From the IMG/VR virus record IMGVR_UViG_2724679172_000006: a DNA stretch of 58,458 bases. One strand, given 5' to 3'. How positions within the stretch are numbered: the stretch's first letter is position 1; every line of letters begins with the position of its first letter. A program made the translations under genes and the position numbers. Shown piece after piece: positions 1 through 58,458 of this stretch. Under the pieces are notes generated by a model that ran no database searches, was not told where the DNA came from, and saw nothing but the letters and a program-made list of their open reading frames with translations. Source of the stretch: a virus (taxonomy: Duplodnaviria; Heunggongvirae; Uroviricota; Caudoviricetes).

Positions 1-221
1 CTTCCCCGGCTTCAACATTGTTGAGCACTTCAGAAAGGTTGCCACGCGCGGTACGGAAGTTAATGGATTGCATAAACACCTCGTGTACTCGTTATGTGTA
101 CACAATTATAAACTTCACAGGCATAAAGCACCAGCACTTTGCAGCTTAAATAACCGGACAATCATCAAATTCCCCACTTCGGGCATCATTGATGACATGA
201 GTGATCACACCAAAAACAGCA

Positions 222-419
222 TTACTGAAACACAAGCAGAGAACCATCAACCGGAGTAAGCGAGGAATCAACCACCAGCAAAGCACCCTGCAATATTCCC
301 TCACGGTGATGGCTATCAGCTGCCCGCATGAAGTAGGTCGCTGAAGGATGTCTAATTATCTGCTGATCAAGAGAAATTCGGCTTTCAACATAATCCGCCG
401 CAGGAGAAGGGAAGCCCAT
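222..419 (-). CDS. humD: UmuD-prime-like SOS mutagenesis accessory protein (HumD-like), apparently truncated
   Basis: Track translation MGFPSPAADYVESRISLDQQIIRHPSATYF.. matches the post-cleavage N-terminus and S24 core of UmuD; LexA box 20 nt upstream; ORF stops early and a C-terminus-like segment (AVFGVITHVINDAR) lies in another frame at about 149-220. Confidence 0.55.
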   Translation of the reverse strand: MGFPSPAADYVESRISLDQQIIRHPSATYFMRAADSHHREGILQGALLVVDSSLTPVDGSLLVFQ

Positions 420-437
420 AGCGTTTTACCTCAATAA

Positions 438-457
438 TACTGTTTATTCATACAGTA
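438..457. promoter_or_regulatory. LexA (SOS) box
   Basis: TACTGTTTATTCATACAGTA contains a perfect CTGT-N8-ACAG palindrome, between humD-like start and hot-like end. Confidence 0.7.
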
Positions 458-542
458 TACATTGAAAAGGCATAGTTTGTGAAAGCGGGGTTTGTAGGCG
501 CGCCACGCTGGGGGCTAATCACATTTCTCCCCCATCTTGCCG

Positions 543-815
543 TTATTTTTTTGGTGCATCCTCGTTCTGATACACCGGATCGCTCCCTTTTGGCAACTGG
601 AGGCTTAACTGCCGGTAGTGCCGTAACCGTTCCATGAAATAGGTGCGCAGATTCTCTGGTTGCTCGCGGGCTACCTGTTCAGCTATGACAGGTATGTTCA
701 ATCGCTCTTTGTACGCCACACCGCTGGCAGCCAGATCAACGTTAACCTTATCCCGTTCTTCCTGACTTTTAGCTGCAATATTCCAATCGTGCATATCAAA
801 TCCCATCCAGAACAA
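543..815 (-). CDS. hot: DNA polymerase III theta subunit homologue (HolE-like)
   Basis: Segment [43 protein letters not shown] resembles E. coli HolE; TTG start in track, a likelier start is the internal MHDWN methionine. Confidence 0.6.
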
Positions 816-1243
816 TTGCGTAACGACTATTATTTAACCAGCAAAGTAACTTTTAATTTTTTTTCTTTTCCCATTGATTTTTGTGCACAGCTTATCTGCC
901 TTGCCGTGCGCAGAATCAACTTTTTTCTTCCTGATTTATCCACAAAGTTATGCACTTGCAAGAGGGCCATTTTCTAAATATTGTGATGTTTCACAAATGA
1001 AATGAATTTTGATTAATGAAGATAAGGAGAAAATTTGAGATGCAATCATGACGTTAATAGATAGGGTCTGCATTACAGACCCCATCCGCATCAAGGAATT
1101 AGCCGTTCCCTGATGTTGTTCCGAAAACATGTGCCGTAAGCTCACGTTAACGACTTTCTTTCACCGAATCCAACTATATAGGGGTTGGGTTTCTACGTCA
1201 ACGTGAGCAAGTGCTCCTTTACATTTGACAAGGAACCACCTTA

Positions 1244-1381
1244 ATGACTGCTTTTTTTCAGTTCCTGAGTGCATTTTTAGATGCGCCTGTTATTAGCCAG
1301 ATTCTGGCGATCATCCTCATCATCGTTTTGATTTTGCTTTTAAGGTCAGTAAAAAATGGAATTATGCACTGGCTTACTTAA
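1244..1381 (+). CDS. small hydrophobic peptide, 45 aa (MTAFFQFLSAFLDAPVISQILAIILIIVLILLLRSVKNGIMHWLT)
   Basis: ATG preceded by AAGGAA at 8 nt; single predicted transmembrane helix; lies in a gap between minus-strand genes; below the track size cut-off. Confidence 0.25.
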   Translation: MTAFFQFLSAFLDAPVISQILAIILIIVLILLLRSVKNGIMHWLT

Positions 1382-1455
1382 TGTTCAGTGAAACATTAAA
1401 ATCTCCTTGATGTGGAAACAATCATTTTCTGTATGTGCTGGTGGGTACCTGTAGT

Positions 1456-1818
1456 TCAGCTTTCGTTGGCATTTAACTTCGTCTTTGCTTTCTCCACCAG
1501 CAACTTCCAGATGCCTATTTCATTAGCAGCCGCCTTGATGGCGGCATAAAAAGCATCTTGCTGATCGTAACGCTGAATCTGTTTTTTCAGTTTTGCCTCC
1601 ACCAATTTAATTTCATTACGTGCTTTCTGAAGCCGCAGCGCCGCCCGGTTACGTCTGTTCTTGTATAGCGCGTTAATCTCTGATAATTGCTTTAATTTAC
1701 CAGCCTGACTGCGGATTATCGCCTCTCTGACTTCTGCCGTGCGTCTCATCTGATCTCTTAAGAGTTCACCGTTTTCGATAATTCTTTCAAGGTGTTTGAT
1801 GTGATCTGCAACTCTCAT
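1456..1818 (-). CDS. hypothetical protein, charged coiled-coil-like
   Basis: ORF track; K/R/E-rich; 4-nt overlap with upstream gene suggests coupling. Confidence 0.5.
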   Translation of the reverse strand: MRVADHIKHLERIIENGELLRDQMRRTAEVREAIIRSQAGKLKQLSEINALYKNRRNRAALRLQKARNEIKLVEAKLKKQIQRYDQQDAFYAAIKAAANEIGIWKLLVEKAKTKLNANES

Positions 1819-2747
1819 ACTTCACCCTCGCTTGTATCGCCAGCATCCACCAGCGGCAATAAAGCCCTGGCCATCTTATGAACCAATAGTGCATCAATAA
1901 TGCCAAGCGTATGCCCCGGCTTAATGTTTAATGCCGCCTCAAGGTGACACCTTTCCAGGCCACTTTTCTCGGCTTGTTTATGATGATCTGGTGTAATAAC
2001 GTCGCCCAAAACACGGCTAATTCTTTCTCGTAATTGCTGGGTGCCAGCACACTTGATCGCTGTATCGTGGAGACGGTTAACCAGTTCGCGATAAACATGC
2101 GGCTTAATTCGGATACGTTCACCGGTGACGCCCTTTCCTGGTGCTGGCACCGAACTATCCGGAATATCCGGATAGTTGCCAGCCTCGTAAGCTACCCGCA
2201 GCCAGTGCATGAATGTTTCAGTGGACACACAACCACAGTCCACATCGATTTTCCCGCGTTGCTGTTCCAGCCATTGCCCAAAATCCAACCTGTAAGTCTT
2301 ACTTTCAAGTTCATCACCATTGAACTCGACTTTCTGCGACGCTATGAGAGCTGATTCGTATTGTTCGCGAGTGACAACTGACTGGTATTCATCGCTATCA
2401 AGGTCACCAATTGGAAGCTCAATCTCACAACAAAAATTGCGCCCAAAGAAAGTGTCTTTTTTGTGGTCTGAGCCAAAAGCAAAAGTCGCGCATGGTGCCA
2501 TTAAATTGACACTGGGTAGGTAACAATAACTCATTCCATCAGGCCACCCGCCGCACTTAGGCAGTTCCTTCACTAACAAGTCGATAAACTTCATTTTTTT
2601 ATCATCTTTGCAAGCCGCCAAAGCCATTTGGGCAAGTGCCAATACTTCATCTGCCGTATATCCAGCACCGTGACCATACATTTCGATACGGGAAATAATC
2701 TCTGATATACGCTCTTCAGTGATTCTGGTCATTTCTTTTTGCGCCAT
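1815..2747 (-). CDS. hypothetical protein (310 aa)
   Basis: ORF track; no motif recognised; part of co-directional block. Confidence 0.55.
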   Translation of the reverse strand: MAQKEMTRITEERISEIISRIEMYGHGAGYTADEVLALAQMALAACKDDKKMKFIDLLVKELPKCGGWPDGMSYCYLPSVNLMAPCATFAFGSDHKKDTFFGRNFCCEIELPIGDLDSDEYQSVVTREQYESALIASQKVEFNGDELESKTYRLDFGQWLEQQRGKIDVDCGCVSTETFMHWLRVAYEAGNYPDIPDSSVPAPGKGVTGERIRIKPHVYRELVNRLHDTAIKCAGTQQLRERISRVLGDVITPDHHKQAEKSGLERCHLEAALNIKPGHTLGIIDALLVHKMARALLPLVDAGDTSEGEV

Positions 2748-3103
2748 TTCTTTTCACATTCCTTAGTCCATTTTTCAATGTTCATTTTGGCAATATCAGT
2801 CATTCCATCACCTAAGAAATACTTTCTCCGGTACGTCTTGCACTTAAACCACACTACAACAGCCACCAGCCAGAAAATAAAAGGCCATACAGCAATACCA
2901 ACTCCAGCCGCGATAAAGCCCAATAGCCATAAATGAAGCTCTCCAACTTCTGTTTGCGGCAATATTCTTAAAGAATTAAGCAGCAGACTGAAGGAATAGT
3001 CGTATGCATTGGCGGTATAAGACATGCAATCCATATAATTAAAGTCATAGCCTGCGGCTGCCGCCCATAATGGGCGGTCAAGAAAATGTTTTAGTGTCAT
3101 CAT
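2729..3103 (-). CDS. hypothetical membrane protein
   Basis: Two hydrophobic helices (LHLWLLGFIAAGVGIAVWPFIFWLVAVVVWF) followed by lysine-rich tail. Confidence 0.5.
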   Translation of the reverse strand: MMTLKHFLDRPLWAAAAGYDFNYMDCMSYTANAYDYSFSLLLNSLRILPQTEVGELHLWLLGFIAAGVGIAVWPFIFWLVAVVVWFKCKTYRRKYFLGDGMTDIAKMNIEKWTKECEKKWRKKK

Positions 3104-3109
3104 ATAAAT

Positions 3110-3499
3110 TTAAGGTTCAGACCAGTTATCTTCAATAGCAATGCTTAATCTTTGTAGCCATTCTGCTAATTTCAGCATTGCTTCTCTTTCGCTTAAACCA
3201 CGAGGAAAATCATCAAGCGAAATTGTTGGCTTGAAGCCCCCGTAATTATCTATTTCAACAGTCAGATTTTGCTCCAGCACGGTATTCCTTACGCGGCTAT
3301 TGTGCCGAAGCAAATATACTGAACGTGATTTATTGGTTTTATGGTCAAACTGATATTCGGTAAGTATCATCTGGCTTTTGCCATGACTATTACCTCTCCA
3401 CATACTTACCTCACTTAATAAAACAACTCCATGCGTAGTTGATGATTTTTTCCCACGTAATATAAATCTGCACTCCGGCAGTAAAACCAAAGCCAACAA
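3110..3499 (-). CDS. hypothetical protein
   Basis: ORF track only. Confidence 0.4.
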   Translation of the reverse strand: MLALVLLPECRFILRGKKSSTTHGVVLLSEVSMWRGNSHGKSQMILTEYQFDHKTNKSRSVYLLRHNSRVRNTVLEQNLTVEIDNYGGFKPTISLDDFPRGLSEREAMLKLAEWLQRLSIAIEDNWSEP

Positions 3500-3581
3500 T
3501 TGCTGAAAAAATCAAAACATTTACTTTTGACATTATAAATTTTCTCTCGGTGTCGTAGGTGATAGCACCATAATTGATAAT

Positions 3582-3833
3582 TTAGTGAGTTAGCAGTTCC
3601 ATTTTTTGGATGATTTCCGCATGAGCATCATCGTTATCAACACTTAACTCGTTTAATGCCTCTCGCACTACATCAACTTCTTCTGGTTGGAAGAAGTCAT
3701 CTCGGTAGTCACCAAATAGAACCGAAACAAGCCTGCCACCAGCAACATCAAGATTGGCGCTAACAGGTGGCTCTTTACCATCCTCAAATTCGACTACAAA
3801 AGTTATTTTTCCCATCGTTACCACCAGCGACAA
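3582..3833 (-). CDS. hypothetical protein (83 aa, acidic)
   Basis: ORF track only. Confidence 0.45.
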   Translation of the reverse strand: MSLVVTMGKITFVVEFEDGKEPPVSANLDVAGGRLVSVLFGDYRDDFFQPEEVDVVREALNELSVDNDDAHAEIIQKMELLTH

Positions 3834-3897
3834 ATTGAATACAAACCCAGTGCTGCCGCCATCACAATTCCTACCGTGGTGAATGCTTCAGGCCAGC

Positions 3898-4803
3898 TCA
3901 TTGATTCACCTCCTGCGGCGGTTCTGGTAGCGGCATCCAGTGTGACGGTTTCCACGACGCACCAGGAATTATCCACCCATCATTAGCGTCAGGATGCCCC
4001 GGGATGTAAGTAGCCCATTTCATTCGCCAGTCACCTTTCCTGTCAAACTCCACGGCAACAAGAACGGCTGTTTTGGTATTCGGCATTCGCTCACTACAGC
4101 TTATCCAACCATCCGGAGTTACCGGAACTTGCGGAATGGCTGTCTGCTCTCGAACGTCATTAGGCGCTATAGGTTCTGCTGCCAACTGACTGGCATATTT
4201 GTTAATGGTAACGATAAGCTCTTGCTCAGCCTCATCCAGACAATCACCGATACCTCGCCTGTCACCGTCAAAATCATCGAAATCGGCACGAATCTTGGCA
4301 ACCTTCAGGATTGCGGACAACACCTCACTAGGAATTACCGGATAGTTGGTTGACGTTTCCGCGATTTCCCGAAAATTATTGGTTGACGAATTCTTGTTTT
4401 CCCGAAAGTTTCCGGACTGAAGCATGGCGGCGCGGCAGGCGTTCCAGCCAGCTGTTCGCCCAAGCGCGTAAACTTCAGATGGCTCAAGATAATCAATGTC
4501 ATGCCCGTCCTCATCGTCGTTCTCAGGTAATGCAGCAGGTACTACCGGTACTGGCGGAGCGGTGTAGACCTCAATAATCCCATTATCAATAGGCCATTCT
4601 CCATCCTTGAGATAGTCACTTGTGCCGTCAACTTGCTGTTCAGCAATGTGGAATGCACCAACTGGCTCTGCCTCAAGCGAGGCCAGTGCAATTCGTGCCA
4701 GTTCTTCCGCTTCTTCTGCTGGCAGTACAACGTTGCTACCAGGTCCGTATGTTTCGCGCCACTGCCTGATTGTCAGCAGTCGCTCTTTGGTAATAGTGGT
4801 CAT
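3898..4803 (-). CDS. hypothetical protein with DUF551-like C-terminal domain
   Basis: C-terminal W/P-rich segment (WISCSERMPN..WMPLPEPP) typical of phage DUF551 proteins. Confidence 0.5.
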   Translation of the reverse strand: MTTITKERLLTIRQWRETYGPGSNVVLPAEEAEELARIALASLEAEPVGAFHIAEQQVDGTSDYLKDGEWPIDNGIIEVYTAPPVPVVPAALPENDDEDGHDIDYLEPSEVYALGRTAGWNACRAAMLQSGNFRENKNSSTNNFREIAETSTNYPVIPSEVLSAILKVAKIRADFDDFDGDRRGIGDCLDEAEQELIVTINKYASQLAAEPIAPNDVREQTAIPQVPVTPDGWISCSERMPNTKTAVLVAVEFDRKGDWRMKWATYIPGHPDANDGWIIPGASWKPSHWMPLPEPPQEVNQ

Positions 4804-4813
4804 GTGTTAGTCC

Positions 4814-5119
4814 TTATCCTGCTGTACTTTCAACTGATGAGGGGAATAAAATCTTTTCATCAAATCCGGCATTCATATCATGAACAGCAACACACCAATC
4901 CATTGACGAACGATTATCAAGAGCCTCCATGATTTCATCCATGCGGCGCAGGTCATACAGGTAAATGCTTTTATCGCCAATGGTGTAAAAACCAATTTTT
5001 TTCGGTGATGGGCAGCGATCAAGAACGTCCTGTAATTCGCTCAACCATGCTTGTTCTTTTTTTGTCAAAGTTGCCATATCACTCTCCTTTGATGCCAATG
5101 CCAGCGGCGCGGGAATCAT
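4814..5119 (-). CDS. hypothetical protein
   Basis: ORF track only. Confidence 0.45.
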   Translation of the reverse strand: MIPAPLALASKESDMATLTKKEQAWLSELQDVLDRCPSPKKIGFYTIGDKSIYLYDLRRMDEIMEALDNRSSMDWCVAVHDMNAGFDEKILFPSSVESTAG

Positions 5120-5636
5120 CCCATCGCTTTACTTCTTCACGAATTACGTCAATGCATTCTTTCGAATCCATTAGGTAATCTTCATCAAAAAGACGTTCCT
5201 GTTCGTTTTCTATCGCAACAATGATTGCTTCAACTAACTTTTGTGCCTGAGAACCACTTTCTAACTCTGCTATGCGCTTACTCCCATCAGAGATAACACC
5301 TTCGTAATACTCACGCTGCTCGTTGAGTTTTGATTTTGCTGCTTCCAGCTCAACGCGCAACTTCCCTACCGTTAGTGCAATATCCTCGTTCTCCTGGTCG
5401 CGGGATTTGATGTATTGCTGGTTCCTTTCCCGTTCATCCAGTAGTGCCAAAGCAATCTTTGGATTAAAGGCAGCAATAAATTCAGCGTTGTTTTTCAGAA
5501 CGTGTTGCGCAATGGCCTGACTACTTAGTCGGACCTCATAACCACGTGCGCCACGGTGTGGTTTATATGAGTCCCAGTCTCCCCACGTTGCCTTCTCTGC
5601 CGCCTCACGCAGTGCCTGATAGTCAATCTTGTTCAT
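5079..5636 (-). CDS. Ead/Ea22-like phage protein
   Basis: N-terminus MNKIDYQALREAAEKATWGDW.. and coiled-coil middle resemble lambdoid Ea22-family proteins; paralogue of 5934-6659. Confidence 0.45.
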   Translation of the reverse strand: MNKIDYQALREAAEKATWGDWDSYKPHRGARGYEVRLSSQAIAQHVLKNNAEFIAAFNPKIALALLDERERNQQYIKSRDQENEDIALTVGKLRVELEAAKSKLNEQREYYEGVISDGSKRIAELESGSQAQKLVEAIIVAIENEQERLFDEDYLMDSKECIDVIREEVKRWDDSRAAGIGIKGE

Positions 5637-5637
5637 G

Positions 5638-5970
5638 TCACATCACCCTGAATCCGTTGCATTTACGTAAGAAATCGCAGATATAGCCCTTCATTTTTTC
5701 ATGCCAATCTCGATCATTCCCATTGCACCAACCATCAGGTGGAGTCCAGTTTTCTATCAGAGCAGCCATTTTCTTTGCTTTCGCCGGAGTAGCTGTTGCG
5801 GTATCGCAGTAATGACGAGTGTCAACCAACGCATCCATACCATCGATATCAAGTACGCAAAACCATGTGTGATTCGGAATTCCTACAGGTGGTATTTGTT
5901 GCCCACGTCGACGTTTATCAATAAGATATACACTCACTGCTTGCCTCCTTTGCGAATCTGTTCCGCCCAT
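5638..5970 (-). CDS. hypothetical protein
   Basis: ORF track only. Confidence 0.45.
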   Translation of the reverse strand: MGGTDSQRRQAVSVYLIDKRRRGQQIPPVGIPNHTWFCVLDIDGMDALVDTRHYCDTATATPAKAKKMAALIENWTPPDGWCNGNDRDWHEKMKGYICDFLRKCNGFRVM

Positions 5971-6659
5971 TCTTCAAGGGATTTCTCCGCATATTCACCG
6001 GACAGGCCATCAATCGGATGCGGTTCATTAGCCAACTCTTCTTTCGCTGACAAAATCATGCGTGTAACGTCGAAAACTTCACGCAAAGATTTATTGATAA
6101 ATCCGTGATTGAACGCAGCAGCAAGACGGCTGGCGGTATAGTTAATCCCCTCGTTGCGTGCTTCCGCACGAATTTCAGCCAGAAAAGCATCGGTGGCTGA
6201 AATATTTCCTGTTGCCTTCATGGCCCCCAAAATAACCAGAACGCCATCTCGCCCAACCTCCTCAGCGATAACCTCGGTGTTGTCGCCAACAACATCGCAG
6301 AATGCCTGAACTGCCTTACGAGCCAGCTCATTCTCCGCCGCCAGCGCCGCGCACTTGGCCTCAAGAGCGGCAACCACTTCCTGATGGTCTTTGTACTTAA
6401 CGTATGAGCCGGAGATGTCATCACCTTCGGTGTTTAGCCATGCGTCATTGCAATTCACTGCGTAGGTTCTGATGCTCATGTTGATGCTCTCCCGCCCCTG
6501 ACAGACGCTAGGCCAGTCAATAAAGTATCCGCAATGCCTACCCTCAGACGTGCGCGCAGGATAAATGCCGTTATGACCCGGCAAAATATATGCTACCCAT
6601 TCATCTTGCGTTGCCTGTTTCGCCGCCTCGCGCAGTTCTTTATAGTTAATTTCGCTCAC
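5934..6659 (-). CDS. Ead/Ea22-like phage protein
   Basis: N-terminus MSEINYKELREAAKQATQDEW..; C-terminal AEQIRKGGKQ shared with next gene. Confidence 0.45.
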   Translation of the reverse strand: MSEINYKELREAAKQATQDEWVAYILPGHNGIYPARTSEGRHCGYFIDWPSVCQGRESINMSIRTYAVNCNDAWLNTEGDDISGSYVKYKDHQEVVAALEAKCAALAAENELARKAVQAFCDVVGDNTEVIAEEVGRDGVLVILGAMKATGNISATDAFLAEIRAEARNEGINYTASRLAAAFNHGFINKSLREVFDVTRMILSAKEELANEPHPIDGLSGEYAEKSLEEWAEQIRKGGKQ

Positions 6660-6895
6660 TGGTTGCCTCCTTTACGGATCTGCGCTGCGATGCGCGAAAA
6701 AAAAGACTCCCGCGTATGACTGTTAAGAGCTGGCGCGAACGCTGCGTTAAGAACAGCAGCATCACAGCCGTCATCAATATAGAGCGCAATTTTTTTCTCC
6801 AGGCGCGCTTTGGCTTCCTGCAACTGCATACCCCGGCACGCACGCGGGATATAATCAGCAATTTGAGCGATAGCCTTTTCGTTCTGTTTAAACAT
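6656..6895 (-). CDS. hypothetical protein
   Basis: ORF track; C-terminus AAQIRKGGNQ repeats the end of the upstream gene. Confidence 0.4.
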   Translation of the reverse strand: MFKQNEKAIAQIADYIPRACRGMQLQEAKARLEKKIALYIDDGCDAAVLNAAFAPALNSHTRESFFSRIAAQIRKGGNQ

Positions 6896-7091
6896 GCTTC
6901 ACCTCGATAGGCTTGATGGTGTCTAACAGCAGTCGGCGGCGCGTATTTTCTGCAAAATGGCGGCGTCCAGTTTCTTTGTGGTAAAACTCGTTTTTGCCGA
7001 CGACCCACATCCGCTCTGTTTGGTGCAGTTTTTTTACCTGCGGACCGTCTTTGGTGATCACGGTGCCGGTATGGGTTTTTACGATTGTCAT
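6888..7091 (-). CDS. hypothetical protein
   Basis: ORF track only. Confidence 0.35.
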   Translation of the reverse strand: MTIVKTHTGTVITKDGPQVKKLHQTERMWVVGKNEFYHKETGRRHFAENTRRRLLLDTIKPIEVKHV

Positions 7092-7174
7092 GCCACTACC
7101 TATTCGAACAGATGAACGAGACAGGCCGATGCTCGTCCACCTGAAAAACTGACGATTTGATGCATACTCACGGT

Positions 7175-7903
7175 TTATTCCTGAATGCGCTTAAACTCGA
7201 TTACCCACACCCAGGGATTAGCGTTCCAGCTTTCTTCACCATAGATGGATTCCCACAGACGCTGGAACGCAACCTTGGCCATTGCGAAATCCCCCTTGGG
7301 AGTAAGGAATGTTCCCGGGTGATCAGGAAGCAAACTTCCAGCAGGCGGAACGCCCTCATCCCTTGCATCGCATTCGCTGATATCGTTCAACCGCTCAACG
7401 CGCACGTTGGTAATTTCCAACAGGATGCGTGATGCCCATCGCGGCATGTGAATTGATGGACGCCACCCACCATCAAACTTTTCATTCACAGTGTGAGGTT
7501 TCCAGTCGGCATCATCGGGTATCGACCATAAACCGTAATCACCAGGCTTTTGCTCACAACTGGCCCGATAAATCCTTGCTGCGTTCTTCTCATCGCCACG
7601 ACAAAGGTTGTCGTTCCAGTCCACACTGCAACCATCTTCATTGCCTAATATCGCCCATGTTTCACGAACCCAAATTCGATCGCCGACGATACCAAAGGGG
7701 CAATTGAAAACACTGCTTACACCATCAGCCCCGTACCACTGAAAACCTGCACCAATTTCCCTAACCATCACTGGTGCTTCTGGACCAACTTCCGCAGGCT
7801 GATTTTTCATTATCCGCCGCGTCTGCGTTTTCCTTCCTTCGAGGATGGCTCGGACCATCTCATCGTTGAAAATCATGCCGCGCTCTTTCACTTCGCCTTT
7901 CAT
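7175..7903 (-). CDS. hypothetical protein (242 aa)
   Basis: ORF track; GGGGGA ribosome-binding site upstream; N-terminal MIFNDEMVRAILEGRKTQTRR. Confidence 0.5.
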   Translation of the reverse strand: MKGEVKERGMIFNDEMVRAILEGRKTQTRRIMKNQPAEVGPEAPVMVREIGAGFQWYGADGVSSVFNCPFGIVGDRIWVRETWAILGNEDGCSVDWNDNLCRGDEKNAARIYRASCEQKPGDYGLWSIPDDADWKPHTVNEKFDGGWRPSIHMPRWASRILLEITNVRVERLNDISECDARDEGVPPAGSLLPDHPGTFLTPKGDFAMAKVAFQRLWESIYGEESWNANPWVWVIEFKRIQE

Positions 7904-7912
7904 GCATCCCCC

Positions 7913-7999
7913 TTACCCATGCGCGACGATGCCGCCAAAAGTGATAGAGAACAGCCAGAAATAGATCGCGGCCATAATGATTTTGAATGCCGTGTTCAT
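7913..7999 (-). CDS. small hydrophobic peptide, 28 aa (MNTAFKIIMAAIYFWLFSITFGGIVAHG)
   Basis: AGGAG 8 nt upstream of ATG; its stop lies 9 nt before the start of the 242-aa gene; below track cut-off. Confidence 0.25.
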   Translation of the reverse strand: MNTAFKIIMAAIYFWLFSITFGGIVAHG

Positions 8000-8081
8000 A
8001 TTTTCAGCTCCTGTGATTGATTGGATACATGCCGCGCCTTGCGGCATGTTTTTATTTTCACTTTCTCTGTTTTAAAAATCA

Positions 8082-8098
8082 ATATTTATTAGAGCAAT
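8082..8098 (-). promoter_or_regulatory. C1-repressor-type operator (15 of 17 match)
   Basis: ATATTTATTAGAGCAAT, reverse complement of ATTGCTCTAATAAATTT. Confidence 0.55.
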
Positions 8099-8604
8099 TA
8101 TTGTTGGTGGAGAAGCGCGTTTTCATACTCCCTGACCATTAACGTAAGTACGCCGTGACTCCTGAAAACACGCGCCACTTCAATCTTATCTTCCAGCGCG
8201 AACGCAATTTTACTTAGACCAATTTTCTTCAGGAGATCAATCTTTGCTGGACCGTCATTTCTGTCATCGGTGGCAGGACGCATAGATAGCAAAGGCTCAG
8301 CCCCGTTTGTTACGTACTTCCGCAGCCAGGCTCGTGTTTTATCCCTTGCGATCTCACAGCGCCCGGTTACAAACCAGACCGTGTAAACGTTAAATAACTG
8401 GCGCACCATATCAATAACCGGAGTGATGGGAGTATCGGTGTCACAGGCGAGATTAAACTCGTTCCAGTCCTTTGTTAATGCACCTTTACCTGGTGGCGGA
8501 AGCAAATGCAGTCTGTCTTCAGTTGCCTCTGATATTGTTCCATCAATATCGACTATGACGATATACGGACGTTCCTGGTGTGCGTGTTTATTGAAAATAC
8601 TCAA
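8098..8604 (-). CDS. HAD-superfamily phosphatase, polynucleotide-kinase-phosphatase-like
   Basis: DxDGT motif in IVIVDIDGTIS near N-terminus, size and layout of HAD phosphatases. Confidence 0.6.
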   Translation of the reverse strand: MSIFNKHAHQERPYIVIVDIDGTISEATEDRLHLLPPPGKGALTKDWNEFNLACDTDTPITPVIDMVRQLFNVYTVWFVTGRCEIARDKTRAWLRKYVTNGAEPLLSMRPATDDRNDGPAKIDLLKKIGLSKIAFALEDKIEVARVFRSHGVLTLMVREYENALLHQQ

Positions 8605-8676
8605 ATGCCCTCCTCATTGGACGAAAAAAATGCTGGTGGGCGCACTCCACCAGCATTAAAAGTGACGCTGTAACTA

Positions 8677-30872: not shown

Positions 30873-31145
30873 TTGACTATATGCGATAGCGAGAAGTTGA
30901 CTATAGGCGACATTCGTTGACGCTGGTGGATTTTTGCTGGCGTCAATATTCTGCAAGTCGCTATTGAGATGGCTTTTAGGGTCATTTCATCGCGTATAGT
31001 CAACGTTTCTCCCGACAATATCTTACATAGTCGATCTTTGGTGGAGTTAAATCGACTACAGTCAACTTTTGACTGTAGTCACATCGCGCATAGTCAACTA
31101 TTCACATTAACCTTCGCGCATAGTCAACATTTGCGCGGTTCTCAT
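30873..31145. repeat. downstream iteron array (incA-like copy-control locus)
   Basis: About nine iteron copies in both orientations, e.g. TTGACTATATGCGA, TTGACTATAGGCGA, CGCGTATAGTCAA, CGCGCATAGTCAA x2. Confidence 0.7.
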
Positions 31146-31162
31146 CAAGCAGTGGTATTGAT

Positions 31163-31972
31163 ATGCAAGAAGAGAAACAACACTACCTCTACGTTCTGGT
31201 GCCAGAGAACGGAGATACTTTTAAAATCGGCATTTCATGTGGTCCATTGGCACGGTTTAAAGGGCTACAAGTGAGTCCCGATTTTGCGCTTTCACGGGTC
31301 TATCGTGGTACACGTTTGGCAATGGTTAATCTTGAGCGGGCTTTACACGCAACCTTTTTCCCCTGGAATGCGCCGTGGGGGAAAAGCGTCGGTGGCGGGC
31401 ATACTGAATGGTTTACACGAGAGTGTCTTGATAAGGTTTTGGCTCATATCGAATATCTAAATGATATGTGGGGAGGGATTCTCGAGCGCATTAAGTCGAA
31501 TGATTTACTTCAGCGTCCAGTAGATGCTGCTTGCTCTTTCGAAAAAGAGCTGGATGTTACTTCTATCGTGACTTTCAAAGATGACGCAGGAATGAGGGAC
31601 GTGGCTTATGTCTCCATATCTGGCTATGAACCGGACGCGATCCGCGCTCAATGTGAATTGCTGAAAGCAATGTTTATGCTTCGGACTAAATATCCCTGGG
31701 ATACAGGGCGGGTGTGCTTCCCTATGGAAGAGTTAACCGCCACCATTGATTCCCAGCTTTACCACGATAATCCAGAGAAGTTTTTTAGCCTTTTAGCCGG
31801 TAATGGGCTTAACTGTGTGTCCGGGCTGGGGCGAAGTAGAATCCAACATGCCTCGCTCTTCGGTCCCTTCTTTTACGATCGACACGGGTACTTTGAGGCT
31901 GAACTTCCGGCGCTTACGCGTGCTATAGATACTATCGATTTCGAACGATTATTCGCTGCTCTTAGCAAATAA
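31163..31972 (+). CDS. T5orf172/MUG113-type GIY-YIG-like domain protein with uncharacterised C-terminal domain
   Basis: N-terminal YLYVLVPENGDTFKIGIS..RVYRGTRLAMVNLERALHATF..GGGHTEWF fits the T5orf172 signature; own terminator. Confidence 0.5.
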   Translation: MQEEKQHYLYVLVPENGDTFKIGISCGPLARFKGLQVSPDFALSRVYRGTRLAMVNLERALHATFFPWNAPWGKSVGGGHTEWFTRECLDKVLAHIEYLNDMWGGILERIKSNDLLQRPVDAACSFEKELDVTSIVTFKDDAGMRDVAYVSISGYEPDAIRAQCELLKAMFMLRTKYPWDTGRVCFPMEELTATIDSQLYHDNPEKFFSLLAGNGLNCVSGLGRSRIQHASLFGPFFYDRHGYFEAELPALTRAIDTIDFERLFAALSK

Positions 31973-31979
31973 CACTGAT

Positions 31980-32001
31980 GCCCCTGAACGGGGCTTTTTT
32001 G
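31980..32001 (+). terminator. intrinsic terminator
   Basis: GCCCCTGAACGGGGCTTTTTTGT. Confidence 0.55.
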
Positions 32002-32140
32002 TGCCTTTCTTGTAACTCTCAATCGTGCAAAATGAACCAAACATGCAGAGAATGCTATGTACAAGCATCTACGCATACATTATTATTTTATGCAGCATTT
32101 TTAATTAAATTCAAAAATACAGCATAAAGGATGACTTTCG

Positions 32141-33337
32141 ATGAGTGATTCCAGCCAGCTTCACAAGGTTGCTCAAAGAGCAAACAGAATGCTCAATGTT
32201 CTGACTGAACAAGTACAGTTGCAAAAGGATGAGCTACACGCGAACGAGTTTTACCAGGTCTATGCGAAAGCGGCACTGGCAAAATTGCCTCTACTGACTC
32301 GAGCGAACGTTGACTATGCCGTAAGTGAAATGGAAGAAAAGGGTTATGTTTTCGATAAACGCCCTGCTGGCTCTTCAATGAAATATGCGATGTCAATTCA
32401 GAACATCATTGACATATATGAACATCGCGGAGTGCCAAAATACCGGGATCGCTACAGCGAAGCGTATGTGATTTTCATCTCCAATCTTAAAGGCGGTGTG
32501 TCAAAAACTGTATCGACGGTTTCTCTGGCGCATGCAATGCGTGCTCATCCTCATCTTCTGATGGAAGATTTAAGGATTCTGGTTATTGACCTTGATCCGC
32601 AATCTTCAGCAACGATGTTTTTAAGCCATAAACACTCTATTGGTATCGTAAACGCAACATCTGCACAGGCTATGTTGCAGAATGTAAGCCGTGAAGAGCT
32701 GTTAGAGGAGTTTATTGTTCCTTCTGTTGTACCTGGGGTTGACGTTATGCCTGCGTCGATTGACGATGCCTTTATTGCATCCGATTGGAGAGAGCTGTGC
32801 AATGAGCATCTACCGGGTCAGAACATCCATGCAGTCCTGAAAGAAAATGTGATTGATAAGCTGAAGAGCGATTATGACTTTATCCTCGTTGATAGTGGTC
32901 CTCACCTTGACGCCTTCCTGAAAAATGCTTTGGCCTCGGCCAATATACTGTTTACACCTCTGCCGCCTGCAACGGTTGATTTCCACTCATCGCTTAAATA
33001 CGTTGCCCGCCTTCCTGAGTTGGTGAAACTCATTTCGGATGAAGGCTGCGAGTGTCAGCTTGCAACTAACATTGGTTTTATGTCCAAGTTGAGTAACAAG
33101 GCAGACCATAAGTATTGCCATAGCCTGGCTAAAGAAGTGTTCGGTGGGGATATGCTTGATGTCGTCCTCCCTCGCCTTGACGGTTTTGAACGCTGCGGCG
33201 AGTCTTTTGACACTGTTATTTCAGCTAACCCGGCAACGTATGTTGGTAGTGCTGATGCATTGAAGAACGCGCGAATTGCCGCGGAAGATTTTGCTAAAGC
33301 AGTTTTTGACCGTATTGAATTTATCAGATCTAACTGA
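32141..33337 (+). CDS. parA: partition ATPase ParA (type Ia, with N-terminal DNA-binding extension)
   Basis: 398 aa; deviant Walker A NLKGGVSKT; directly upstream of parB and parS. Confidence 0.9.
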   Translation: MSDSSQLHKVAQRANRMLNVLTEQVQLQKDELHANEFYQVYAKAALAKLPLLTRANVDYAVSEMEEKGYVFDKRPAGSSMKYAMSIQNIIDIYEHRGVPKYRDRYSEAYVIFISNLKGGVSKTVSTVSLAHAMRAHPHLLMEDLRILVIDLDPQSSATMFLSHKHSIGIVNATSAQAMLQNVSREELLEEFIVPSVVPGVDVMPASIDDAFIASDWRELCNEHLPGQNIHAVLKENVIDKLKSDYDFILVDSGPHLDAFLKNALASANILFTPLPPATVDFHSSLKYVARLPELVKLISDEGCECQLATNIGFMSKLSNKADHKYCHSLAKEVFGGDMLDVVLPRLDGFERCGESFDTVISANPATYVGSADALKNARIAAEDFAKAVFDRIEFIRSN

Positions 33338-33353
33338 GGAGTAAGAAACCCCC

Positions 33354-34355
33354 ATGTCAAAGAAAAACAGACCAACAATTGGGCGAACCCTTAATCCTTC
33401 AATATTAAGCGGATTTGATAGTTCTTCAGCCTCTGGCGATCGAGTCGAGCAGGTATTCAAGTTATCAACTGGTCGCCAGGCCACATTTATTGAAGAGGTA
33501 ATACCTCCGAACCAGGTAGAAAGCGATACCTTTGTTGATCAGCATAACAACGGGCGTGACCAGGCATCTCTTACGCCAAAATCATTAAAAAGTATCCGAA
33601 GCACTATTAAGCATCAGCAATTTTACCCTGCAATAGGTGTTAGACGGGCTACAGGGAAAATTGAAATTTTGGATGGTTCCCGGCGTCGAGCTTCTGCCAT
33701 CTTAGAGAACGTAGGGTTGCGGGTTTTAGTCACGGACCAGGAGATCAGCGTTCAGGAAGCGCAAAATTTAGCGAAAGACGTTCAGACAGCATTGCAGCAC
33801 AGCATTCGAGAAATAGGTCTGCGTTTGATGCGAATGAAAAATGATGGGATGAGTCAGAAGGATATTGCAGCCAAAGAAGGGCTGTCTCAGGCGAAGGTCA
33901 CGCGTGCTCTCCAGGCAGCGAGTGCTCCGGAAGAATTAGTCGCCCTTTTCCCTGTTCAGTCGGAATTAACCTTTTCGGACTACAAAACGCTTTGTGCTGT
34001 TGGCGACGAAATGGGGAACAAGAATTTAGAGTTTGATCAGCTTATTCAAAACATATCCCCGGAAATAAACGACATCTTATCCATTGAAGAAATGGCCGAA
34101 GATGAAGTTAAAAATAAAATCCTGCGCTTGATAACAAAGGAAGCCTCACTACTCACGGATAAAGGTTCTAAAGATAAGTCCGTAGTTACTGAATTATGGA
34201 AATTTGAGGACAAGGATCGCTTTGCAAGGAAGCGCGTGAAAGGCCGTGCATTTTCTTATGAGTTTAATCGACTTTCAAAAGAGCTACAGGAAGAACTCGA
34301 CAGGATGATTGGGCATATCCTTAGAAAGAGCCTCGATAAAAAGCCGAAGCCTTAA
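33354..34355 (+). CDS. parB: partition protein ParB
   Basis: 333 aa; 16 nt after parA; followed by heptamer/hexamer centromere. Confidence 0.9.
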   Translation: MSKKNRPTIGRTLNPSILSGFDSSSASGDRVEQVFKLSTGRQATFIEEVIPPNQVESDTFVDQHNNGRDQASLTPKSLKSIRSTIKHQQFYPAIGVRRATGKIEILDGSRRRASAILENVGLRVLVTDQEISVQEAQNLAKDVQTALQHSIREIGLRLMRMKNDGMSQKDIAAKEGLSQAKVTRALQAASAPEELVALFPVQSELTFSDYKTLCAVGDEMGNKNLEFDQLIQNISPEINDILSIEEMAEDEVKNKILRLITKEASLLTDKGSKDKSVVTELWKFEDKDRFARKRVKGRAFSYEFNRLSKELQEELDRMIGHILRKSLDKKPKP

Positions 34356-34359
34356 ACTT

Positions 34360-34445
34360 TCGCCATTCAAATTTCACTATTAACCAACTGTTTTTAAAGT
34401 AAATCCATCTAAAATTTCAAGGTGAAATCGCCACGATTTCACCTT
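34360..34445. other. parS centromere
   Basis: ATTTCAC heptamers at 34371, 34422 (inverted) and 34436; TCGCCA hexamers at 34360 and 34428; AT-rich IHF-like spacer. Confidence 0.8.
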
Positions 34446-34507
34446 GGATTTTACCTTCCTCCCCTACTCCCGAAAAAAATAAAAAAATTGCTTGTCACGA
34501 GAAAGTC

Positions 34508-34529
34508 AACAAGTGACTTTCAATAAAAT
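34508..34529 (+). promoter_or_regulatory. candidate late promoter element
   Basis: AACAAGTGAC-N6-TAAAAT upstream of head gene. Confidence 0.35.
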
Positions 34530-34559
34530 CTCTTCCGAAAAGGGATTCACACAAGTGCC

Positions 34560-36287
34560 TTGTGTTTAAGGAAGAGTAAATTGAGTAACTTACGCGAATA
34601 CCAGAATCGTATTGCAGATATCGCAAAACGCTCTAAAGCTGTGCTTGGCTGGGCAAGCACTGCGCAGTTCGGTACTGATAACCAATTCATTAAAGATGAT
34701 GCCGCGCGTGCCGCATCTATCCTTGAAGCTGCACGTAAAGACCCGGTTTTTGCGGGTATCTCTGATAATGCCACCGCTCAAATCGCTACAGCGTGGGCAA
34801 GTGCACTGGCTGACTACGCCGCAGCACATAAATCTATGCCGCGTCCGGAAATTCTGGCCTCCTGCCACCAGACGCTGGAAAACTGCCTGATTGAGTCCAC
34901 CCGCAATAGCATGGATGCCACTAATAAAGCGATGCTGGAATCCGTCGCAGCAGAGATGATGAGCGTTTCTGACGGTGTTATGCGTCTGCCTTTATTCCTC
35001 GCGATGATCCTGCCTGTTCAGTTGGGGGCAGCTACCGCTGATGCGTGTACCTTCATTCCGGTTACGCGTGACCAGTCCGACATCTATGAAGTCTTTAACG
35101 TGGCAGGTTCCTCTTTTGGTTCTTATGCTGCTGGTGATGTTCTGGACATGCAATCCGTCGGTGTGTACAGCCAGTTACGTCGCCGCTATGTGCTGGTGGC
35201 AAGCTCCGATGGCACCAGCAAAACCGCAACCTTCAAGATGGAAGACTTCGAAGGCCAGAATGTACCAATCCGAAAAGGTCGCACTAACATCTACGTTAAC
35301 CGTATTAAGTCTGTTGTTGATAACGGTTCCGGCAGCCTACTTCACTCGTTTACTAATGCTGCTGGTGAGCAAATCACTGTTACCTGCTCTCTGAACTACA
35401 ACATTGGTCAGATTGCCCTGTCGTTCTCCAAAGCGCCGGATAAAGGCACTGAGATCGCAATTGAGACGGAAATCAATATTGAAGCCGCTCCTGAGCTGAT
35501 CCCGCTGATCAACCACGAAATGAAGAAATACACCCTGTTCCCAAGTCAGTTCGTTATCGCGGCTGAGCACACGGTACAGGCGGCGTATGAAGCACAGCGT
35601 GAATTTGGTCTGGACCTGGGTTCCCTACAGTTCCGCACCCTGAAGGAATACCTGTCTCATGAACAGGATATGCTGCGTCTTCGCATCATGATCTGGCGTA
35701 CTCTTGCGACCGACACCTTTGACATCGCTCTGCCGGTTAACCAGTCCTTTGATGTATGGGCAACCATCATTCGTGGCAAATTCCAGACTGTATATCGCGA
35801 CATTATTGAGCGCGTTAAATCTTCTGGTGCGATGGGGATGTTTGCTGGTGCTGATGCAGCATCTTTCTTCAAACAGTTGCCGAAGGATTTCTTCCAGCCA
35901 GCCGAAGACTATATCCAGACTCCGTATGTTCACTACATCGGTACCCTGTTCGGTAACGTGAAAGTGTACGAAGTACCTGCTGGTATTTGTAAGAACTTAA
36001 CGACAGAGAACATTCAGTTCAGCTCGATGGATGTGCTGTGCTACGTCCGTGATGAAAATCCGGGTAAAGCAGGCTTCGTGACTGGTGATGCTGTCCCGGC
36101 TATCCCGTTCCAGCATCCGACCACTCCGGCGCTGGTCAACCGTACCACACTGTGGGGTTCGGCTATCAACGATATGCACCCACGCAACGGCGCTGATTAC
36201 TTCACTCGTGTAACGCTGACAATGGCCAAAAAAGGCGGGCTTAACTTCATTAGCGGCGACACGATTGATGCCGGTGACTCTGAGTAA
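34560..36287 (+). CDS. major head (capsid) protein precursor, gp23-like
   Basis: 575 aa; first structural gene beyond parS, as in P1; real start probably the TTG a few codons in, after GGAAGAG. Confidence 0.55.
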   Translation: MCLRKSKLSNLREYQNRIADIAKRSKAVLGWASTAQFGTDNQFIKDDAARAASILEAARKDPVFAGISDNATAQIATAWASALADYAAAHKSMPRPEILASCHQTLENCLIESTRNSMDATNKAMLESVAAEMMSVSDGVMRLPLFLAMILPVQLGAATADACTFIPVTRDQSDIYEVFNVAGSSFGSYAAGDVLDMQSVGVYSQLRRRYVLVASSDGTSKTATFKMEDFEGQNVPIRKGRTNIYVNRIKSVVDNGSGSLLHSFTNAAGEQITVTCSLNYNIGQIALSFSKAPDKGTEIAIETEINIEAAPELIPLINHEMKKYTLFPSQFVIAAEHTVQAAYEAQREFGLDLGSLQFRTLKEYLSHEQDMLRLRIMIWRTLATDTFDIALPVNQSFDVWATIIRGKFQTVYRDIIERVKSSGAMGMFAGADAASFFKQLPKDFFQPAEDYIQTPYVHYIGTLFGNVKVYEVPAGICKNLTTENIQFSSMDVLCYVRDENPGKAGFVTGDAVPAIPFQHPTTPALVNRTTLWGSAINDMHPRNGADYFTRVTLTMAKKGGLNFISGDTIDAGDSE

Positions 36288-36347
36288 TCAGGGGAAGTTC
36301 TCCGTTTAACATAGCGCCCCCGTGCGGGGCGCATAACAGGGAAAGTT

Positions 36348-37937
36348 ATGTCTCAATATTCAATTCAACAGTCATTAGGTAATGCATCCGGCGTCGCGGT
36401 TAGCCCGATCAATGCCGATGCGACGTTATCTACCGGTGTTGCATTAAATAGCAGCTTGTGGGCTGGTATTGGCGTATTTGCGCGTGGCAAGCCGTTTACT
36501 GTTCTTGCGGTTACTGAGTCCAATTACGAAGATGTTCTCGGCGAACCGCTGAAGCCGTCTTCCGGCTCACAGTTCGAACCAATTCGCCATGTATACGAAG
36601 CTATTCAGCAAACATCTGGTTATGTTGTTCGCGCTGTTCCGGATGATGCGAAGTTCCCGATTATTATGTTCGATGAATCAGGCGAACCGGCTTACAGTGC
36701 GTTGCCATACGGTTCTGAAATTGAACTTGATAGTGGCGAAGCCTTTGCTATCTACGTTGATGATGGTGATCCGTGTATTTCACCTACCCGTGAGTTAACC
36801 ATCGAAACGGCAACAGCGGACAGCGCGGGTAATGAACGCTTCCTCTTAAAACTGACCCAGACGACTTCGCTCGGTGTGGTAACGACCCTGGAGACACACA
36901 CTGTGTCTTTGGCGGAAGAAGCGAAAGATGACATGGGCCGCTTGTGTTATCTGCCTACGGCTCTGGAAGCCCGTTCTAAATATCTGCGCGCGGTTGTTAA
37001 TGAAGAGCTGATTTCGACAGCGAAAGTAACAAACAAAAAATCGTTGGCGTTCACTGGCGGTACCAACGGCGATCAGTCGAAAATCTCAACCGCTGCGTAC
37101 CTGCGTGCGGTGAAAGTGCTGAACAATGCGCCGTACATGTACACCGCTGTTCTCGGCCTGGGGTGCTATGACAATGCGGCGATCACTGCGTTAGGTAATA
37201 TCTGTTCTGATCGCCTGATTGATGGCTTCTTTGATGTCAAACCGACATTGACGTACACGGAAGCGATCTCTGCTGTTGAAGATACCGGTTTACTTGGTAC
37301 CGATTATGTAAGCTGTGCTGTCTATCATTTCCCGTTCTCCTGCAAAGACAAATGGACCCAATCCCGCGTGGTCTTCGGTCTGTCTGGCGCGGCGTATGCG
37401 GCGAAAGCTCGTGGCGTCAAGAAAAACTCCGATGTCGGCGGTTGGCATTACTCACCGGCTGGTGAAGAACGTGCCGTCATAGCTCGTGCATCACTTCAGC
37501 CGCTGTATCCTGAAGACACCCCGGACGAAGAAGCTATGGTCAAGGGCCGACTCAATAAAGTATCTGTAGGTACTTCGGGCCAGATGATCATCGATGATGC
37601 TTTAACTTGCTGCACGCAGGACAACTATCTGCATTTCCAGCACGTCCCATCCCTGATGAACGCAATCAGCCGTTTCTTTGTCCAGTTAGCCCGACAGATG
37701 AAGCATAACCCGGACGGCATTACTGAGTCTGGCCTGACTAAAGGGATGACCAAACTTTTGGATCGCTTTGTCGCCTCCGGCGCTCTGGTGGCTCCTCGTG
37801 ATCCTGATGCTGACGGTACAGAACCGTATGTGCTGAAAGTTACGCAGGCGGAATTCGATAAATGGGAAGTAGTCTGGGCCTGCTGCCCGACTGGCGTAGC
37901 CCGTCGTATCCAGGGCGTACCGCTGCTTATTAAGTAA
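36348..37937 (+). CDS. contractile tail sheath protein, gp22-like
   Basis: 529 aa (about 57 kDa); size and position. Confidence 0.5.
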   Translation: MSQYSIQQSLGNASGVAVSPINADATLSTGVALNSSLWAGIGVFARGKPFTVLAVTESNYEDVLGEPLKPSSGSQFEPIRHVYEAIQQTSGYVVRAVPDDAKFPIIMFDESGEPAYSALPYGSEIELDSGEAFAIYVDDGDPCISPTRELTIETATADSAGNERFLLKLTQTTSLGVVTTLETHTVSLAEEAKDDMGRLCYLPTALEARSKYLRAVVNEELISTAKVTNKKSLAFTGGTNGDQSKISTAAYLRAVKVLNNAPYMYTAVLGLGCYDNAAITALGNICSDRLIDGFFDVKPTLTYTEAISAVEDTGLLGTDYVSCAVYHFPFSCKDKWTQSRVVFGLSGAAYAAKARGVKKNSDVGGWHYSPAGEERAVIARASLQPLYPEDTPDEEAMVKGRLNKVSVGTSGQMIIDDALTCCTQDNYLHFQHVPSLMNAISRFFVQLARQMKHNPDGITESGLTKGMTKLLDRFVASGALVAPRDPDADGTEPYVLKVTQAEFDKWEVVWACCPTGVARRIQGVPLLIK

Positions 37938-37946
37938 GGAAATACA

Positions 37947-38762
37947 ATGAGCAAAAACTTTTTTCAATCCGGGGCATTTTTGGGGAATGGACTGTCTCGT
38001 TTCGCTTTGAACTCTGATCCTGTGCAGTTGATGGAGTCTGCCCGAGCAAGCGCCGAACCGACAACAGATCCGGTTATTAATAATAATCCGAAACCGGCGG
38101 CACAGACTAACGATAACGTTCCATCTGCCACGGCTCCTGAGCAAATCCTGGAAGGGAAAGACGGTAAAGAATGGACCGTCGAACAGGCGCACCAGATGAT
38201 TCTGGAAGCTGCAAATCGAAGTGCTATGCAGAATGCGTTGAGTGATGCGGCCGACGCCGTTTTCGCCTGGGCTGATAGCGGTGATCTGACTTTCGACTCC
38301 CTTGATGGTTTCGTTCAGGCTATCGCTGGTATCTCTGATGACGACGACTCCGAAGTTACAGAAGAACAGGACGATGCCTATAACGAAGCATGGGCAAATG
38401 TTGCTGACTTCCTCGCAGCATGCGGTGTAGATGATGACCTGATCGAAGCACTGGCTGATGATGAAGACGACGACGCAGCTGCTGATGTTGGTGCCTCTAT
38501 CGCTGGTTTAGATAGCGACGACCGTGACGAACTGGAAGCAGCGTTTGTTGTTGCTGGCACTTCTGATGAAATGCTGACTGAAGCATTTAAGAAGGTTGTT
38601 CGTAACGGTGAGATCAAACTCATCCGTAAACGCCTGCGTAAAAAACGTCTGACTGCGGCTCAAAAATCGGCGCTGAAAAAAGCGCGTCGAAAAGCCCAGA
38701 CCGGCGCGGCAAAACTTGCCCGCAAAAAGTCAATGAAACTGCGCCGTAAGCGCCTTGGCTAA
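37947..38762 (+). CDS. acidic protein with polybasic C-terminal tail
   Basis: D/E-rich body (DDDDSEVTEEQDDAY.., ADDEDDDAAAD) and C-terminal KLIRKRLRKKRL..RKKSMKLRRKRLG. Confidence 0.5.
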   Translation: MSKNFFQSGAFLGNGLSRFALNSDPVQLMESARASAEPTTDPVINNNPKPAAQTNDNVPSATAPEQILEGKDGKEWTVEQAHQMILEAANRSAMQNALSDAADAVFAWADSGDLTFDSLDGFVQAIAGISDDDDSEVTEEQDDAYNEAWANVADFLAACGVDDDLIEALADDEDDDAAADVGASIAGLDSDDRDELEAAFVVAGTSDEMLTEAFKKVVRNGEIKLIRKRLRKKRLTAAQKSALKKARRKAQTGAAKLARKKSMKLRRKRLG

Positions 38763-38797
38763 AGGAGGAGGCCGGAGAACTCCGGCCTTTAACTTGA

Positions 38798-39379
38798 ATG
38801 GCACCTATACCTTATGGGGTTTACAGCCAGGCTGACGGTGTATCACCATTTCTGAAAGTTACTTTAACGAACTCTCAGTACCAGGTTACCGGATATATCA
38901 GCCAGGGGGCGGCAATGAACATGGCCCAGAATTGGGAAGCGCCGTTTACCGGTATGTCCATGGGGTCTGTTGCTGGTGCTTTCAGTGGTTTTGCGCAGGT
39001 TGGTACTGAAACAACGTCGGTGGCCCGTTGGAACAGCTTAATGGTTTGGGAGGGGGGAACACCGCCAACTTTCACGCTGCCAGTAACTTTCATCGCTTTG
39101 TTTGACCCATTCACGGAGGTTTCAGGAGCTATCGCCGCATTGTCAGCGATGATTAGCCCGGAACTTAAAGATGCCAGTATTGGTGGTCGAATCCCGGAGC
39201 GTGTGACGCTAAACATTGGTCGCCGGATCAACATCATTGATGTCGCTATCCAGGACATAAGTTTCGATCTCGATGCGCCCAGGGACAGCAATGGGCATTT
39301 CCTGAAAAACACCGTCAACCTCCAGTTGACCGGTTCTTCGATATATAACAGCTCCGATATTGTTCGGGCGTTCCAGTAA
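38798..39379 (+). CDS. hypothetical virion structural protein
   Basis: ORF track; position in structural operon. Confidence 0.5.
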   Translation: MAPIPYGVYSQADGVSPFLKVTLTNSQYQVTGYISQGAAMNMAQNWEAPFTGMSMGSVAGAFSGFAQVGTETTSVARWNSLMVWEGGTPPTFTLPVTFIALFDPFTEVSGAIAALSAMISPELKDASIGGRIPERVTLNIGRRINIIDVAIQDISFDLDAPRDSNGHFLKNTVNLQLTGSSIYNSSDIVRAFQ

Positions 39380-39390
39380 AAGGATTTTAT

Positions 39391-39900
39391 ATGGGGCACA
39401 ATAACACTAAGGGAAACCGTAAATTTATTAAGGGCCGCTATACTGCCAACGCGGCCAAAGGCGAACGACTGGTATCTTCTGAATTCCAGCTCACTTTTGC
39501 TGGCCATGAAGATATCAGCGTACTGGTTCGCACGTCGCAAATTCCTGAAATGACCCGCGAGGATGTGGAGGACTATGGTCCGAATGGTGTGAAGTTCAAC
39601 CAGCACGGTCCAATTCGAAACTCTGGGGAAATCCAGGTCCAGTGCGTGGAGACTATCGAAGGCGATATTCTTCAGTTCATTAAAGATCGCATTGCGGCGA
39701 AGGACTATGTTGATATCACGATGGCTGCTACCCCTGAATCCAAATCTTCCGGGGTTAACGCTGTGACAAAAGCTGCTACAACAATTGAAATGTTGGACTG
39801 CAAAATCTACAGTGATGCAATCGACTTTAGTACCGAAGATGTGACTGCCGCTGTGCGTCCGTCACTTCGTATCGTTTACAACTGGATTGAGTGGGATTAA
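39391..39900 (+). CDS. hypothetical virion structural protein
   Basis: ORF track; followed by terminator. Confidence 0.5.
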   Translation: MGHNNTKGNRKFIKGRYTANAAKGERLVSSEFQLTFAGHEDISVLVRTSQIPEMTREDVEDYGPNGVKFNQHGPIRNSGEIQVQCVETIEGDILQFIKDRIAAKDYVDITMAATPESKSSGVNAVTKAATTIEMLDCKIYSDAIDFSTEDVTAAVRPSLRIVYNWIEWD

Positions 39901-39918
39901 GAATCATCCCTTGTATTT

Positions 39919-39943
39919 TAAAGCTCCTGCGGGAGCTTTTTTT
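39919..39943 (+). terminator. intrinsic terminator
   Basis: AAAGCTCCtgcGGGAGCTTTTTTT. Confidence 0.6.
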
Positions 39944-40035
39944 ATAACTATTTTATATAAACATGCATCGATAACATTGTCTGGAGTTTTATGTTAGATT
40001 ATTAATGTTCTAATAAACTACAATTATTGAGGTAG

Positions 40036-40668
40036 ATGTTTGTGCCTGTACTGTTAAAGGGGGACTCTAAAATGGCTGTGATTCCAATGTCGTACTCCCC
40101 GGGTACTGTCGCTCGTCGATTTTCGATCCTGGACGGAGTTACCATCCAGGGTGTGCTTTACCAGGTTATATGGGATTCCAAAACCCCATTTGCAGCTGTA
40201 ATAGAGGCTGCGCCTTCTGTTATCGATGGTGATATGCGCCATAAGGTTGTCGCTACTCTTGAACTTCAACGTCGCCCGCAGCTTGAAGGCGTACTGGTAA
40301 GGAAGTTCTGGGAGGATAGCGATGTTGCCCAGATTGAAGGTATTGTGGTTGATGGAACCGTCCGTGATGTCGGTTTAGCTACTTTTGTTTACGAAACCGT
40401 AGCCTCAAAAGCTGGTGTTGTTTTGCTTAGTGATAATGAGCAATACGAAGGTGGAAAAGCTCTTTGGCAACACATCGCCCGTCGCTCTTCCGAGCTAAAA
40501 GTGTTTATCCTCGACACCGATGCCGCTCAGTATTACCCGTTTGACGGCGAACGTGTTTGCTATGACGGGGTAAGTATTCCTGAATCTGAGATATGGAGTG
40601 AACACCCAGATCGAAGTAAGCATGGGGTTGTTCTTGTCGCTGAATCCATAACTGGAAAGGCGGCATAG
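40036..40668 (+). CDS. hypothetical protein (likely start at 40072)
   Basis: ORF track; GGGGGA before ATG at 40072. Confidence 0.5.
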   Translation: MFVPVLLKGDSKMAVIPMSYSPGTVARRFSILDGVTIQGVLYQVIWDSKTPFAAVIEAAPSVIDGDMRHKVVATLELQRRPQLEGVLVRKFWEDSDVAQIEGIVVDGTVRDVGLATFVYETVASKAGVVLLSDNEQYEGGKALWQHIARRSSELKVFILDTDAAQYYPFDGERVCYDGVSIPESEIWSEHPDRSKHGVVLVAESITGKAA

Positions 40669-40962
40669 CAGTAAAATTCCTTGCTCCTTAAAAGGGGAGA
40701 GGGTTAATCTAGATATGCTAAGCATGGATATGGCCTCAGATTAATGTTAAGCGTCTTGCAGGACGCGTAATGTTATCTGGGGCTTTCTTCTGTTATTTGT
40801 TTGAGTGCTAGGTAGCAAAGAGAGCTAGCATTCATCAGGCAAATCTATCAATAAATAGCGTTAGTTTTTGTTGTGTGTATGTTTCTTTATTGTTATTGTT
40901 ATTGTGTTGTTTGTTTTTTGGACAACGCAATTCCTATAATCTATAGAATAAAGGAAGTATAT

Positions 40963-41250
40963 ATGGCTGATGTACGCATTACTTGCATTACCCTCTCCGG
41001 CTCGCAATCAATCCATGAGCATATTACTCATGTGGGAAGTCCTCAATTTAATACTAGCAATGGGAAATGGACTGTTGAGCAGGTAATTAATGCTATTGAT
41101 AATAATCTCCATACATTCTATGTAACAGATAATGCAGGTAATCGTGTAGAAGTTGGGGTTGTTAATCCTGGTAATGGTGGAAGGCAGTTTATTAGAACGT
41201 ATGCAGACAATCGATGGAATAATAATTTACTATCGCTACCAGTCTGTTAA
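40963..41250 (+). CDS. DUF3892-like small protein
   Basis: About 95 aa ending ..RQFIRTYADNRWNNNLLSLPVC, matching the conserved C-terminus of DUF3892 proteins; AAGGAAG before ATG; low-GC gene after an AT-rich leader. Confidence 0.45.
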   Translation: MADVRITCITLSGSQSIHEHITHVGSPQFNTSNGKWTVEQVINAIDNNLHTFYVTDNAGNRVEVGVVNPGNGGRQFIRTYADNRWNNNLLSLPVC

Positions 41251-41261
41251 TGTAATTTTAT

Positions 41262-41297
41262 AAAAAAGGCTGCAACCTCTGTTGCAGCCTTTTTTTA
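41262..41297. terminator. bidirectional intrinsic terminator
   Basis: AAAAAAGGCTGCAACctctGTTGCAGCCTTTTTTT between convergent genes. Confidence 0.7.
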
Positions 41298-41320
41298 GCC
41301 ATTATGACTGAGATAAGCCA

Positions 41321-42376
41321 CTATAAACTCTGAACAAGACGTTCGATTGCTGCACCATATCTTTCTAATGGTTCATTATTGATTTGTGGCTCAGTGTCAT
41401 GGATCTGATATCTGCCTGGTTTTATATCAAATAGAGGTCTTCCTAGATGGGAAGATACTATAGCTACGGAATGGTTATCTGGCACAGTAAACGTTTTTAA
41501 ATTTCCGCCTTGGAACGCTGTTGGTTTATTCGTCCGCAGATTTTCAGCTCTATCCCTGATTTCGTCGAACATTGCCGAAAACGCTTTACTTGCTCGTTTG
41601 TCATACTCTGTCGAACGATTAAAAACTAGAGAATGAATGACAGGAACCGCTAGACCAAACTGTTGACACCGATCGTAAAAGTTAACAGAACGATAATCGT
41701 TTTGTACTCCAACGCCATAAACCAACTGGCTTAGGTTATCCACTGCTCGAGCCGAAGAACCATCACTTGAGCAAGGTATTATAATTGCATTTGCTGCTAT
41801 CAGTGATAGTTCGGTATAGGCAGAGAAACTGGGGTTGCAATCAATAAAGCAAATGGTTTCTTCGATACCTTGTTGTTGTGCACATGCAACAAGCAAATCT
41901 CGTAGCCACAGGTGGATGCTTTTCCATGAGTCAACTGGTAAGTTTACGCTGCTTAACTGATTGATTACTTGCGCCTGAACTTCCAGGCTTGGGTCGCCTG
42001 CAATCAAAAATACATTGTCAGGGACATGCCCGTTAATTTCAGAGACATGAATTAAGAAACTTGTTTCTGAACCGGTAAGCATGTGGGGGCTGCGAGTTCT
42101 TCTGTCAAAGTACCCACCGACAGTTTTTCGTTGTTGAATTAAGTTCGCGAGGTTAGCAGCACCAGTACCGTTACCGCCGAGCAATATTTCAGATAAGTTA
42201 GCCTGCGGGCACATATCTGCAAAAATAATACGCTTTTCTGGATTTTGCCTTGCGTATTCACAGGCCATAGCGAAAGATAAGTATGTCTTTCCTACGCCAC
42301 CTTTATTATTCCAAATAGCATACGATTTCATGGTATCCCCGGCGTTATCTGCTGTTTGTGTGCCAGCATAAGTCAT
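41321..42376 (-). CDS. ParA/MinD-superfamily ATPase with C-terminal extension
   Basis: Walker A IWNNKGGVGKT; 351 aa; downstream of repL-like gene on same strand; likely start at internal MKSYAIW. Confidence 0.6.
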   Translation of the reverse strand: MTYAGTQTADNAGDTMKSYAIWNNKGGVGKTYLSFAMACEYARQNPEKRIIFADMCPQANLSEILLGGNGTGAANLANLIQQRKTVGGYFDRRTRSPHMLTGSETSFLIHVSEINGHVPDNVFLIAGDPSLEVQAQVINQLSSVNLPVDSWKSIHLWLRDLLVACAQQQGIEETICFIDCNPSFSAYTELSLIAANAIIIPCSSDGSSARAVDNLSQLVYGVGVQNDYRSVNFYDRCQQFGLAVPVIHSLVFNRSTEYDKRASKAFSAMFDEIRDRAENLRTNKPTAFQGGNLKTFTVPDNHSVAIVSSHLGRPLFDIKPGRYQIHDTEPQINNEPLERYGAAIERLVQSL

Positions 42377-42640
42377 TATGCATCTCCATTACTATCCATG
42401 AATTAAGTCAAAAAATATGTAAAAGTAGCAATGTATCACTCTTTTACTCATTATAAACGTTACAAGTTGTGATGGTTAGCTGTGTTTTTATCAGTACAAG
42501 TTTTGATCTGGCTTTGGGTTTTTATATATGGATATGTCTCAACGATGCCCTGCAAAAAGTGATCGCTAACTGTAAAAAATCAGATTGCATCTCCGACCTC
42601 AAACTGAAAACGCCAGGTGACTCCAGATTAGAGCAATCTA

Positions 42641-43486
42641 TCACCCCCTGAATCCTGCCGGTATACCCCATTTTTCGTTATCTTTATTTTTGGCTAAAAC
42701 CGCATTAAGAGCTTCGTTTACCGTCATGCAATGCGGTAGATTATCGAAGTTTGATATCCCGCCAATATCAGGCGAACGCTTGTTCTTCAGGTAAGCATAT
42801 TTCCGCCCAGCCGCCTCTACTTTCTGCTTGAACTCATGTTTTTGAGCGCGTTTTTTGGATAACCGCAGATTGTCAGCCTTTGCTTTTGCCTCAGCGATCC
42901 ATGAAGTCAATTTTTTGAGTCTGGTCGTTCCGGCACCGCCGGAAACTGATCTTTTTGTTTTTTTAACTTGTGACTTCTTATTCTTTATTGCCACGTCATC
43001 CTGACAGGGGGAGGGGGTATCATTTTGACATGGGGGTGTGGATAAAAAATCAAATAAAGCCAATGTCTTAGCGAGAACAGCTTTAACCTTGGTTGCCGCT
43101 GAAGAGATCTTTAATTTGCTTTCAATCAGCGCATTTTTGGCTTGTTGTGCGAAGGCGAAAAAGGATGGTGTAAACCGGTACAGGTTAGCGCGACGTTCAT
43201 GGTGATCGCCGATAACAATCTCTACAGACAGAATTCCTTTGTTTACAGCTTCACGGAATGCACGAACGACGGTTGATTGGCTATAACCAGTTTCTGCCGC
43301 GATCAGGCGGTGGGGCTTGTGAATGAAGTATTCACTGGTTGTTGCCGCGAGATTTGCACATTGCGACAGGATATGCCCGGCGCTACGGGATAGACCGGAG
43401 TGTGTTACAAAGAAGGCCAATTCATAGCCAGAAAAAGTAAAATCGCTCATCGTTATACAGCTCAGGAAAGTGACTTTAGCCAGCAT
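42641..43486 (-). CDS. repL: lytic-replicon initiator, RepL-like
   Basis: 281 aa; helix-turn-helix segment GYSQSTVVRAFREAVNKGIL; immediately downstream of kilA. Confidence 0.55.
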   Translation of the reverse strand: MLAKVTFLSCITMSDFTFSGYELAFFVTHSGLSRSAGHILSQCANLAATTSEYFIHKPHRLIAAETGYSQSTVVRAFREAVNKGILSVEIVIGDHHERRANLYRFTPSFFAFAQQAKNALIESKLKISSAATKVKAVLAKTLALFDFLSTPPCQNDTPSPCQDDVAIKNKKSQVKKTKRSVSGGAGTTRLKKLTSWIAEAKAKADNLRLSKKRAQKHEFKQKVEAAGRKYAYLKNKRSPDIGGISNFDNLPHCMTVNEALNAVLAKNKDNEKWGIPAGFRG

Positions 43487-43515
43487 TACAATGCTGGTGG
43501 TTCTTACTACGTCTG

Positions 43516-44346
43516 TTAGCGCGTTGCCGCGACAGGTACCAGCACACCAGCATCAAGCAATCGCTTCATCAGCCACTGCTGACCTTTGCCGGTTATACGA
43601 GTCGTGAAAGAAATCCTGCTTCCATTGCTTGTATCGATCACGGTTTCTTTAAGGGTGAAATACCCACGGGATATGTATTCTTGTTTGGGGACGTTCCTGC
43701 GTTCACCGGTTGCGATCAGAATTCCGTTATCACGCAACCAGGTGAAGAGATAGTTTTGGCCCAGGCCGAGCACTTTGGCATAGTTGCCGATTAGAACCCC
43801 GCTGGCGGTAGCAACGCGTTCAGCGAATTCGACTTTAGGTGCATCCATAAGCATTTTTTGCTCCAGCCGTTGCTTTTGCTCTGCCAGGTCGGCAGCCAAA
43901 CGGAGAGCTTCAGGGAGACTCTGCGGAATAGCAGGTTGTAATCTTCCGGTTCGATAGTCGATAAATGTCTGGTTTACCTTCAGCCGAAACGCGGGAGAAA
44001 TCCAGCCTGCGTACTCCACAGCGAGCAATTCATGGGCAAAAGTGCCGCCGCCACGGCCTTCGAACGAAACTATGCAATTCTGCATAGTTTCTTTTTCAAG
44101 CTCTTCGATGAGCTGTTTAGCTGACAGCGTTCTTAGCCATTGAGCTGGCGCTTTATGGGCACCGAGTCCGCTCGCTCTGTGTAGAGCATTAAGGTTGTAA
44201 CGGCCAGCGCGGTCGGTCGTAATTTCAACACCACAAATAACGGGCAGAGTGGTTGAAGGATCGACATTTTGATGAAGGTTTGATATATTCATATCCGCAT
44301 TGAATGTTTGTTGCATTTTTTTCTCCAAATTTGCATCAACCTTCAA
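43516..44346 (-). CDS. kilA: KilA-N domain protein with antirepressor-like C-terminal domain
   Basis: KilA-N region IVSFEGRGGGTFAHELLAVEYAGWISPAFRLKV; C-terminal 140 aa paralogous to C-terminus of Ant. Confidence 0.7.
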   Translation of the reverse strand: MKVDANLEKKMQQTFNADMNISNLHQNVDPSTTLPVICGVEITTDRAGRYNLNALHRASGLGAHKAPAQWLRTLSAKQLIEELEKETMQNCIVSFEGRGGGTFAHELLAVEYAGWISPAFRLKVNQTFIDYRTGRLQPAIPQSLPEALRLAADLAEQKQRLEQKMLMDAPKVEFAERVATASGVLIGNYAKVLGLGQNYLFTWLRDNGILIATGERRNVPKQEYISRGYFTLKETVIDTSNGSRISFTTRITGKGQQWLMKRLLDAGVLVPVAATR

Positions 44347-44386
44347 TCACCAGCTCGAAATGGTGATTCTTTGCACTTAGAAAACG

Positions 44387-44403
44387 AAATTTATTAGAGC
44401 AAA
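44387..44403 (-). promoter_or_regulatory. C1-repressor-type operator (16 of 17) upstream of kilA-repL
   Basis: AAATTTATTAGAGCAAA. Confidence 0.6.
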
Positions 44404-44481
44404 TTTTTCTGGCTCGATCCAGATCGGGTTGGACGATCTGCTCAGAAACCTGCCAGTTTGCTGGCAGGTTTTTTTCTTTTG

Positions 44482-45891
44482 TTAACCTATTGCTACTGGT
44501 TTTAACAAACCAGCATCAAGTAGCTTGCGAGTTAACCACTGCTGGCCTTTACCCGTTAATTGGGGCGTCAGCCGTATCTGGTAGCCATTTTCATCATCCA
44601 GCACCACTTCTTTCACCGTGAAATACCCGGCGTTAATGTACTGCTGGCGCGGTACGTTTTTGCGCGCACCAAAAGCCATGAGAATGCCGTTCTGGCGCAA
44701 CCATGAGAAAAGGGCGTTTTGCTTAAGTCCAACGACCTTTGCAAAGTTCCCGATCAGGATTCCATTAGCCGCTGATACCCGGTCGGCAAAATCGACTTTA
44801 GGGGCTGCGGCCACCAGCTGTTGATTTAGCTGGTGGGTTTTCTGTTCCAGTAGCTGCTTTTGTTCAGCCAGCTCGGCAGCCAGGCGCAGAGCTTCGGGAA
44901 GCGTCTGGGGGATTGCGACCGGTTGCTGTTCTTTTTGCCGGAAGTAGCTGTCTTCCAGTTTTTCAAAGAATGCCCACGCTTGCTCTGTGTCTACGATCTT
45001 AGACATGCGTGCCGCTCCGCGTTCGGTCCAGAGTATTAAGGATCTGGTCTTGGGGGAAATTTGCAACTCGCTAAAAGATAGTCGCAAACTTTTTATCTCA
45101 TCTCCTTTGATTTTAAAGAAGTGTTTACCCTCTACAAATCGTTCTTCATTGCGATTGTAGTTCTGCTGAATACGAGTAGGTGTAGTGCCATACCCTCTAG
45201 CAAGAGTCTCGGTTGTCACGACGCGTACTCCCTGCCATTCCAGAACGGGAATTTCATCAGGATGATTTTCAACATTTATAGGTTCCAATGCCTGAATCAT
45301 GGTATGTAGCGAACGGCGGACCGCTTTTGACTCGCGCGCGGCAACTCGCAGGGCTTGTTTGTAGGTCATGGTTATGACAACCATAGGCGTACCGCCACCT
45401 GGCGGCACGGTTGCACTTTTTGTGTAACCGTCCTCACCTTCTAATTCGTCGAGTATTTTTTCGATGAATTTGTTGTTCCGAACCTCTGGTTCCCCACATA
45501 ACTTACGCGCTTCATTGACCATCTTTAACAGTGTCTGGCTGTCGATTGTGTCTCCAGTGTTGGAGATAACATTCACAGCTGGTGATGGCGTAGCTGAAGC
45601 AACAGGTGCTGTTTTTTCAACATTTAAATTATTACCGGTCATTCTATGTGCCTCCTTTCTCATTTCTGCTGCCACTGTTGCGTAACGTAGACGTCCTTGT
45701 TCAATCAAATAATCCCTGATCTCGGCTATCAGTAGCCTGTTGATCACAGCCTTATCTGTTCGGGTATAAAAACGTCTGGTTATCATGAAATAGTTAGCAA
45801 TTGCGCCGGGGATCTCCCGTGTCGGCATACAGGCAGTATGCAAGGCGATCGCTTCGGCTATTTCATTACGGGTGACGAGAGGTGTTTTCAT
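44482..45891 (-). CDS. ant: antirepressor Ant
   Basis: 469 aa; antirepressor-type N-terminal region and KilA-C-like C-terminus; start overlaps stop of icd-like ORF. Confidence 0.7.
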   Translation of the reverse strand: MKTPLVTRNEIAEAIALHTACMPTREIPGAIANYFMITRRFYTRTDKAVINRLLIAEIRDYLIEQGRLRYATVAAEMRKEAHRMTGNNLNVEKTAPVASATPSPAVNVISNTGDTIDSQTLLKMVNEARKLCGEPEVRNNKFIEKILDELEGEDGYTKSATVPPGGGTPMVVITMTYKQALRVAARESKAVRRSLHTMIQALEPINVENHPDEIPVLEWQGVRVVTTETLARGYGTTPTRIQQNYNRNEERFVEGKHFFKIKGDEIKSLRLSFSELQISPKTRSLILWTERGAARMSKIVDTEQAWAFFEKLEDSYFRQKEQQPVAIPQTLPEALRLAAELAEQKQLLEQKTHQLNQQLVAAAPKVDFADRVSAANGILIGNFAKVVGLKQNALFSWLRQNGILMAFGARKNVPRQQYINAGYFTVKEVVLDDENGYQIRLTPQLTGKGQQWLTRKLLDAGLLKPVAIG

Positions 45892-46109
45892 AAACCCCCC
45901 TGAACGTCGGCAGAGAAGGGGAGGCTCCAGTAACTAAGTGAATTGCGCGAGTTAGTTGAAAAACGGGCAGTAAAAATGCAGGGGCCATCAGGCAATTGAG
46001 AGCGTGCTTCGTCTTCTGTTGCTGCGATAACGAAGTGATAGTGGTGTTTTTGGCAGGAGTAAAAGCGCCAGATAAATTCAGGATGAGTAGGGGTAGGGAT
46101 AGTAGCCAC
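45888..46109 (-). CDS. icd: Icd-like small protein, translationally coupled to ant
   Basis: 73 aa; GTG start with AAAGGAGG 8 nt upstream; stop overlaps ant start. Confidence 0.45.
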   Translation of the reverse strand: MATIPTPTHPEFIWRFYSCQKHHYHFVIAATEDEARSQLPDGPCIFTARFSTNSRNSLSYWSLPFSADVQGGL

Positions 46110-46293
46110 AATGGCAGCCTCCTTTTGCTAATTTAAGGAGCTACCGCGTGAGGTTCCAATCTCAATGGCGGTAGCACTGACTGGGTTGGAACTACCGGCG
46201 CAAAAGGGAACCGGCCTGCCTTTCGGCAGCCCAGCCAGCACTACCATTGATCTCGGAGCTATGTGCTACGTATGGTTGTGCGATGGCATGACA

Positions 46294-46400
46294 CAAAAAA
46301 AGACGCTTTTGGCGTCTATGTCGCCTTTTGCATTATCCGGGGTTCCAATCCCGGCATCCGTTTTACTAAGATGCCTGTTTAGGATAAACCGAAAATGCAT
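46294..46400 (-). ncRNA. c4: c4-like antisense regulatory RNA (approximate bounds)
   Basis: Hairpin CCGGGATTGGAACCCCGG (46337-46354) followed by terminator hairpin AGACGCcaaaAGCGTCT plus U-run (46293-46317); loop complementary to GTTCCAA elements at 46133 and 46167 in the icd leader. Confidence 0.35.
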
Positions 46401-46443
46401 TAGCACGCAAGCAAGTTAATGTAGCATATGAAGCTAAAAAAAT

Positions 46444-46460
46444 AAAATAATTAGAGCAAC
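46444..46460 (-). promoter_or_regulatory. C1-repressor-type operator (14 of 17) upstream of c4/icd/ant
   Basis: AAAATAATTAGAGCAAC. Confidence 0.45.
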
Positions 46461-46517
46461 TTGCAACCATGTAAATTATTTCTCTGGTAACTAAAATGTA
46501 TGAGTTTAATTGATATG

Positions 46518-46534
46518 GGTCAAAGATTTTGACC
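46518..46534. promoter_or_regulatory. palindromic operator-like site overlapping a sigma70-like promoter
   Basis: GGTCAAAgatTTTGACC; TTGACC-N17-TATGCT. Confidence 0.3.
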
Positions 46535-46606
46535 ATTGCATGGTGAAACTTTATGCTACAAAATGTTATTTTAAGGCGTTTTATCTGTGGCAGGAGATAG
46601 TTAATC

Positions 46607-46957
46607 ATGTCATCTGAACATGTTCGTAAAGGTGTAACAAATGCGAAATTCAATGAAGAGCAATCTAATATTCTCTTTATTGAAATAGGAATTCTGTCAA
46701 TACTGATAGGTTTAATGTCTAAATCATGGTGGGCCTTTGGCGGTTCTTTTCTTGGACTGATTTTTAGTTTAAGAATAAAATTTCTAGCAATACCATTGAT
46801 GATTGTATTTAGCTTAGTATGGGGAGCTATTGGCTATAGTATTGGTACTTTGTTTGAATCAACAGCAGCAAGTATTGTTTTGGGGGTAATTGCTTTCCTG
46901 AGTGGTTTGGGTACTCATTTTGCTGCCGTGCAATGGGCAAATGATATTGCAGAATAA
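46607..46957 (+). CDS. small polytopic inner-membrane protein
   Basis: 116 aa, about four hydrophobic helices; AT-rich codon usage. Confidence 0.5.
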   Translation: MSSEHVRKGVTNAKFNEEQSNILFIEIGILSILIGLMSKSWWAFGGSFLGLIFSLRIKFLAIPLMIVFSLVWGAIGYSIGTLFESTAASIVLGVIAFLSGLGTHFAAVQWANDIAE

Positions 46958-46979
46958 TTACAGATAAGAAGCGAAAAGA

Positions 46980-47456
46980 ATGAATATGAGATGGTTTTTA
47001 TTATTTGTATCGTTAGTTTCAGCAGGAACATTTGCAAAAATTGATCCTCTACAATGGAATGTAATTGAAGAGAGAGGGGGGAGAGAATATACAATCCATA
47101 ATCATAATGGTGATAAGATAAGTTTTTTATGTGATATGGGATTCATGTATGGTTCACCAGATAGTGCAGGTAGTTTAGGCTTGTTGCTAAGTTCGTCGAA
47201 TAATAAAAAAGAGTATAATGCTGACAAGAATAAAATAGTATTAACTATAGATGGTGATCAATATCCTTTTAGAAATCTTGGATCAATGGTTGGAGATTCT
47301 TGGTGGTATGCCTTTTGGCAAGATGCAGCAGATTCAAATGCTAATATGATTGATGCTTATGTTGATAATGAAAAAATTGCTACATTCCCTCTTTCTGGGC
47401 TAAGTAAGTTGTATCAACAAGCCAAAATGGATGGATGTATTAAACGAGGCAAATGA
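46980..47456 (+). CDS. secreted/periplasmic protein with cleavable signal peptide
   Basis: MNMRWFLLFVSLVSAGTFA then hydrophilic domain; 158 aa. Confidence 0.55.
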   Translation: MNMRWFLLFVSLVSAGTFAKIDPLQWNVIEERGGREYTIHNHNGDKISFLCDMGFMYGSPDSAGSLGLLLSSSNNKKEYNADKNKIVLTIDGDQYPFRNLGSMVGDSWWYAFWQDAADSNANMIDAYVDNEKIATFPLSGLSKLYQQAKMDGCIKRGK

Positions 47457-47530
47457 TCTTTCTGTGTTAAAGATTAACGCAATCAATAAAACATTGGTTG
47501 CGTAATATTCTATTATAGAAATGGAATAAT

Positions 47531-48565
47531 ATGACAAAAATTACTAATTCTAATGAGTTGAAGTTGCTGTATAAACAGTCAGTGCTCATTCCATCATACA
47601 AAGATCACGTAGCGATCTTGCAAAAACAATTAGGAATAGAAAAACATTCTTTTCAAAATATGCCAAGATTGAATAGACAAGCTGTAATTAGTAACTCTCT
47701 TCGAAAACAATTGGCTAGTATACCGAACTTGGCTGGAATAGGCAGCAAGTATCGTGAACATATCGCGATTTTACAGAAACAGACTCAGGCTCTTTTCCCT
47801 CATGATGCAAATAGATATATTCAAATGCTAAGGAAACAGGCCGAAATAGCTATGCCATTACGAAAACAGCTTGAGGTGCTTAATAAGCAAGCTGGTTTAA
47901 ATAACATGCAAGCGATACTTAAAGAATTACAACAAAGTGCAAGTTATAAAATAGATGTAAGCCAAGACATAAAGAAAGTACTAGATCACTATGCTAGAAC
48001 AAGAAATGCTTCATTACATCAAATAATAGAGCAGGGGATTTCATCTATTGCGCAGGCTTATGCTGAAGGTGCTACTGAAACATCACACACCAAAAGTAAT
48101 GTTCAAAATAAAGGATTAAATAAACCTAGCTCAAAGTTTGTTGATTCATTTAAAGAGCTTCCTTATCCACTGCAATGGTTACTAATGGTTATATTTTCTC
48201 AAGTTGTGTTTGGTGCTTTTATTGATTACGGAAAAGAGAAAACCTTGCTGGGAATACACAAGGCAGAATCATATTTTATATCTCTGTTTGAGGATAAACC
48301 AATATCAAAACAACAATTAATTAAAGAAAACAAAGAAATTAGTTGGGAAGATCTCAATGGTTTTCGTTTTATAACTGGTGAGAACGTAAGATTACACGTC
48401 AGTCCTTCTATAAATAGTGAGGTGATTGAATGCATTGGCAAAAATACTATAGTGGCTGTTTTAGATAAAAAAGATCGCCAATGGCTTTTCGTGCAGGTTA
48501 AATCAGGGGACGAGTTTATTACTGGATGGATTACACGAACATACACAAAGCCTCTTAAGGCTTGA
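47531..48565 (+). CDS. membrane-anchored protein with internal repeats and C-terminal SH3b-like domain
   Basis: Repeats H(V/I)AILQKQ and LRKQ(L/A); transmembrane segment LPYPLQWLLMVIFSQVVFGAFIDYG; C-terminal ..VAVLDKKDRQWLFVQVKSGDEFITGWI resembles bacterial SH3 domains. Confidence 0.5.
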   Translation: MTKITNSNELKLLYKQSVLIPSYKDHVAILQKQLGIEKHSFQNMPRLNRQAVISNSLRKQLASIPNLAGIGSKYREHIAILQKQTQALFPHDANRYIQMLRKQAEIAMPLRKQLEVLNKQAGLNNMQAILKELQQSASYKIDVSQDIKKVLDHYARTRNASLHQIIEQGISSIAQAYAEGATETSHTKSNVQNKGLNKPSSKFVDSFKELPYPLQWLLMVIFSQVVFGAFIDYGKEKTLLGIHKAESYFISLFEDKPISKQQLIKENKEISWEDLNGFRFITGENVRLHVSPSINSEVIECIGKNTIVAVLDKKDRQWLFVQVKSGDEFITGWITRTYTKPLKA

Positions 48566-48665
48566 ATTTTATCACCGTATCTTGGGGCTGGGTGTTGATG
48601 ACGATGTGCTACTTGAAGTACTTGGGTTTTTTAACGCAGCATCTGAAATGTGTAGACTGACCGGT

Positions 48666-48687
48666 AACAAATGACAACTCGTAGAAT
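48666..48687 (+). promoter_or_regulatory. candidate late promoter element
   Basis: AACAAATGAC-N6-TAGAAT, about 30 nt upstream of the 48719 gene; overlaps inverted repeat CGTAGAATC..GATTCTACG. Confidence 0.35.
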
Positions 48688-48694
48688 CGGGTAA

Positions 48695-49285
<591 letters not shown>

Positions 49286-49295
49286 GGGGGCTGAT

Positions 49296-49907
49296 ATGGG
49301 GCTTAATGTTGCTTCAGTAAAGTCTTATGTATCTTCGGCATTAACGACGACATTATTTGGCTCCGGCGTTGGTGAGCGGGAAGTTGGCAAGCTGACGTCA
49401 ATCATCATGAACAAAATGCTGTTCGCGCAAGGATGGCAGTTCTCTGTCGAAGTTGATGGTCTGGAGGGGGCAGACTTCTTTGCTAAAGACATTACCTACC
49501 ACGATTACAGCATCGAATATGAAACGATTAAAATCGGCGGAGGGAATATCCTTCAGCCAACGGAGCGTTCACCTGGGCAGATAACAATGATGGTCAGGGA
49601 TACCGTTGATGGCCTCGTTTTGGACTGGTTTAAGACGGCAAAAAGTCGGGTGATCAATCCGGACGGTACCGGGAATATACCGTCTAAATATTTGCTCAAT
49701 GTGCGTATTTATCGGTTGCTGTCCTCCGGTTTAACCAAACTGGAAAATGAGATGACGGTATTCCCGGTCACTACCGGCGATGTCACCTATGCGCGGGATC
49801 AGGTTACGGAATTTAAGTCATTCCCAATGACCTTCGCGTTGCACAGCACGTTTAACCAATCCTCAAGTTCTTTAGCTTCCCTTCTGGGCTTTAGTTTTTC
49901 GCTTTAA
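49296..49907 (+). CDS. putative tail tube protein
   Basis: 203 aa (about 22 kDa), position two genes upstream of tape-measure-like gene; assignment by size and synteny only. Confidence 0.35.
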   Translation: MGLNVASVKSYVSSALTTTLFGSGVGEREVGKLTSIIMNKMLFAQGWQFSVEVDGLEGADFFAKDITYHDYSIEYETIKIGGGNILQPTERSPGQITMMVRDTVDGLVLDWFKTAKSRVINPDGTGNIPSKYLLNVRIYRLLSSGLTKLENEMTVFPVTTGDVTYARDQVTEFKSFPMTFALHSTFNQSSSSLASLLGFSFSL

Positions 49908-49921
49908 ATTAAGGAGCAAGG

Positions 49922-50803
49922 ATGCTTTTACCCCTTTTCCCGCTACCATCGCGGCCAACTGAATTAATCCAGTTCCGTCAGCCAAATATTGCTGATGCGA
50001 TGCGTTTCAACTCGATAACACCGGAGGAACAAGAACAGCAGACAACAGCGTATTTAAAAGCCTTGCTGGCTGAAGCTGCGAAACATGATCCACTGAAATG
50101 GACGGCACAGGACCGGATTACCGCGTTATGGTGGATATTTACTGGCTCCCGCGAAACACCGATCGAGACATTTACCTACACCTGTAAACATTGCGGTAAA
50201 GAGCATTATTACGATTGCGATATGAATGCTCTGGCTGAAGATATCCAGGTCCTGGAAGTGGAACCGTTCATTGACGATATTGAGGTGTCTGTAGAGGGCG
50301 TGCCTTATCAATGGCGTATCGTGCCGCTTGATGGTTGGGCAATGGAAATGCTGGAGATGCGCCGAGCAGCATTGCCACCTGAAGACGACGCGGAATTCAA
50401 AGAAGCGATCGTTGATTTGCGTTTTTGGGAATTCGCTTATCAGTGTGAACTTTATAACGATGTTAGCGGTACTCGTGAAGAGCAGGCTGAGCGTCGTTAT
50501 GAAACGATCAAACGGATGGCCATTGATACTGAATTTATGAAGCTGGCGGCACACATCCGGCTGGCTCATGAAAAGCTCGAACATGGTTTACCGTGCTACA
50601 TCGATAAAGGCGAAATGCGTCTTCGTCTCCCGCCGCACAAATGCCCAAACCAGGATACAAAGGAGTCCACAGAGGGTGCGTATACCCGTCTGTGGGTGCC
50701 CTTTCGGGCTACCGACTTCATTCCACAGGTGGGGATTGAAAAGCTATCAGACCTTAGTGTCCAACCTGGTTTTGTATGGGGGTATACCGATTCAGGACGC
50801 TGA
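49922..50803 (+). CDS. hypothetical tail-assembly protein
   Basis: ORF track; between tube-like and tape-measure-like genes. Confidence 0.45.
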   Translation: MLLPLFPLPSRPTELIQFRQPNIADAMRFNSITPEEQEQQTTAYLKALLAEAAKHDPLKWTAQDRITALWWIFTGSRETPIETFTYTCKHCGKEHYYDCDMNALAEDIQVLEVEPFIDDIEVSVEGVPYQWRIVPLDGWAMEMLEMRRAALPPEDDAEFKEAIVDLRFWEFAYQCELYNDVSGTREEQAERRYETIKRMAIDTEFMKLAAHIRLAHEKLEHGLPCYIDKGEMRLRLPPHKCPNQDTKESTEGAYTRLWVPFRATDFIPQVGIEKLSDLSVQPGFVWGYTDSGR

Positions 50804-50884
50804 AAGGCTTACTGAATCCTATGCGTTTTTCCTGTTGGAGAAACTGGAAGAAAAACTTAAACCGAAACGGTAGGCGATAAGATC

Positions 50885-53800
50885 ATGGAAAGAAAAAACG
50901 CCAATATTGACGATGTTATAAGGACAGTTGAAACCGCCAGCGCGAAAGAGCTGGAAGAGCTTGCAGGTATTCGGGAAGCTGTTGAAGATTTGAAAGGGGA
51001 ACGAGTTGCAACTGTTGATCCTGTCTCTCGCAGTGTGTCGGCATTAAATCGCACAATCGAAAATTCACGTCCTGACTTTGTGACCAATGTGCCATCAGTG
51101 GACTCTATTGTTGACGCAATGAAACGGCTTAATTTAGGGGACGTTTCTCGTATACGGGAGGACAAAGTCACTAACCGTGAACAGCAGGCTGCACCAACAG
51201 CGCACAATCCCCCAAATAGACGAAGAGAGGCAATAACAGAGGATGTTAAAGCACAGCGGTTAGAAACGGTCAAACTCGCTCGTGATTTGAAAGGGGAACG
51301 CGTTGCAACGGTTGACCCAGTATCTCGCAGTGTGTCGGCATTAAATCGAACAATCGAAAATTCCCGGCCAGACTTTGTGGCCAATGCGCCATCAGTAGAC
51401 CCTATTGTTGACGCAATGAAACGGCTTAATTTAGGGGACGTTTCTCGTGTAGTTCAGGAGGGCATTGCTCAAGAGGAACAGCAGGCCAAATCAACTACAC
51501 CAAAGGGTAAAAAAAGACGCAGGAAGGCTATATCAGAGGATATAAAGGCACAACGGACCGAAGCAGCCGAACACGCTCGCGAAATGTTCGATCAAAAAGG
51601 CGGTGCGCAAAAAAGCCAAAACCAACGCGATGCGCGTGGTCGTTTTATTGGAAAGTCAGGGAGTAAGGCCGCAGCGGAAGATGCCCGTGCTGAACGTGCT
51701 GAAAAGGCCAGGCGCAAAGAGGATGATGAGCGTCTAAATGCTGAATCAGGTTTATTAAAAAAACTGTCAAAAGTAGCTGAAGGCATAGGTAACCCTTCAG
51801 AGACTCGTGCCGTCGATGCGTTAGGTTATGCCGTTGCTGGTCCATTGTGGGCAGCAGGGAAGGAGCTTGGCGGGATATCAAAAGAAGTTGGTGGATCGCT
51901 TAATGGTGCCAGAAAGTCTATTGCCGATGTGATTCGTGGCAATGACGATAACAGCCGTAGAAAAGGTTTTTTTAGGCGTAAATCGCAAAATAGTGCCGAT
52001 GTCGTTCAGGTTAACACCCAAAAACGGACGGTTCAGGAACTTCAGGAGCAGACCAGCGAAATTAAAGAGGGCAATGACAAGATTCTCAGCGCCCTTGATC
52101 AGATAGCCAAAAACACCGGGAAAAAGAAGGGCGGCTTGCTGTCCAAACTATTTAGCCTGTTAGGGAAGGGGGCCGGTGGCGTCGCGTCGTTGTTAATGGG
52201 GCGTGGCATGCTGAAAAAAGCTGGAGCACTCGCTTTTGGCGCTCTGGGGGCAAAGAGACTCGTAGGAATGCTACGCGGTGGGGGCAAGAAGACTCTCGCC
52301 CATGAAGGCGGAGATTTGGCTGCCCGGGCAGCAGGTAAACTTGGATTAAAGGCAGTTGGTAAAGGGGCGTTACGCGCAATTCCCCTAGTCGGCACAGTGG
52401 CTGGAGGTATTTATGATGCGGTAACCGGTTGGAATGATACAGAAGCGCAACGTCGAGCGTTTGGGCTTAAATCAGGACAAGATCCATCATTCCAGCAAAA
52501 AGCCGCTTATACGTTAGCCAATGTTCTTGATTTGGGGGGACTGGTATCTGGTATTAGCAGTGCTATTGGTGATGTTCTCAAATCACTTGGATTTGAGGAT
52601 ATCGGCAATATGTTGCAATCATTTTCGACGGAAAGTATTGCCCAGGCCATTGATAGCGGGGTTACCAACTTAGAAACATATATTTCTAACCTTGGCGACA
52701 CCATTTCTACCAAGTTCGATGATTACACAGCAAAGATTGGTGATGCTGTTTCAGCATGGTTTAGCGATACATCTAATAAGTTGCTTGAAAAGCTGGATGC
52801 CATCAAAGACTTCTTTACTGTCGATAACCTGAAACAGGTTTTCAGTGATGCAATTGATAGTGCAATTGACTTCATTAAGAACCCAGGGAAACACATTAAA
52901 GAGGCGGCTGGTAATATTTGGGATGGGGTTAAAAATTTACCCGGTAAAGCATTAGATGCAGCGGTTGATGCCGTTAAAAATACCCCTGCGGCAATGATTG
53001 TATCAAAAATACCCAATCCGATCGGCGAGGCTAATGCAAAAGAAATCACTCCAGAGTTAAAAGCTCCGGTTAATAGCCACCAGGAGACATCTGATTCTAA
53101 AACTGAATCCGATGCTAAACAGACTAATATTGCTACCCGCGTGATAAATGCGGCACTGGACACGGCGAAAGATAGCAATAAAACAGTTAAAGAAACTGCC
53201 AATCAGATTATCAATGCAAATGCCGTAGAAATGGGCAATAGCGCGGTGCGGAAAATTGATTCAGCTATTGGACAAAATAGCTCGTCATCATCGTCGCGTA
53301 ATACCACCGGCACTGGGAATGACATTCAGAAAGCTGCTGATACCTACAATAATGGCAACTTAGATGTAAAAGTCGGAAGCCTTGGCGCTGAAGGTAAGGC
53401 AAATCTCGATAAGTTAGCTCCGTATTTTGCTGAACTAGAGAATAAATATGGTCTTCCTGAAGGCACTCTTTACGCGATTGCTGCAACTGAATCAGGAGGG
53501 GATCCTAACGCAAAGTCTCCGCTTACAAGATCACCAGATGGAAAGTTAAGTGGTGGCGCACTCGGGATGTTCCAGTTCACGAGTATTGCTCGTAAAGAGA
53601 CAGGGATATCGGAACCGGATGCATTTGATCCTGTGAAATCGGCAGAAGCTGCGGCTCTTCTCATGAGCAAGTATCTGAAGCAAGCCAATGGAGACTTAAA
53701 CGAGGCCATCACTGCATATAACGCTGGGTTTGGCACTATTAATAGGTGGAAAAAAGGCACAGGTGACTTATCGAAAGAAAACCGTGAGTACGCGATCAAG

Positions 53801-54604
53801 GTCAATACTCATCGTGCTCGCTATTTAGGTGGTGAAATCTATACACCAGGGGCAGGAGCACAGGGGGGGGCGCAATATGGAGTGAGGGGACCACTGCCTG
53901 ATAACGCCGTTATCGATCAGTCTACTGGCCTGGCGTTTACCCCTGGTGATAGCCCGTTTGAGAAGGGCGGTCTGGTAGACAAAATCGGTAATGCTGTTGG
54001 CGTTAACGATCTGGTCAACAAATTCATGAATGGTCGGGGGATGCGTCGAGAAGTCGTCCAGGGAACCCTCGAAGAACGTGCACGAGGAAATGGGACCGCA
54101 ACAGCAGCTGGCAATGTGTATGTTGATACTCCGACGCCAGTTGAAGAGGCGCGTCCAGTGGCCAGCAACTCAAGTTACTTTGACCAGCTCGGCGCACAAA
54201 TGGGGATTGATGGACTGTATGACAAACTCATTAATGCCCGGGGAATGCGCTCAAATAATTCTCCTCAACCAGCATCCACGTTCCAGGTGACGACTGCCGC
54301 CAACGATTTGCAGCAACCAACCGGTCGTATGCAGATAGACGGACAGGTTATTAGTGACCTTGGCGGCTCCGGTGCCAAGCCGACAATGCAGTTGGCTGAT
54401 AATACCGTTTCACTTGATGGTGAAACGAAGCGGCTGTTTGCGCAGATGACCTCATTGCTTGCCAGGATTGAAGAGCACACCAAAGACTCGGCGAAAGGCC
54501 AGGGAACTGTCGTAAAGGTCAGCACGCCTCAGCCGGGCGTTATGCGCACGGTACCACTGTCAATTGATGATCCGTTGATGAATGACTACGCGAGAGTTGA
54601 TTGA
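50885..54604 (+). CDS. sit: tape-measure-like tail protein with lytic transglycosylase (SLT) domain
   Basis: 1239 aa; SLT motifs ATESGG, GMFQF, AYNAG around aa 860-950; glycine/alanine-rich central region; N-terminal 99-aa tandem repeat. Confidence 0.75.
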   Translation: MERKNANIDDVIRTVETASAKELEELAGIREAVEDLKGERVATVDPVSRSVSALNRTIENSRPDFVTNVPSVDSIVDAMKRLNLGDVSRIREDKVTNREQQAAPTAHNPPNRRREAITEDVKAQRLETVKLARDLKGERVATVDPVSRSVSALNRTIENSRPDFVANAPSVDPIVDAMKRLNLGDVSRVVQEGIAQEEQQAKSTTPKGKKRRRKAISEDIKAQRTEAAEHAREMFDQKGGAQKSQNQRDARGRFIGKSGSKAAAEDARAERAEKARRKEDDERLNAESGLLKKLSKVAEGIGNPSETRAVDALGYAVAGPLWAAGKELGGISKEVGGSLNGARKSIADVIRGNDDNSRRKGFFRRKSQNSADVVQVNTQKRTVQELQEQTSEIKEGNDKILSALDQIAKNTGKKKGGLLSKLFSLLGKGAGGVASLLMGRGMLKKAGALAFGALGAKRLVGMLRGGGKKTLAHEGGDLAARAAGKLGLKAVGKGALRAIPLVGTVAGGIYDAVTGWNDTEAQRRAFGLKSGQDPSFQQKAAYTLANVLDLGGLVSGISSAIGDVLKSLGFEDIGNMLQSFSTESIAQAIDSGVTNLETYISNLGDTISTKFDDYTAKIGDAVSAWFSDTSNKLLEKLDAIKDFFTVDNLKQVFSDAIDSAIDFIKNPGKHIKEAAGNIWDGVKNLPGKALDAAVDAVKNTPAAMIVSKIPNPIGEANAKEITPELKAPVNSHQETSDSKTESDAKQTNIATRVINAALDTAKDSNKTVKETANQIINANAVEMGNSAVRKIDSAIGQNSSSSSSRNTTGTGNDIQKAADTYNNGNLDVKVGSLGAEGKANLDKLAPYFAELENKYGLPEGTLYAIAATESGGDPNAKSPLTRSPDGKLSGGALGMFQFTSIARKETGISEPDAFDPVKSAEAAALLMSKYLKQANGDLNEAITAYNAGFGTINRWKKGTGDLSKENREYAIKVNTHRARYLGGEIYTPGAGAQGGAQYGVRGPLPDNAVIDQSTGLAFTPGDSPFEKGGLVDKIGNAVGVNDLVNKFMNGRGMRREVVQGTLEERARGNGTATAAGNVYVDTPTPVEEARPVASNSSYFDQLGAQMGIDGLYDKLINARGMRSNNSPQPASTFQVTTAANDLQQPTGRMQIDGQVISDLGGSGAKPTMQLADNTVSLDGETKRLFAQMTSLLARIEEHTKDSAKGQGTVVKVSTPQPGVMRTVPLSIDDPLMNDYARVD
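50990..51586 (+). repeat. tandem direct duplication (two units of about 297 bp) inside the tape-measure-like gene
   Basis: Units beginning LKGERVATVDPVSRSVSALNRTIENSRPDF are about 85-90 percent identical at protein and DNA level. Confidence 0.7.
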
Positions 54605-54960
54605 TGGCCAACAATAACGAAATTGATCCTTTGCTGACGCTGGAGTTATCCGGCGTAAAAACGTATGAGTCCCAGGAGGAGGCCTGGGGCGCTCGTTTAT
54701 ATGAGTGGCTAAACACTTATCAGGGTGAGGTATACGGAGATCCGTCATGGGGCAATGTTTTACCGCAGTTTAAACACGAACCGACCAACTTGTCGCATGT
54801 TCAAATTGCGGTTGAGGCAATGCTGTTGCAAAAACTGACGGTAGATTTACCTGACATACCGATTTCTGGCTTGTCAGTAGCCGAGGGAGATGCTTTTGAT
54901 AAGTTGAAAATATCCATTCGTATCAGGGATATAACTATCACACAGGACGTGGTGCTATGA
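54601..54960 (+). CDS. baseplate wedge protein, gpW/gp25-like
   Basis: LYEWLNTYQGEVYGDPSWGNVLPQF fits the L.T..GE...P.FG pattern of gp25/GPW proteins; 119 aa. Confidence 0.45.
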   Translation: MMANNNEIDPLLTLELSGVKTYESQEEAWGARLYEWLNTYQGEVYGDPSWGNVLPQFKHEPTNLSHVQIAVEAMLLQKLTVDLPDIPISGLSVAEGDAFDKLKISIRIRDITITQDVVL

Positions 54961-56390
54961 GTAAAACAACACCGACTAAAGACAGTATTCGTGCAGAGTT
55001 TGAAGAGCTTGTCGAGAAAGATTCATTCTGGTCGAAGTTTGTCGGCTCTCAATTTGTCTCGATGCTGACATTGTTTATTACCCAGATTGTCTACAGGTGC
55101 TTTCAGTATGCCGATGCGGCGCTGGCTGAAGGCTTTATATCGACCGCGACGCGGCGTTCCTCTATCCTGGCAGCGGCAGAAACGAATAGTTACGTTGGTA
55201 CCAAGCCAACACCGTCATCGGGGATGATTGAGATCACCGCCACAAGTGAAGATGCCCCAGCGGTAATCCCCAAAAACATGCCTTTAATATCTGACGACCA
55301 GTATCCTTACATGACTATGGATGTATGCAGGTTGGTTGACGGCACCGGTACGGTAGAAGTGGCACAGTTGGAAATCCAGGAGGTGACATATACCGTTACG
55401 GCAGCCAAAGAATTTCTGGAAGTCGTGTTATCAAAGGCTCTCACTGCTGTCTGCTATAAGCTGGAAGTATTCGTGACGACCGATGGTAAGACCACGCAGT
55501 GGTCTTCCAGCACTATGTTCCGGTTAGCCGGTAGTAAAAGCCAGGTCTACGTTGAGTTTTATAAACCATCCGAACAGTTGGGTGTTCGATTCGGCGATGG
55601 GCTAATTGGGCAAATACCGCCAGAAGGCTCGACAATTACGCTTAAGGTATGGTGCACCAACGGCGATATAACCCTGGTTGCTGGCCAAAACCTGACGCCT
55701 GTCGATTCTGCGGCTAATTTAGCTAATTTGATTTCAGTTAAGACAACGACACCTATAACCGCAGGTACCGATGCTGAAACAACGGAGATCACACGTAACC
55801 GTGCACAATATTACCTTGCCTATGATGATCAGGTCGTATGGGGCGGGGACTATACGTATTTTCTGGTTCGTAACATCCCGGGGCTGTCCTGGGTAAAGGC
55901 ATGGGGCGAAGGCCAGCAAGAGAAATTAGATGGTGCTTATAATGTTCAGAATATCAATAAGATATTTATTTCAGGATGGCATCCAAATAAAAGCCAGTCA
56001 GAGCTTGAAGAAATGATCCTGACTGCCTTTAAGAAGGTACCGAATGAACTGAACAAGAAATTCTCTTATAAAGAGGTCAGAAAACTACCATTTAAGATAA
56101 CCATCACCGGACGGATATCGGCAAGCCTGACCATTGAGAATGTGACCGATGAGCTGAAGTCGGCACTGGAAACAAAATTTGGGCGCGACTCAACTTTCTT
56201 TGATCCGAACCGCGTCGGAAAGTACATCTTGATTAAGAAAAAAGACGTTTGGGCTTTTATAGAAACGCTGGGTTATTTCCGCGACTTTTATCTGGAATTT
56301 GTCGAGTGGAATGAGTCCAACGGCTTTTACGATTTCGTTTATCTGGATACAGAAAACTCCACCTTTAATATTTCGTATGAGGAGGAGTGA
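54957..56390 (+). CDS. baseplate protein, gpJ/gp6-like by position
   Basis: 477 aa immediately after gp25-like gene with overlapping stop/start. Confidence 0.4.
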   Translation: MSKTTPTKDSIRAEFEELVEKDSFWSKFVGSQFVSMLTLFITQIVYRCFQYADAALAEGFISTATRRSSILAAAETNSYVGTKPTPSSGMIEITATSEDAPAVIPKNMPLISDDQYPYMTMDVCRLVDGTGTVEVAQLEIQEVTYTVTAAKEFLEVVLSKALTAVCYKLEVFVTTDGKTTQWSSSTMFRLAGSKSQVYVEFYKPSEQLGVRFGDGLIGQIPPEGSTITLKVWCTNGDITLVAGQNLTPVDSAANLANLISVKTTTPITAGTDAETTEITRNRAQYYLAYDDQVVWGGDYTYFLVRNIPGLSWVKAWGEGQQEKLDGAYNVQNINKIFISGWHPNKSQSELEEMILTAFKKVPNELNKKFSYKEVRKLPFKITITGRISASLTIENVTDELKSALETKFGRDSTFFDPNRVGKYILIKKKDVWAFIETLGYFRDFYLEFVEWNESNGFYDFVYLDTENSTFNISYEEE

Positions 56391-57226
56391 TGCAGCGTTC
56401 CTGGTTTAATAACCGGCTTACATCAGCTAAGCAAAAGTCATTACTTTATAAATCATTGGCTGATTTGGTTCAGTCAATGATGGACACCTTTGTTGACCCA
56501 TGGTTGGAGCGAATTACCAACCGGAAGTCTATTTTCTCCATGAGCAAGGAGGATCTGGAGACTAGGACAAATGAACTTGGCCAGTTTTTTACTATCAGAA
56601 CGTCGAATTCATCTTCCGTTCCGATGTTGTTACAACAGCGGTTTGATGAGATCCATTTTAAGGGTACTGAACGCCCTATAAACCAGACAATTTATCGCGA
56701 ATTTAACGGTATATCGGTTTTATGGGATCCCATATATGCTCCGGTGGACTTTGAACGTCATCCCTATGGCACGGTCCTGATTCCAGAAAGCACACTGGAA
56801 ACCACCGGCGGCACATTCGGCGAGATGTTTCTGACTTCCAGAGGAATGATCAGTATTCCCATAAACGACTTGGCCCGGACAATGGGTATTACTGGAACGA
56901 TAGATCAGTCCGCAATTACAGAAGAAATTCTCAGAAAGTTTAATCAGTTCGTAAAGCCTCTACTGCCACTGCATATAGTGTTTGATGGGCTTACGCTCTA
57001 TTTGTCGGTTGTTGTAAATGAACAGGCCGACATGATCACTTTGAATGAGATTTCTGATACCGAAAAAGCATTCTGCTGGTTTGAAACTTCGGATACAACT
57101 TCGCTTACTGAAGTTACGTCGATTAACGCCCCGATCACTGCAACGCCGGGCGGCACTATTGTGAAAGCAACGCCTACGTTTGATCGCACCCGCGCAGATG
57201 ATTTGCTGTTGGATAGCGATGCGTGA
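56387..57226 (+). CDS. baseplate/tail protein, gpI-like by position
   Basis: 279 aa, overlapping stop/start with upstream gene. Confidence 0.35.
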   Translation: MMQRSWFNNRLTSAKQKSLLYKSLADLVQSMMDTFVDPWLERITNRKSIFSMSKEDLETRTNELGQFFTIRTSNSSSVPMLLQQRFDEIHFKGTERPINQTIYREFNGISVLWDPIYAPVDFERHPYGTVLIPESTLETTGGTFGEMFLTSRGMISIPINDLARTMGITGTIDQSAITEEILRKFNQFVKPLLPLHIVFDGLTLYLSVVVNEQADMITLNEISDTEKAFCWFETSDTTSLTEVTSINAPITATPGGTIVKATPTFDRTRADDLLLDSDA

Positions 57227-57304
57227 CAATCACCCCGTCCGCAGGGCGGGGTGACAAGTTACTTATCTTACAATGAGGCTTCACAACATTGATTAGGGAA
57301 AATC

Positions 57305-57739
57305 ATGTCTGACGTCTCAACAAACCTCTATAAGAGTCAGTTGTTGGACTATTACTATCAGCGGCGCGCTGAATCGTCCATTAACAAAGGCTCTCGATTT
57401 TTAATCAGCAAGGCCGTTTTCGGTACCAGTTCACTGGTTACTAAGAAAGGAGATGGCACTTATGAGATTGGAGAACTGCCAAAGGCTTTCGATCTGGCAG
57501 AACTGACCAGTCAATTTTGCACCATCAACCTCGTCCCAACCTACTCAGGCGGGATAATTACTGTCCGAATGGACCTTGATCAAAGTCAGTTGCAGGAAGG
57601 GAAAAACTACCCATTCAACACTCTGGTTGTTCTGGATAACGAGAATAAGCCAATCGCCATTATTTGTGTCCAGGAAGACTCGCTGTATGTGGGCAAAACA
57701 TATACCGCAGTTATGGCCATAAACTCGACTACAGCATAA
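57305..57739 (+). CDS. hypothetical tail protein
   Basis: ORF track; directly precedes tail-fibre gene. Confidence 0.45.
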   Translation: MSDVSTNLYKSQLLDYYYQRRAESSINKGSRFLISKAVFGTSSLVTKKGDGTYEIGELPKAFDLAELTSQFCTINLVPTYSGGIITVRMDLDQSQLQEGKNYPFNTLVVLDNENKPIAIICVQEDSLYVGKTYTAVMAINSTTA

Positions 57740-57750
57740 GGATATGCTTG

Positions 57751-58458
57751 ATGAATGACGTTACAGTTGTTACATCGGTTACTTACCCATCACCCGAGTC
57801 GTTGGCTCTGGTGGCTGATGTGCAATACCACGAACCATATCTGTCAGCCGCTCTAAACCGAAAATTCAGGGGAATTGTTGACCCGGGATTTTATGCTGGT
57901 TTCTTGCCTAAGCCTGGCGGTGGAATGAACCTGTTAATCACCTCAGTGGATGGAGATAAAACCGCTGGCGCGGCGTCAGTGGATATTGGTGAATTCTACC
58001 AGGTAACTATTCAGCATCGTAAGGATATCTCTCTTGCACTTAACGCAGGCAAGAAATATGCAATTGTGCTGAAGGGAAGATACCTTCTTGGAGAAGATAC
58101 CTATCAGGTGAATACCGCGTCACATATTCATGCAGCTGAATTTGTTGCCAGAACCTATACCGATTCATATCAGTTAGGTGATGGGGAACTGCTGGTTTGT
58201 ACGGTGAATATCCCTGCTGGCGTATCTACCATTACTCAAGAGATGATTGATACATCCGAGCGTATCAACCGCACGATCGGCATTGATATTTCAGACTCTG
58301 TAACCAGTACCAGAAGTGATGTTGCTGCGAGTTCGCTGGCAGTTAAAAAAGCCTACGATCTGGCGAAAAGCAAGTATACGGCGCAGGATGCAAGCACAAC
58401 GCAAAAGGGATTAGTTCAGCTCAGTAGTGCCACTAACAGCACGTCTGAAGTGCTGGCC
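57751..58458 (+). CDS. tail fibre protein, N-terminal part (truncated by window end)
   Basis: AAGGAT before ATG; ..AASSLAVKKAYDLAKSKYTAQDASTTQKGLVQLSSATNSTSEVLA matches the conserved tail-fibre N-terminal motif; no stop before the window end. Confidence 0.65.
   Translation, partial: MNDVTVVTSVTYPSPESLALVADVQYHEPYLSAALNRKFRGIVDPGFYAGFLPKPGGGMNLLITSVDGDKTAGAASVDIGEFYQVTIQHRKDISLALNAGKKYAIVLKGRYLLGEDTYQVNTASHIHAAEFVARTYTDSYQLGDGELLVCTVNIPAGVSTITQEMIDTSERINRTIGIDISDSVTSTRSDVAASSLAVKKAYDLAKSKYTAQDASTTQKGLVQLSSATNSTSEVLA

Follow-up and report, generated by a model that had tools for sequence, protein, structure and literature searches.

The window analyzed here, the whole 58,458-nt stretch of DNA, carries near its left end a truncated humD reading frame on the minus strand, with hot directly upstream of it and phd directly downstream. 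The hot gene (543 to 815, minus strand) encodes a homolog of the DNA polymerase III theta subunit (Pfam DNA_pol3_theta with E = 6e-34; PHROG 1105). The start of phd, the antitoxin gene of phd-doc, occupies positions 1 to 73 (minus strand; translation MQSINFRTARGNLSEVLNNVEAGE) and is cut by the window's left end; it was assigned by synteny with P1 and phage 813R1. This order, with hot upstream and phd-doc downstream, is the genomic context of the HumD family and matches both P1 and 813R1. No gene for a Y-family polymerase (umuC, mucB, or rumB) lies right after humD; as in P1 the next gene is phd, and the arrangement is not that of a umuDC-type operon. In P1, hot and humD are separated by the 573-bp lxr gene, which is encoded on the opposite strand, and a common LexA box serves both lxr and humD, whereas lxr is missing from the corresponding interval of the window (420 to 545), where hot ends ∼120 bp upstream of the humD start. 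The same lxr-less hot-humD spacing is found in phage 813R1 and plasmid pNord122_1, and since lxr is absent in the window's lineage, the LexA box would there serve humD alone.

The first kilobase of the window is 96.8 to 99.7% identical to P1-type phages, the matched stretch being annotated hot, (lxr), humD, and phd. The first 25 kb is at least 99% identical to ∼160 P1-like plasmids of E. coli, Salmonella, and Shigella, the second 25 kb is ∼98% identical to P1-family phages, and the comparison with P1-type phages and plasmids as a whole spans 96 to 99.7% identity. Judged by these identities, the window is a P1-like (Punavirus) phage-plasmid. The closest relatives found are phage vB_EcoM-813R1 (813R1, ON470617.2) and plasmid pNord122_1 (NZ_CP139854.1), at 99.7% over the 1-kb region and 99.3% over 25 kb; they have the hot-humD spacing of the window but carry an intact 390-bp humD. 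Three minus-strand tRNA genes were found, for Met (CAT, 21383 to 21458), Thr (TGT, 23086 to 23161), and Asn (GTT, 23164 to 23239), and the phage-plasmid therefore has its own small tRNA set, which is P1-like. Just past the tRNA-Thr/tRNA-Asn pair, at 23359 to 23370, the window has a 12-bp insertion (CTTCAGCATGAA) relative to pNord122_1, and a 1-bp difference from the same plasmid lies at 4671. A mosaic patch at 3940 to 4667 is unaligned with pNord122_1 or only 94% identical to it (4131 to 4348), with flanks of more than 99% identity, and the patch is consistent with the variable pmgT-humD region of P1-like phage-plasmids (PMC9603915). A 45-aa, strongly hydrophobic open reading frame at 1244 to 1381 (plus strand, MTAFFQFLSAFLDAPVISQILAIILIIVLILLLRSVKNGIMHWLT) runs on the strand opposite to all of its neighbors and gave no PHROG match. 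In pNord122_1 the frame carries the annotation "hypothetical protein," and an IS1 element that the window lacks is inserted directly next to it; the size and composition of the encoded product would be in keeping with a small membrane peptide, for example, a putative type I toxin.

The control region of humD is untouched. The earlier note had reported a perfect LexA box before the open reading frame, and this is borne out: the site TACTGTATGAATAAACAGTA (438 to 457, minus strand) has perfect CTGT-N8-ACAG half-sites and agrees with the 20-nt consensus at 17 of 20 positions, and its palindrome lies 18 nt upstream of the humD reading frame. No other match to the 20-nt consensus occurs in the 58 kb of the window, and 100 dinucleotide-preserving shuffles produced none. 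The box aligns with the annotated P1 LexA binding site (87545 to 87564), which lies equally far upstream of P1 humD and which the P1 record places within the lxr/humD regulatory region. The SOS regulation of the HumD family is thus represented here by a predicted LexA operator in the promoter region, homologous to the P1 site. A consensus scan placed a promoter-like −35 hexamer, TTCACA, at 478 to 483 and a −10 hexamer, TATACT, at 454 to 459 (both minus strand), the latter, as read from the sequence, overlapping the LexA box; the predicted sigma-70-like promoter (TTCACA-18 nt-TATACT) has 10 of 12 matches, a score for which sites in this region are no commoner than by chance. A Shine-Dalgarno-like GAGG (429 to 432, minus strand), read from the sequence 9 nt upstream of the ATG, is conserved in 813R1 and P1. 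Elsewhere in the window, a second CTGT-N8-ACAG match at 23854 to 23869 (CTGTCGCGGCTAACAG) has a GC-rich spacer and departs from the 20-nt LexA consensus at more than three positions; it is probably a chance occurrence, because 12 of 100 shuffles give at least two such matches.

The reading frame itself (222 to 419, minus strand) begins with an ATG at 419 and ends, after 65 codons (MGFPSPAADYVESRISLDQQIIRHPSATYFMRAADSHHREGILQGALLVVDSSLTPVDGSLLVFQ), at a TAA stop at 224 to 222, which is where the earlier note had placed the stop. Its N-terminus, MGFPSPAADYVE, begins like processed UmuD, as had also been claimed: residues 2 to 12 match UmuD′ G25 to E35 at 11 of 11 positions. The sequence falls on position 1 of the HumD profile, so that the start is equivalent to UmuD′ Gly25, and there is no cleavable N-terminal pro-segment. 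From 419 to 230 the frame is colinear with HumD codons 1 to 63 and the opening base of codon 64, and over this stretch it is identical to 813R1 humD (190 of 190 bases), so that all of the first 63 codons agree. The extra base that had been suspected near position 360 is accordingly not present, the translation being colinear throughout this stretch, and the suspicion arose from a manual misreading. Against the NCBIfam HumD model (NF051876, "HumD family translesion DNA polymerase," 129 positions), the 65-aa frame covers positions 1 to 64 with 111.6 bits, under the curated equivalog cutoff of 120 bits, which calls for a full-length match (∼129 aa), whereas the intact HumD of 813R1 scores 220.3 bits over positions 1 to 129. 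With a score below the cutoff and coverage of positions 1 to 64 only, the DNA is therefore better described as a humD pseudogene than as a functional member of the family. The same frame matches positions 8 to 71 of the 116 in Pfam Peptidase_S24 (PF00717) with 25.3 bits and also matches PHROG 811 (UmuD-like).

The missing C-terminal part of the protein is encoded, in part, just downstream. An out-of-frame remnant of the humD 3′ end (146 to 227, minus strand) comprises the last base of codon 103, codons 104 to 129, and the original TAA at 148 to 146; its 26 codons, at 226 to 149 in the +1 frame, encode SNAVFGVITHVINDARSGEFDDCPVI and match HumD positions 104 to 129 of the NCBIfam model (E = 8.5e-11). 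This is the segment resembling the UmuD C-terminus that had been noticed in a different frame. The HumD profile is thus split, with positions 1 to 64 in one frame, 104 to 129 in another, and 65 to 103 absent, and re-inspection of the region found no intact single-frame reading frame of HumD length.

The lesion was mapped by aligning the window with phage vB_EcoM-813R1 and P1, followed by base-by-base comparison. The 118 bp missing from the window correspond to 813R1 positions 2271 to 2388 (humD codons 64 to 103), and 2 bp, a TT filler at 228 to 229 (minus strand), stand in their place, as established against 813R1 (ON470617.2). The net change is −116 bp; the frame is therefore shifted, the reading frame ends after 65 codons, and what is left of HumD beyond the lesion, its last 26 codons, is out of frame. 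The frameshift and internal deletion proposed in the earlier note are both confirmed by this comparison. The 82 bases from 227 to 146, through the stop codon, and the further downstream bases that were compared are identical to 813R1, and the flanks of the lesion are 99.7 to 100% identical to intact relatives. The junction sequence is GTGTTTCAGTAATG, read as codons GTG TTT CAG TAA, with a TTT run at 228 to 230. A homopolymer error or single-base frameshift as the cause is rejected, given that the lesion is a replacement of 118 bp by 2 bp, although the junction itself happens to form a homopolymer run. A search of the intact sequence for direct or inverted repeats of at least 6 nt at both breakpoints found none, and slipped-strand deletion between direct repeats and hairpin-mediated deletion were set aside on this ground. 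The TT filler suggests illegitimate recombination; the filler is itself unusual.

UmuD′ is the accessory subunit of DNA polymerase V, and HumD works as a dimer with host UmuC, on which it relies. Intact HumD aligns to the UmuD′ structures 1UMU, 1I4V, and 8GMT (E = 4.5e-23 for 1UMU), and HumD and E. coli UmuD′ (residues 25 to 139 of UmuD; PDB IDs: 1UMU, 1I4V, and 8GMT) have in common the S24 peptidase-like fold family and the N-terminus GFPSPAADYVE. Structure and multiple alignments place HumD Ser36 at UmuD Ser60 and HumD Lys73 at UmuD Lys97; the serine is kept in the 65-aa frame and the lysine lies in the deleted part, so that there is no complete S24 domain with its Ser and Lys dyad. Relative to UmuD′, the window thus has the Lys97 equivalent and the C-terminal half of the fold either missing or out of frame. 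E. coli UmuD differs in carrying a 24-residue N-terminal pro-segment, whereas HumD is made without one and needs no RecA-mediated cleavage; a passage of PMC7092418, citing McLenigan et al. 1999, describes HumD as a pre-activated, shorter UmuD and reports from the same work that P1 HumD supports UmuC-dependent SOS mutagenesis. HumD is thus already active when it is made, upon cleavage of LexA. According to a note in the P1 record, HumD functionally complements E. coli UmuD′. Compared with P1 HumD (YP_006569.1, 129 aa), codons 1 to 63 of the window differ at one residue (I21 versus L21) and the last 26 codons are identical in protein, and the hot-humD-phd-doc order is common to both; where P1 HumD and the family model have a continuous protein, the window instead has TT for 118 bp, a frameshift, and a 65-aa product below the family cutoff. 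Contrary to the possibility that reference HumD proteins end at the same point, those of P1 and 813R1 have a length of 129 aa, like the NCBIfam model; together with the near-complete humD in 643 of 650 plasmid records described below, this rejects a naturally short HumD isoform. In all, the features that speak to ancestry (N-terminus, operator, and synteny) are present and those of a complete protein (score above the cutoff, Ser/Lys dyad) are absent.

From these comparisons, the following course of events would account for the locus. The intact humD would have encoded a 129-aa protein, starting at the RecA-processed UmuD′ start, from a LexA-repressed promoter, and by analogy with P1, for which this is established, HumD with host UmuC would support pol V-like translesion synthesis and SOS mutagenesis. 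One deletion would then have removed codons 64 to 103, left TT, and shifted the frame. Upon SOS induction, transcription would presumably still proceed from the untouched promoter and operator, with translation from the untouched ribosome-binding site, but would yield only a 65-aa N-terminal fragment. Such a fragment would keep the N-terminal arm and Ser36 (UmuD Ser60) but would have lost Lys73, the central β-strands, and the strand at the C-terminus (VFGVITHV), whose sequence is conserved between HumD and UmuD′. We infer that it would be unable to fold or dimerize and that the allele is null. Downstream, phd-doc has, in the P1 record, its own annotated promoter just past the humD stop codon, and because the sequence matching this promoter is retained in the window, phd-doc should be unaffected.

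The untouched 5′ part of the gene also invites the speculation that the 65-aa fragment is functional: induced by SOS, it might, for example, use the UmuD′ N-terminal arm to bind UmuC, RecA, or the beta clamp and so act as a dominant-negative or a modulator. The promoter, LexA box, ribosome-binding site, and first 63 codons are all intact, so the fragment should be made in SOS induction. However, a β-sandwich domain cut in half is unlikely to be stable, the private, non-recurrent occurrence of the allele argues against selection for it, and the material examined offers no precedent; we regard this function as very improbable. A second proposal that retains some activity invokes an in-frame, 90-aa "mini-HumD," which would arise if the TTT at 228 to 230 were really TT (a homopolymer miscall of one T) or if the ribosome slipped +1 at UUU-C, since either change would fuse residues 1 to 63 via a Phe to residues 104 to 129 (…SLLVF-SNAVFGVITHV…). 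Yet the CAG after UUU is neither a stop nor a rare codon, no +1 stimulator is obvious, no 90-aa form occurs among the relatives listed, and the product would still be without Lys73 and ∼39 core residues (UmuD 88 to 127, most of the central β-strands), and we give this proposal hardly any weight. The broken, SOS-inducible allele is likewise highly unlikely to be other than inert, with the 65-aa fragment or the 90-aa slippage product serving as a modulator, for example, as a dominant-negative against host pol V assembly. If this were true, a phage-plasmid mutagenesis factor would have been turned into an anti-mutator. The reading we prefer is that of a null allele created by a single deletion.

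The deleted allele was then considered against related sequences. By megablast against phages, plasmids (n = 1,338 matching), and complete E. coli genomes (n = 1,396 matching), the deletion was found in none of the matches listed, each of these aligning in two pieces whose overall span exceeds that of the query by 116 bp. Exact junction strings were not found in viral, genome, and metagenome contig collections, and no record was found with the exact 65-aa product. A shared or lineage-specific allele is rejected on this basis, the matches listed all being split and neither the junction nor the product being found. A near-complete humD (at least 80% in one place) is present in 643 of the 650 humD-matching plasmid records, mostly as a single 390-bp piece; the other seven have no copy covering at least 80% of humD, and disruptions are thus rare but occur. 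In the Shigella dysenteriae plasmid CP026821.1, the humD match (55043 to 55430) has a span of 388 instead of 390 bp, a sign that another P1-like plasmid may have acquired a frameshift independently. On these counts, humD is normally conserved, and the present allele, null by prediction, is rare and private.

An allele this rare could also be an artefact of assembly or consensus, the true molecule having an intact 390-bp humD and the gap and TT stemming from assembly or polishing. That the allele is unique (not found in any collection searched, among the matches listed), that several plasmids with intact humD match its flanks at 100% identity, and that no repeat accounts for a biological deletion all speak for such an error. 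However, over the ∼27 kb of aligned segments shared with the closest plasmid, pNord122_1, whose humD is an intact 390 bp, the only indels besides the humD lesion are those of 1 bp and 12 bp. With just two other indels, an indel-rich, noisy long-read assembly is rejected, and the humD lesion is therefore best seen as a single discrete event. Moreover, assemblers rarely drop a unique, non-repetitive 118 bp and add a 2-bp filler, and private deletions are to be expected in a gene that a genome-wide CRISPRi screen of P1 scored as non-essential (PMC10695390). We consider an artefact improbable, though more plausible than a functional fragment or a mini-HumD.

We therefore favor, with a probability of roughly 0.8, the explanation that this locus is the humD of a P1-like phage-plasmid inactivated by a single illegitimate 118-bp deletion with a TT filler, giving a null allele by recent, private, and probably neutral pseudogenization. 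Given that humD is non-essential (PMC10695390) and that hot-lxr-humD is one of eight variable regions in P1-like phage-plasmids (PMC9603915), neutral loss is plausible. The gene, its pre-processed N-terminus, the LexA box, and the genomic context have all been described already, and only this allele is new; we see in it an ordinary case of a non-essential accessory gene turned pseudogene, and not a new system. The locus should be annotated as a humD pseudogene (internal-deletion frameshift) with an intact predicted LexA operator; labels such as short S24 peptidase or novel small SOS gene would be wrong. The locus adds a further example to the variability of the hot-lxr-humD region (PMC9603915) and to the dispensability of humD (PMC10695390), and, if the strain is available, the element, as a natural humD-null P1-like plasmid, could be a control for the role of HumD in SOS mutagenesis in natural hosts.

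Follow-up and report, generated by a model that had tools for sequence, protein, structure and literature searches.

The gap between the genes hot and pmgV of P1-like phage-plasmids raises the question of whether it holds a gene, how such a gene would be controlled and whether its product could be a toxin. P1 is among the most heavily used and best annotated phages. The stretch of DNA analyzed here (the window, 58,458 nucleotides) is from a P1-like phage-plasmid, and its positions 900-1700 match many P1-like plasmids of E. coli and Salmonella at 100% identity and phage P1 (NC_005856, 85672-86473, reverse strand) at 99.3%. The region was found in 229 PLSDB plasmids (from Escherichia, Salmonella and Shigella), in 54 IMG/VR contigs, in 19 metagenome contigs and in 216 of 5426 complete E. 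coli genomes, with 222 of 223 places on plasmids; P1-like phage-plasmids, often with resistance genes, are thereby present in ~4% of such genomes. The locus reads phd, humD, a LexA box, hot, the gap and pmgV, in this order. In this gap, the original prediction had placed an unannotated plus-strand ORF with a good ribosome-binding site, encoding a single-helix membrane peptide. The features concerned are the following:

438-457: LexA box TACTGTTTATTCATACAGTA, 787 bp from the ATG of the 45-aa ORF
543-815, minus strand: hot, the left flank of the gap
1230-1235, plus strand: Shine-Dalgarno sequence of the 45-aa ORF, AAGGAA in sequence classes 1 and 2 (classes defined below), GAGGA in class 3, AAGGAG or AAGGAA in class 4
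1244..1381, plus strand: coding sequence of the 45-aa ORF (ATG start, stop codon included), encoding MTAFFQFLSAFLDAPVISQILAIILIIVLILLLRSVKNGIMHWLT
1456-1818, minus strand: pmgV, the right flank of the gap

The predicted ORF was borne out at 1244-1381 on the plus strand, with an ATG start and a length of 45 aa, and it does lie within a minus-strand block, both flanking genes, hot and pmgV, being on the minus strand. Its ribosome-binding site is indeed good: the Shine-Dalgarno sequence of the window is AAGGAA, and its AGGA core ends 9 nt 5' of the ATG. The motif persists although the stretch around it (1209-1243) is, at 38% divergence, the most variable of the locus. The encoded peptide is extremely hydrophobic. 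Its best 19-residue Kyte-Doolittle mean is 3.08 (residues 15-33), ranking first among the 432 ORFs (30-70 aa, all six frames) of the window, none of the others reaching 2.78. AlphaFold2 predicted a helix at residues 2-12, a break at D13-A14-P15 and a second helix at residues 15-44 (mean pLDDT 88), and the basic residues R34 and K37 directly follow the hydrophobic helix. Like type I toxins, the encoded product has fewer than 60 aa, a hydrophobic composition and, by prediction, a transmembrane helix. The likeness to type I toxins that had been noted in size and composition therefore holds, with 45 aa, a single hydrophobic helix and R34/K37 after it, and judged by these sequence features the idea of a toxin is plausible.

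That the ORF is unannotated is true of the P1 (NC_005856) and P7 records, which contain no plus-strand CDS in this interval, but not of all annotations: RefSeq PGAP calls exactly the ORF at 1244-1381 as the hypothetical protein WP_000123562.1, and in phage JL22 the same ORF is called gp107. The P1 record lists the minus-strand ORFs upfM (1161-1274), upfN (948-1145) and upfO in this interval. No description of the 45-aa gene or of a minus-strand RNA was found in the literature searched.

To decide which of these frames is a gene, sequences of the locus were compared. They form four classes, as follows:

Class 1: the window and P1, the reference for peptide identities
Class 2: P7 and SJ46, 96% amino-acid identity to the window peptide
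Class 3: for example pYLPM7a, 60% amino-acid identity, with a variant, L007, at 58%
Class 4: P0009, MTEFFQLLNAFLNAPVVSQILAIVFIVVLVWFLKSVRNGGVRWLI, ~64% amino-acid identity (BLASTP)

The ORF is conserved in these related elements. All four classes retain the frame of 45 codons with its start, stop and Shine-Dalgarno sequence, down to 58% amino-acid identity. Nei-Gojobori dN/dS was 0.45 between classes 1 and 3 (one-sided Fisher p 0.053), 0.28 between classes 1 and 4 (p 0.003), 0.31 between classes 3 and 4 (p 0.016) and 0.34 between classes 2 and 4 (p 0.006). When the observed substitutions were placed at random, an open frame with a BLOSUM score at least as high as observed was obtained in a fraction of 0.037 (class 1 versus 3), 0.002 (1 versus 4), 0.008 (3 versus 4) and 0.002 (2 versus 4) of the trials. 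Moreover, between classes 1 and 3 there were 0 indels in the ORF versus 8 in 189 nt of variable flank, where the ORF would have been expected to have 5.8 (P = 0.003). Amino-acid replacements are of the conservative kind (I/V, L/F, R/K, D/N), and residues 4-16 are nearly fixed. On the opposing side, the codon-position bias between classes 1 and 3 is weak (11, 8 and 12 substitutions at positions 1, 2 and 3). The peptide is intact in ~97% or more of carriers, and 228 of the 229 plasmids retain at least 80% of it; the few natural disruptions are an IS1 at ~1359, two variants that are fused or frameshifted, and a frameshifted copy in pLKSZ04. Two other plus-strand frames of the gap are not coding-like: in a 21-aa ORF from 1048, nearly all changes are non-synonymous and the start is lost in class 4, and a 25-aa ORF at 1129-1206 has 4 non-synonymous changes versus 1 synonymous change.

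These data bear on the possibility that the ORF is just a chance frame in a T-rich spacer, untranslated, with conserved islands of the gap (see below) serving as DNA- or RNA-level elements only. In keeping with it, the nucleotide divergence of the ORF between classes 1 and 3 (22.5%) is similar to, and no lower than, that of the variable flanks (20-38%), the comparison of classes 1 and 3 by itself is marginal (p ~0.04-0.05), and homologues beyond P1-like elements were not found. Yet class 4 lowers dN/dS to 0.28-0.34 with p = 0.003-0.016 and simulation P = 0.002-0.008, and neither the lack of indels nor the start, stop and Shine-Dalgarno sequence kept in all classes nor the extreme hydrophobicity would be expected of a chance frame, which we regard as very improbable. 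With dN/dS of 0.28-0.45 and zero indels versus 8 in the flank, the comparisons therefore indicate that the 45-aa plus-strand ORF is the real gene of the interval and is under purifying selection. By comparison, the minus-strand upfM and upfN are broken in class 3 and are likely spurious. The frame upfM, whose span covers the antisense promoter described below and the start of the ORF, is listed as non-essential for P1 plaque formation (PMC9024508), which is compatible with every model considered here and uninformative on toxicity.

In all protein and DNA searches made, the 45-aa ORF is confined to P1-like elements. Homologues beyond them were found neither by word-indexed search with the peptide and with a profile, nor by exhaustive phmmer against 1.84 billion representatives, nor by degenerate-pattern scans of GTDB genomes, IMG/VR and metagenomes, nor by tblastn against plasmids at E <= 10. 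The earlier statement that the peptide resembles no named family was confirmed, as Pfam, NCBIfam, PHROGs and PADLOC, the Hok/Gef family included, gave no significant match, and the positive control LdrD was recovered by PF13940 at 6.5e-27. The best sub-threshold profile matches were phrog_1184, of unknown function (E = 0.056), and the Pfam family ASFV_J13L (E = 0.25-0.33); with PADLOC, class 3 had CARF_TM at E = 0.11 and class 1 had no match at all.

The gap had been described as otherwise empty and as lying about 800 bp from an SOS box. The first description does not hold. A comparison of classes 1 and 3 reveals three non-coding islands of strong conservation, 933-975 (9% divergence), 1021-1066 (4.3%) and 1121-1208 (3.4%), amid DNA diverged by 20-38%, and the third of them differs by just 1.1% between classes 1 and 2. 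Of the second description, the distance is correct (787 bp to the ATG) but its relevance is not: the LexA box at 438-457 belongs to humD, and hot sits between this box and the gap, so the SOS box is irrelevant to the ORF. The control region predicted to be relevant to the ORF is an nrdAB-type promoter with DnaA boxes at 936-984, which contains the following features:

860..974, plus strand: segment homologous to the E. coli K-12 nrdA upstream region (blastn), on the same strand as nrdA
936-944, plus strand: DnaA box TTATCCACA, within the nrdA-like segment
948-956, plus strand: DnaA-like box TTATGCACT, within the nrdA-like segment
956..984, plus strand: predicted sigma-70 promoter TTGCAA-17-TATTGT (-10 at 979-984), start site near 991

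Relative to the K-12 sequence upstream of nrdA, the window is 82.6% identical over 115 nt, class 2 is 94.6% identical over 130 nt, and classes 3 and 4 are 74-78% identical; a plasmid search with the first island gave a partial match that extended to a plasmid-borne nrdA copy. The K-12 region has TTGCAA-17-TATCTT at the positions matching the 956-984 promoter. This promoter was the best plus-strand candidate between 880 and 1300 in an independent promoter scan, and it is kept in all four classes, with an invariant -35 and a -10 of TATTGT or TACTGT. Thus the segment has the homology upstream of nrdA, the two DnaA boxes adjoining the -35 and the correct orientation that mark an nrdAB-type promoter. 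Its homology is already known: in the 1992 P1 record, GenBank M95666, positions equivalent to 919-974 carry the label 'nrdA-like promoter' and a dnaA box, in the orientation of the present plus strand.

In E. coli, the nrdAB promoter is regulated by DnaA, Fis, IciA and NrdR. The phage-plasmid segment resembles it in its 74-95% identity over ~115-130 bp upstream of the -10, in the same orientation to the downstream gene, and in both DnaA boxes, the -35 TTGCAA and the 17-bp spacer. It differs in that the NrdR boxes and the nrdA leader are replaced by unrelated sequence and that the gene driven would be that of the 45-aa peptide rather than ribonucleotide reductase. Since the homology ends within the spacer or -10, and the true NrdR boxes 1 and 2 of nrdAB are located downstream of the -10 (PMC12176259), these boxes are not retained. 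Transcription of nrdAB is activated or repressed by DnaA, depending on its nucleotide state and level (PMC8203912). In the gap, the nrdA-like promoter points at the 45-aa ORF, the only conserved plus-strand ORF downstream of it, and its use would therefore give an mRNA of the ORF with a leader of ~250 nt. A LexA or CRP site at the plus-strand promoter was also sought by eye; only partial half-sites were seen, and these were not conserved between classes.

The second and third islands lie in this presumed leader, which contains:

1023..1051, plus strand: conserved Shine-Dalgarno-like TAAGGAG (1023-1029) and a minimal ORF after it, in island 1021-1066
1140..1208, no strand: inverted repeat GCTCACGTTAACG ... 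CGTCAACGTGAGC, read from the sequence, in the nearly invariant island 1121-1208

The minimal ORF is ATG CAA TCA TGA in classes 1 and 2, ATG TAA in class 3 and GTG TAA in class 4. Long-range pairing of this upstream Shine-Dalgarno block with the initiation region of the 45-aa ORF was considered and dismissed, being no better than in shuffled sequences (p = 0.3-0.8). The inverted repeat encloses an inner 8-bp hairpin (1167-1174 with 1184-1191) and forms the dominant hairpin of the predicted plus-strand leader; scanned as a DNA pattern against GTDB genomes, it gave just five chance matches in unrelated phyla. For the mRNA of the ORF, no convincing intrinsic terminator was found within the window.

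The leader region also carries elements on the opposite strand:

1173..1201, minus strand: near-consensus sigma-70 promoter TTGACG-17-TATAGT (predicted in P1 as 'PupfN'), expected start site near 1165
~1165 to ~1055, minus strand: candidate antisense small RNA of ~110 nt, with both ends deduced from the sequence
1121-1166, minus strand: conserved 5' part of the candidate RNA
1089-1115, minus strand: hairpin 2 of the candidate RNA
1060-1087, minus strand: hairpin 3 of the candidate RNA, followed by a U-rich tail

The antisense promoter matches 10 of 12 consensus positions, had the top score in the promoter scan and is invariant in 22 of 22 haplotypes and in all four classes. The candidate RNA is predicted to fold into a single-stranded 5' end and three hairpins with an MFE of -43.8 kcal/mol (z = -5.85; 0 of 200 shuffles as good). 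Two base pairs of hairpin 3 have changed in a compensatory manner (G-C to A-U, U-A to C-G) and a further four changes are one-sided but compatible, this covariation being drawn from seven haplotypes that represent few independent lineages, and in hairpin 2 the loop varies across haplotypes with the stem maintained. The helices of hairpins 2 and 3 are 97.5% paired as minus-strand RNA versus 80.1% as plus-strand RNA, because several of their pairs are G-U. In class 4, one pair of hairpin 2 is broken and the structure of hairpin 1 is not conserved; what is conserved in the 5' 45 nt of the candidate RNA is the sequence, not the structure. Hairpin 3 is followed by a U-rich tail that makes a weak terminator in classes 1-3 (UAUCUAUU); the class 4 tail (UAUCUUUU) is better. 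An Rfam cmscan of 700-1900 at E <= 10 gave chance-level matches only and no family, rdlD included, the best match on the relevant stretch being BsrG with 15 bits versus a gathering score of 55. As read on the plus strand, hairpin 2 followed by a U-rich run (UUGUU or UUUUU) could attenuate or terminate the leader before the ORF.

A search for an antisense RNA overlapping the ORF had been suggested as a check. The candidate RNA does not overlap the coding region; it faces the presumed 5' leader and reads away from the ORF. Should the nrdA-like promoter fire, the candidate RNA would be perfectly complementary to a leader segment of ~110 nt located 78-190 nt 5' of the ATG, and this complementarity to the mRNA exists only if the mRNA starts at that promoter. 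An antisense RNA over the ORF itself, from the promoters P1upfM and P2upfM that the P1 annotators placed within or after the ORF, was rejected, these promoters not being conserved; in the annotators' antisense promoter inside the ORF, the -10 at 1366-1361 changes from ATTATG to GGCGTG in classes 3 and 4. Pairing in trans of the 5' end of the candidate RNA with the start-codon region was likewise rejected, as it was significant in class 1 only (-19 kcal/mol, p = 0.02; p = 0.26-0.56 in the other classes).

Based on the peptide gene, the long structured leader, the convergent promoter and the RNA that overlaps non-coding sequence, we tentatively read the stretch 860-1450 as a self-contained module that resembles a type I toxin-antitoxin pair and is arranged in the manner of ldr/rdl, holding this reading at slightly less than even confidence. 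In such a module, the copy of the host nrdAB promoter would start a plus-strand mRNA near 991 with a structured leader of ~250 nt, and this mRNA would encode the 45-aa peptide, predicted to consist of a short helix, a proline kink and a transmembrane helix followed by basic residues. From the convergent promoter in the leader, a minus-strand RNA of ~110 nt fully complementary to the leader would be made; by pairing with the leader, it would hold expression of the membrane peptide off, and convergent transcription may add interference. The DnaA-responsive promoter may couple expression of the peptide to the replication status of the host. We infer from the sequence both transcripts with their ends, as well as the translation of the peptide, its toxicity, its repression by the RNA and the control by DnaA. 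A more specific form, in which the captured nrdAB promoter makes this a DnaA-gated type I toxin, the DnaA-ATP/ADP balance of the host being set against a threshold posed by a constitutive antisense RNA, is speculative and we consider it improbable.

The toxin-antitoxin-like reading has to be weighed against two others that accept the ORF as a gene. The peptide may be a genuine but non-toxic small membrane protein whose level the antisense RNA only tunes, for example an accessory factor acting with the host-mimic replication and repair genes (hot, humD, lxr), such as a membrane-protein modulator or an exclusion factor. Many small bacterial membrane proteins are non-toxic, the evidence for a real gene applies equally to such a protein, the peptide resembles no toxin family, and the gene stays intact in nearly all carriers. 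In addition, the nrdAB-type promoter suggests regulated, physiological expression (PMC8203912). A non-toxic small membrane protein with an antisense regulator thus fits the data nearly as well as a toxin-antitoxin pair does. However, an invariant near-consensus convergent promoter together with a structured leader is a hallmark of type I systems and would be unusual for an ordinary small-protein gene, and the fast evolution of the peptide (58-60% identity) in everything save its hydrophobic character is that of type I toxins; we regard the non-toxic protein as possible, if somewhat unlikely.

The other explanation separates the two transcripts: the minus-strand RNA would be unrelated to the ORF, either as the leader of a longer transcript towards hot or as a trans-acting small RNA aimed at host or phage targets, and the ORF would be expressed and regulated on its own. 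It agrees with the assignment of 'PupfN' by the P1 annotators to the downstream minus-strand ORFs, with the weakness of the terminator after hairpin 3 in classes 1-3 and with the conservation of the 5' 45 nt in sequence and not in structure, as in the seeds of trans-acting small RNAs. Nonetheless, upfN is not conserved, and class 2 retains the module in the absence of hot or any annotated minus-strand gene downstream, so the RNA is not simply a leader of hot. The overlap of ~110 nt is also unavoidable if the nrdA-like promoter fires. Furthermore, the promoter, the leader with its antisense promoter and the ORF stay together in all four classes, whose right-hand neighbours differ. We therefore judge an unrelated RNA to be quite unlikely.

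With the toxin-antitoxin-like reading retained as the preferred one, the locus may be compared with known type I systems. In ldr/rdl of E. coli K-12, as proposed here, the antisense RNA is encoded upstream on the opposite strand and faces the 5' leader instead of the coding sequence. The start of Rdl lies 48-49 nt upstream of the ldr ATG, with transcription directed away from it; the candidate RNA here would start ~78 nt from the ATG. The toxin is in both cases a small peptide starting with MT (35 aa for Ldr versus 45 aa here), in which a D..AP[VI][IL]..I[LI] motif opens the transmembrane helix and basic residues come after it, C-terminally in Ldr and at R34/K37 here. The two differ in the length of the RNA (~110 nt here versus 64-68 nt for Rdl) and in that the locus here is single-copy, on a phage-plasmid and under an nrdAB-type promoter. 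Between the 45-aa peptide and LdrD, BLASTP aligns 15 residues (APVI..ILA) at E = 0.001 in a single comparison; against Ldr, hhalign gave a probability of 7% and shuffling p = 0.009-0.026, Ldr being one of nine toxins tried. The peptides of classes 1-3 had no match to PF13940 (Ldr_toxin) at E <= 10. With PF13940 and Rfam rdlD giving no match and with the hhalign value above, membership in the Ldr family is not supported, and the likeness is a lead only.

In tisB/istR-1, dinQ/agrB and zorO/orzO, the small RNA pairs far upstream of the ribosome-binding site in a long 5' UTR, and each combines a hydrophobic single-helix peptide and a structured leader with an upstream small RNA gene reading away. 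The present locus shares the hydrophobic single-helix peptide, the long structured leader and, as a candidate, the upstream RNA gene reading away. LexA links the expression of TisB and DinQ to a stress signal related to DNA; here, the control region has nrdAB-like DnaA boxes in place of a LexA box. Comparison of the 45-aa peptide with TisB, DinQ and ZorO showed no sequence similarity (shuffle p > 0.1, an approximate value). With hok/sok, pndA and srnB, the locus has in common the plasmid or prophage location, the small membrane peptide and the convergent antisense promoter, and with hok/sok also a short upstream frame in the leader, which is mok in hok and a start-stop mini-ORF here. Unlike Sok, which overlaps the translation-initiation region of mok/hok, the conserved antisense stretch here is 78-190 nt upstream of the ATG, and the locus further differs from hok/sok in that no Hok-family match and no 5'-3' fold-back element were identified.

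If the ORF is the gene of this interval, the reference annotation of P1 is wrong here, with upfM and upfN likely spurious and a gene missing on the opposite strand, and the nrdA-like promoter recorded in 1992 gains a gene. If the module is of the toxin-antitoxin type, phd/doc is joined in P1 by a second module of the addiction or stress type, and the control region allows a direct test of DnaA-coupled toxin expression. Should the toxin be DnaA-gated, prophage-plasmid maintenance, stress dormancy or abortive exclusion would be tied to the replication status of the host, an input that is not known from any type I system. If the peptide is non-toxic, it would still be a conserved small membrane protein under unusual, host-derived control. 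Beyond the antisense promoter in the leader, the ORF may also meet transcripts from its right flank: from the C1-controlled pmgT-U-V operon (operator Op88), lytic-growth transcripts would cross the 45-aa ORF in antisense orientation.

The leader, the presumed 5' part (about 250 nt) of the mRNA of the 45-aa ORF encoding a hydrophobic peptide (window 1244-1381, plus strand), contains at 1023-1051 (plus strand) a strongly conserved Shine-Dalgarno sequence, TAAGGAG, with a mini-ORF behind it that is either a bare start-stop or 3 codons long. This arrangement is present in all four classes of the locus (class 1, the window and P1; class 2, P7 and SJ46; class 3, e.g. pYLPM7a; class 4, P0009), with the mini-ORF reading ATG CAA TCA TGA, ATG TAA or GTG TAA, and may serve in the leader for ribosome loading or as a standby element.

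Three P1 reference ORFs are located in this region:

830-970, minus strand, upfO
948-1145, minus strand, upfN
1161-1274, minus strand, upfM

All three look spurious. The upfO frame does no more than translate the DNA homologous to the nrdA upstream region, which is annotated as ypaB in K-12, and indels in class 3 disrupt both upfN and upfM.

Just 3' of the 45-aa ORF, a second ORF of 45 aa was found at 1412-1549 (plus strand), starting with GTG (METIIFCMCWWVPVVQLSLAFNFVFAFSTS...), overlapping the 3'-terminal part of pmgV, which lies on the opposite strand, and retained in class 2. Since classes 3 and 4 carry other sequence here, this ORF is probably not a gene. In addition, the DnaA-like 9-mer of the promoter region, TTATGCACT, occurs a second time at 1362-1370, within codons 40-42 of the first 45-aa ORF; since neither class 3 nor class 4 keeps this copy, it is probably a coincidence.

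Natural variants of the 45-aa ORF occur, among others in plasmids NZ_AP026785.1, NZ_CP139854.1 and NZ_CP145648.1 and at locus L083. In several plasmids, an IS1 at window position ~1359/1360 removes the final 4-6 codons. The pLKSZ04 copy carries a +1 frameshift and is annotated as the 49-aa WP_162883679.1, and other variants are fusions past residue 31 or 37.

Approximately 38 further plasmids have only the nrdA-like promoter in common with the locus, their sequence diverging after it. They are represented by:

NZ_CP028430.1 (pRM9131-1), 1493-2060, locus L090

These plasmids carry a strong bidirectional terminator (AAAAAGCCCAG...CTGGGCTTTTT) and, ~300 bp beyond it, a 27-aa amphipathic ORF (MVNLLFKIVPPMFAIIKAIIEYVNQRP) with a Shine-Dalgarno sequence and its own terminator, for which a search for a family match found none. 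This region may represent another small-peptide cassette that occupies the same position.

In this element, humD (UmuD-like, S24 peptidase; window 30-419, minus strand) lacks ~117 bp internally compared to other P1-like plasmids, with the break at ~227. Its frame ends after '...GSLLVFQ', stopping at 65 aa instead of 129, and humD is thus probably a pseudogene here. In P1, humD and hot flank the LexA-regulated gene lxr; this element (window 420-542) has no lxr, nor do many plasmids of class 1. The LexA box at 438-457 is retained.

Follow-up and report, generated by a model that had tools for sequence, protein, structure and literature searches.

ParA-type ATPases are the textbook motors of DNA segregation and are paired with a ParB partner. 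In the P1-like phage-plasmid analyzed here (IMG/VR record IMGVR_UViG_2724679172_000006, whose 58,458 nucleotides are referred to below as the window) a gene of this kind is found beside the lytic replicon, facing a small gene of the DUF3892 family. The locus raises the question of what such an ATPase does there, whether it serves the element that carries it, works together with its small neighbor or acts on its own.

We have found that both genes, which belong to unrelated families, are contained in a 1757-bp foreign cassette with a GC content of 39%, vs 47% for the whole window (Table 1). Comparison by BLASTN with three other loci (L105, L108 and L002) placed the breakpoints between positions 40791 and 40792 on the left and between 42548 and 42549 on the right; a 262-bp segment of "empty" and hok-type P1-like plasmids is replaced by the cassette. 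The remnant of a hok/mok leader found next to the left breakpoint has 95.6% identity to the region located 35-124 bp upstream of hokD (L108) and mokW (L002) and also matches the hok/mok loci of lambdoid phages. Its Rfam match to sok was weak (24 bits vs a gathering score of 59), and the Rfam scan of this region of the window gave sub-threshold matches only.

The slot occupied by the cassette is the bplB-repL interval, next to the lytic replicon, and RepL is annotated at the corresponding gene in P1-type records. Other P1-like plasmids carry here hokD, Ail/Lom, a DUF3800 gene (rlfA) or an 81-aa ORF, and the synteny comparison with P1 that the initial annotation had proposed located the cassette at the position of rlfA/rlfB, downstream of repL. 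A literature search for the P1 bplB-repL hotspot found nothing specific. The low-GC convergent pair beside the lytic replicon described in that annotation is indeed there, with the DUF3892 gene on the plus strand and the ATPase gene on the minus strand. We found the cassette in 40 of the 698 matching P1-like plasmids, the two genes being missing from ~94% of them, and in 39 out of 5426 complete E. coli genomes, where it was plasmid-borne every time and never chromosomal. Phage P1 has neither gene, and P1-type records align to the flanks only. Because only 40 of ~700 P1-like plasmids carry it, the cassette, a horizontal acquisition, is cargo and not part of the core. The earlier claim that both genes are dispensable for the neighboring structural and replication functions agrees with this distribution. 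Within P1-like plasmids the ATPase and DUF3892 genes are always co-inherited, a pattern compatible with a functional link.

Table 1. Features of the cassette and of the surrounding backbone, with positions in the window.
Feature	Position	Strand	Evidence
ParA (398 aa, KGGVSKT) and ParB (333 aa) of the element itself, presumed type Ia	32141..34355	+	ORF translations
hok/mok leader remnant, 90 bp, backbone, directly left of the cassette	40702..40791	-	BLASTN
Foreign cargo cassette	40792..42548		BLASTN breakpoints, GC, plasmid counts
AT-rich leader of the DUF3892 gene, 30% GC	40792..40962	+	GC, repeat scan
DUF3892 gene, 95 aa, MADVRITCITL...NNLLSLPVC	40963..41250	+	Pfam PF13031, phrog_8224, RefSeq CDS
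Bidirectional intrinsic terminator between the converging genes	41262..41297		Folding vs shuffles
ParA/MinD-family ATPase gene, 351 aa	41321..42376	-	Pfam, PHROGs, motif NNKGGVGKT
Cassette-borne region upstream of the ATPase gene, 31% GC	42377..42548	-	GC, repeat and promoter scans
repL, lytic replicon, upstream of and on the same strand as the ATPase gene	42641..43486	-	phrog_2418, E=3.5e-155

The ATPase matches Pfam AAA_31 (E=4e-15) and CbiA (4.5e-7), both above their cut-offs, as well as the PHROGs family phrog_164, "ParA-like partition protein" (8e-43), and these profiles and the ORF agree with the ParA/MinD ATPase with KGGVGKT that had been annotated initially. We identified a deviant Walker A (K25-GGVG-K30-T31), a Walker A' with D54 (DMCPQ) and a Walker B with D179 (IDCNPS). 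K25, K30, D54 and D179 were invariant across 23 homologues, for which the mean column identity was 66%. This full ParA-type catalytic set suggests that the enzyme is catalytically competent. The AF2 model (pLDDT 80, pTM 0.84) gave as top Foldseek matches ParA (8ray), Soj and McdA, with E values of 2e-8 to 3e-7 and target-normalised TM-scores of 0.63-0.73. With these catalytic motifs and the predicted ParA/Soj alpha/beta fold, the protein falls within the ParA/MinD (deviant Walker A, SIMIBI) superfamily. The start codon (M1) and its GGAG Shine-Dalgarno are kept among the enterobacterial homologues. The models of known partition proteins matched the P-loop region only and far below their cut-offs, with 39.8 bits vs 180 for NCBIfam ParA_partition (NF041546) and 20.6 vs 348 for the RepA partition equivalog. 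The protein is ~85-100 residues longer than Soj/ParA, a difference first annotated as a C-terminal extension of roughly 100 aa. Both the alignments and the AF2 model rule out a discrete C-terminal domain, the extra residues being distributed over a disordered N-terminal tail of ~15 aa (residues 1-16), ~37 residues between Walker A and Walker B, and ~43 in the C-terminal half.

There is no ParB-like gene in the cassette, nor did we find a recurring ParB-like partner beside ~80 genomic and 70 viral homologues of the ATPase. The adjacent parB or parG gene and the parS site that define type I ParABS systems were not found with the cassette ATPase. The products encoded at 32141-34355 are taken to be, by inspection of their translations, P1-type ParA and ParB. 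Because the element has this canonical pair of its own, the cassette ATPase is an orphan and not the partition ATPase of the element.

We have analyzed the genomic surroundings of its homologues, which keep 55-60% identity from one bacterial phylum to another and also in some archaea. In prophages the gene was directly downstream of a cI-type repressor, the position of rexAB in lambda, in 31 of 43 distinct contexts. Among these 43 distinct upstream neighbors in IMG/VR, 31 had an HTH_3 domain and 25 a Peptidase_S24 domain, and the linkage extends to homologues just 35% identical to the protein of the window. The same order, repressor and ATPase on the same strand, appears in a Serratia prophage, Pseudomonas phage phi297, a Klebsiella phage and a metagenomic contig (L110), and L111 has a homologue in a comparable immunity region. 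Over the ~80 genomic homologues the immediate neighbors were heterogeneous, and the only recurrent ones were IS1595/IS1 transposases and HTH/S24 repressors. IS1595- or IS1-family transposases were located directly beside the gene in ~18 of 88 loci. In one genome a 2272-bp IS1595 unit that encloses the ATPase gene occurs three times, the copies being 99.96-100% identical; its terminal inverted repeats are 23 bp long and the target duplication is 8 bp. Some immediate neighbors match restriction-modification, MADS and other PADLOC models, a hint of defense islands; these matches include generic methyltransferases and a DprA-like one, so that the link read from them is overstated. Many chromosomal homologues are located among housekeeping genes, a setting that also fits a host cell-biological role. 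Altogether, this is a widespread and highly mobile subfamily of orphan ParA/MinD ATPases.

The small gene was equally well identified. Its product matches PF13031 (E=1.7e-15, 57.7 bits vs a cut-off of 22.3) over the full profile (1-71 of 71) and phrog_8224 (E=1e-37), RefSeq annotates the identical CDS, and the initial assignment of the ~95-aa protein ending in NNLLSLPVC to DUF3892 is thereby secured by a full-length match. The search returned 112 homologues. C8, H23 and C95 were invariant in an alignment of 32 sequences, and the protein retains HEHITHVG and WNNNLLSLP, the motifs of the family. The AF2 model (pLDDT 81) had no significant Foldseek match in the PDB (best E = 0.6). The AT-rich leader with TTATTG-type repeats noticed earlier contains (TTATTG)x3.2 at 40887-40905 and a Shine-Dalgarno (AAGGAAG) at 40951-40957; a sigma-70 consensus scan of the leader found no promoter. 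Elsewhere the gene stands alone or is accompanied by an FRG-domain protein or DUF2188, and as cargo the family turns up repeatedly, its partners changing, in prophages, ICEs and Tn7-like elements. DUF3892 proteins have been predicted to be nucleic-acid- or ribosome-binding components of conflict systems (Burroughs and Aravind, 2020, as cited in later papers).

Do the two genes act together? A single module, with the ATPase as motor or effector and the DUF3892 protein as sensor or adaptor, in the way of ParA with ParB/ParG or McdA with McdB, would fit with the single 1757-bp block that they form, with a low GC common to both, and with the finding that both are intact together in 40 plasmids and in 38 of the 39 E. 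coli records. It also counts in its favor that the partners of ParA are in many cases small and evolve fast. However, the genes converge across a strong bidirectional terminator, a feature that the initial annotation had recognized and a simple terminator scan overlooked: a 15-bp hairpin stem flanked by an A-run and a T-run, with folding energies of -22.4 and -25.4 kcal/mol on the two strands (z = -6.0 and -5.2; 0 of 200 shuffles folded as well). Therefore, they are not an operon. Besides, DUF3892 was absent by tblastn within ~8 kb of 88 genomic ATPase loci and at 70 non-P1 viral ones, and no ParA-like gene was found at ~30 non-P1 viral DUF3892 loci, which rules out a conserved pair. The closest relatives of the ATPase (85-90% identity) have neighbors other than DUF3892, and those of the DUF3892 protein (73%) are alone or beside the FRG-domain protein. 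A member of the ATPase family and DUF3892 are thus adjacent solely in the P1 cassette, and the small exclusion module initially suggested, insofar as it implied gene pairing, is not supported. We consider the joint module very improbable. The link between both genes is physical and not demonstrably functional, and the best reading of the cassette is that of two independent accessory genes ("morons"), each with its own transcription unit.

The ATPase could also serve the element itself, by helping to position or partition the plasmid prophage or by assisting lytic replication (rlfA/rlfB-like). Its ParA fold and intact ATPase site, its location next to repL, downstream of it and on its strand, and two imperfect direct repeats 34 bp apart upstream of the gene (42461-42491 and 42495-42525), a possible cis site, are all consistent with this, and a partition role was speculated for the homologue of phi297 in a review of that phage (PMC3564109). 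Nevertheless, conservation among homologues of the upstream region ends at about -45 and the repeats are not conserved. The element already has a complete ParA-ParB, the gene is missing from nearly all P1-like plasmids, no ParB-like partner recurs, and the homologues in integrated prophages and insertion sequences are found where partition is unneeded. For these reasons a self-serving role is quite unlikely, and the positioning of the phage genome proposed at the outset is disfavored. Some homologues (L004, L008 and L111) are preceded by long stretches devoid of genes; a structured RNA or a long non-coding partner there was discarded, as other homologues have just 55-130 bp upstream and the conservation ends, as said, at about -45. 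A similarly low probability is given to the ATPase being a selfish transposon passenger, involved in target choice or immunity like MuB, IstB or TnsC, or a near-neutral hitchhiker whose presence in P1 is incidental. The bona fide IS1595 unit present in three copies, the transposases adjacent to part of the loci and the extreme spread across phyla fit well with it. Still, most loci, the P1 cassette included, are without an adjacent transposase, the gene stays linked to cI in prophages, which suggests that it has a role unrelated to transposition, and the level of identity among the homologues indicates a strong purifying selection that speaks against neutrality.

The genomic contexts favor an exclusion or conflict role of the ATPase acting alone. 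Tentatively, and with a chance that we put just short of even, the cassette would be a two-gene cargo in which the ATPase is a solo conflict factor and the DUF3892 protein stands by itself. The lysogen would produce the ATPase, which would act, ParA-like, by ATP-dependent dimerisation and non-specific DNA binding. Instead of driving segregation it may serve exclusion or conflict, hindering competing mobile DNA, be it superinfecting phages, phage-plasmids or plasmids, in its replication, partition or establishment. As for expression, a consensus promoter scan of the cassette-borne upstream region found none, and neither promoter nor terminator was found in the interval between repL and the ATPase gene. 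In P1, repL is part of the C1-repressed lytic operon. Since the ATPase gene lies downstream of repL, its expression in the P1 cassette could therefore be lytic and not lysogenic, which speaks against production in the lysogen. A wider proposal, which we regard as rather doubtful, is that the whole orphan subfamily is an unrecognised single-gene, ParB-free conflict system that prophages, phage-plasmids and IS1595/IS1 elements have carried through bacteria and archaea. Produced in the lysogen, it would bind DNA in an ATP-dependent way and so prevent incoming phages or plasmids from becoming established, replicating or being partitioned; to this the P1 cassette may have added a DUF3892 nucleic-acid sensor, echoing the RtcR-triggering region of Gifsy-1.

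The subfamily departs from the textbook pairing: it is partnerless, has 55-60% identity across phyla, and is carried beside the prophage repressor, in insertion sequences and in a phage-plasmid hotspot. If its members are exclusion or anti-plasmid factors they would be a new enzymatic class among the weapons used between mobile elements, and this would explain a recurrent unannotated gene beside cI in many enterobacterial and Pseudomonas prophages. P1-like phage-plasmids spread mcr-1 and ESBL genes. The cassette is one more allele of the hotspot that in these elements also holds hok and Ail/Lom, and it could affect which plasmids and phages coexist with them. If there is no such role, what is left is a cargo cassette of the ordinary sort, with two genes annotated without function.

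Among the known systems, rexA-rexB of lambda have the same position as the relatives of the ATPase, immediately downstream of cI and on the same strand (at least 31 of the 43 contexts). Lysogens express these and other cI-adjacent genes, whose effect is to exclude other phages. Neither in sequence nor in fold is rexA-rexB related to the ATPase, for which exclusion would be an inferred property, and in the P1 cassette it is repL, not a repressor, that precedes the gene. Type I ParABS systems (P1 ParA-ParB, Soj-Spo0J) have in common with the cassette ATPase the deviant Walker A fold and the catalytic residues, but the latter has neither a ParB nor an identified centromere, lacks an N-terminal HTH and has ~80 extra residues in insertions. 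P1 rlfA/rlfB have the same location with different genes, the rlf-type allele encoding a DUF3800 protein. The DUF3892 proteins of predicted conflict systems, carried by prophages, by an ICE and by a Tn7-like element, are adjoined by FRG, DUF2188, AAA_13 and ImmA/IrrE-type regulator genes, whereas that of the cassette is a solo gene with an unrelated ATPase as sole neighbor. A dsRBD/HPF-like fold has been proposed for the family in the literature, and the model of the cassette protein had no significant match in the PDB. A search of PADLOC-DB v2.0 (models up to 2023) with the ATPase, the DUF3892 protein and the pmgF-like protein gave no matches at E<=1, which rules out membership in the defense systems modeled there; no defense phenotype is on record for either cassette protein, a point against the conflict reading, and a literature search for a ParA-like defense gene found nothing specific.

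Two other orphan ParA-like proteins offer precedents. ParI (PP_3700), from a genomic island of Pseudomonas putida KT2440, is also a stand-alone ParA-family ATPase without its own ParB. ParI destabilises IncP-7 plasmids (PMC9178275, PMC8544851), a conflict between mobile elements that requires an intact Walker A (PMC9178275). We recovered its first 155 residues from a metagenome contig by means of the published cloning primer, and over this N-terminal part the identity with the ATPase was 27% along 66 aa around the P-loop, confined to Walker A. ParI has an N-terminal extension of ~75 aa before Walker A, and the different N-terminal architecture and P-loop-only similarity rule out that both belong to one subfamily, the likeness being by analogy only. 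STM14_3218 of Salmonella Typhimurium 14028s is an orphan ParA-like gene located beside the repressor of the Gifsy-1 prophage and followed by small hypothetical genes, and its expression was unchanged by mitomycin C (PMC9879122). It has 840 bp (~279 aa, vs 351 aa here), acts within a three-gene region and was compared by description only. In a Gifsy-like locus (L148) the repressor-ATPase arrangement is present and the region downstream differs from the STM14_3218-3220 layout. In Gifsy-1 this three-gene region, located in the immunity region, affects the host RNA-damage response, being needed for the activation of RtcR, and it lowers phage yield (PMC9879122).

The window is a P1-like phage-plasmid, and its alignment with other P1-like plasmids placed sharp cassette breakpoints at 40791|40792 and 42548|42549. 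The cassette measures 1757 bp, has a GC content of 39% (47% over the whole window) and takes the place of a 262-bp segment of "empty" and hok-type relatives. Between the pmgF-like ORF and repL there are three features: the DUF3892 ORF, a hairpin and the ATPase ORF. The hairpin is a strong terminator on either strand (z = -6.0 and -5.2; no shuffle folds equally well), and the DUF3892 leader has 30% GC and carries (TTATTG)x3.2. The cassette is of foreign origin, and its two accessory genes are transcribed independently of each other. Taken by itself the locus is ordinary cargo, for which RefSeq already gives the annotations "ParA family protein" and "DUF3892 domain-containing protein". The low-GC convergent pair beside repL described in the initial annotation, with its terminator and AT-rich leader, was confirmed, and profile searches supported both the ParA/CbiA and the DUF3892 assignment. 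The length and Walker A motif given there for the ATPase were also correct; the C-terminal extension was imprecise, the extra length being scattered over insertions.

Positions of the cassette genes and of other features of the window
Feature	Position	Strand	Remarks
RepA-like gene	29986-30870		adjoins the element's own ParA-ParB
ParA of the element	32141-33337		type Ia, 398 aa, KGGVSKT
ParB of the element	33354-34355		333 aa
Sheath gene	36348-37937	+	
Three tail/baseplate-region genes	between sheath gene and pmgF-like ORF	+	
GC-rich hairpin	39920-39957	-	A-run before it; just past bplB
bplB-repL interval	39943-42640		
pmgF-like ORF	40036-40668	+	
hok/mok leader remnant	40702-40791		90 bp, backbone, directly left of cassette; no hok gene
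DUF3892 ORF	40963-41250	+	95 aa; Pfam DUF3892 end-to-end, E=1.7e-15
15-bp hairpin	41262-41297	both	flanking A-run and T-run; bidirectional terminator
ParA-like ATPase ORF	41321-42376	-	351 aa; deviant Walker A KGGVGKT; Pfam AAA_31, CbiA; phrog_164
Two imperfect direct repeats	42461-42525		inside cassette, 34 bp apart
repL	42641-43486	-	
kilA	43516-44346	-	
ant	44482-45891	-	

The direct repeats, TACAAGTTGTGAT...TGTGTTTTTAT, precede the ATPase start by 85-150 bp and could be an operator or iteron; their conservation was sought in ATPase homologues and not found.

The bplB-repL interval is a multi-allelic hotspot in the roughly 700 P1-like plasmids compared (698 matching), in which allele breakpoints fall repeatedly at the same positions, as in the compared loci L105-L108. 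Its alleles include hokD with or without IS421, an Ail/Lom outer-membrane protein, a DUF3800 protein, an 81-aa ORF alone, a pmgF-like gene and, in 40 of the 698 records, the DUF3892 plus ParA-like cassette. In classical P1 the DUF3800 allele is that of rlfA/rlfB, which occupies the same slot as the cassette. Among 5426 complete E. coli genomes the cassette appeared in 39, in every case on a plasmid rather than a chromosome; these plasmids span roughly 70-190 kb, most being near 95-100 kb. Alignment to phage P1 records was confined to the flanks of the cassette. This frequency, the plasmid-only occurrence and the P1 alignments indicate that both genes are cargo and, as had been proposed, dispensable. 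The hok/mok leader remnant shares 95.6% identity with the sequence preceding hokD/mokW in P1-like plasmids of the hok type; it matches hok loci of lambdoid phages as well, and in Rfam it gave only a sub-threshold sok match. The hairpin past bplB is probably a further bidirectional terminator at the allele boundary (39942), its Rfam match to the terminator part of STnc130 being sub-threshold (33.6 bits vs a gathering score of 55).

The DUF3892 search returned 112 homologues, and in 32 diverse ones (alignment A4) C8, H23 of the HEHITHVG motif and the C-terminal C95 were invariant, a pattern that points to a metal site or else to a disulphide tying both ends together. The family has been tied in the literature to predicted conflict systems, and one paper proposed a dsRBD/HPF-like fold with RNA- or ribosome-sensing; our model (pLDDT 81) had no significant match in the PDB, so this fold is not confirmed. 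Contexts vary case by case: the gene stands alone, on the opposite strand, in a prophage or satellite region of E. coli; it is followed by an FRG-domain protein in an ICE-like island of Salmonella and by DUF2188 where it is cargo of a Tn7-like element; and in viral contigs its neighbors vary. The closest non-P1 homologue (73% identity; loci L090-L094, about 6001-6288), one of the solo cases, lies squeezed between the truncated capsid-E gene of a lambdoid prophage on one side and, on the other, a block resembling a phage satellite (AlpA, HDPD decoration protein, capsid E, SSB, D5-type primase). A recurrent arrangement, seen in L095-L098 (6001-7358), L204, L205, L217, L218, L224 and L228, places a second gene 22-80 bp downstream of DUF3892 on the same strand. 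Its product measures about 270-345 aa and, in the Salmonella loci, has an FRG domain. Here, in contrast to the window, DUF3892 may belong to a genuine two-gene module.

The two genes share the P1-like cassette, and the initial annotation read them as a possible unit. We detected 4522 ATPase homologues, many at 55-60% identity in distant phyla and in some archaea, and found no DUF3892 within about 8 kb of the ATPase in 88 other genomic loci; of 80 IMG/VR ATPase loci only the 10 P1-like ones had it. Nor was a ParA-like gene found at about 30 non-P1 viral DUF3892 loci, and the nearest relatives of each protein (85-90% and 73% identity, respectively) have other neighbors. ATPase and DUF3892 are not a conserved pair; a true two-gene module is highly improbable, and of the earlier interpretation the family assignments and the dispensability of both genes stand while the pairing does not. 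The PHROGs match of the ATPase carries the label "ParA-like partition protein". A self-maintenance or positioning role for the element would fit the best structure matches of the ATPase (ParA, Soj and McdA; AF2 model, pLDDT 80, pTM 0.84). The element has its own P1-type ParA and ParB and a RepA-like gene, so its maintenance module is complete without the cassette; no ParB was found for the cassette ATPase, which scores far under the NCBIfam partition equivalogs, and we consider such a role unlikely. With K25, K30, D54 and D179 invariant in the family, the ATPase is, as judged by these catalytic residues, an intact, partner-less ParA-family protein of a highly mobile subfamily.

The preferred sites of this subfamily are beside cI and inside IS elements. 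In prophage immunity regions the ATPase gene comes after a cI-type repressor with which it shares the strand; the five cases are a Serratia prophage, Pseudomonas phage phi297 (ATPase 71% identical), a Klebsiella phage (35%) and two metagenomic contigs, the order being kept even in ATPase subfamilies whose identity to the window protein is as low as 35%. Among distinct upstream neighbors in non-P1 viral contigs, HTH_3 occurred in 31/43 and Peptidase_S24 in 25/43. The ATPase thus holds the position that rexAB has in lambda. An IS1595- or IS1-family transposase lies directly beside the ATPase in about 18 of 88 loci, and one Vicinamibacterales genome carries three copies (L073 7883-10154; also L074 and L075), 99.96-100% identical, of a 2272-bp IS1595-family unit with 23-bp terminal inverted repeats and an 8-bp target duplication, ATCGGAAA, enclosing the transposase gene and the ATPase as a ParA-like passenger. 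An IS-related role would account for these loci; with the repressor-linked contexts also in view, it seems improbable. Elsewhere neighbors are heterogeneous (some restriction-modification, MADS and other PADLOC matches), many chromosomal homologues adjoin housekeeping genes, and no recurring partner protein was found across the ATPase loci. Upstream conservation ends at about -45, indicating that the mobile part is essentially the ORF alone. In L004 (4001-6001), L008 (4768-6001) and the metagenomic contig L111 (4511-6001), the 1.2-2 kb upstream of the homologue has absent or very small called genes.

Beyond the RefSeq annotation, we have here an orphan ParA subfamily with a distinctive ecology, cI-linked and carried by insertion sequences, a description of which was not found in the literature searched. 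This ecology makes the ATPase a candidate for a new conflict factor encoded by one gene, a proposal that can be tested. The ATPase would act on its own while the phage is a prophage, binding DNA in an ATP-dependent manner to counter competing mobile DNA. Against the conflict reading count the lack of a matching PADLOC model and the many chromosomal homologues that look like ordinary residents; against the prophage state, that no ATPase promoter was found and that the gene comes after repL, which in P1 is lytic.

Two precedents favor the inferred role of the ATPase. The orphan ParA ParI destabilises IncP-7 plasmids (PMC9178275, PMC8544851). Its membership in the family of the cassette ATPase was rejected on the ParI N-terminus recovered through a published primer. 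[quoted passage not shown]

What the first reader, a model, noticed from the sequence alone, without database searches (positions are those of the whole stretch)
46110..46420. c4-like antisense RNA with complementary target elements in the icd leader
Upstream of icd on the minus strand there is a hairpin whose loop (ATTGGAAC) is complementary to GTTCCAA elements in the icd leader (46133, 46167), followed by an intrinsic terminator. The terminator would end a roughly 100-nt RNA before icd. This fits an antisense RNA that occludes the icd ribosome-binding site and so blocks coupled ant translation.
Basis: partly seen in the sequence, partly recalled or inferred. Interest (0 to 1): 0.4.

Follow-up and report, generated by a model that had tools for sequence, protein, structure and literature searches.

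The report
P1-type C4 antisense immunity switch

Summary
On the minus strand the order is: C1-operator-like site and promoters; an 81-nt IsrK-like RNA (46374..46294; Rfam isrK, 58.3 bits) ending in an intrinsic terminator; C4 antisense RNA (46251..46164; Rfam C4, 76.7 bits); a2; b2 overlapping the Shine-Dalgarno sequence; icd; ant.

It has the same sequence as a2 in the icd leader, so it cannot pair with a2. It is complementary to a' (GUUCCAA, 46192..46186) inside C4. A second C4 element, b' (CCUUUUGC), is complementary to b1 and b2 (GCAAAAGG).

Among 85 relatives (52 distinct sequences, P1 included), the a and b elements fall into at least six a-alleles and nine b-alleles. They change together on all three sites: 99-100% of cells stay paired, and 8-9 of the 14-15 intermolecular pairs change on both sides in each test.

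The most likely mechanism is that of P1/P7. Processed C4 pairs with a2/b2, blocks icd translation and thereby ant. The IsrK-like RNA most likely titrates C4, as proposed for P1 and shown as activation for Gifsy-1 IsrK.

The kind is already known, and identical copies sit in many E. coli P1-like plasmids. Interest is low.

The parts
46444..46460 (-). C1-repressor operator-like site GTTGCTCTAATTATTTT, in the position of P1 Oc4 (Op51)
   Evidence: Matches the P1 operator consensus ATTGCTCTAATAAATTT with 3 mismatches. The window has 9 such sites against 0.33 expected. It aligns with the annotated P1 Oc4.
46447..46475 (-). Promoter-like site overlapping the operator (-35 TTTACA, 17-nt spacer, -10 AATTAT); equivalent of P1 P2c4/P51a
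   Evidence: Consensus scan, 9 of 12 matches. Its position relative to the operator is as in the P1 annotation. Function is inferred.
46381..46410 (-). Weak promoter-like site (-35 TTGCGT 46410..46405, 18-nt spacer, -10 TATCCT 46386..46381); equivalent of P1 P1c4/P51b. Predicted start near 46374.
   Evidence: Read from the sequence. It aligns with the annotated P1 -35 TTGACC and -10 TATAGT. At 8 of 12 it falls below the scan threshold. The predicted start coincides with the 5' end of the Rfam isrK match. Inferred.
46294..46374 (-). IsrK-like / a1b1 leader RNA: hairpin 1 (46374..46354), hairpin 2 presenting a1, single-stranded b1, then the terminator hairpin and U-run
   Evidence: Rfam RF01394 isrK, 58.3 bits (gathering score 50), full length. 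RF03163 c4-a1b1 gives 18.1 bits at 46387..46334. Fold. The hairpins are 100% paired in relatives.
   Evidence: It is complementary to a' over 7 bp. 5 of the 7 pairs change on both sides in relatives.
46324..46331 (-). b1 element GCAAAAGG
   Evidence: 8-bp complement of b'. Duplex energy -11.7 kcal/mol. 4 of the 8 pairs are compensatory in relatives.
46294..46317 (-). Intrinsic terminator of the IsrK-like RNA (stem 46317..46301, then U7)
   Evidence: Terminator scan: 6 pairs, 4 G-C, tail TTTTTTTGTGT. A terminator is kept at this position in all relatives, with a different stem sequence in the P1 group.
46164..46251 (-). C4 antisense RNA gene. The predicted mature RNA is about 46245..46167 (79 nt), by register with the annotated 77-nt P1 c4.
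   Evidence: Rfam RF01695, 76.7 bits (gathering score 45), model positions 1-87. MFE -46.4 kcal/mol, z = -5.46, 0 of 200 shuffles fold as well. The three helices are 100% paired, with 11 pairs changed on both sides.
46200..46207 (-). b' element CCUUUUGC, in the loop of the second C4 hairpin
   Evidence: It pairs with b2 and b1.
46186..46192 (-). a' element GUUCCAA, in the single-stranded joint of C4
   Evidence: It pairs with a2 and a1.
46153..46159 (-). a2 target UUGGAAC in the icd leader, presented in a small GAG/CUC hairpin loop
   Evidence: It forms 7 bp with a', at -8.8 kcal/mol. 5 of the 7 pairs are compensatory.
46118..46128 (-). b2 target GCAAAAGG (46128..46121), overlapping the icd Shine-Dalgarno AAGGAGG (46124..46118)
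   Evidence: It forms 8 bp with b', at -12.4 kcal/mol. 4 of the 8 pairs are compensatory. Its position equals P1 b2.
45888..46109 (-). icd (73 aa, GTG start; ATG in relatives)
   Evidence: ORF list. NCBIfam NF033153 Icd-like, 52.8 bits. 95% identical to P1 Icd over residues 8-73.
44482..45891 (-). ant-like antirepressor (469 aa); its start overlaps the icd stop by 4 nt
   Evidence: Pfam ORF6N plus ANT/KilAC. 80-86% identical to P1 Ant1 on either side of an inserted ORF6N segment.

Best explanation
The region is the immI-type immunity module of a P1-like phage-plasmid of E. coli.

1. Transcription starts at promoters next to or overlapping a C1-operator-like site.
2. It first makes an IsrK-like leader that carries the a1 and b1 elements and ends at an intrinsic terminator.
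3. Transcripts that read through carry the C4 gene, followed by a2, b2 (which overlaps the Shine-Dalgarno sequence), icd and ant.
4. C4 is cut out of the read-through transcript. In P1 this is done by RNase P at the 5' end.
5. C4 acts in trans. Its a' (GUUCCAA) and b' (CCUUUUGC) pair with a2 (UUGGAAC) and b2 (GCAAAAGG). This covers the icd ribosome-binding site, so icd is not translated.
6. Because ant depends on icd translation (4-nt overlap; in P1 also Rho-dependent polarity), the antirepressor is not made and C1 repression holds.
7. The short terminated IsrK-like RNA carries the same a and b sequences as the target. It most likely acts as a decoy that titrates C4 and so favours icd-ant expression.
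8. The particular a/b sequences define the immunity specificity of this phage.

Shown here: the anatomy, family membership by covariance-model score, the complementarity, and its maintenance by compensatory change.
Inferred from P1/P7 and Gifsy-1: processing, repression of translation, polarity on ant, and the decoy role.

The confidence of 0.85 applies to steps 1-6 and 8 (C4 as the antisense repressor of icd-ant). The decoy role in step 7 I put at about 0.5.
For: - Rfam matches above the gathering scores, full length and on the same strand as icd-ant: C4 at 76.7 bits and isrK at 58.3 bits.
- The order of elements equals the annotated P1 immI: Oc4, P2c4/P1c4, a1, b1, c4, a2, b2, icd, ant1 (alignments).
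- C4 folds far better than shuffles (z = -5.46).
- Window-type group (21 distinct sequences): the structure C4 helices + IsrK hairpins + a'-a2 + b'-b2 is 100% paired, with 22 pairs changed on both sides. The covariation score is 0.319 against 0.125 in shuffles (0 of 500 reach it), and slid controls are 34-48% paired. For a1-a' and b1-b', 99.4% of cells are paired and 9 of 15 pairs are compensatory.
- P1-type group (13 distinct sequences): 100% paired, with 8 of 15 and 8 of 14 pairs compensatory.
- There are 16 element combinations in 85 loci. a' always matches a2, and b' always matches b1 and b2.
- Local duplex energies are -8.8 kcal/mol (a'-a2) and -12.4 (b'-b2). Against the nearest foreign alleles they fall to -2.3 and -6.6.
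- b2 overlaps the SD sequence, and icd and ant overlap by 4 nt.
- No promoter-like site lies between the terminator and C4. In the F039 and L054 types that spacer is only about 25 nt, so C4 must come from read-through.
- In Gifsy-1, the stable RNA STnc1160 downstream of IsrK disappears when the isrK promoter is deleted. IsrK G28/G31 pair with C162/C159, shown by compensatory mutations; by position this corresponds to a1-a'.
- The decoy role of a1/b1 was already proposed for P1 (Citron and Schuster 1990, as summarised in Weinberg 2010, Additional file 1).
Against: - Nothing here shows that the RNAs are made, processed or stable in this element.
- The operator-like site has 3 mismatches to the P1 consensus. 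The P51b-like promoter is weak, at 8 of 12 matches.
- Nested folding programs cannot score loop-loop contacts. Cofolding did not recover the a/b contacts, so the energies given are for isolated elements only.
- The role of the IsrK-like RNA is uncertain. In Gifsy-1 the published model is a cis/trans structural switch involving an ORF that overlaps the C4 region, not simple titration. In P4 the analogous seqA site serves transcription termination.
- Two relatives (L011, L013) carry an a1 that no longer matches a'. Perfect a1 pairing is therefore not indispensable.
Confidence: 0.85

Rival explanations
1. The upstream hairpin-plus-terminator RNA (46374..46294) is itself the c4-like antisense repressor. 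It pairs with the icd leader and RBS to block icd and so ant.
For: The hairpin and terminator exist. The loop is complementary to one GUUCCAA downstream, at 46192..46186. That downstream site lies on the read-through transcript, so the short RNA can bind the long one, as IsrK does in Gifsy-1.
Against: - Its a1 and b1 are identical in sense to a2 and b2, not complementary to them, so it cannot cover the icd SD.
- It matches Rfam isrK and c4-a1b1, not C4.
- The true C4 match lies elsewhere, at 46251..46164.
- The homologous IsrK activates the downstream antirepressor (139-fold on the translational fusion).
Confidence: 0.04
2. a1/b1 act in cis as a transcription attenuator, in the manner of P4 (seqA-CI-seqC). 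C4 binds the nascent leader at a1/b1, next to the terminator, and changes termination efficiency. C4 thereby regulates its own synthesis and transcription into icd-ant. The leader is not a free decoy RNA.
For: - b1 lies only 6 nt 5' of the terminator stem. In the MFE fold its A-run pairs with the terminator U-run, so C4 binding could alter terminator function.
- A terminator is conserved at this place in all relatives.
- Hershko-Shalev et al. discuss this possibility for STnc1160 and the IsrK terminator, by analogy with P4 CI.
Against: [quoted passage not shown]
- Short IsrK supplied in trans is sufficient for activation.
- No alternative antiterminator pairing was identified here.
Confidence: 0.25
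3. The conserved block at 46247..46128 is a protein-coding gene, not an RNA gene. RefSeq annotates it as a 39-aa 'ash family protein', and the equivalent in Gifsy-1 is orf45.
For: - PGAP annotates this CDS in identical plasmids.
- The ATG is part of the conserved C4 5' end.
- In Gifsy-1, orf45 start-codon and stop mutations lowered activation of anrP by IsrK.
Against: - The ORF length is 14, 31, 37, 39, 41, 45 or 49 codons in relatives. In P1 itself it stops after 14 codons.
- Differences from the L054 type fall 17/14/19 on codon positions 1/2/3, and only 16 of 40 residues are kept.
- The substitutions are instead compensatory in RNA helices.
- There is no NCBIfam or Pfam hit for the peptide.
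- Some translation of part of it is not excluded, but coding does not explain the conservation.
Confidence: 0.05

Closest known systems
c4 antisense RNA and the immI operon (c4-icd-ant1/ant2) of phages P1 and P7 (Citron and Schuster 1990; Rfam RF01695; annotation of NC_005856)
   Same: - The order of elements is the same: operator, promoters, a1, b1, c4, a2, b2/SD, icd, ant.
- The C4 three-helix fold is the same.
- a' sits in the 3' joint and b' in the second hairpin loop.
- b2 overlaps the icd SD, and icd and ant overlap by 4 nt.
- Icd is 95% and Ant 80-86% identical.
   Different: - All six specificity elements differ from P1: a is UUGGAAC against UUGACAG, and b is GCAAAAGG against GUUAGUG. 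Cross-immunity at immI is therefore not expected.
- The leader scores as isrK (58 bits) rather than c4-a1b1 (18 bits); in P1 it is the reverse (35 and 51 bits).
- The spacer between terminator and C4 is longer.
- Ant carries an extra ORF6N segment.
- The operator has 3 mismatches to the consensus.
IsrK sRNA / STnc1160 / orf45-anrP of the Salmonella Gifsy-1 prophage (Hershko-Shalev et al. 2016, PMC4825925; Rfam RF01394)
   Same: - A three-hairpin RNA of about 77-81 nt ends in its own terminator, and read-through enters a C4-like region and an antirepressor gene.
- The middle-hairpin loop pairs with the downstream a'-like site.
- The stable processed RNA downstream depends on the isrK promoter.
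   Different: - Gifsy-1 has no icd. A 45-codon ORF overlapping the C4 region is coupled directly to anrP.
- The published mechanism is activation through a structural switch, and the authors do not use the C4 nomenclature (0 mentions of 'c4 antisense').
- Here a separate icd with a strong SD follows b2.
Phage P4 immunity: CI RNA with seqA and seqC
   Same: A processed small RNA is flanked upstream and downstream by sites complementary to it, all on one transcript. Hershko-Shalev et al. call SeqA a structural homologue of IsrK.
   Different: The reported output in P4 is premature transcription termination of the replication operon, not occlusion of an RBS before icd-ant. Not tested here; the description of P4 rests and on general knowledge.
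isrK + C4 pairs annotated in Stx2-converting phages (for example LC710660) and APSE phages
   Same: Both RNAs are adjacent and on the same strand, upstream of an antirepressor or regulatory gene. The same triple complementarity holds.
   Different: - The a/b alleles differ: UUAGGAC and CAAUC(G/A)AGG.
- There is no separate icd. The downstream gene starts at the equivalent ATG and is longer (215 aa).
- The host phage is a lambdoid, not a P1-like plasmid prophage.

Membership tests
Rfam RF01695 C4 antisense RNA | Covariance-model score at or above the curated gathering score, over the full model | tested here: met
   76.7 bits against 45, model positions 1-87 of 87, at 46251..46164 on the minus strand.
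Rfam RF01695 C4 antisense RNA | A long closing stem enclosing two hairpins, supported by covariation | tested here: met
   MFE -46.4 kcal/mol, z = -5.46. Helices 4-6 are 100% paired, with 7 + 3 + 1 pairs changed on both sides.
P1/P7 c4-type regulation | Two exposed elements a' and b' complementary to a2 and b2 downstream, with b2 overlapping the RBS of the first gene | tested here: met
   7 bp and 8 bp. Energies -8.8 and -12.4 kcal/mol. b2 (46128..46121) overlaps the SD (46124..46118). 9 of the 15 pairs are compensatory in relatives.
P1/P7 c4-type regulation | A second copy of the targets (a1, b1) upstream of c4 on the same transcript | tested here: met
   a1 at 46348..46342 and b1 at 46331..46324. 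99.4% of cells are paired and 9 of 15 pairs are compensatory.
P1/P7 c4-type regulation | Located in an operon c4-icd-ant with icd/ant overlap, under a C1 operator | tested here: met
   Icd-like NF033153. Ant with a KilAC domain. 4-nt overlap. The operator-like site has 3 mismatches but is aligned with Oc4; the operator part alone is only suggestive.
P1/P7 c4-type regulation | C4 is processed from a precursor (RNase P) to a stable RNA of about 77 nt that represses icd/ant | not testable with these tools
   The closing stem followed by G-C-C-A (46171..46164...CUACC GCCAUU) resembles the P1 end, and the Rfam consensus keeps NCC there. This is suggestive only.
Rfam RF01394 isrK | Covariance-model score at or above the gathering score | tested here: met
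   58.3 bits against 50, model positions 1-77 of 77, at 46374..46296.
Rfam RF01394 isrK | Three hairpins, the last a Rho-independent terminator | tested here: met
   Centroid fold. Terminator scan. All 16 pairs are 100% paired in relatives, and 2 pairs in hairpin 1 are compensatory. The fold energy alone is not significant (z = -1.46).
Rfam RF01394 isrK | Hfq binding, and activation in trans of translation of the downstream antirepressor | not testable with these tools
   Known only for Gifsy-1.
Rfam RF03163 c4-a1b1 | Covariance-model score at or above the gathering score | tested here: not met
   18.1 bits against 46.7 in the window; P1 scores 51.0. The match is nevertheless at the homologous position, and in P1 the same stretch gives 35 bits to isrK. 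The two models describe one homologous element, and the window copy belongs to the isrK-type branch.

The most novel reading that the evidence does not exclude
In P1-like phage-plasmids the a1/b1 leader, annotated in P1 only as 'putative target sites', is a discrete terminated IsrK-type sRNA. It works as an anti-antisense decoy, so immI is a three-RNA switch of mimic, antisense and target. Its specificity is built from two independently exchangeable modules, with at least six a alleles and nine b alleles that occur in many combinations. These include natural recombinants whose mimic no longer matches its C4. The held literature treats IsrK/STnc1160 and P1 a1b1/C4 separately: no held paper names both STnc1160 and C4.
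Probability: 0.4. Interest if true: 0.35.

Novelty: already known. Interest (0 to 1): 0.15.

Why it matters
It matters mainly for correct annotation.

- This is the antisense-RNA arm of P1-type immunity, which decides whether the antirepressor Ant can switch off the C1 repressor.
- The particular a/b sequences predict which related phage-plasmids are heteroimmune at immI.
- RefSeq records of identical plasmids carry a 39-aa 'ash family protein' CDS over the C4 gene and no ncRNA feature.
- The survey of relatives gives a compact natural data set of specificity alleles for a two-contact antisense system. It also ties the Salmonella IsrK activator to the P1 a1/b1 leader.
- None of this changes the known picture of how such switches work.

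Tried and rejected
- **Chance test of the 7-mer.** TTGGAAC gives 6 matches against 9.7 expected, so on its own it is uninformative.
- **Whole-molecule duplexfold and cofold** of C4 with the leader and with the IsrK-like RNA. duplexfold unfolds everything: -40.4 and -47.7 kcal/mol, matched or beaten by 59 of 500 (leader) and 25 of 500 (isrK) shuffles. Nested cofold does not recover the loop-loop contacts. I rejected these as measures and used only element-level duplexes.
- **One alignment of all 52 distinct relatives** (A2). It put the P1 group 1-2 columns out of register in the a'/a2 region. I therefore split it into A3 and A4 for the pair counts.
- **Own promoter for C4.** I looked between the terminator and C4 and found none. 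The spacer is only about 25 nt in the F039 and L054 types.
- **Coding potential of the ORF over C4.** Tested and rejected.
- **Primary P1 papers.** I tried to read PMC312442, PMC196329 and PMC523184; none is held. Statements on RNase P processing and Rho-dependent polarity in P1 therefore rest on my own knowledge of Citron and Schuster 1992, Hartmann et al. 1995 and Biere et al. 1992, and on the P1 GenBank annotation.

Full report
**What is in the sequence**

- A site resembling the P1 C1 operator: GTTGCTCTAATTATTTT at 46460..46444, with 3 mismatches to ATTGCTCTAATAAATTT. The window holds 9 such sites against 0.33 expected.
- A promoter-like site that overlaps it.
- A weaker promoter-like site (TTGCGT, 18 nt, TATCCT) that aligns with P1's annotated P1c4/P51b.
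- An 81-nt stretch of three hairpins, the last being an intrinsic terminator (46317..46301 plus U7).
- A 42-nt spacer.
- A very stable 88-nt structure (46251..46164; -46.4 kcal/mol, z = -5.46).
- A 54-nt leader, then GTG-icd (46109..45888, 73 aa).
- A 469-aa antirepressor ORF (45891..44482) that overlaps the icd stop by 4 nt.

**Family identification**

A scan of the whole window against Rfam at gathering thresholds gives two hits here, apart from three tRNAs:
- RF01695 C4 antisense RNA at 46251..46164 (76.7 bits, threshold 45, full model).
- RF01394 isrK at 46374..46296 (58.3 bits, threshold 50, full model).

A permissive scan adds RF03163 'a1, b1 targets of C4 antisense RNA' at 46387..46334, with 18.1 bits, below threshold. 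In phage P1 the same place scores 51.0 bits for c4-a1b1 and 35.1 for isrK. The isrK and c4-a1b1 models therefore describe one homologous element, the leader upstream of C4.

Icd matches NCBIfam NF033153 and is 95% identical to P1 Icd. The antirepressor has ORF6N and ANT/KilAC domains and is 80-86% identical to P1 Ant1 on either side of the ORF6N insertion.

The window is a P1-like phage-plasmid of E. coli. There are 12-kb matches at 99.7% identity in many plasmids of about 97 kb. The 381-nt regulatory region is 100% identical in at least 12 RefSeq E. coli plasmids.

**Checking the observation**

The hairpin with loop AUUGGAAC and the terminator are real. The 'GTTCCAA elements at 46133 and 46167' are not there on either strand. 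The real copies are:
- 46159..46153, which reads UUGGAAC in the RNA, the same sense as the loop.
- 46192..46186, which reads GUUCCAA in the RNA and is complementary to the loop.

The second lies inside C4. A 7-mer is not significant alone (6 found, 9.7 expected).

**Anatomy in P1 terms**

The P1 record annotates a1, b1, c4, a2, b2, icd and ant1 in this order. Aligned to it, the window has:

| Element | Sequence | Coordinates | Location |
|---|---|---|---|
| a1 | UUGGAAC | 46348..46342 | loop of the middle leader hairpin |
| b1 | GCAAAAGG | 46331..46324 | single-stranded, before the terminator |
| b' | CCUUUUGC | 46207..46200 | loop of the second C4 hairpin |
| a' | GUUCCAA | 46192..46186 | 3' joint of C4 |
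| a2 | UUGGAAC | 46159..46153 | icd leader |
| b2 | GCAAAAGG | 46128..46121 | overlaps the SD AAGGAGG (46124..46118) |

- a' pairs with a1 and a2 over 7 bp, and b' pairs with b1 and b2 over 8 bp.
- Isolated duplex energies are -8.8 kcal/mol (a'-a2), -12.4 (b'-b2) and -11.7 (b'-b1).
- By register with the annotated 77-nt P1 c4, the mature RNA should be about 46245..46167.

**Relatives and covariation**

An Icd-based search of viral contigs gave 80 loci. With P1, D6, JL22, Stx2 phage F039 and the window, all 85 carry the complete leader-C4-a2-b2 arrangement. There are 52 distinct sequences and 16 combinations of elements.
- The a alleles are UUGGAAC, UUGAGAC, UUAGGAC, UUGGCCU/UUGGUCU, UUGACAG and UUAGCAG.
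- The b alleles are GCAAAAGG, GUCAAAGG, CAAUC(G/A)AGG, GUCUAAGG, GUUAGUG, GAUUGUG, ACGAAUG, ACUUACG and ACUUGUG.
- In every combination a' matches a2, and b' matches b1 and b2.
- a' matches a1 in 14 of 16 combinations. The exceptions, L011 and L013, look like recombinants between the leader and the C4 part.

Formal counts for the window-type group (21 distinct rows):
- The full structure (C4 helices, leader hairpins, a'-a2, b'-b2) is 100% paired, with 22 pairs changed on both sides.
- The covariation score is 0.319 against 0.125 in shuffles (0 of 500 reach it). Slid controls are 34-48% paired.
- a1-a' and b1-b' are 99.4% paired, with 9 of 15 pairs compensatory.

Formal counts for the P1-type group (13 distinct rows): 100% paired, with 8 of 15 and 8 of 14 pairs compensatory.

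The shuffle control ignores phylogeny, and many rows are close relatives. The slid controls and the number of independent alleles are the stronger argument.

The window differs from its closest phage relatives JL22 and D6 by a concerted two-base change in a1, a' and a2 (GGAAC against GAGAC). This change would lower a'-a2 pairing from -8.8 to -2.3 kcal/mol. That is the signature of a distinct immunity specificity.

**Mechanism**

The best-supported reading is the P1/P7 one. C4 is excised from the read-through transcript and pairs with a2 and b2. It blocks the icd RBS and, through the dependence of ant on icd translation, prevents antirepressor synthesis.

C4 has no promoter of its own, and the spacer in the F039 and L054 types is too short for one. 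It must therefore come from read-through of the leader terminator. This is what was found for STnc1160 downstream of IsrK in Gifsy-1.

The upstream RNA cannot be the repressor, because it carries the target sequences themselves. Two lines of published work give its likely role:
- For P1, a1/b1 were proposed to compete with a2/b2 for C4 and so allow ant expression (Citron and Schuster 1990, as summarised in Weinberg et al. 2010, Additional file 1).
- For Gifsy-1, short IsrK in trans activates translation of the downstream antirepressor 139-fold. Compensatory mutations prove pairing between the IsrK middle hairpin (G28, G31) and C162/C159 downstream. By position this is a1-a'.

A cis role of a1/b1 in modulating the adjacent terminator, as in P4, is not excluded.

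RNase P processing and Rho-dependent polarity are taken from my knowledge of the P1 literature (Citron and Schuster 1992; Hartmann et al. 1995; Biere et al. 1992). Those papers could not be read here.

**The ORF over C4**

RefSeq annotates a 39-aa 'ash family protein' at 46247..46128 in identical plasmids. It corresponds in position to Gifsy-1 orf45.
- In relatives this ORF is 14 to 49 codons long; it is 14 in P1.
- Substitutions fall evenly on the three codon positions (17/14/19), and only 16 of 40 residues are kept against the L054 type.
- The same substitutions preserve the RNA helices.

Coding does not explain the conservation.

**Novelty and score**

Both RNAs belong to curated Rfam families, and the operon is the textbook P1 immI. 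The isrK + C4 pair is already annotated in Stx2 phages and noted in APSE phages. The decoy idea dates from 1990, and identical sequences are public. The finding is therefore already known.

What is modestly new is a by-product of the survey:
- The explicit equivalence of the IsrK-type sRNA with the P1 a1/b1 leader.
- The equivalence of STnc1160 with C4, which no held paper states.
- The combinatorial diversity of a and b alleles.

Interest: 0.15.

Noticed in passing
window 46128..46247 (-): RefSeq/PGAP annotates a 39-aa 'ash family protein' CDS exactly over the C4 RNA gene in 100%-identical E. coli plasmids, and no ncRNA feature there. In relatives the ORF is 14-49 codons long and shows no codon-position bias, so it is probably a mis-annotation of the RNA gene. 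It matches Gifsy-1 orf45 in position.
   Followed up: yes
L011 1229-1509 and L013 1229-1509 (IMG/VR loci): Two relatives are apparent recombinants. Their leader a1 (GAGAC or GGAAC) no longer matches their own C4 a', while a'-a2 and all the b pairings stay perfect. The breakpoint lies between the leader and C4.
   Followed up: partly
window 46095-46480 compared with L004 (P1) 18135-18485: Icd is 95% and Ant 80-86% identical to P1, yet every a/b specificity element differs and the first 7 Icd residues differ. The RNA module looks like an exchangeable cassette whose right-hand boundary lies near icd codon 8. At least six a alleles and nine b alleles occur in 16 combinations among 85 loci.
   Followed up: partly
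window 46113..46143 (-): In the predicted fold of the icd leader, the SD region AAGGAGGCUGCC pairs with GGUAGCUCCUU upstream, leaving part of b2 in the loop. The RBS may therefore be partly self-sequestered even without C4. The fold energy of the leader alone is not significant (z = -0.93).
   Followed up: no
window 46294..46331 (-): In the MFE fold of the IsrK-like RNA, the A-run of b1 (CAAAAGG) pairs with the terminator U-run and extends the terminator stem. C4 binding to b1 could therefore affect termination.
   Followed up: no
window 8082, 10174, 10223, 13847, 23907, 23918, 27440, 44387, 46444: There are nine P1 C1-operator-like 17-mers (0-3 mismatches) against 0.33 expected. They include an overlapping inverted pair at 23907/23918 and one at 44403..44387, just upstream of the kilA-like ORF, as with P1 Op53.
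   Followed up: partly
window 43516..44346 (-): A second antirepressor-type protein (276 aa, KilA-N + ANT/KilAC) lies directly downstream of ant, in the position of P1 kilA.
   Followed up: partly
window 44482..45891 (-), residues about 212-300: The Ant homologue carries an ORF6N domain segment that P1 Ant1 lacks (469 aa against 347 aa).
   Followed up: partly
window 21383..21458, 23086..23161, 23164..23239 (-): Three tRNA genes (anticodons CAT, TGT and GTT) match the set that P1 carries: trnI(CAT), trnT and trnA-Asn.
   Followed up: no
L001 2604-2742 and the L054-type loci: In the Stx2-phage and L054-type loci, the ORF that starts at the conserved AUG of C4 stays open and runs in frame into the ATG of the downstream gene (46 codons). 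In the window a TAG closes it 6 codons earlier. This is probably a by-product of the indel-free RNA structure.
   Followed up: partly

Follow-up and report, generated by a model that had tools for sequence, protein, structure and literature searches.

Natural variation in the number of 99-residue units close to the N-terminus of Sit, the putative tape measure protein of P1-like phage-plasmids

The sit gene of P1-like phage-plasmids is identified here as the site of a copy-number polymorphism, in which a module of 99 residues near the N-terminus of Sit is present once, twice or three times. The DNA analyzed (hereafter, the window) is a stretch of 58,458 nucleotides, IMG/VR record IMGVR_UViG_2724679172_000006, and carries the allele with two units. 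The best explanation of the data as a whole is a one-, two- and three-copy polymorphism of a Sit module, in which the extra copy is old or came from a diverged lineage and probably lengthens the phage tail, and we assign this reading a probability of about 0.7. Its structural and evolutionary part, that is, the description of the repeat itself, is close to certain. The part that concerns the tail, namely a ruler effect by which extra units would lengthen the P1-like tail, is drawn by analogy with other phages and is favored with considerably more reserve.

Identification of sit and its genomic context

The window is assigned to a P1-like (Punavirus) phage-plasmid, its right-hand 22 kb being 98-99% identical to Escherichia coli plasmids of about 97 kb. 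An open reading frame of 1239 residues at positions 50885-54604 (plus strand, as are all features described below unless stated otherwise) matches the P1 gene sit (structural injection transglycosylase, putative tape measure), which the P1 record labels as a 'putative tail ruler'. The nucleotide identity between P1 sit and this frame is 95.8% at 97% query coverage. The sole large gap in the alignment corresponds to an extra unit of 297 nucleotides in the window, and the two proteins, of 1239 residues in the window and 1140 in P1, differ in length by exactly 99 residues. Other sit matches of the frame were found in P7, RCS47, SJ46, JL22 and further phages.

The gene is located in a late operon, pmgC-tub-pmgB-sit-pmgA-bplA-16-R, with the order and sizes known from P1 (188, 203, 293, 1239, 119, 477, 279 and 144 residues in the window). 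The frame directly upstream of sit (49922-50803), which lies outside the repeat, corresponds in size and position to P1 pmgB, whose product has been suggested to be a tape measure chaperone (PMC9024508). The C-terminal third of Sit contains an SLT lytic transglycosylase domain (residues 847-966; positions 53423-53782) that matches Pfam PF01464 with an E-value of 5.9e-26 and 90.8 bits, against a cut-off of 21.3. The domain is placed far downstream of the repeat and is unaffected by the duplication. Whole-length homology, operon position and the SLT domain together identify the gene as the orthologue of P1 sit.

Structure of the tandem repeat

A search of positions 49000-56000 with Tandem Repeats Finder revealed a single array at 50987-51556, with a period of 297 nucleotides, 1.9 copies, 81% matches and a score of 770. 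The best-conserved stretch found by repeat search pairs 50987-51154 with 51284-51451 at 92% identity. Self-comparison of the gene yields the register-true limits of the two repeats, unit A at 50987-51283 (99 codons, residues 35-133) and unit B at 51284-51580 (99 codons, residues 134-232). Both share the reading frame of sit, the first unit starting 102 nucleotides after the start of the gene, and the identity falls to background beyond the unit limits in a sliding comparison. In the first-pass annotation of this DNA, two consecutive in-frame units close to the N-terminus of a tape-measure/transglycosylase gene had been described as a tandem duplication and placed at 50990-51586; the duplication and the transglycosylase domain are confirmed, and the placement was right to within a few bases.

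The similarity between the units is unevenly distributed. Overall, units A and B are identical at 78.5% of nucleotides and 72% of amino acids, with a longest exact in-register match of 47 nucleotides. The first 165 nucleotides of each unit, termed the core (55 codons; 50987-51151 in unit A), are 92% identical, whereas the last 132 nucleotides, termed the tail (44 codons; 51152-51283 in unit A), are 61% identical. The nucleotide identity of 85-90% previously put on the repeat is therefore too high for the entire unit and is appropriate for its first half alone.

Unit B corresponds to the one unit that P1 has, the tails of the two being 92% identical, and unit A represents the type that is missing from P1, P7, SJ46 and JL22. 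The two cores of the window are each 93% identical to the P1 core, about as close as they are to each other. In a unit-by-unit matrix, tail A is 61-63% identical to all B-type and P1-type tails, without intermediates, and the B-type tails are 89-100% identical among themselves. Tail A is a marker of multi-copy alleles and provides a simple means of splitting the P1-like phage-plasmids into two common classes.

Copy number among related phages and plasmids

The core and the tails were compared by BLAST with eight phage sit genes. One unit with a B-type tail was found in P1, P7, JL22 and SJ46, an A-then-B arrangement in the window, phi456 and 673R5, and three units in 813R1. The comparison of copy number among relatives that had been proposed at the outset returns one, two and three copies. 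The single copy is ancestral and the double copy derived, because P1, P7, SJ46, JL22 and the distant homologues have one unit. The latter were retrieved by an exhaustive HMMER search with residues 1-328, which gave 15 matches in all, including full-length homologues of 1081 and 1124 residues at 47-48% identity with one strongly diverged unit each. In these distant homologues, Sit is conserved least in the unit region, which is of low complexity and in which only the motif IVxAMKxLNLG is recognizable. A word-indexed protein search with the N-terminal 303 residues produced 21 matches, mostly partial proteins, and was unhelpful for distant relatives.

The two-copy allele is widespread. In PLSDB, tail A is present in 137 plasmids, with an identity of at least 99% in 131 of them and in two places in eight, and tail B is present in 452 P1-like plasmids with identities of 80-100%. 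A tblastn search with unit A matched 479 plasmids. For 138 of these the best match has at least 90% identity, and each of those among the matches listed has two or more places; for another 339 the best match has 60-80% identity, and all but one of those among the matches listed have a single place. The complete RefSeq genomes of E. coli (n = 5426) contain tail A in 198 cases and tail B in 440, the latter being the sit carriers. An exact-pattern scan of IMG/VR, followed by classification with BLAST, identified two copies in about a fifth of some 87 contigs, 17 of them with an intact array and one more with the array divided between two loci. The frequency of the two-copy allele across the surveys thus ranges from 20 to 45%.

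Sit proteins of two-copy alleles have 1225-1249 residues, on at least seven length backgrounds, and those of single-copy alleles have 1100-1142. Intact three-copy reading frames occur in the complete plasmids pEC2_5 from the USA (1340 residues) and pRIVM_C029554_1 from the Netherlands (1338 residues). The two-copy allele is already contained in hundreds of public records, where it has gone unremarked. Some RefSeq annotations begin sit downstream of the repeat, which hides the polymorphism.

Divergence, selection and the internal block

Substitution rates were calculated by the Nei-Gojobori method. The cores of units A and B are separated by a dS of 0.28 and a dN of 0.025 (dN/dS 0.09), and the tails by a dS of 0.87 and a dN of 0.47 (dN/dS 0.53). 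The substitutions between the units are mostly synonymous in the frame of sit, and purifying selection is recognized as the force that keeps both 55-codon cores. The qualification of the duplication as recent, made in the first-pass annotation, is contradicted by these values and by the wide distribution of the allele on several downstream backgrounds: a recent duplication should be near-identical, synonymous sites included, and restricted to a few close genomes, and neither is the case. The gap in dS between core and tail would fit an old duplication followed by gene conversion, and would equally fit an acquisition from an unsampled lineage.

A and B differ at 13 sites of the core, whose states were tabulated for single-copy (n = 71), two-copy (n = 19) and three-copy (n = 1) alleles. 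None of the 71 single-copy alleles has the states A81, T84, A97, T104 and T118 of the 3' half of core A, nor the states G27, C33, A36 and A39, which core B has in its 5' half. In its own 5' half, core A is P1-type in appearance, and so are tail B and the 3' half of the core before it. Because the variants found only in multi-copy alleles are located at the inner sites, the 297 nucleotides that the window has in excess of P1 correspond to an internal block. According to the table of diagnostic sites, this private block extends approximately from 51067 to 51349 and comprises positions 81-118 of core A, tail A and positions 27-66 of core B. The block has a history of its own, and recombination in register with single-copy alleles is possible for the outer parts. 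The near-invariance of tail A, as opposed to the 80-100% identity among B tails, suggests that the block is old in origin and has spread recently, and it is now common in P1-like elements of E. coli.

Recombination within the array

The three-copy alleles of 813R1, pEC2_5 and pRIVM_C029554_1 share one structure, in which an A unit comes first and a B unit last, and the middle one, unit 2, is a mosaic that is B-type up to core position 104, A-type from position 114, and then continues into tail A. A triple of exactly this type would be expected if core B of one molecule had crossed over unequally with core A of a second. A different junction is present in pEC15-3, in whose unit 2 the core is B-type throughout and leads into tail A, and a separate origin is therefore indicated for this allele; its sit frame is broken at codon 505. 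The three-copy alleles thus have at least two origins, each through an unequal crossover within the core. They hold a near-perfect repeat of 297 nucleotides, which short-read assemblies are likely to collapse.

Several two-copy alleles display B-type patches in core A, at positions 33-39 or 81-118, and a few have an A-type state in core B, a pattern that we ascribe to gene conversion between the units in both directions, by which the cores have been partly homogenized. The array is recombinationally active: its copy number varies, and its mosaic units have junctions in shared sequence. The first-pass view of the repeat as a substrate for homologous deletion is supported as far as recombination is concerned, the three-copy alleles and the mosaic units reflecting unequal crossover and gene conversion. 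Single-copy revertants would leave no recognizable chimera: when the crossover falls in the core, precisely the private block is lost, and what is left is a P1-like unit.

Predicted effect on tail length

Sit is accepted as the tape measure protein (TMP) of P1 on indirect grounds only. It has been detected in P1 virions by LC-MS/MS (PMC9024508), and Gonzales et al. assigned it as the tape measure because it is of suitable size, is helical in the N-terminal two-thirds and bears an SLT domain (PMC9024508). Cryo-EM work on P1 lists Sit as the TMP, with density in the lumen and baseplate; the protein is not resolved in the maps, and the density in the centre of the baseplate is of low resolution (PMC12810830). 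The gene is essential, as no plaques are formed upon knock-down of sit by CRISPRi (PMC10695390).

The tail of P1 has a length of 2450 Å and contains 53 tube/sheath rings with a rise of about 40 Å (PMC10304247). It is the longest contractile tail known. The ratio of 1140 residues to 53 rings of 40 Å gives 1.86 Å per Sit residue, a value at which 99 residues correspond to an additional 184 Å (4.6 rings); at the helical rise of 1.5 Å they correspond to 149 Å (3.7 rings). Residues 1-420 were modeled with AF2 from a single sequence. The model is of low confidence, with a mean pLDDT of 56.8; helices predominate in it, and within each unit two of them are followed by a coil, where the sequence is Pro/Arg-rich, and then by one more helix. 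If Sit is oriented like other tape measures, its SLT-bearing C-terminus would lie at the baseplate end and its N-terminus would be proximal to the head. The 99-residue module would accordingly form a largely helical segment at the head-proximal end of the ruler, and with an extra unit in this position the terminator would cap the tube later. Each additional unit is predicted to extend the tail by about 15-18 nm, or approximately four tube/sheath rings, so that the 53 rings of the single-copy form would become about 57 with two copies and about 61 with three.

Plaques and myovirus particles are produced by the phage phi456, whose Sit is a two-copy protein of 1231 residues, and the longer Sit is therefore functional. 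A search of the literature, including the phi456 paper, returned no tail measurement for phi456, 813R1, 673R5 or any other phage with two or three copies, no mention of sit copy number, and no experiment in which parts of P1 Sit were deleted or duplicated. The viable natural series in exact multiples of 99 residues lends itself to testing the ruler model on a contractile tail of great length.

Several points speak against a strict ruler: 1.86 Å per residue exceeds the 1.5 Å of an α-helix if all of Sit spans the trunk, Sit varies in length by up to about 40 residues among single-copy alleles and between 1225 and 1249 residues among two-copy alleles, and the unit region is poorly conserved in distant homologues. 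Some N-terminal slack may be tolerated without a change in the number of rings. It is also conceivable, if rather improbable, that the series of one, two and three copies is a naturally segregating polymorphism in tail length (about 53, 57 and 61 rings) that is kept since reach matters on differing envelopes or capsules, in which case the apparent excess of two-copy alleles in human clinical E. coli would reflect it.

Alternative explanations

Repeats in general carry a risk of misassembly, and many database proteins of the repeat region are partial and derive from short contigs. The first-pass annotation had proposed a check against an assembly artefact, which would be a falsely expanded single unit or a misjoin of two alleles. 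The concern is dispelled by the presence of the same A-B arrangement in hundreds of independent complete assemblies from many laboratories, represented by the PLSDB plasmids and complete E. coli genomes that carry tail A (137 and 198, respectively), and in the plaque-forming phi456. Since no exact match in register exceeds 47 bases, ordinary reads resolve the units, and an artefact is considered practically impossible. A foreign origin of the extra segment is a more serious contender, albeit an unlikely one. In such a scenario, an out-of-register recombination with a diverged and unsampled sit allele having an A-type tail would have introduced the segment, which then spread recently among the P1-like elements of E. 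coli. The lack of intermediates between tail A and the B tails, a tail dS three times that of the core, and the near-invariance of tail A are all in keeping with it. By contrast, an allele whose only unit is A-type was missing from the listed matches of the 479 plasmids, from the approximately 87 IMG/VR contigs, and from the GTDB species representatives, which contain only two close single-copy relatives and two fragments. The junction of tail A with the 3' flank, as expected of an allele with A alone or of an array with A in last place, was likewise absent from IMG/VR in an exact-pattern scan, and four pattern matches in JGI metagenome contigs are attributable to chance, as they have no sit homology by blastn or tblastn. 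The 15 matches of the HMMER search with residues 1-328 include no donor for tail A. Moreover, variants confined to multi-copy alleles are also found in the 5' half of core B, which is better explained by an internally evolving array than by one crossover with a donor.

The copy-number series could also be neutral with respect to the tail. The N-terminal module would in this case lie outside the length-determining stretch, as a flexible, compressible or folded head-proximal segment, and extra copies would be tolerated and persist by drift and hitch-hiking. The poor conservation and low complexity of the unit region in distant homologues, the span of 1100-1142 residues among single-copy Sit proteins, and the low-confidence AF2 model, with helices broken by coil rather than a continuous rod, would be compatible with this. 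The strong purifying selection on both cores, however, implies that the extra copy is not decaying, and the two-copy allele is frequent. Furthermore, engineered in-frame changes in TMP length alter the tails of lambda (gpH), T4 (gp29) and TP901-1 in proportion. We consider a purely neutral insertion doubtful and retain the ruler effect as the preferred reading. Finally, the duplication is associated with an antisense open reading frame of 175 residues (50857-51384, minus strand) that has a TTG start and whose product contains the repeat, and it might be argued that a real gene was created in this way. However, the open frame merely grows by 99 residues with each A unit, its longest stop-to-stop stretch measuring 52 residues in P1, 198 in the window and 297 in a three-copy allele. 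The frame is missing from P1, which has no antisense reading frame of at least 40 residues at the equivalent place. No sigma-70-like promoter was found on either strand of 50700-51800, and the predominance of substitutions that are synonymous in the sit frame also speaks against an antisense gene. A coding function is thus highly improbable, and the antisense frame, rightly called spurious in the first-pass annotation, is most likely a passive non-coding by-product of unit A.

Comparison with known tape measure proteins

The Sit proteins of P1 (gp037), P7, SJ46, RCS47 and JL22 are similar to that of the window in operon position, SLT domain and B-type unit. They differ in having one 99-residue unit and 1130-1140 residues in total, as compared with two units and 1239 residues in the window. 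The same A-B architecture, with a tail A that is 99-100% identical, is found in phi456 (OR339795) and in many IncY P1-like plasmids of E. coli. The Sit proteins of this group fall into classes of 1225-1249 residues with a slightly different downstream part, and several of them have mosaic cores in unit 1.

As in known TMPs, the window protein is long, predicted with low confidence to be largely helical, and encoded in a tail operon, and it varies in length by tandem units. Such variation of TMP length through tandem units was reportedly described by Belcaid et al. in 2011, and in-frame changes in tape measure length reportedly alter tail length proportionally, in the work of Katsura & Hendrix (1984) and Abuladze et al. 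(1994); all three are cited in PMC13585406. A muralytic domain is shared with T5 pb2 and the TMP of TM4 (PMC9024508). With respect to the TMPs of lambda, T4 and TP901-1 and the tandem-unit TMPs of mycobacteriophages, Sit is distinguished by the considerable length of its unit, 99 residues, by the presence of one to three copies only, by the N-terminal location of the repeat, and by a ruler role that is putative. According to a 2026 survey, the TMPs of myoviruses are typically devoid of tandem repeats (PMC13585406). The repeat of the P1-like phage-plasmids represents a somewhat unusual case of a known event, the tandem duplication within a tape measure protein, in a well-known gene.

Variation and annotation of sit

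Differences in Sit, the putative tail tape measure with an SLT domain (window 50885-54604, plus strand), are not confined to the number of 99-aa units. Across all loci compared, single-copy proteins fall into length classes of 1100, 1110, 1124, 1130, 1132, 1134, 1137, 1140 and 1142 aa, and the SLT region occurs in at least two sequence types, as seen when the window protein is aligned with a second Sit (P0022). Because the length classes are many and the SLT region is of more than one type, the sequences indicate that this putative ruler carries additional indel and mosaic variation downstream of the repeat, apart from the unit itself.

Human isolates account for 12 of the 17 two-copy plasmids versus 5 of the 42 single-copy plasmids (Fisher p = 2e-5), in a sample of evenly spaced rows of the PLSDB plasmid-database matches and by a test that ignores clonal sampling, such as that of pandemic ExPEC lineages. 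Since the p value is uncorrected for such sampling, the excess may be a lineage effect.

For some two-copy plasmids, RefSeq as it currently stands places the start of the sit CDS downstream of the repeat. In the locus NZ_CP031654.1 17000-23000, the annotated protein has 1013 aa and starts at the Met of 'EMFDQKGG'; from the P1-type start, a 1246-aa ORF is open over its full length (positions 1076-4816 of the locus). The region left out of the CDS is equivalent to window 50885-51586. A CDS begun after the repeat leaves the repeat region unannotated, and the copy-number polymorphism is therefore hidden. The plasmid pEC15-3 (NZ_CP060921.1) harbors a three-copy allele (sit region at positions 4234-8321 of its locus, L100), whose frame is broken at codon 505, and the record has no CDS in this region. 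Either the allele is a true pseudogene, carried by a prophage-plasmid that is decaying, or the break is an error of sequencing.

Neighboring genes

The baseplate wedge gene bplA (window 54957-56390, plus strand) has Pfam matches to Gp6-like and Baseplate_J. Many RefSeq plasmid annotations label it 'bleomycin hydrolase', an apparent misnomer that has spread between records. Upstream of pmgC lies a 344-aa ORF (window 47531-48565, plus strand) with a C-terminal SH3_3 match just under the Pfam cut-off. The same position is occupied by simC in P1 and by upf50.0/50.5 in P7, and looks like a variable cargo slot adjoining the late operon.

Overlapping the 3' end of pmgB, the gene directly upstream of sit, is a +1-frame ORF of 101 aa (window 50568-50873, plus strand) that stops 12 nt short of the start of sit. 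Its counterpart in P1 (positions 2684-2989 of the P1 locus, L001) is likewise open, and a portion of it is annotated in phi456 as Orf23. Tail-assembly chaperone pairs made by frameshifting adjoin tape measure genes on their upstream side. The 101-aa ORF resembles such pairs in its position upstream of sit, but differs from them in that it would require a +1 rather than a -1 shift.
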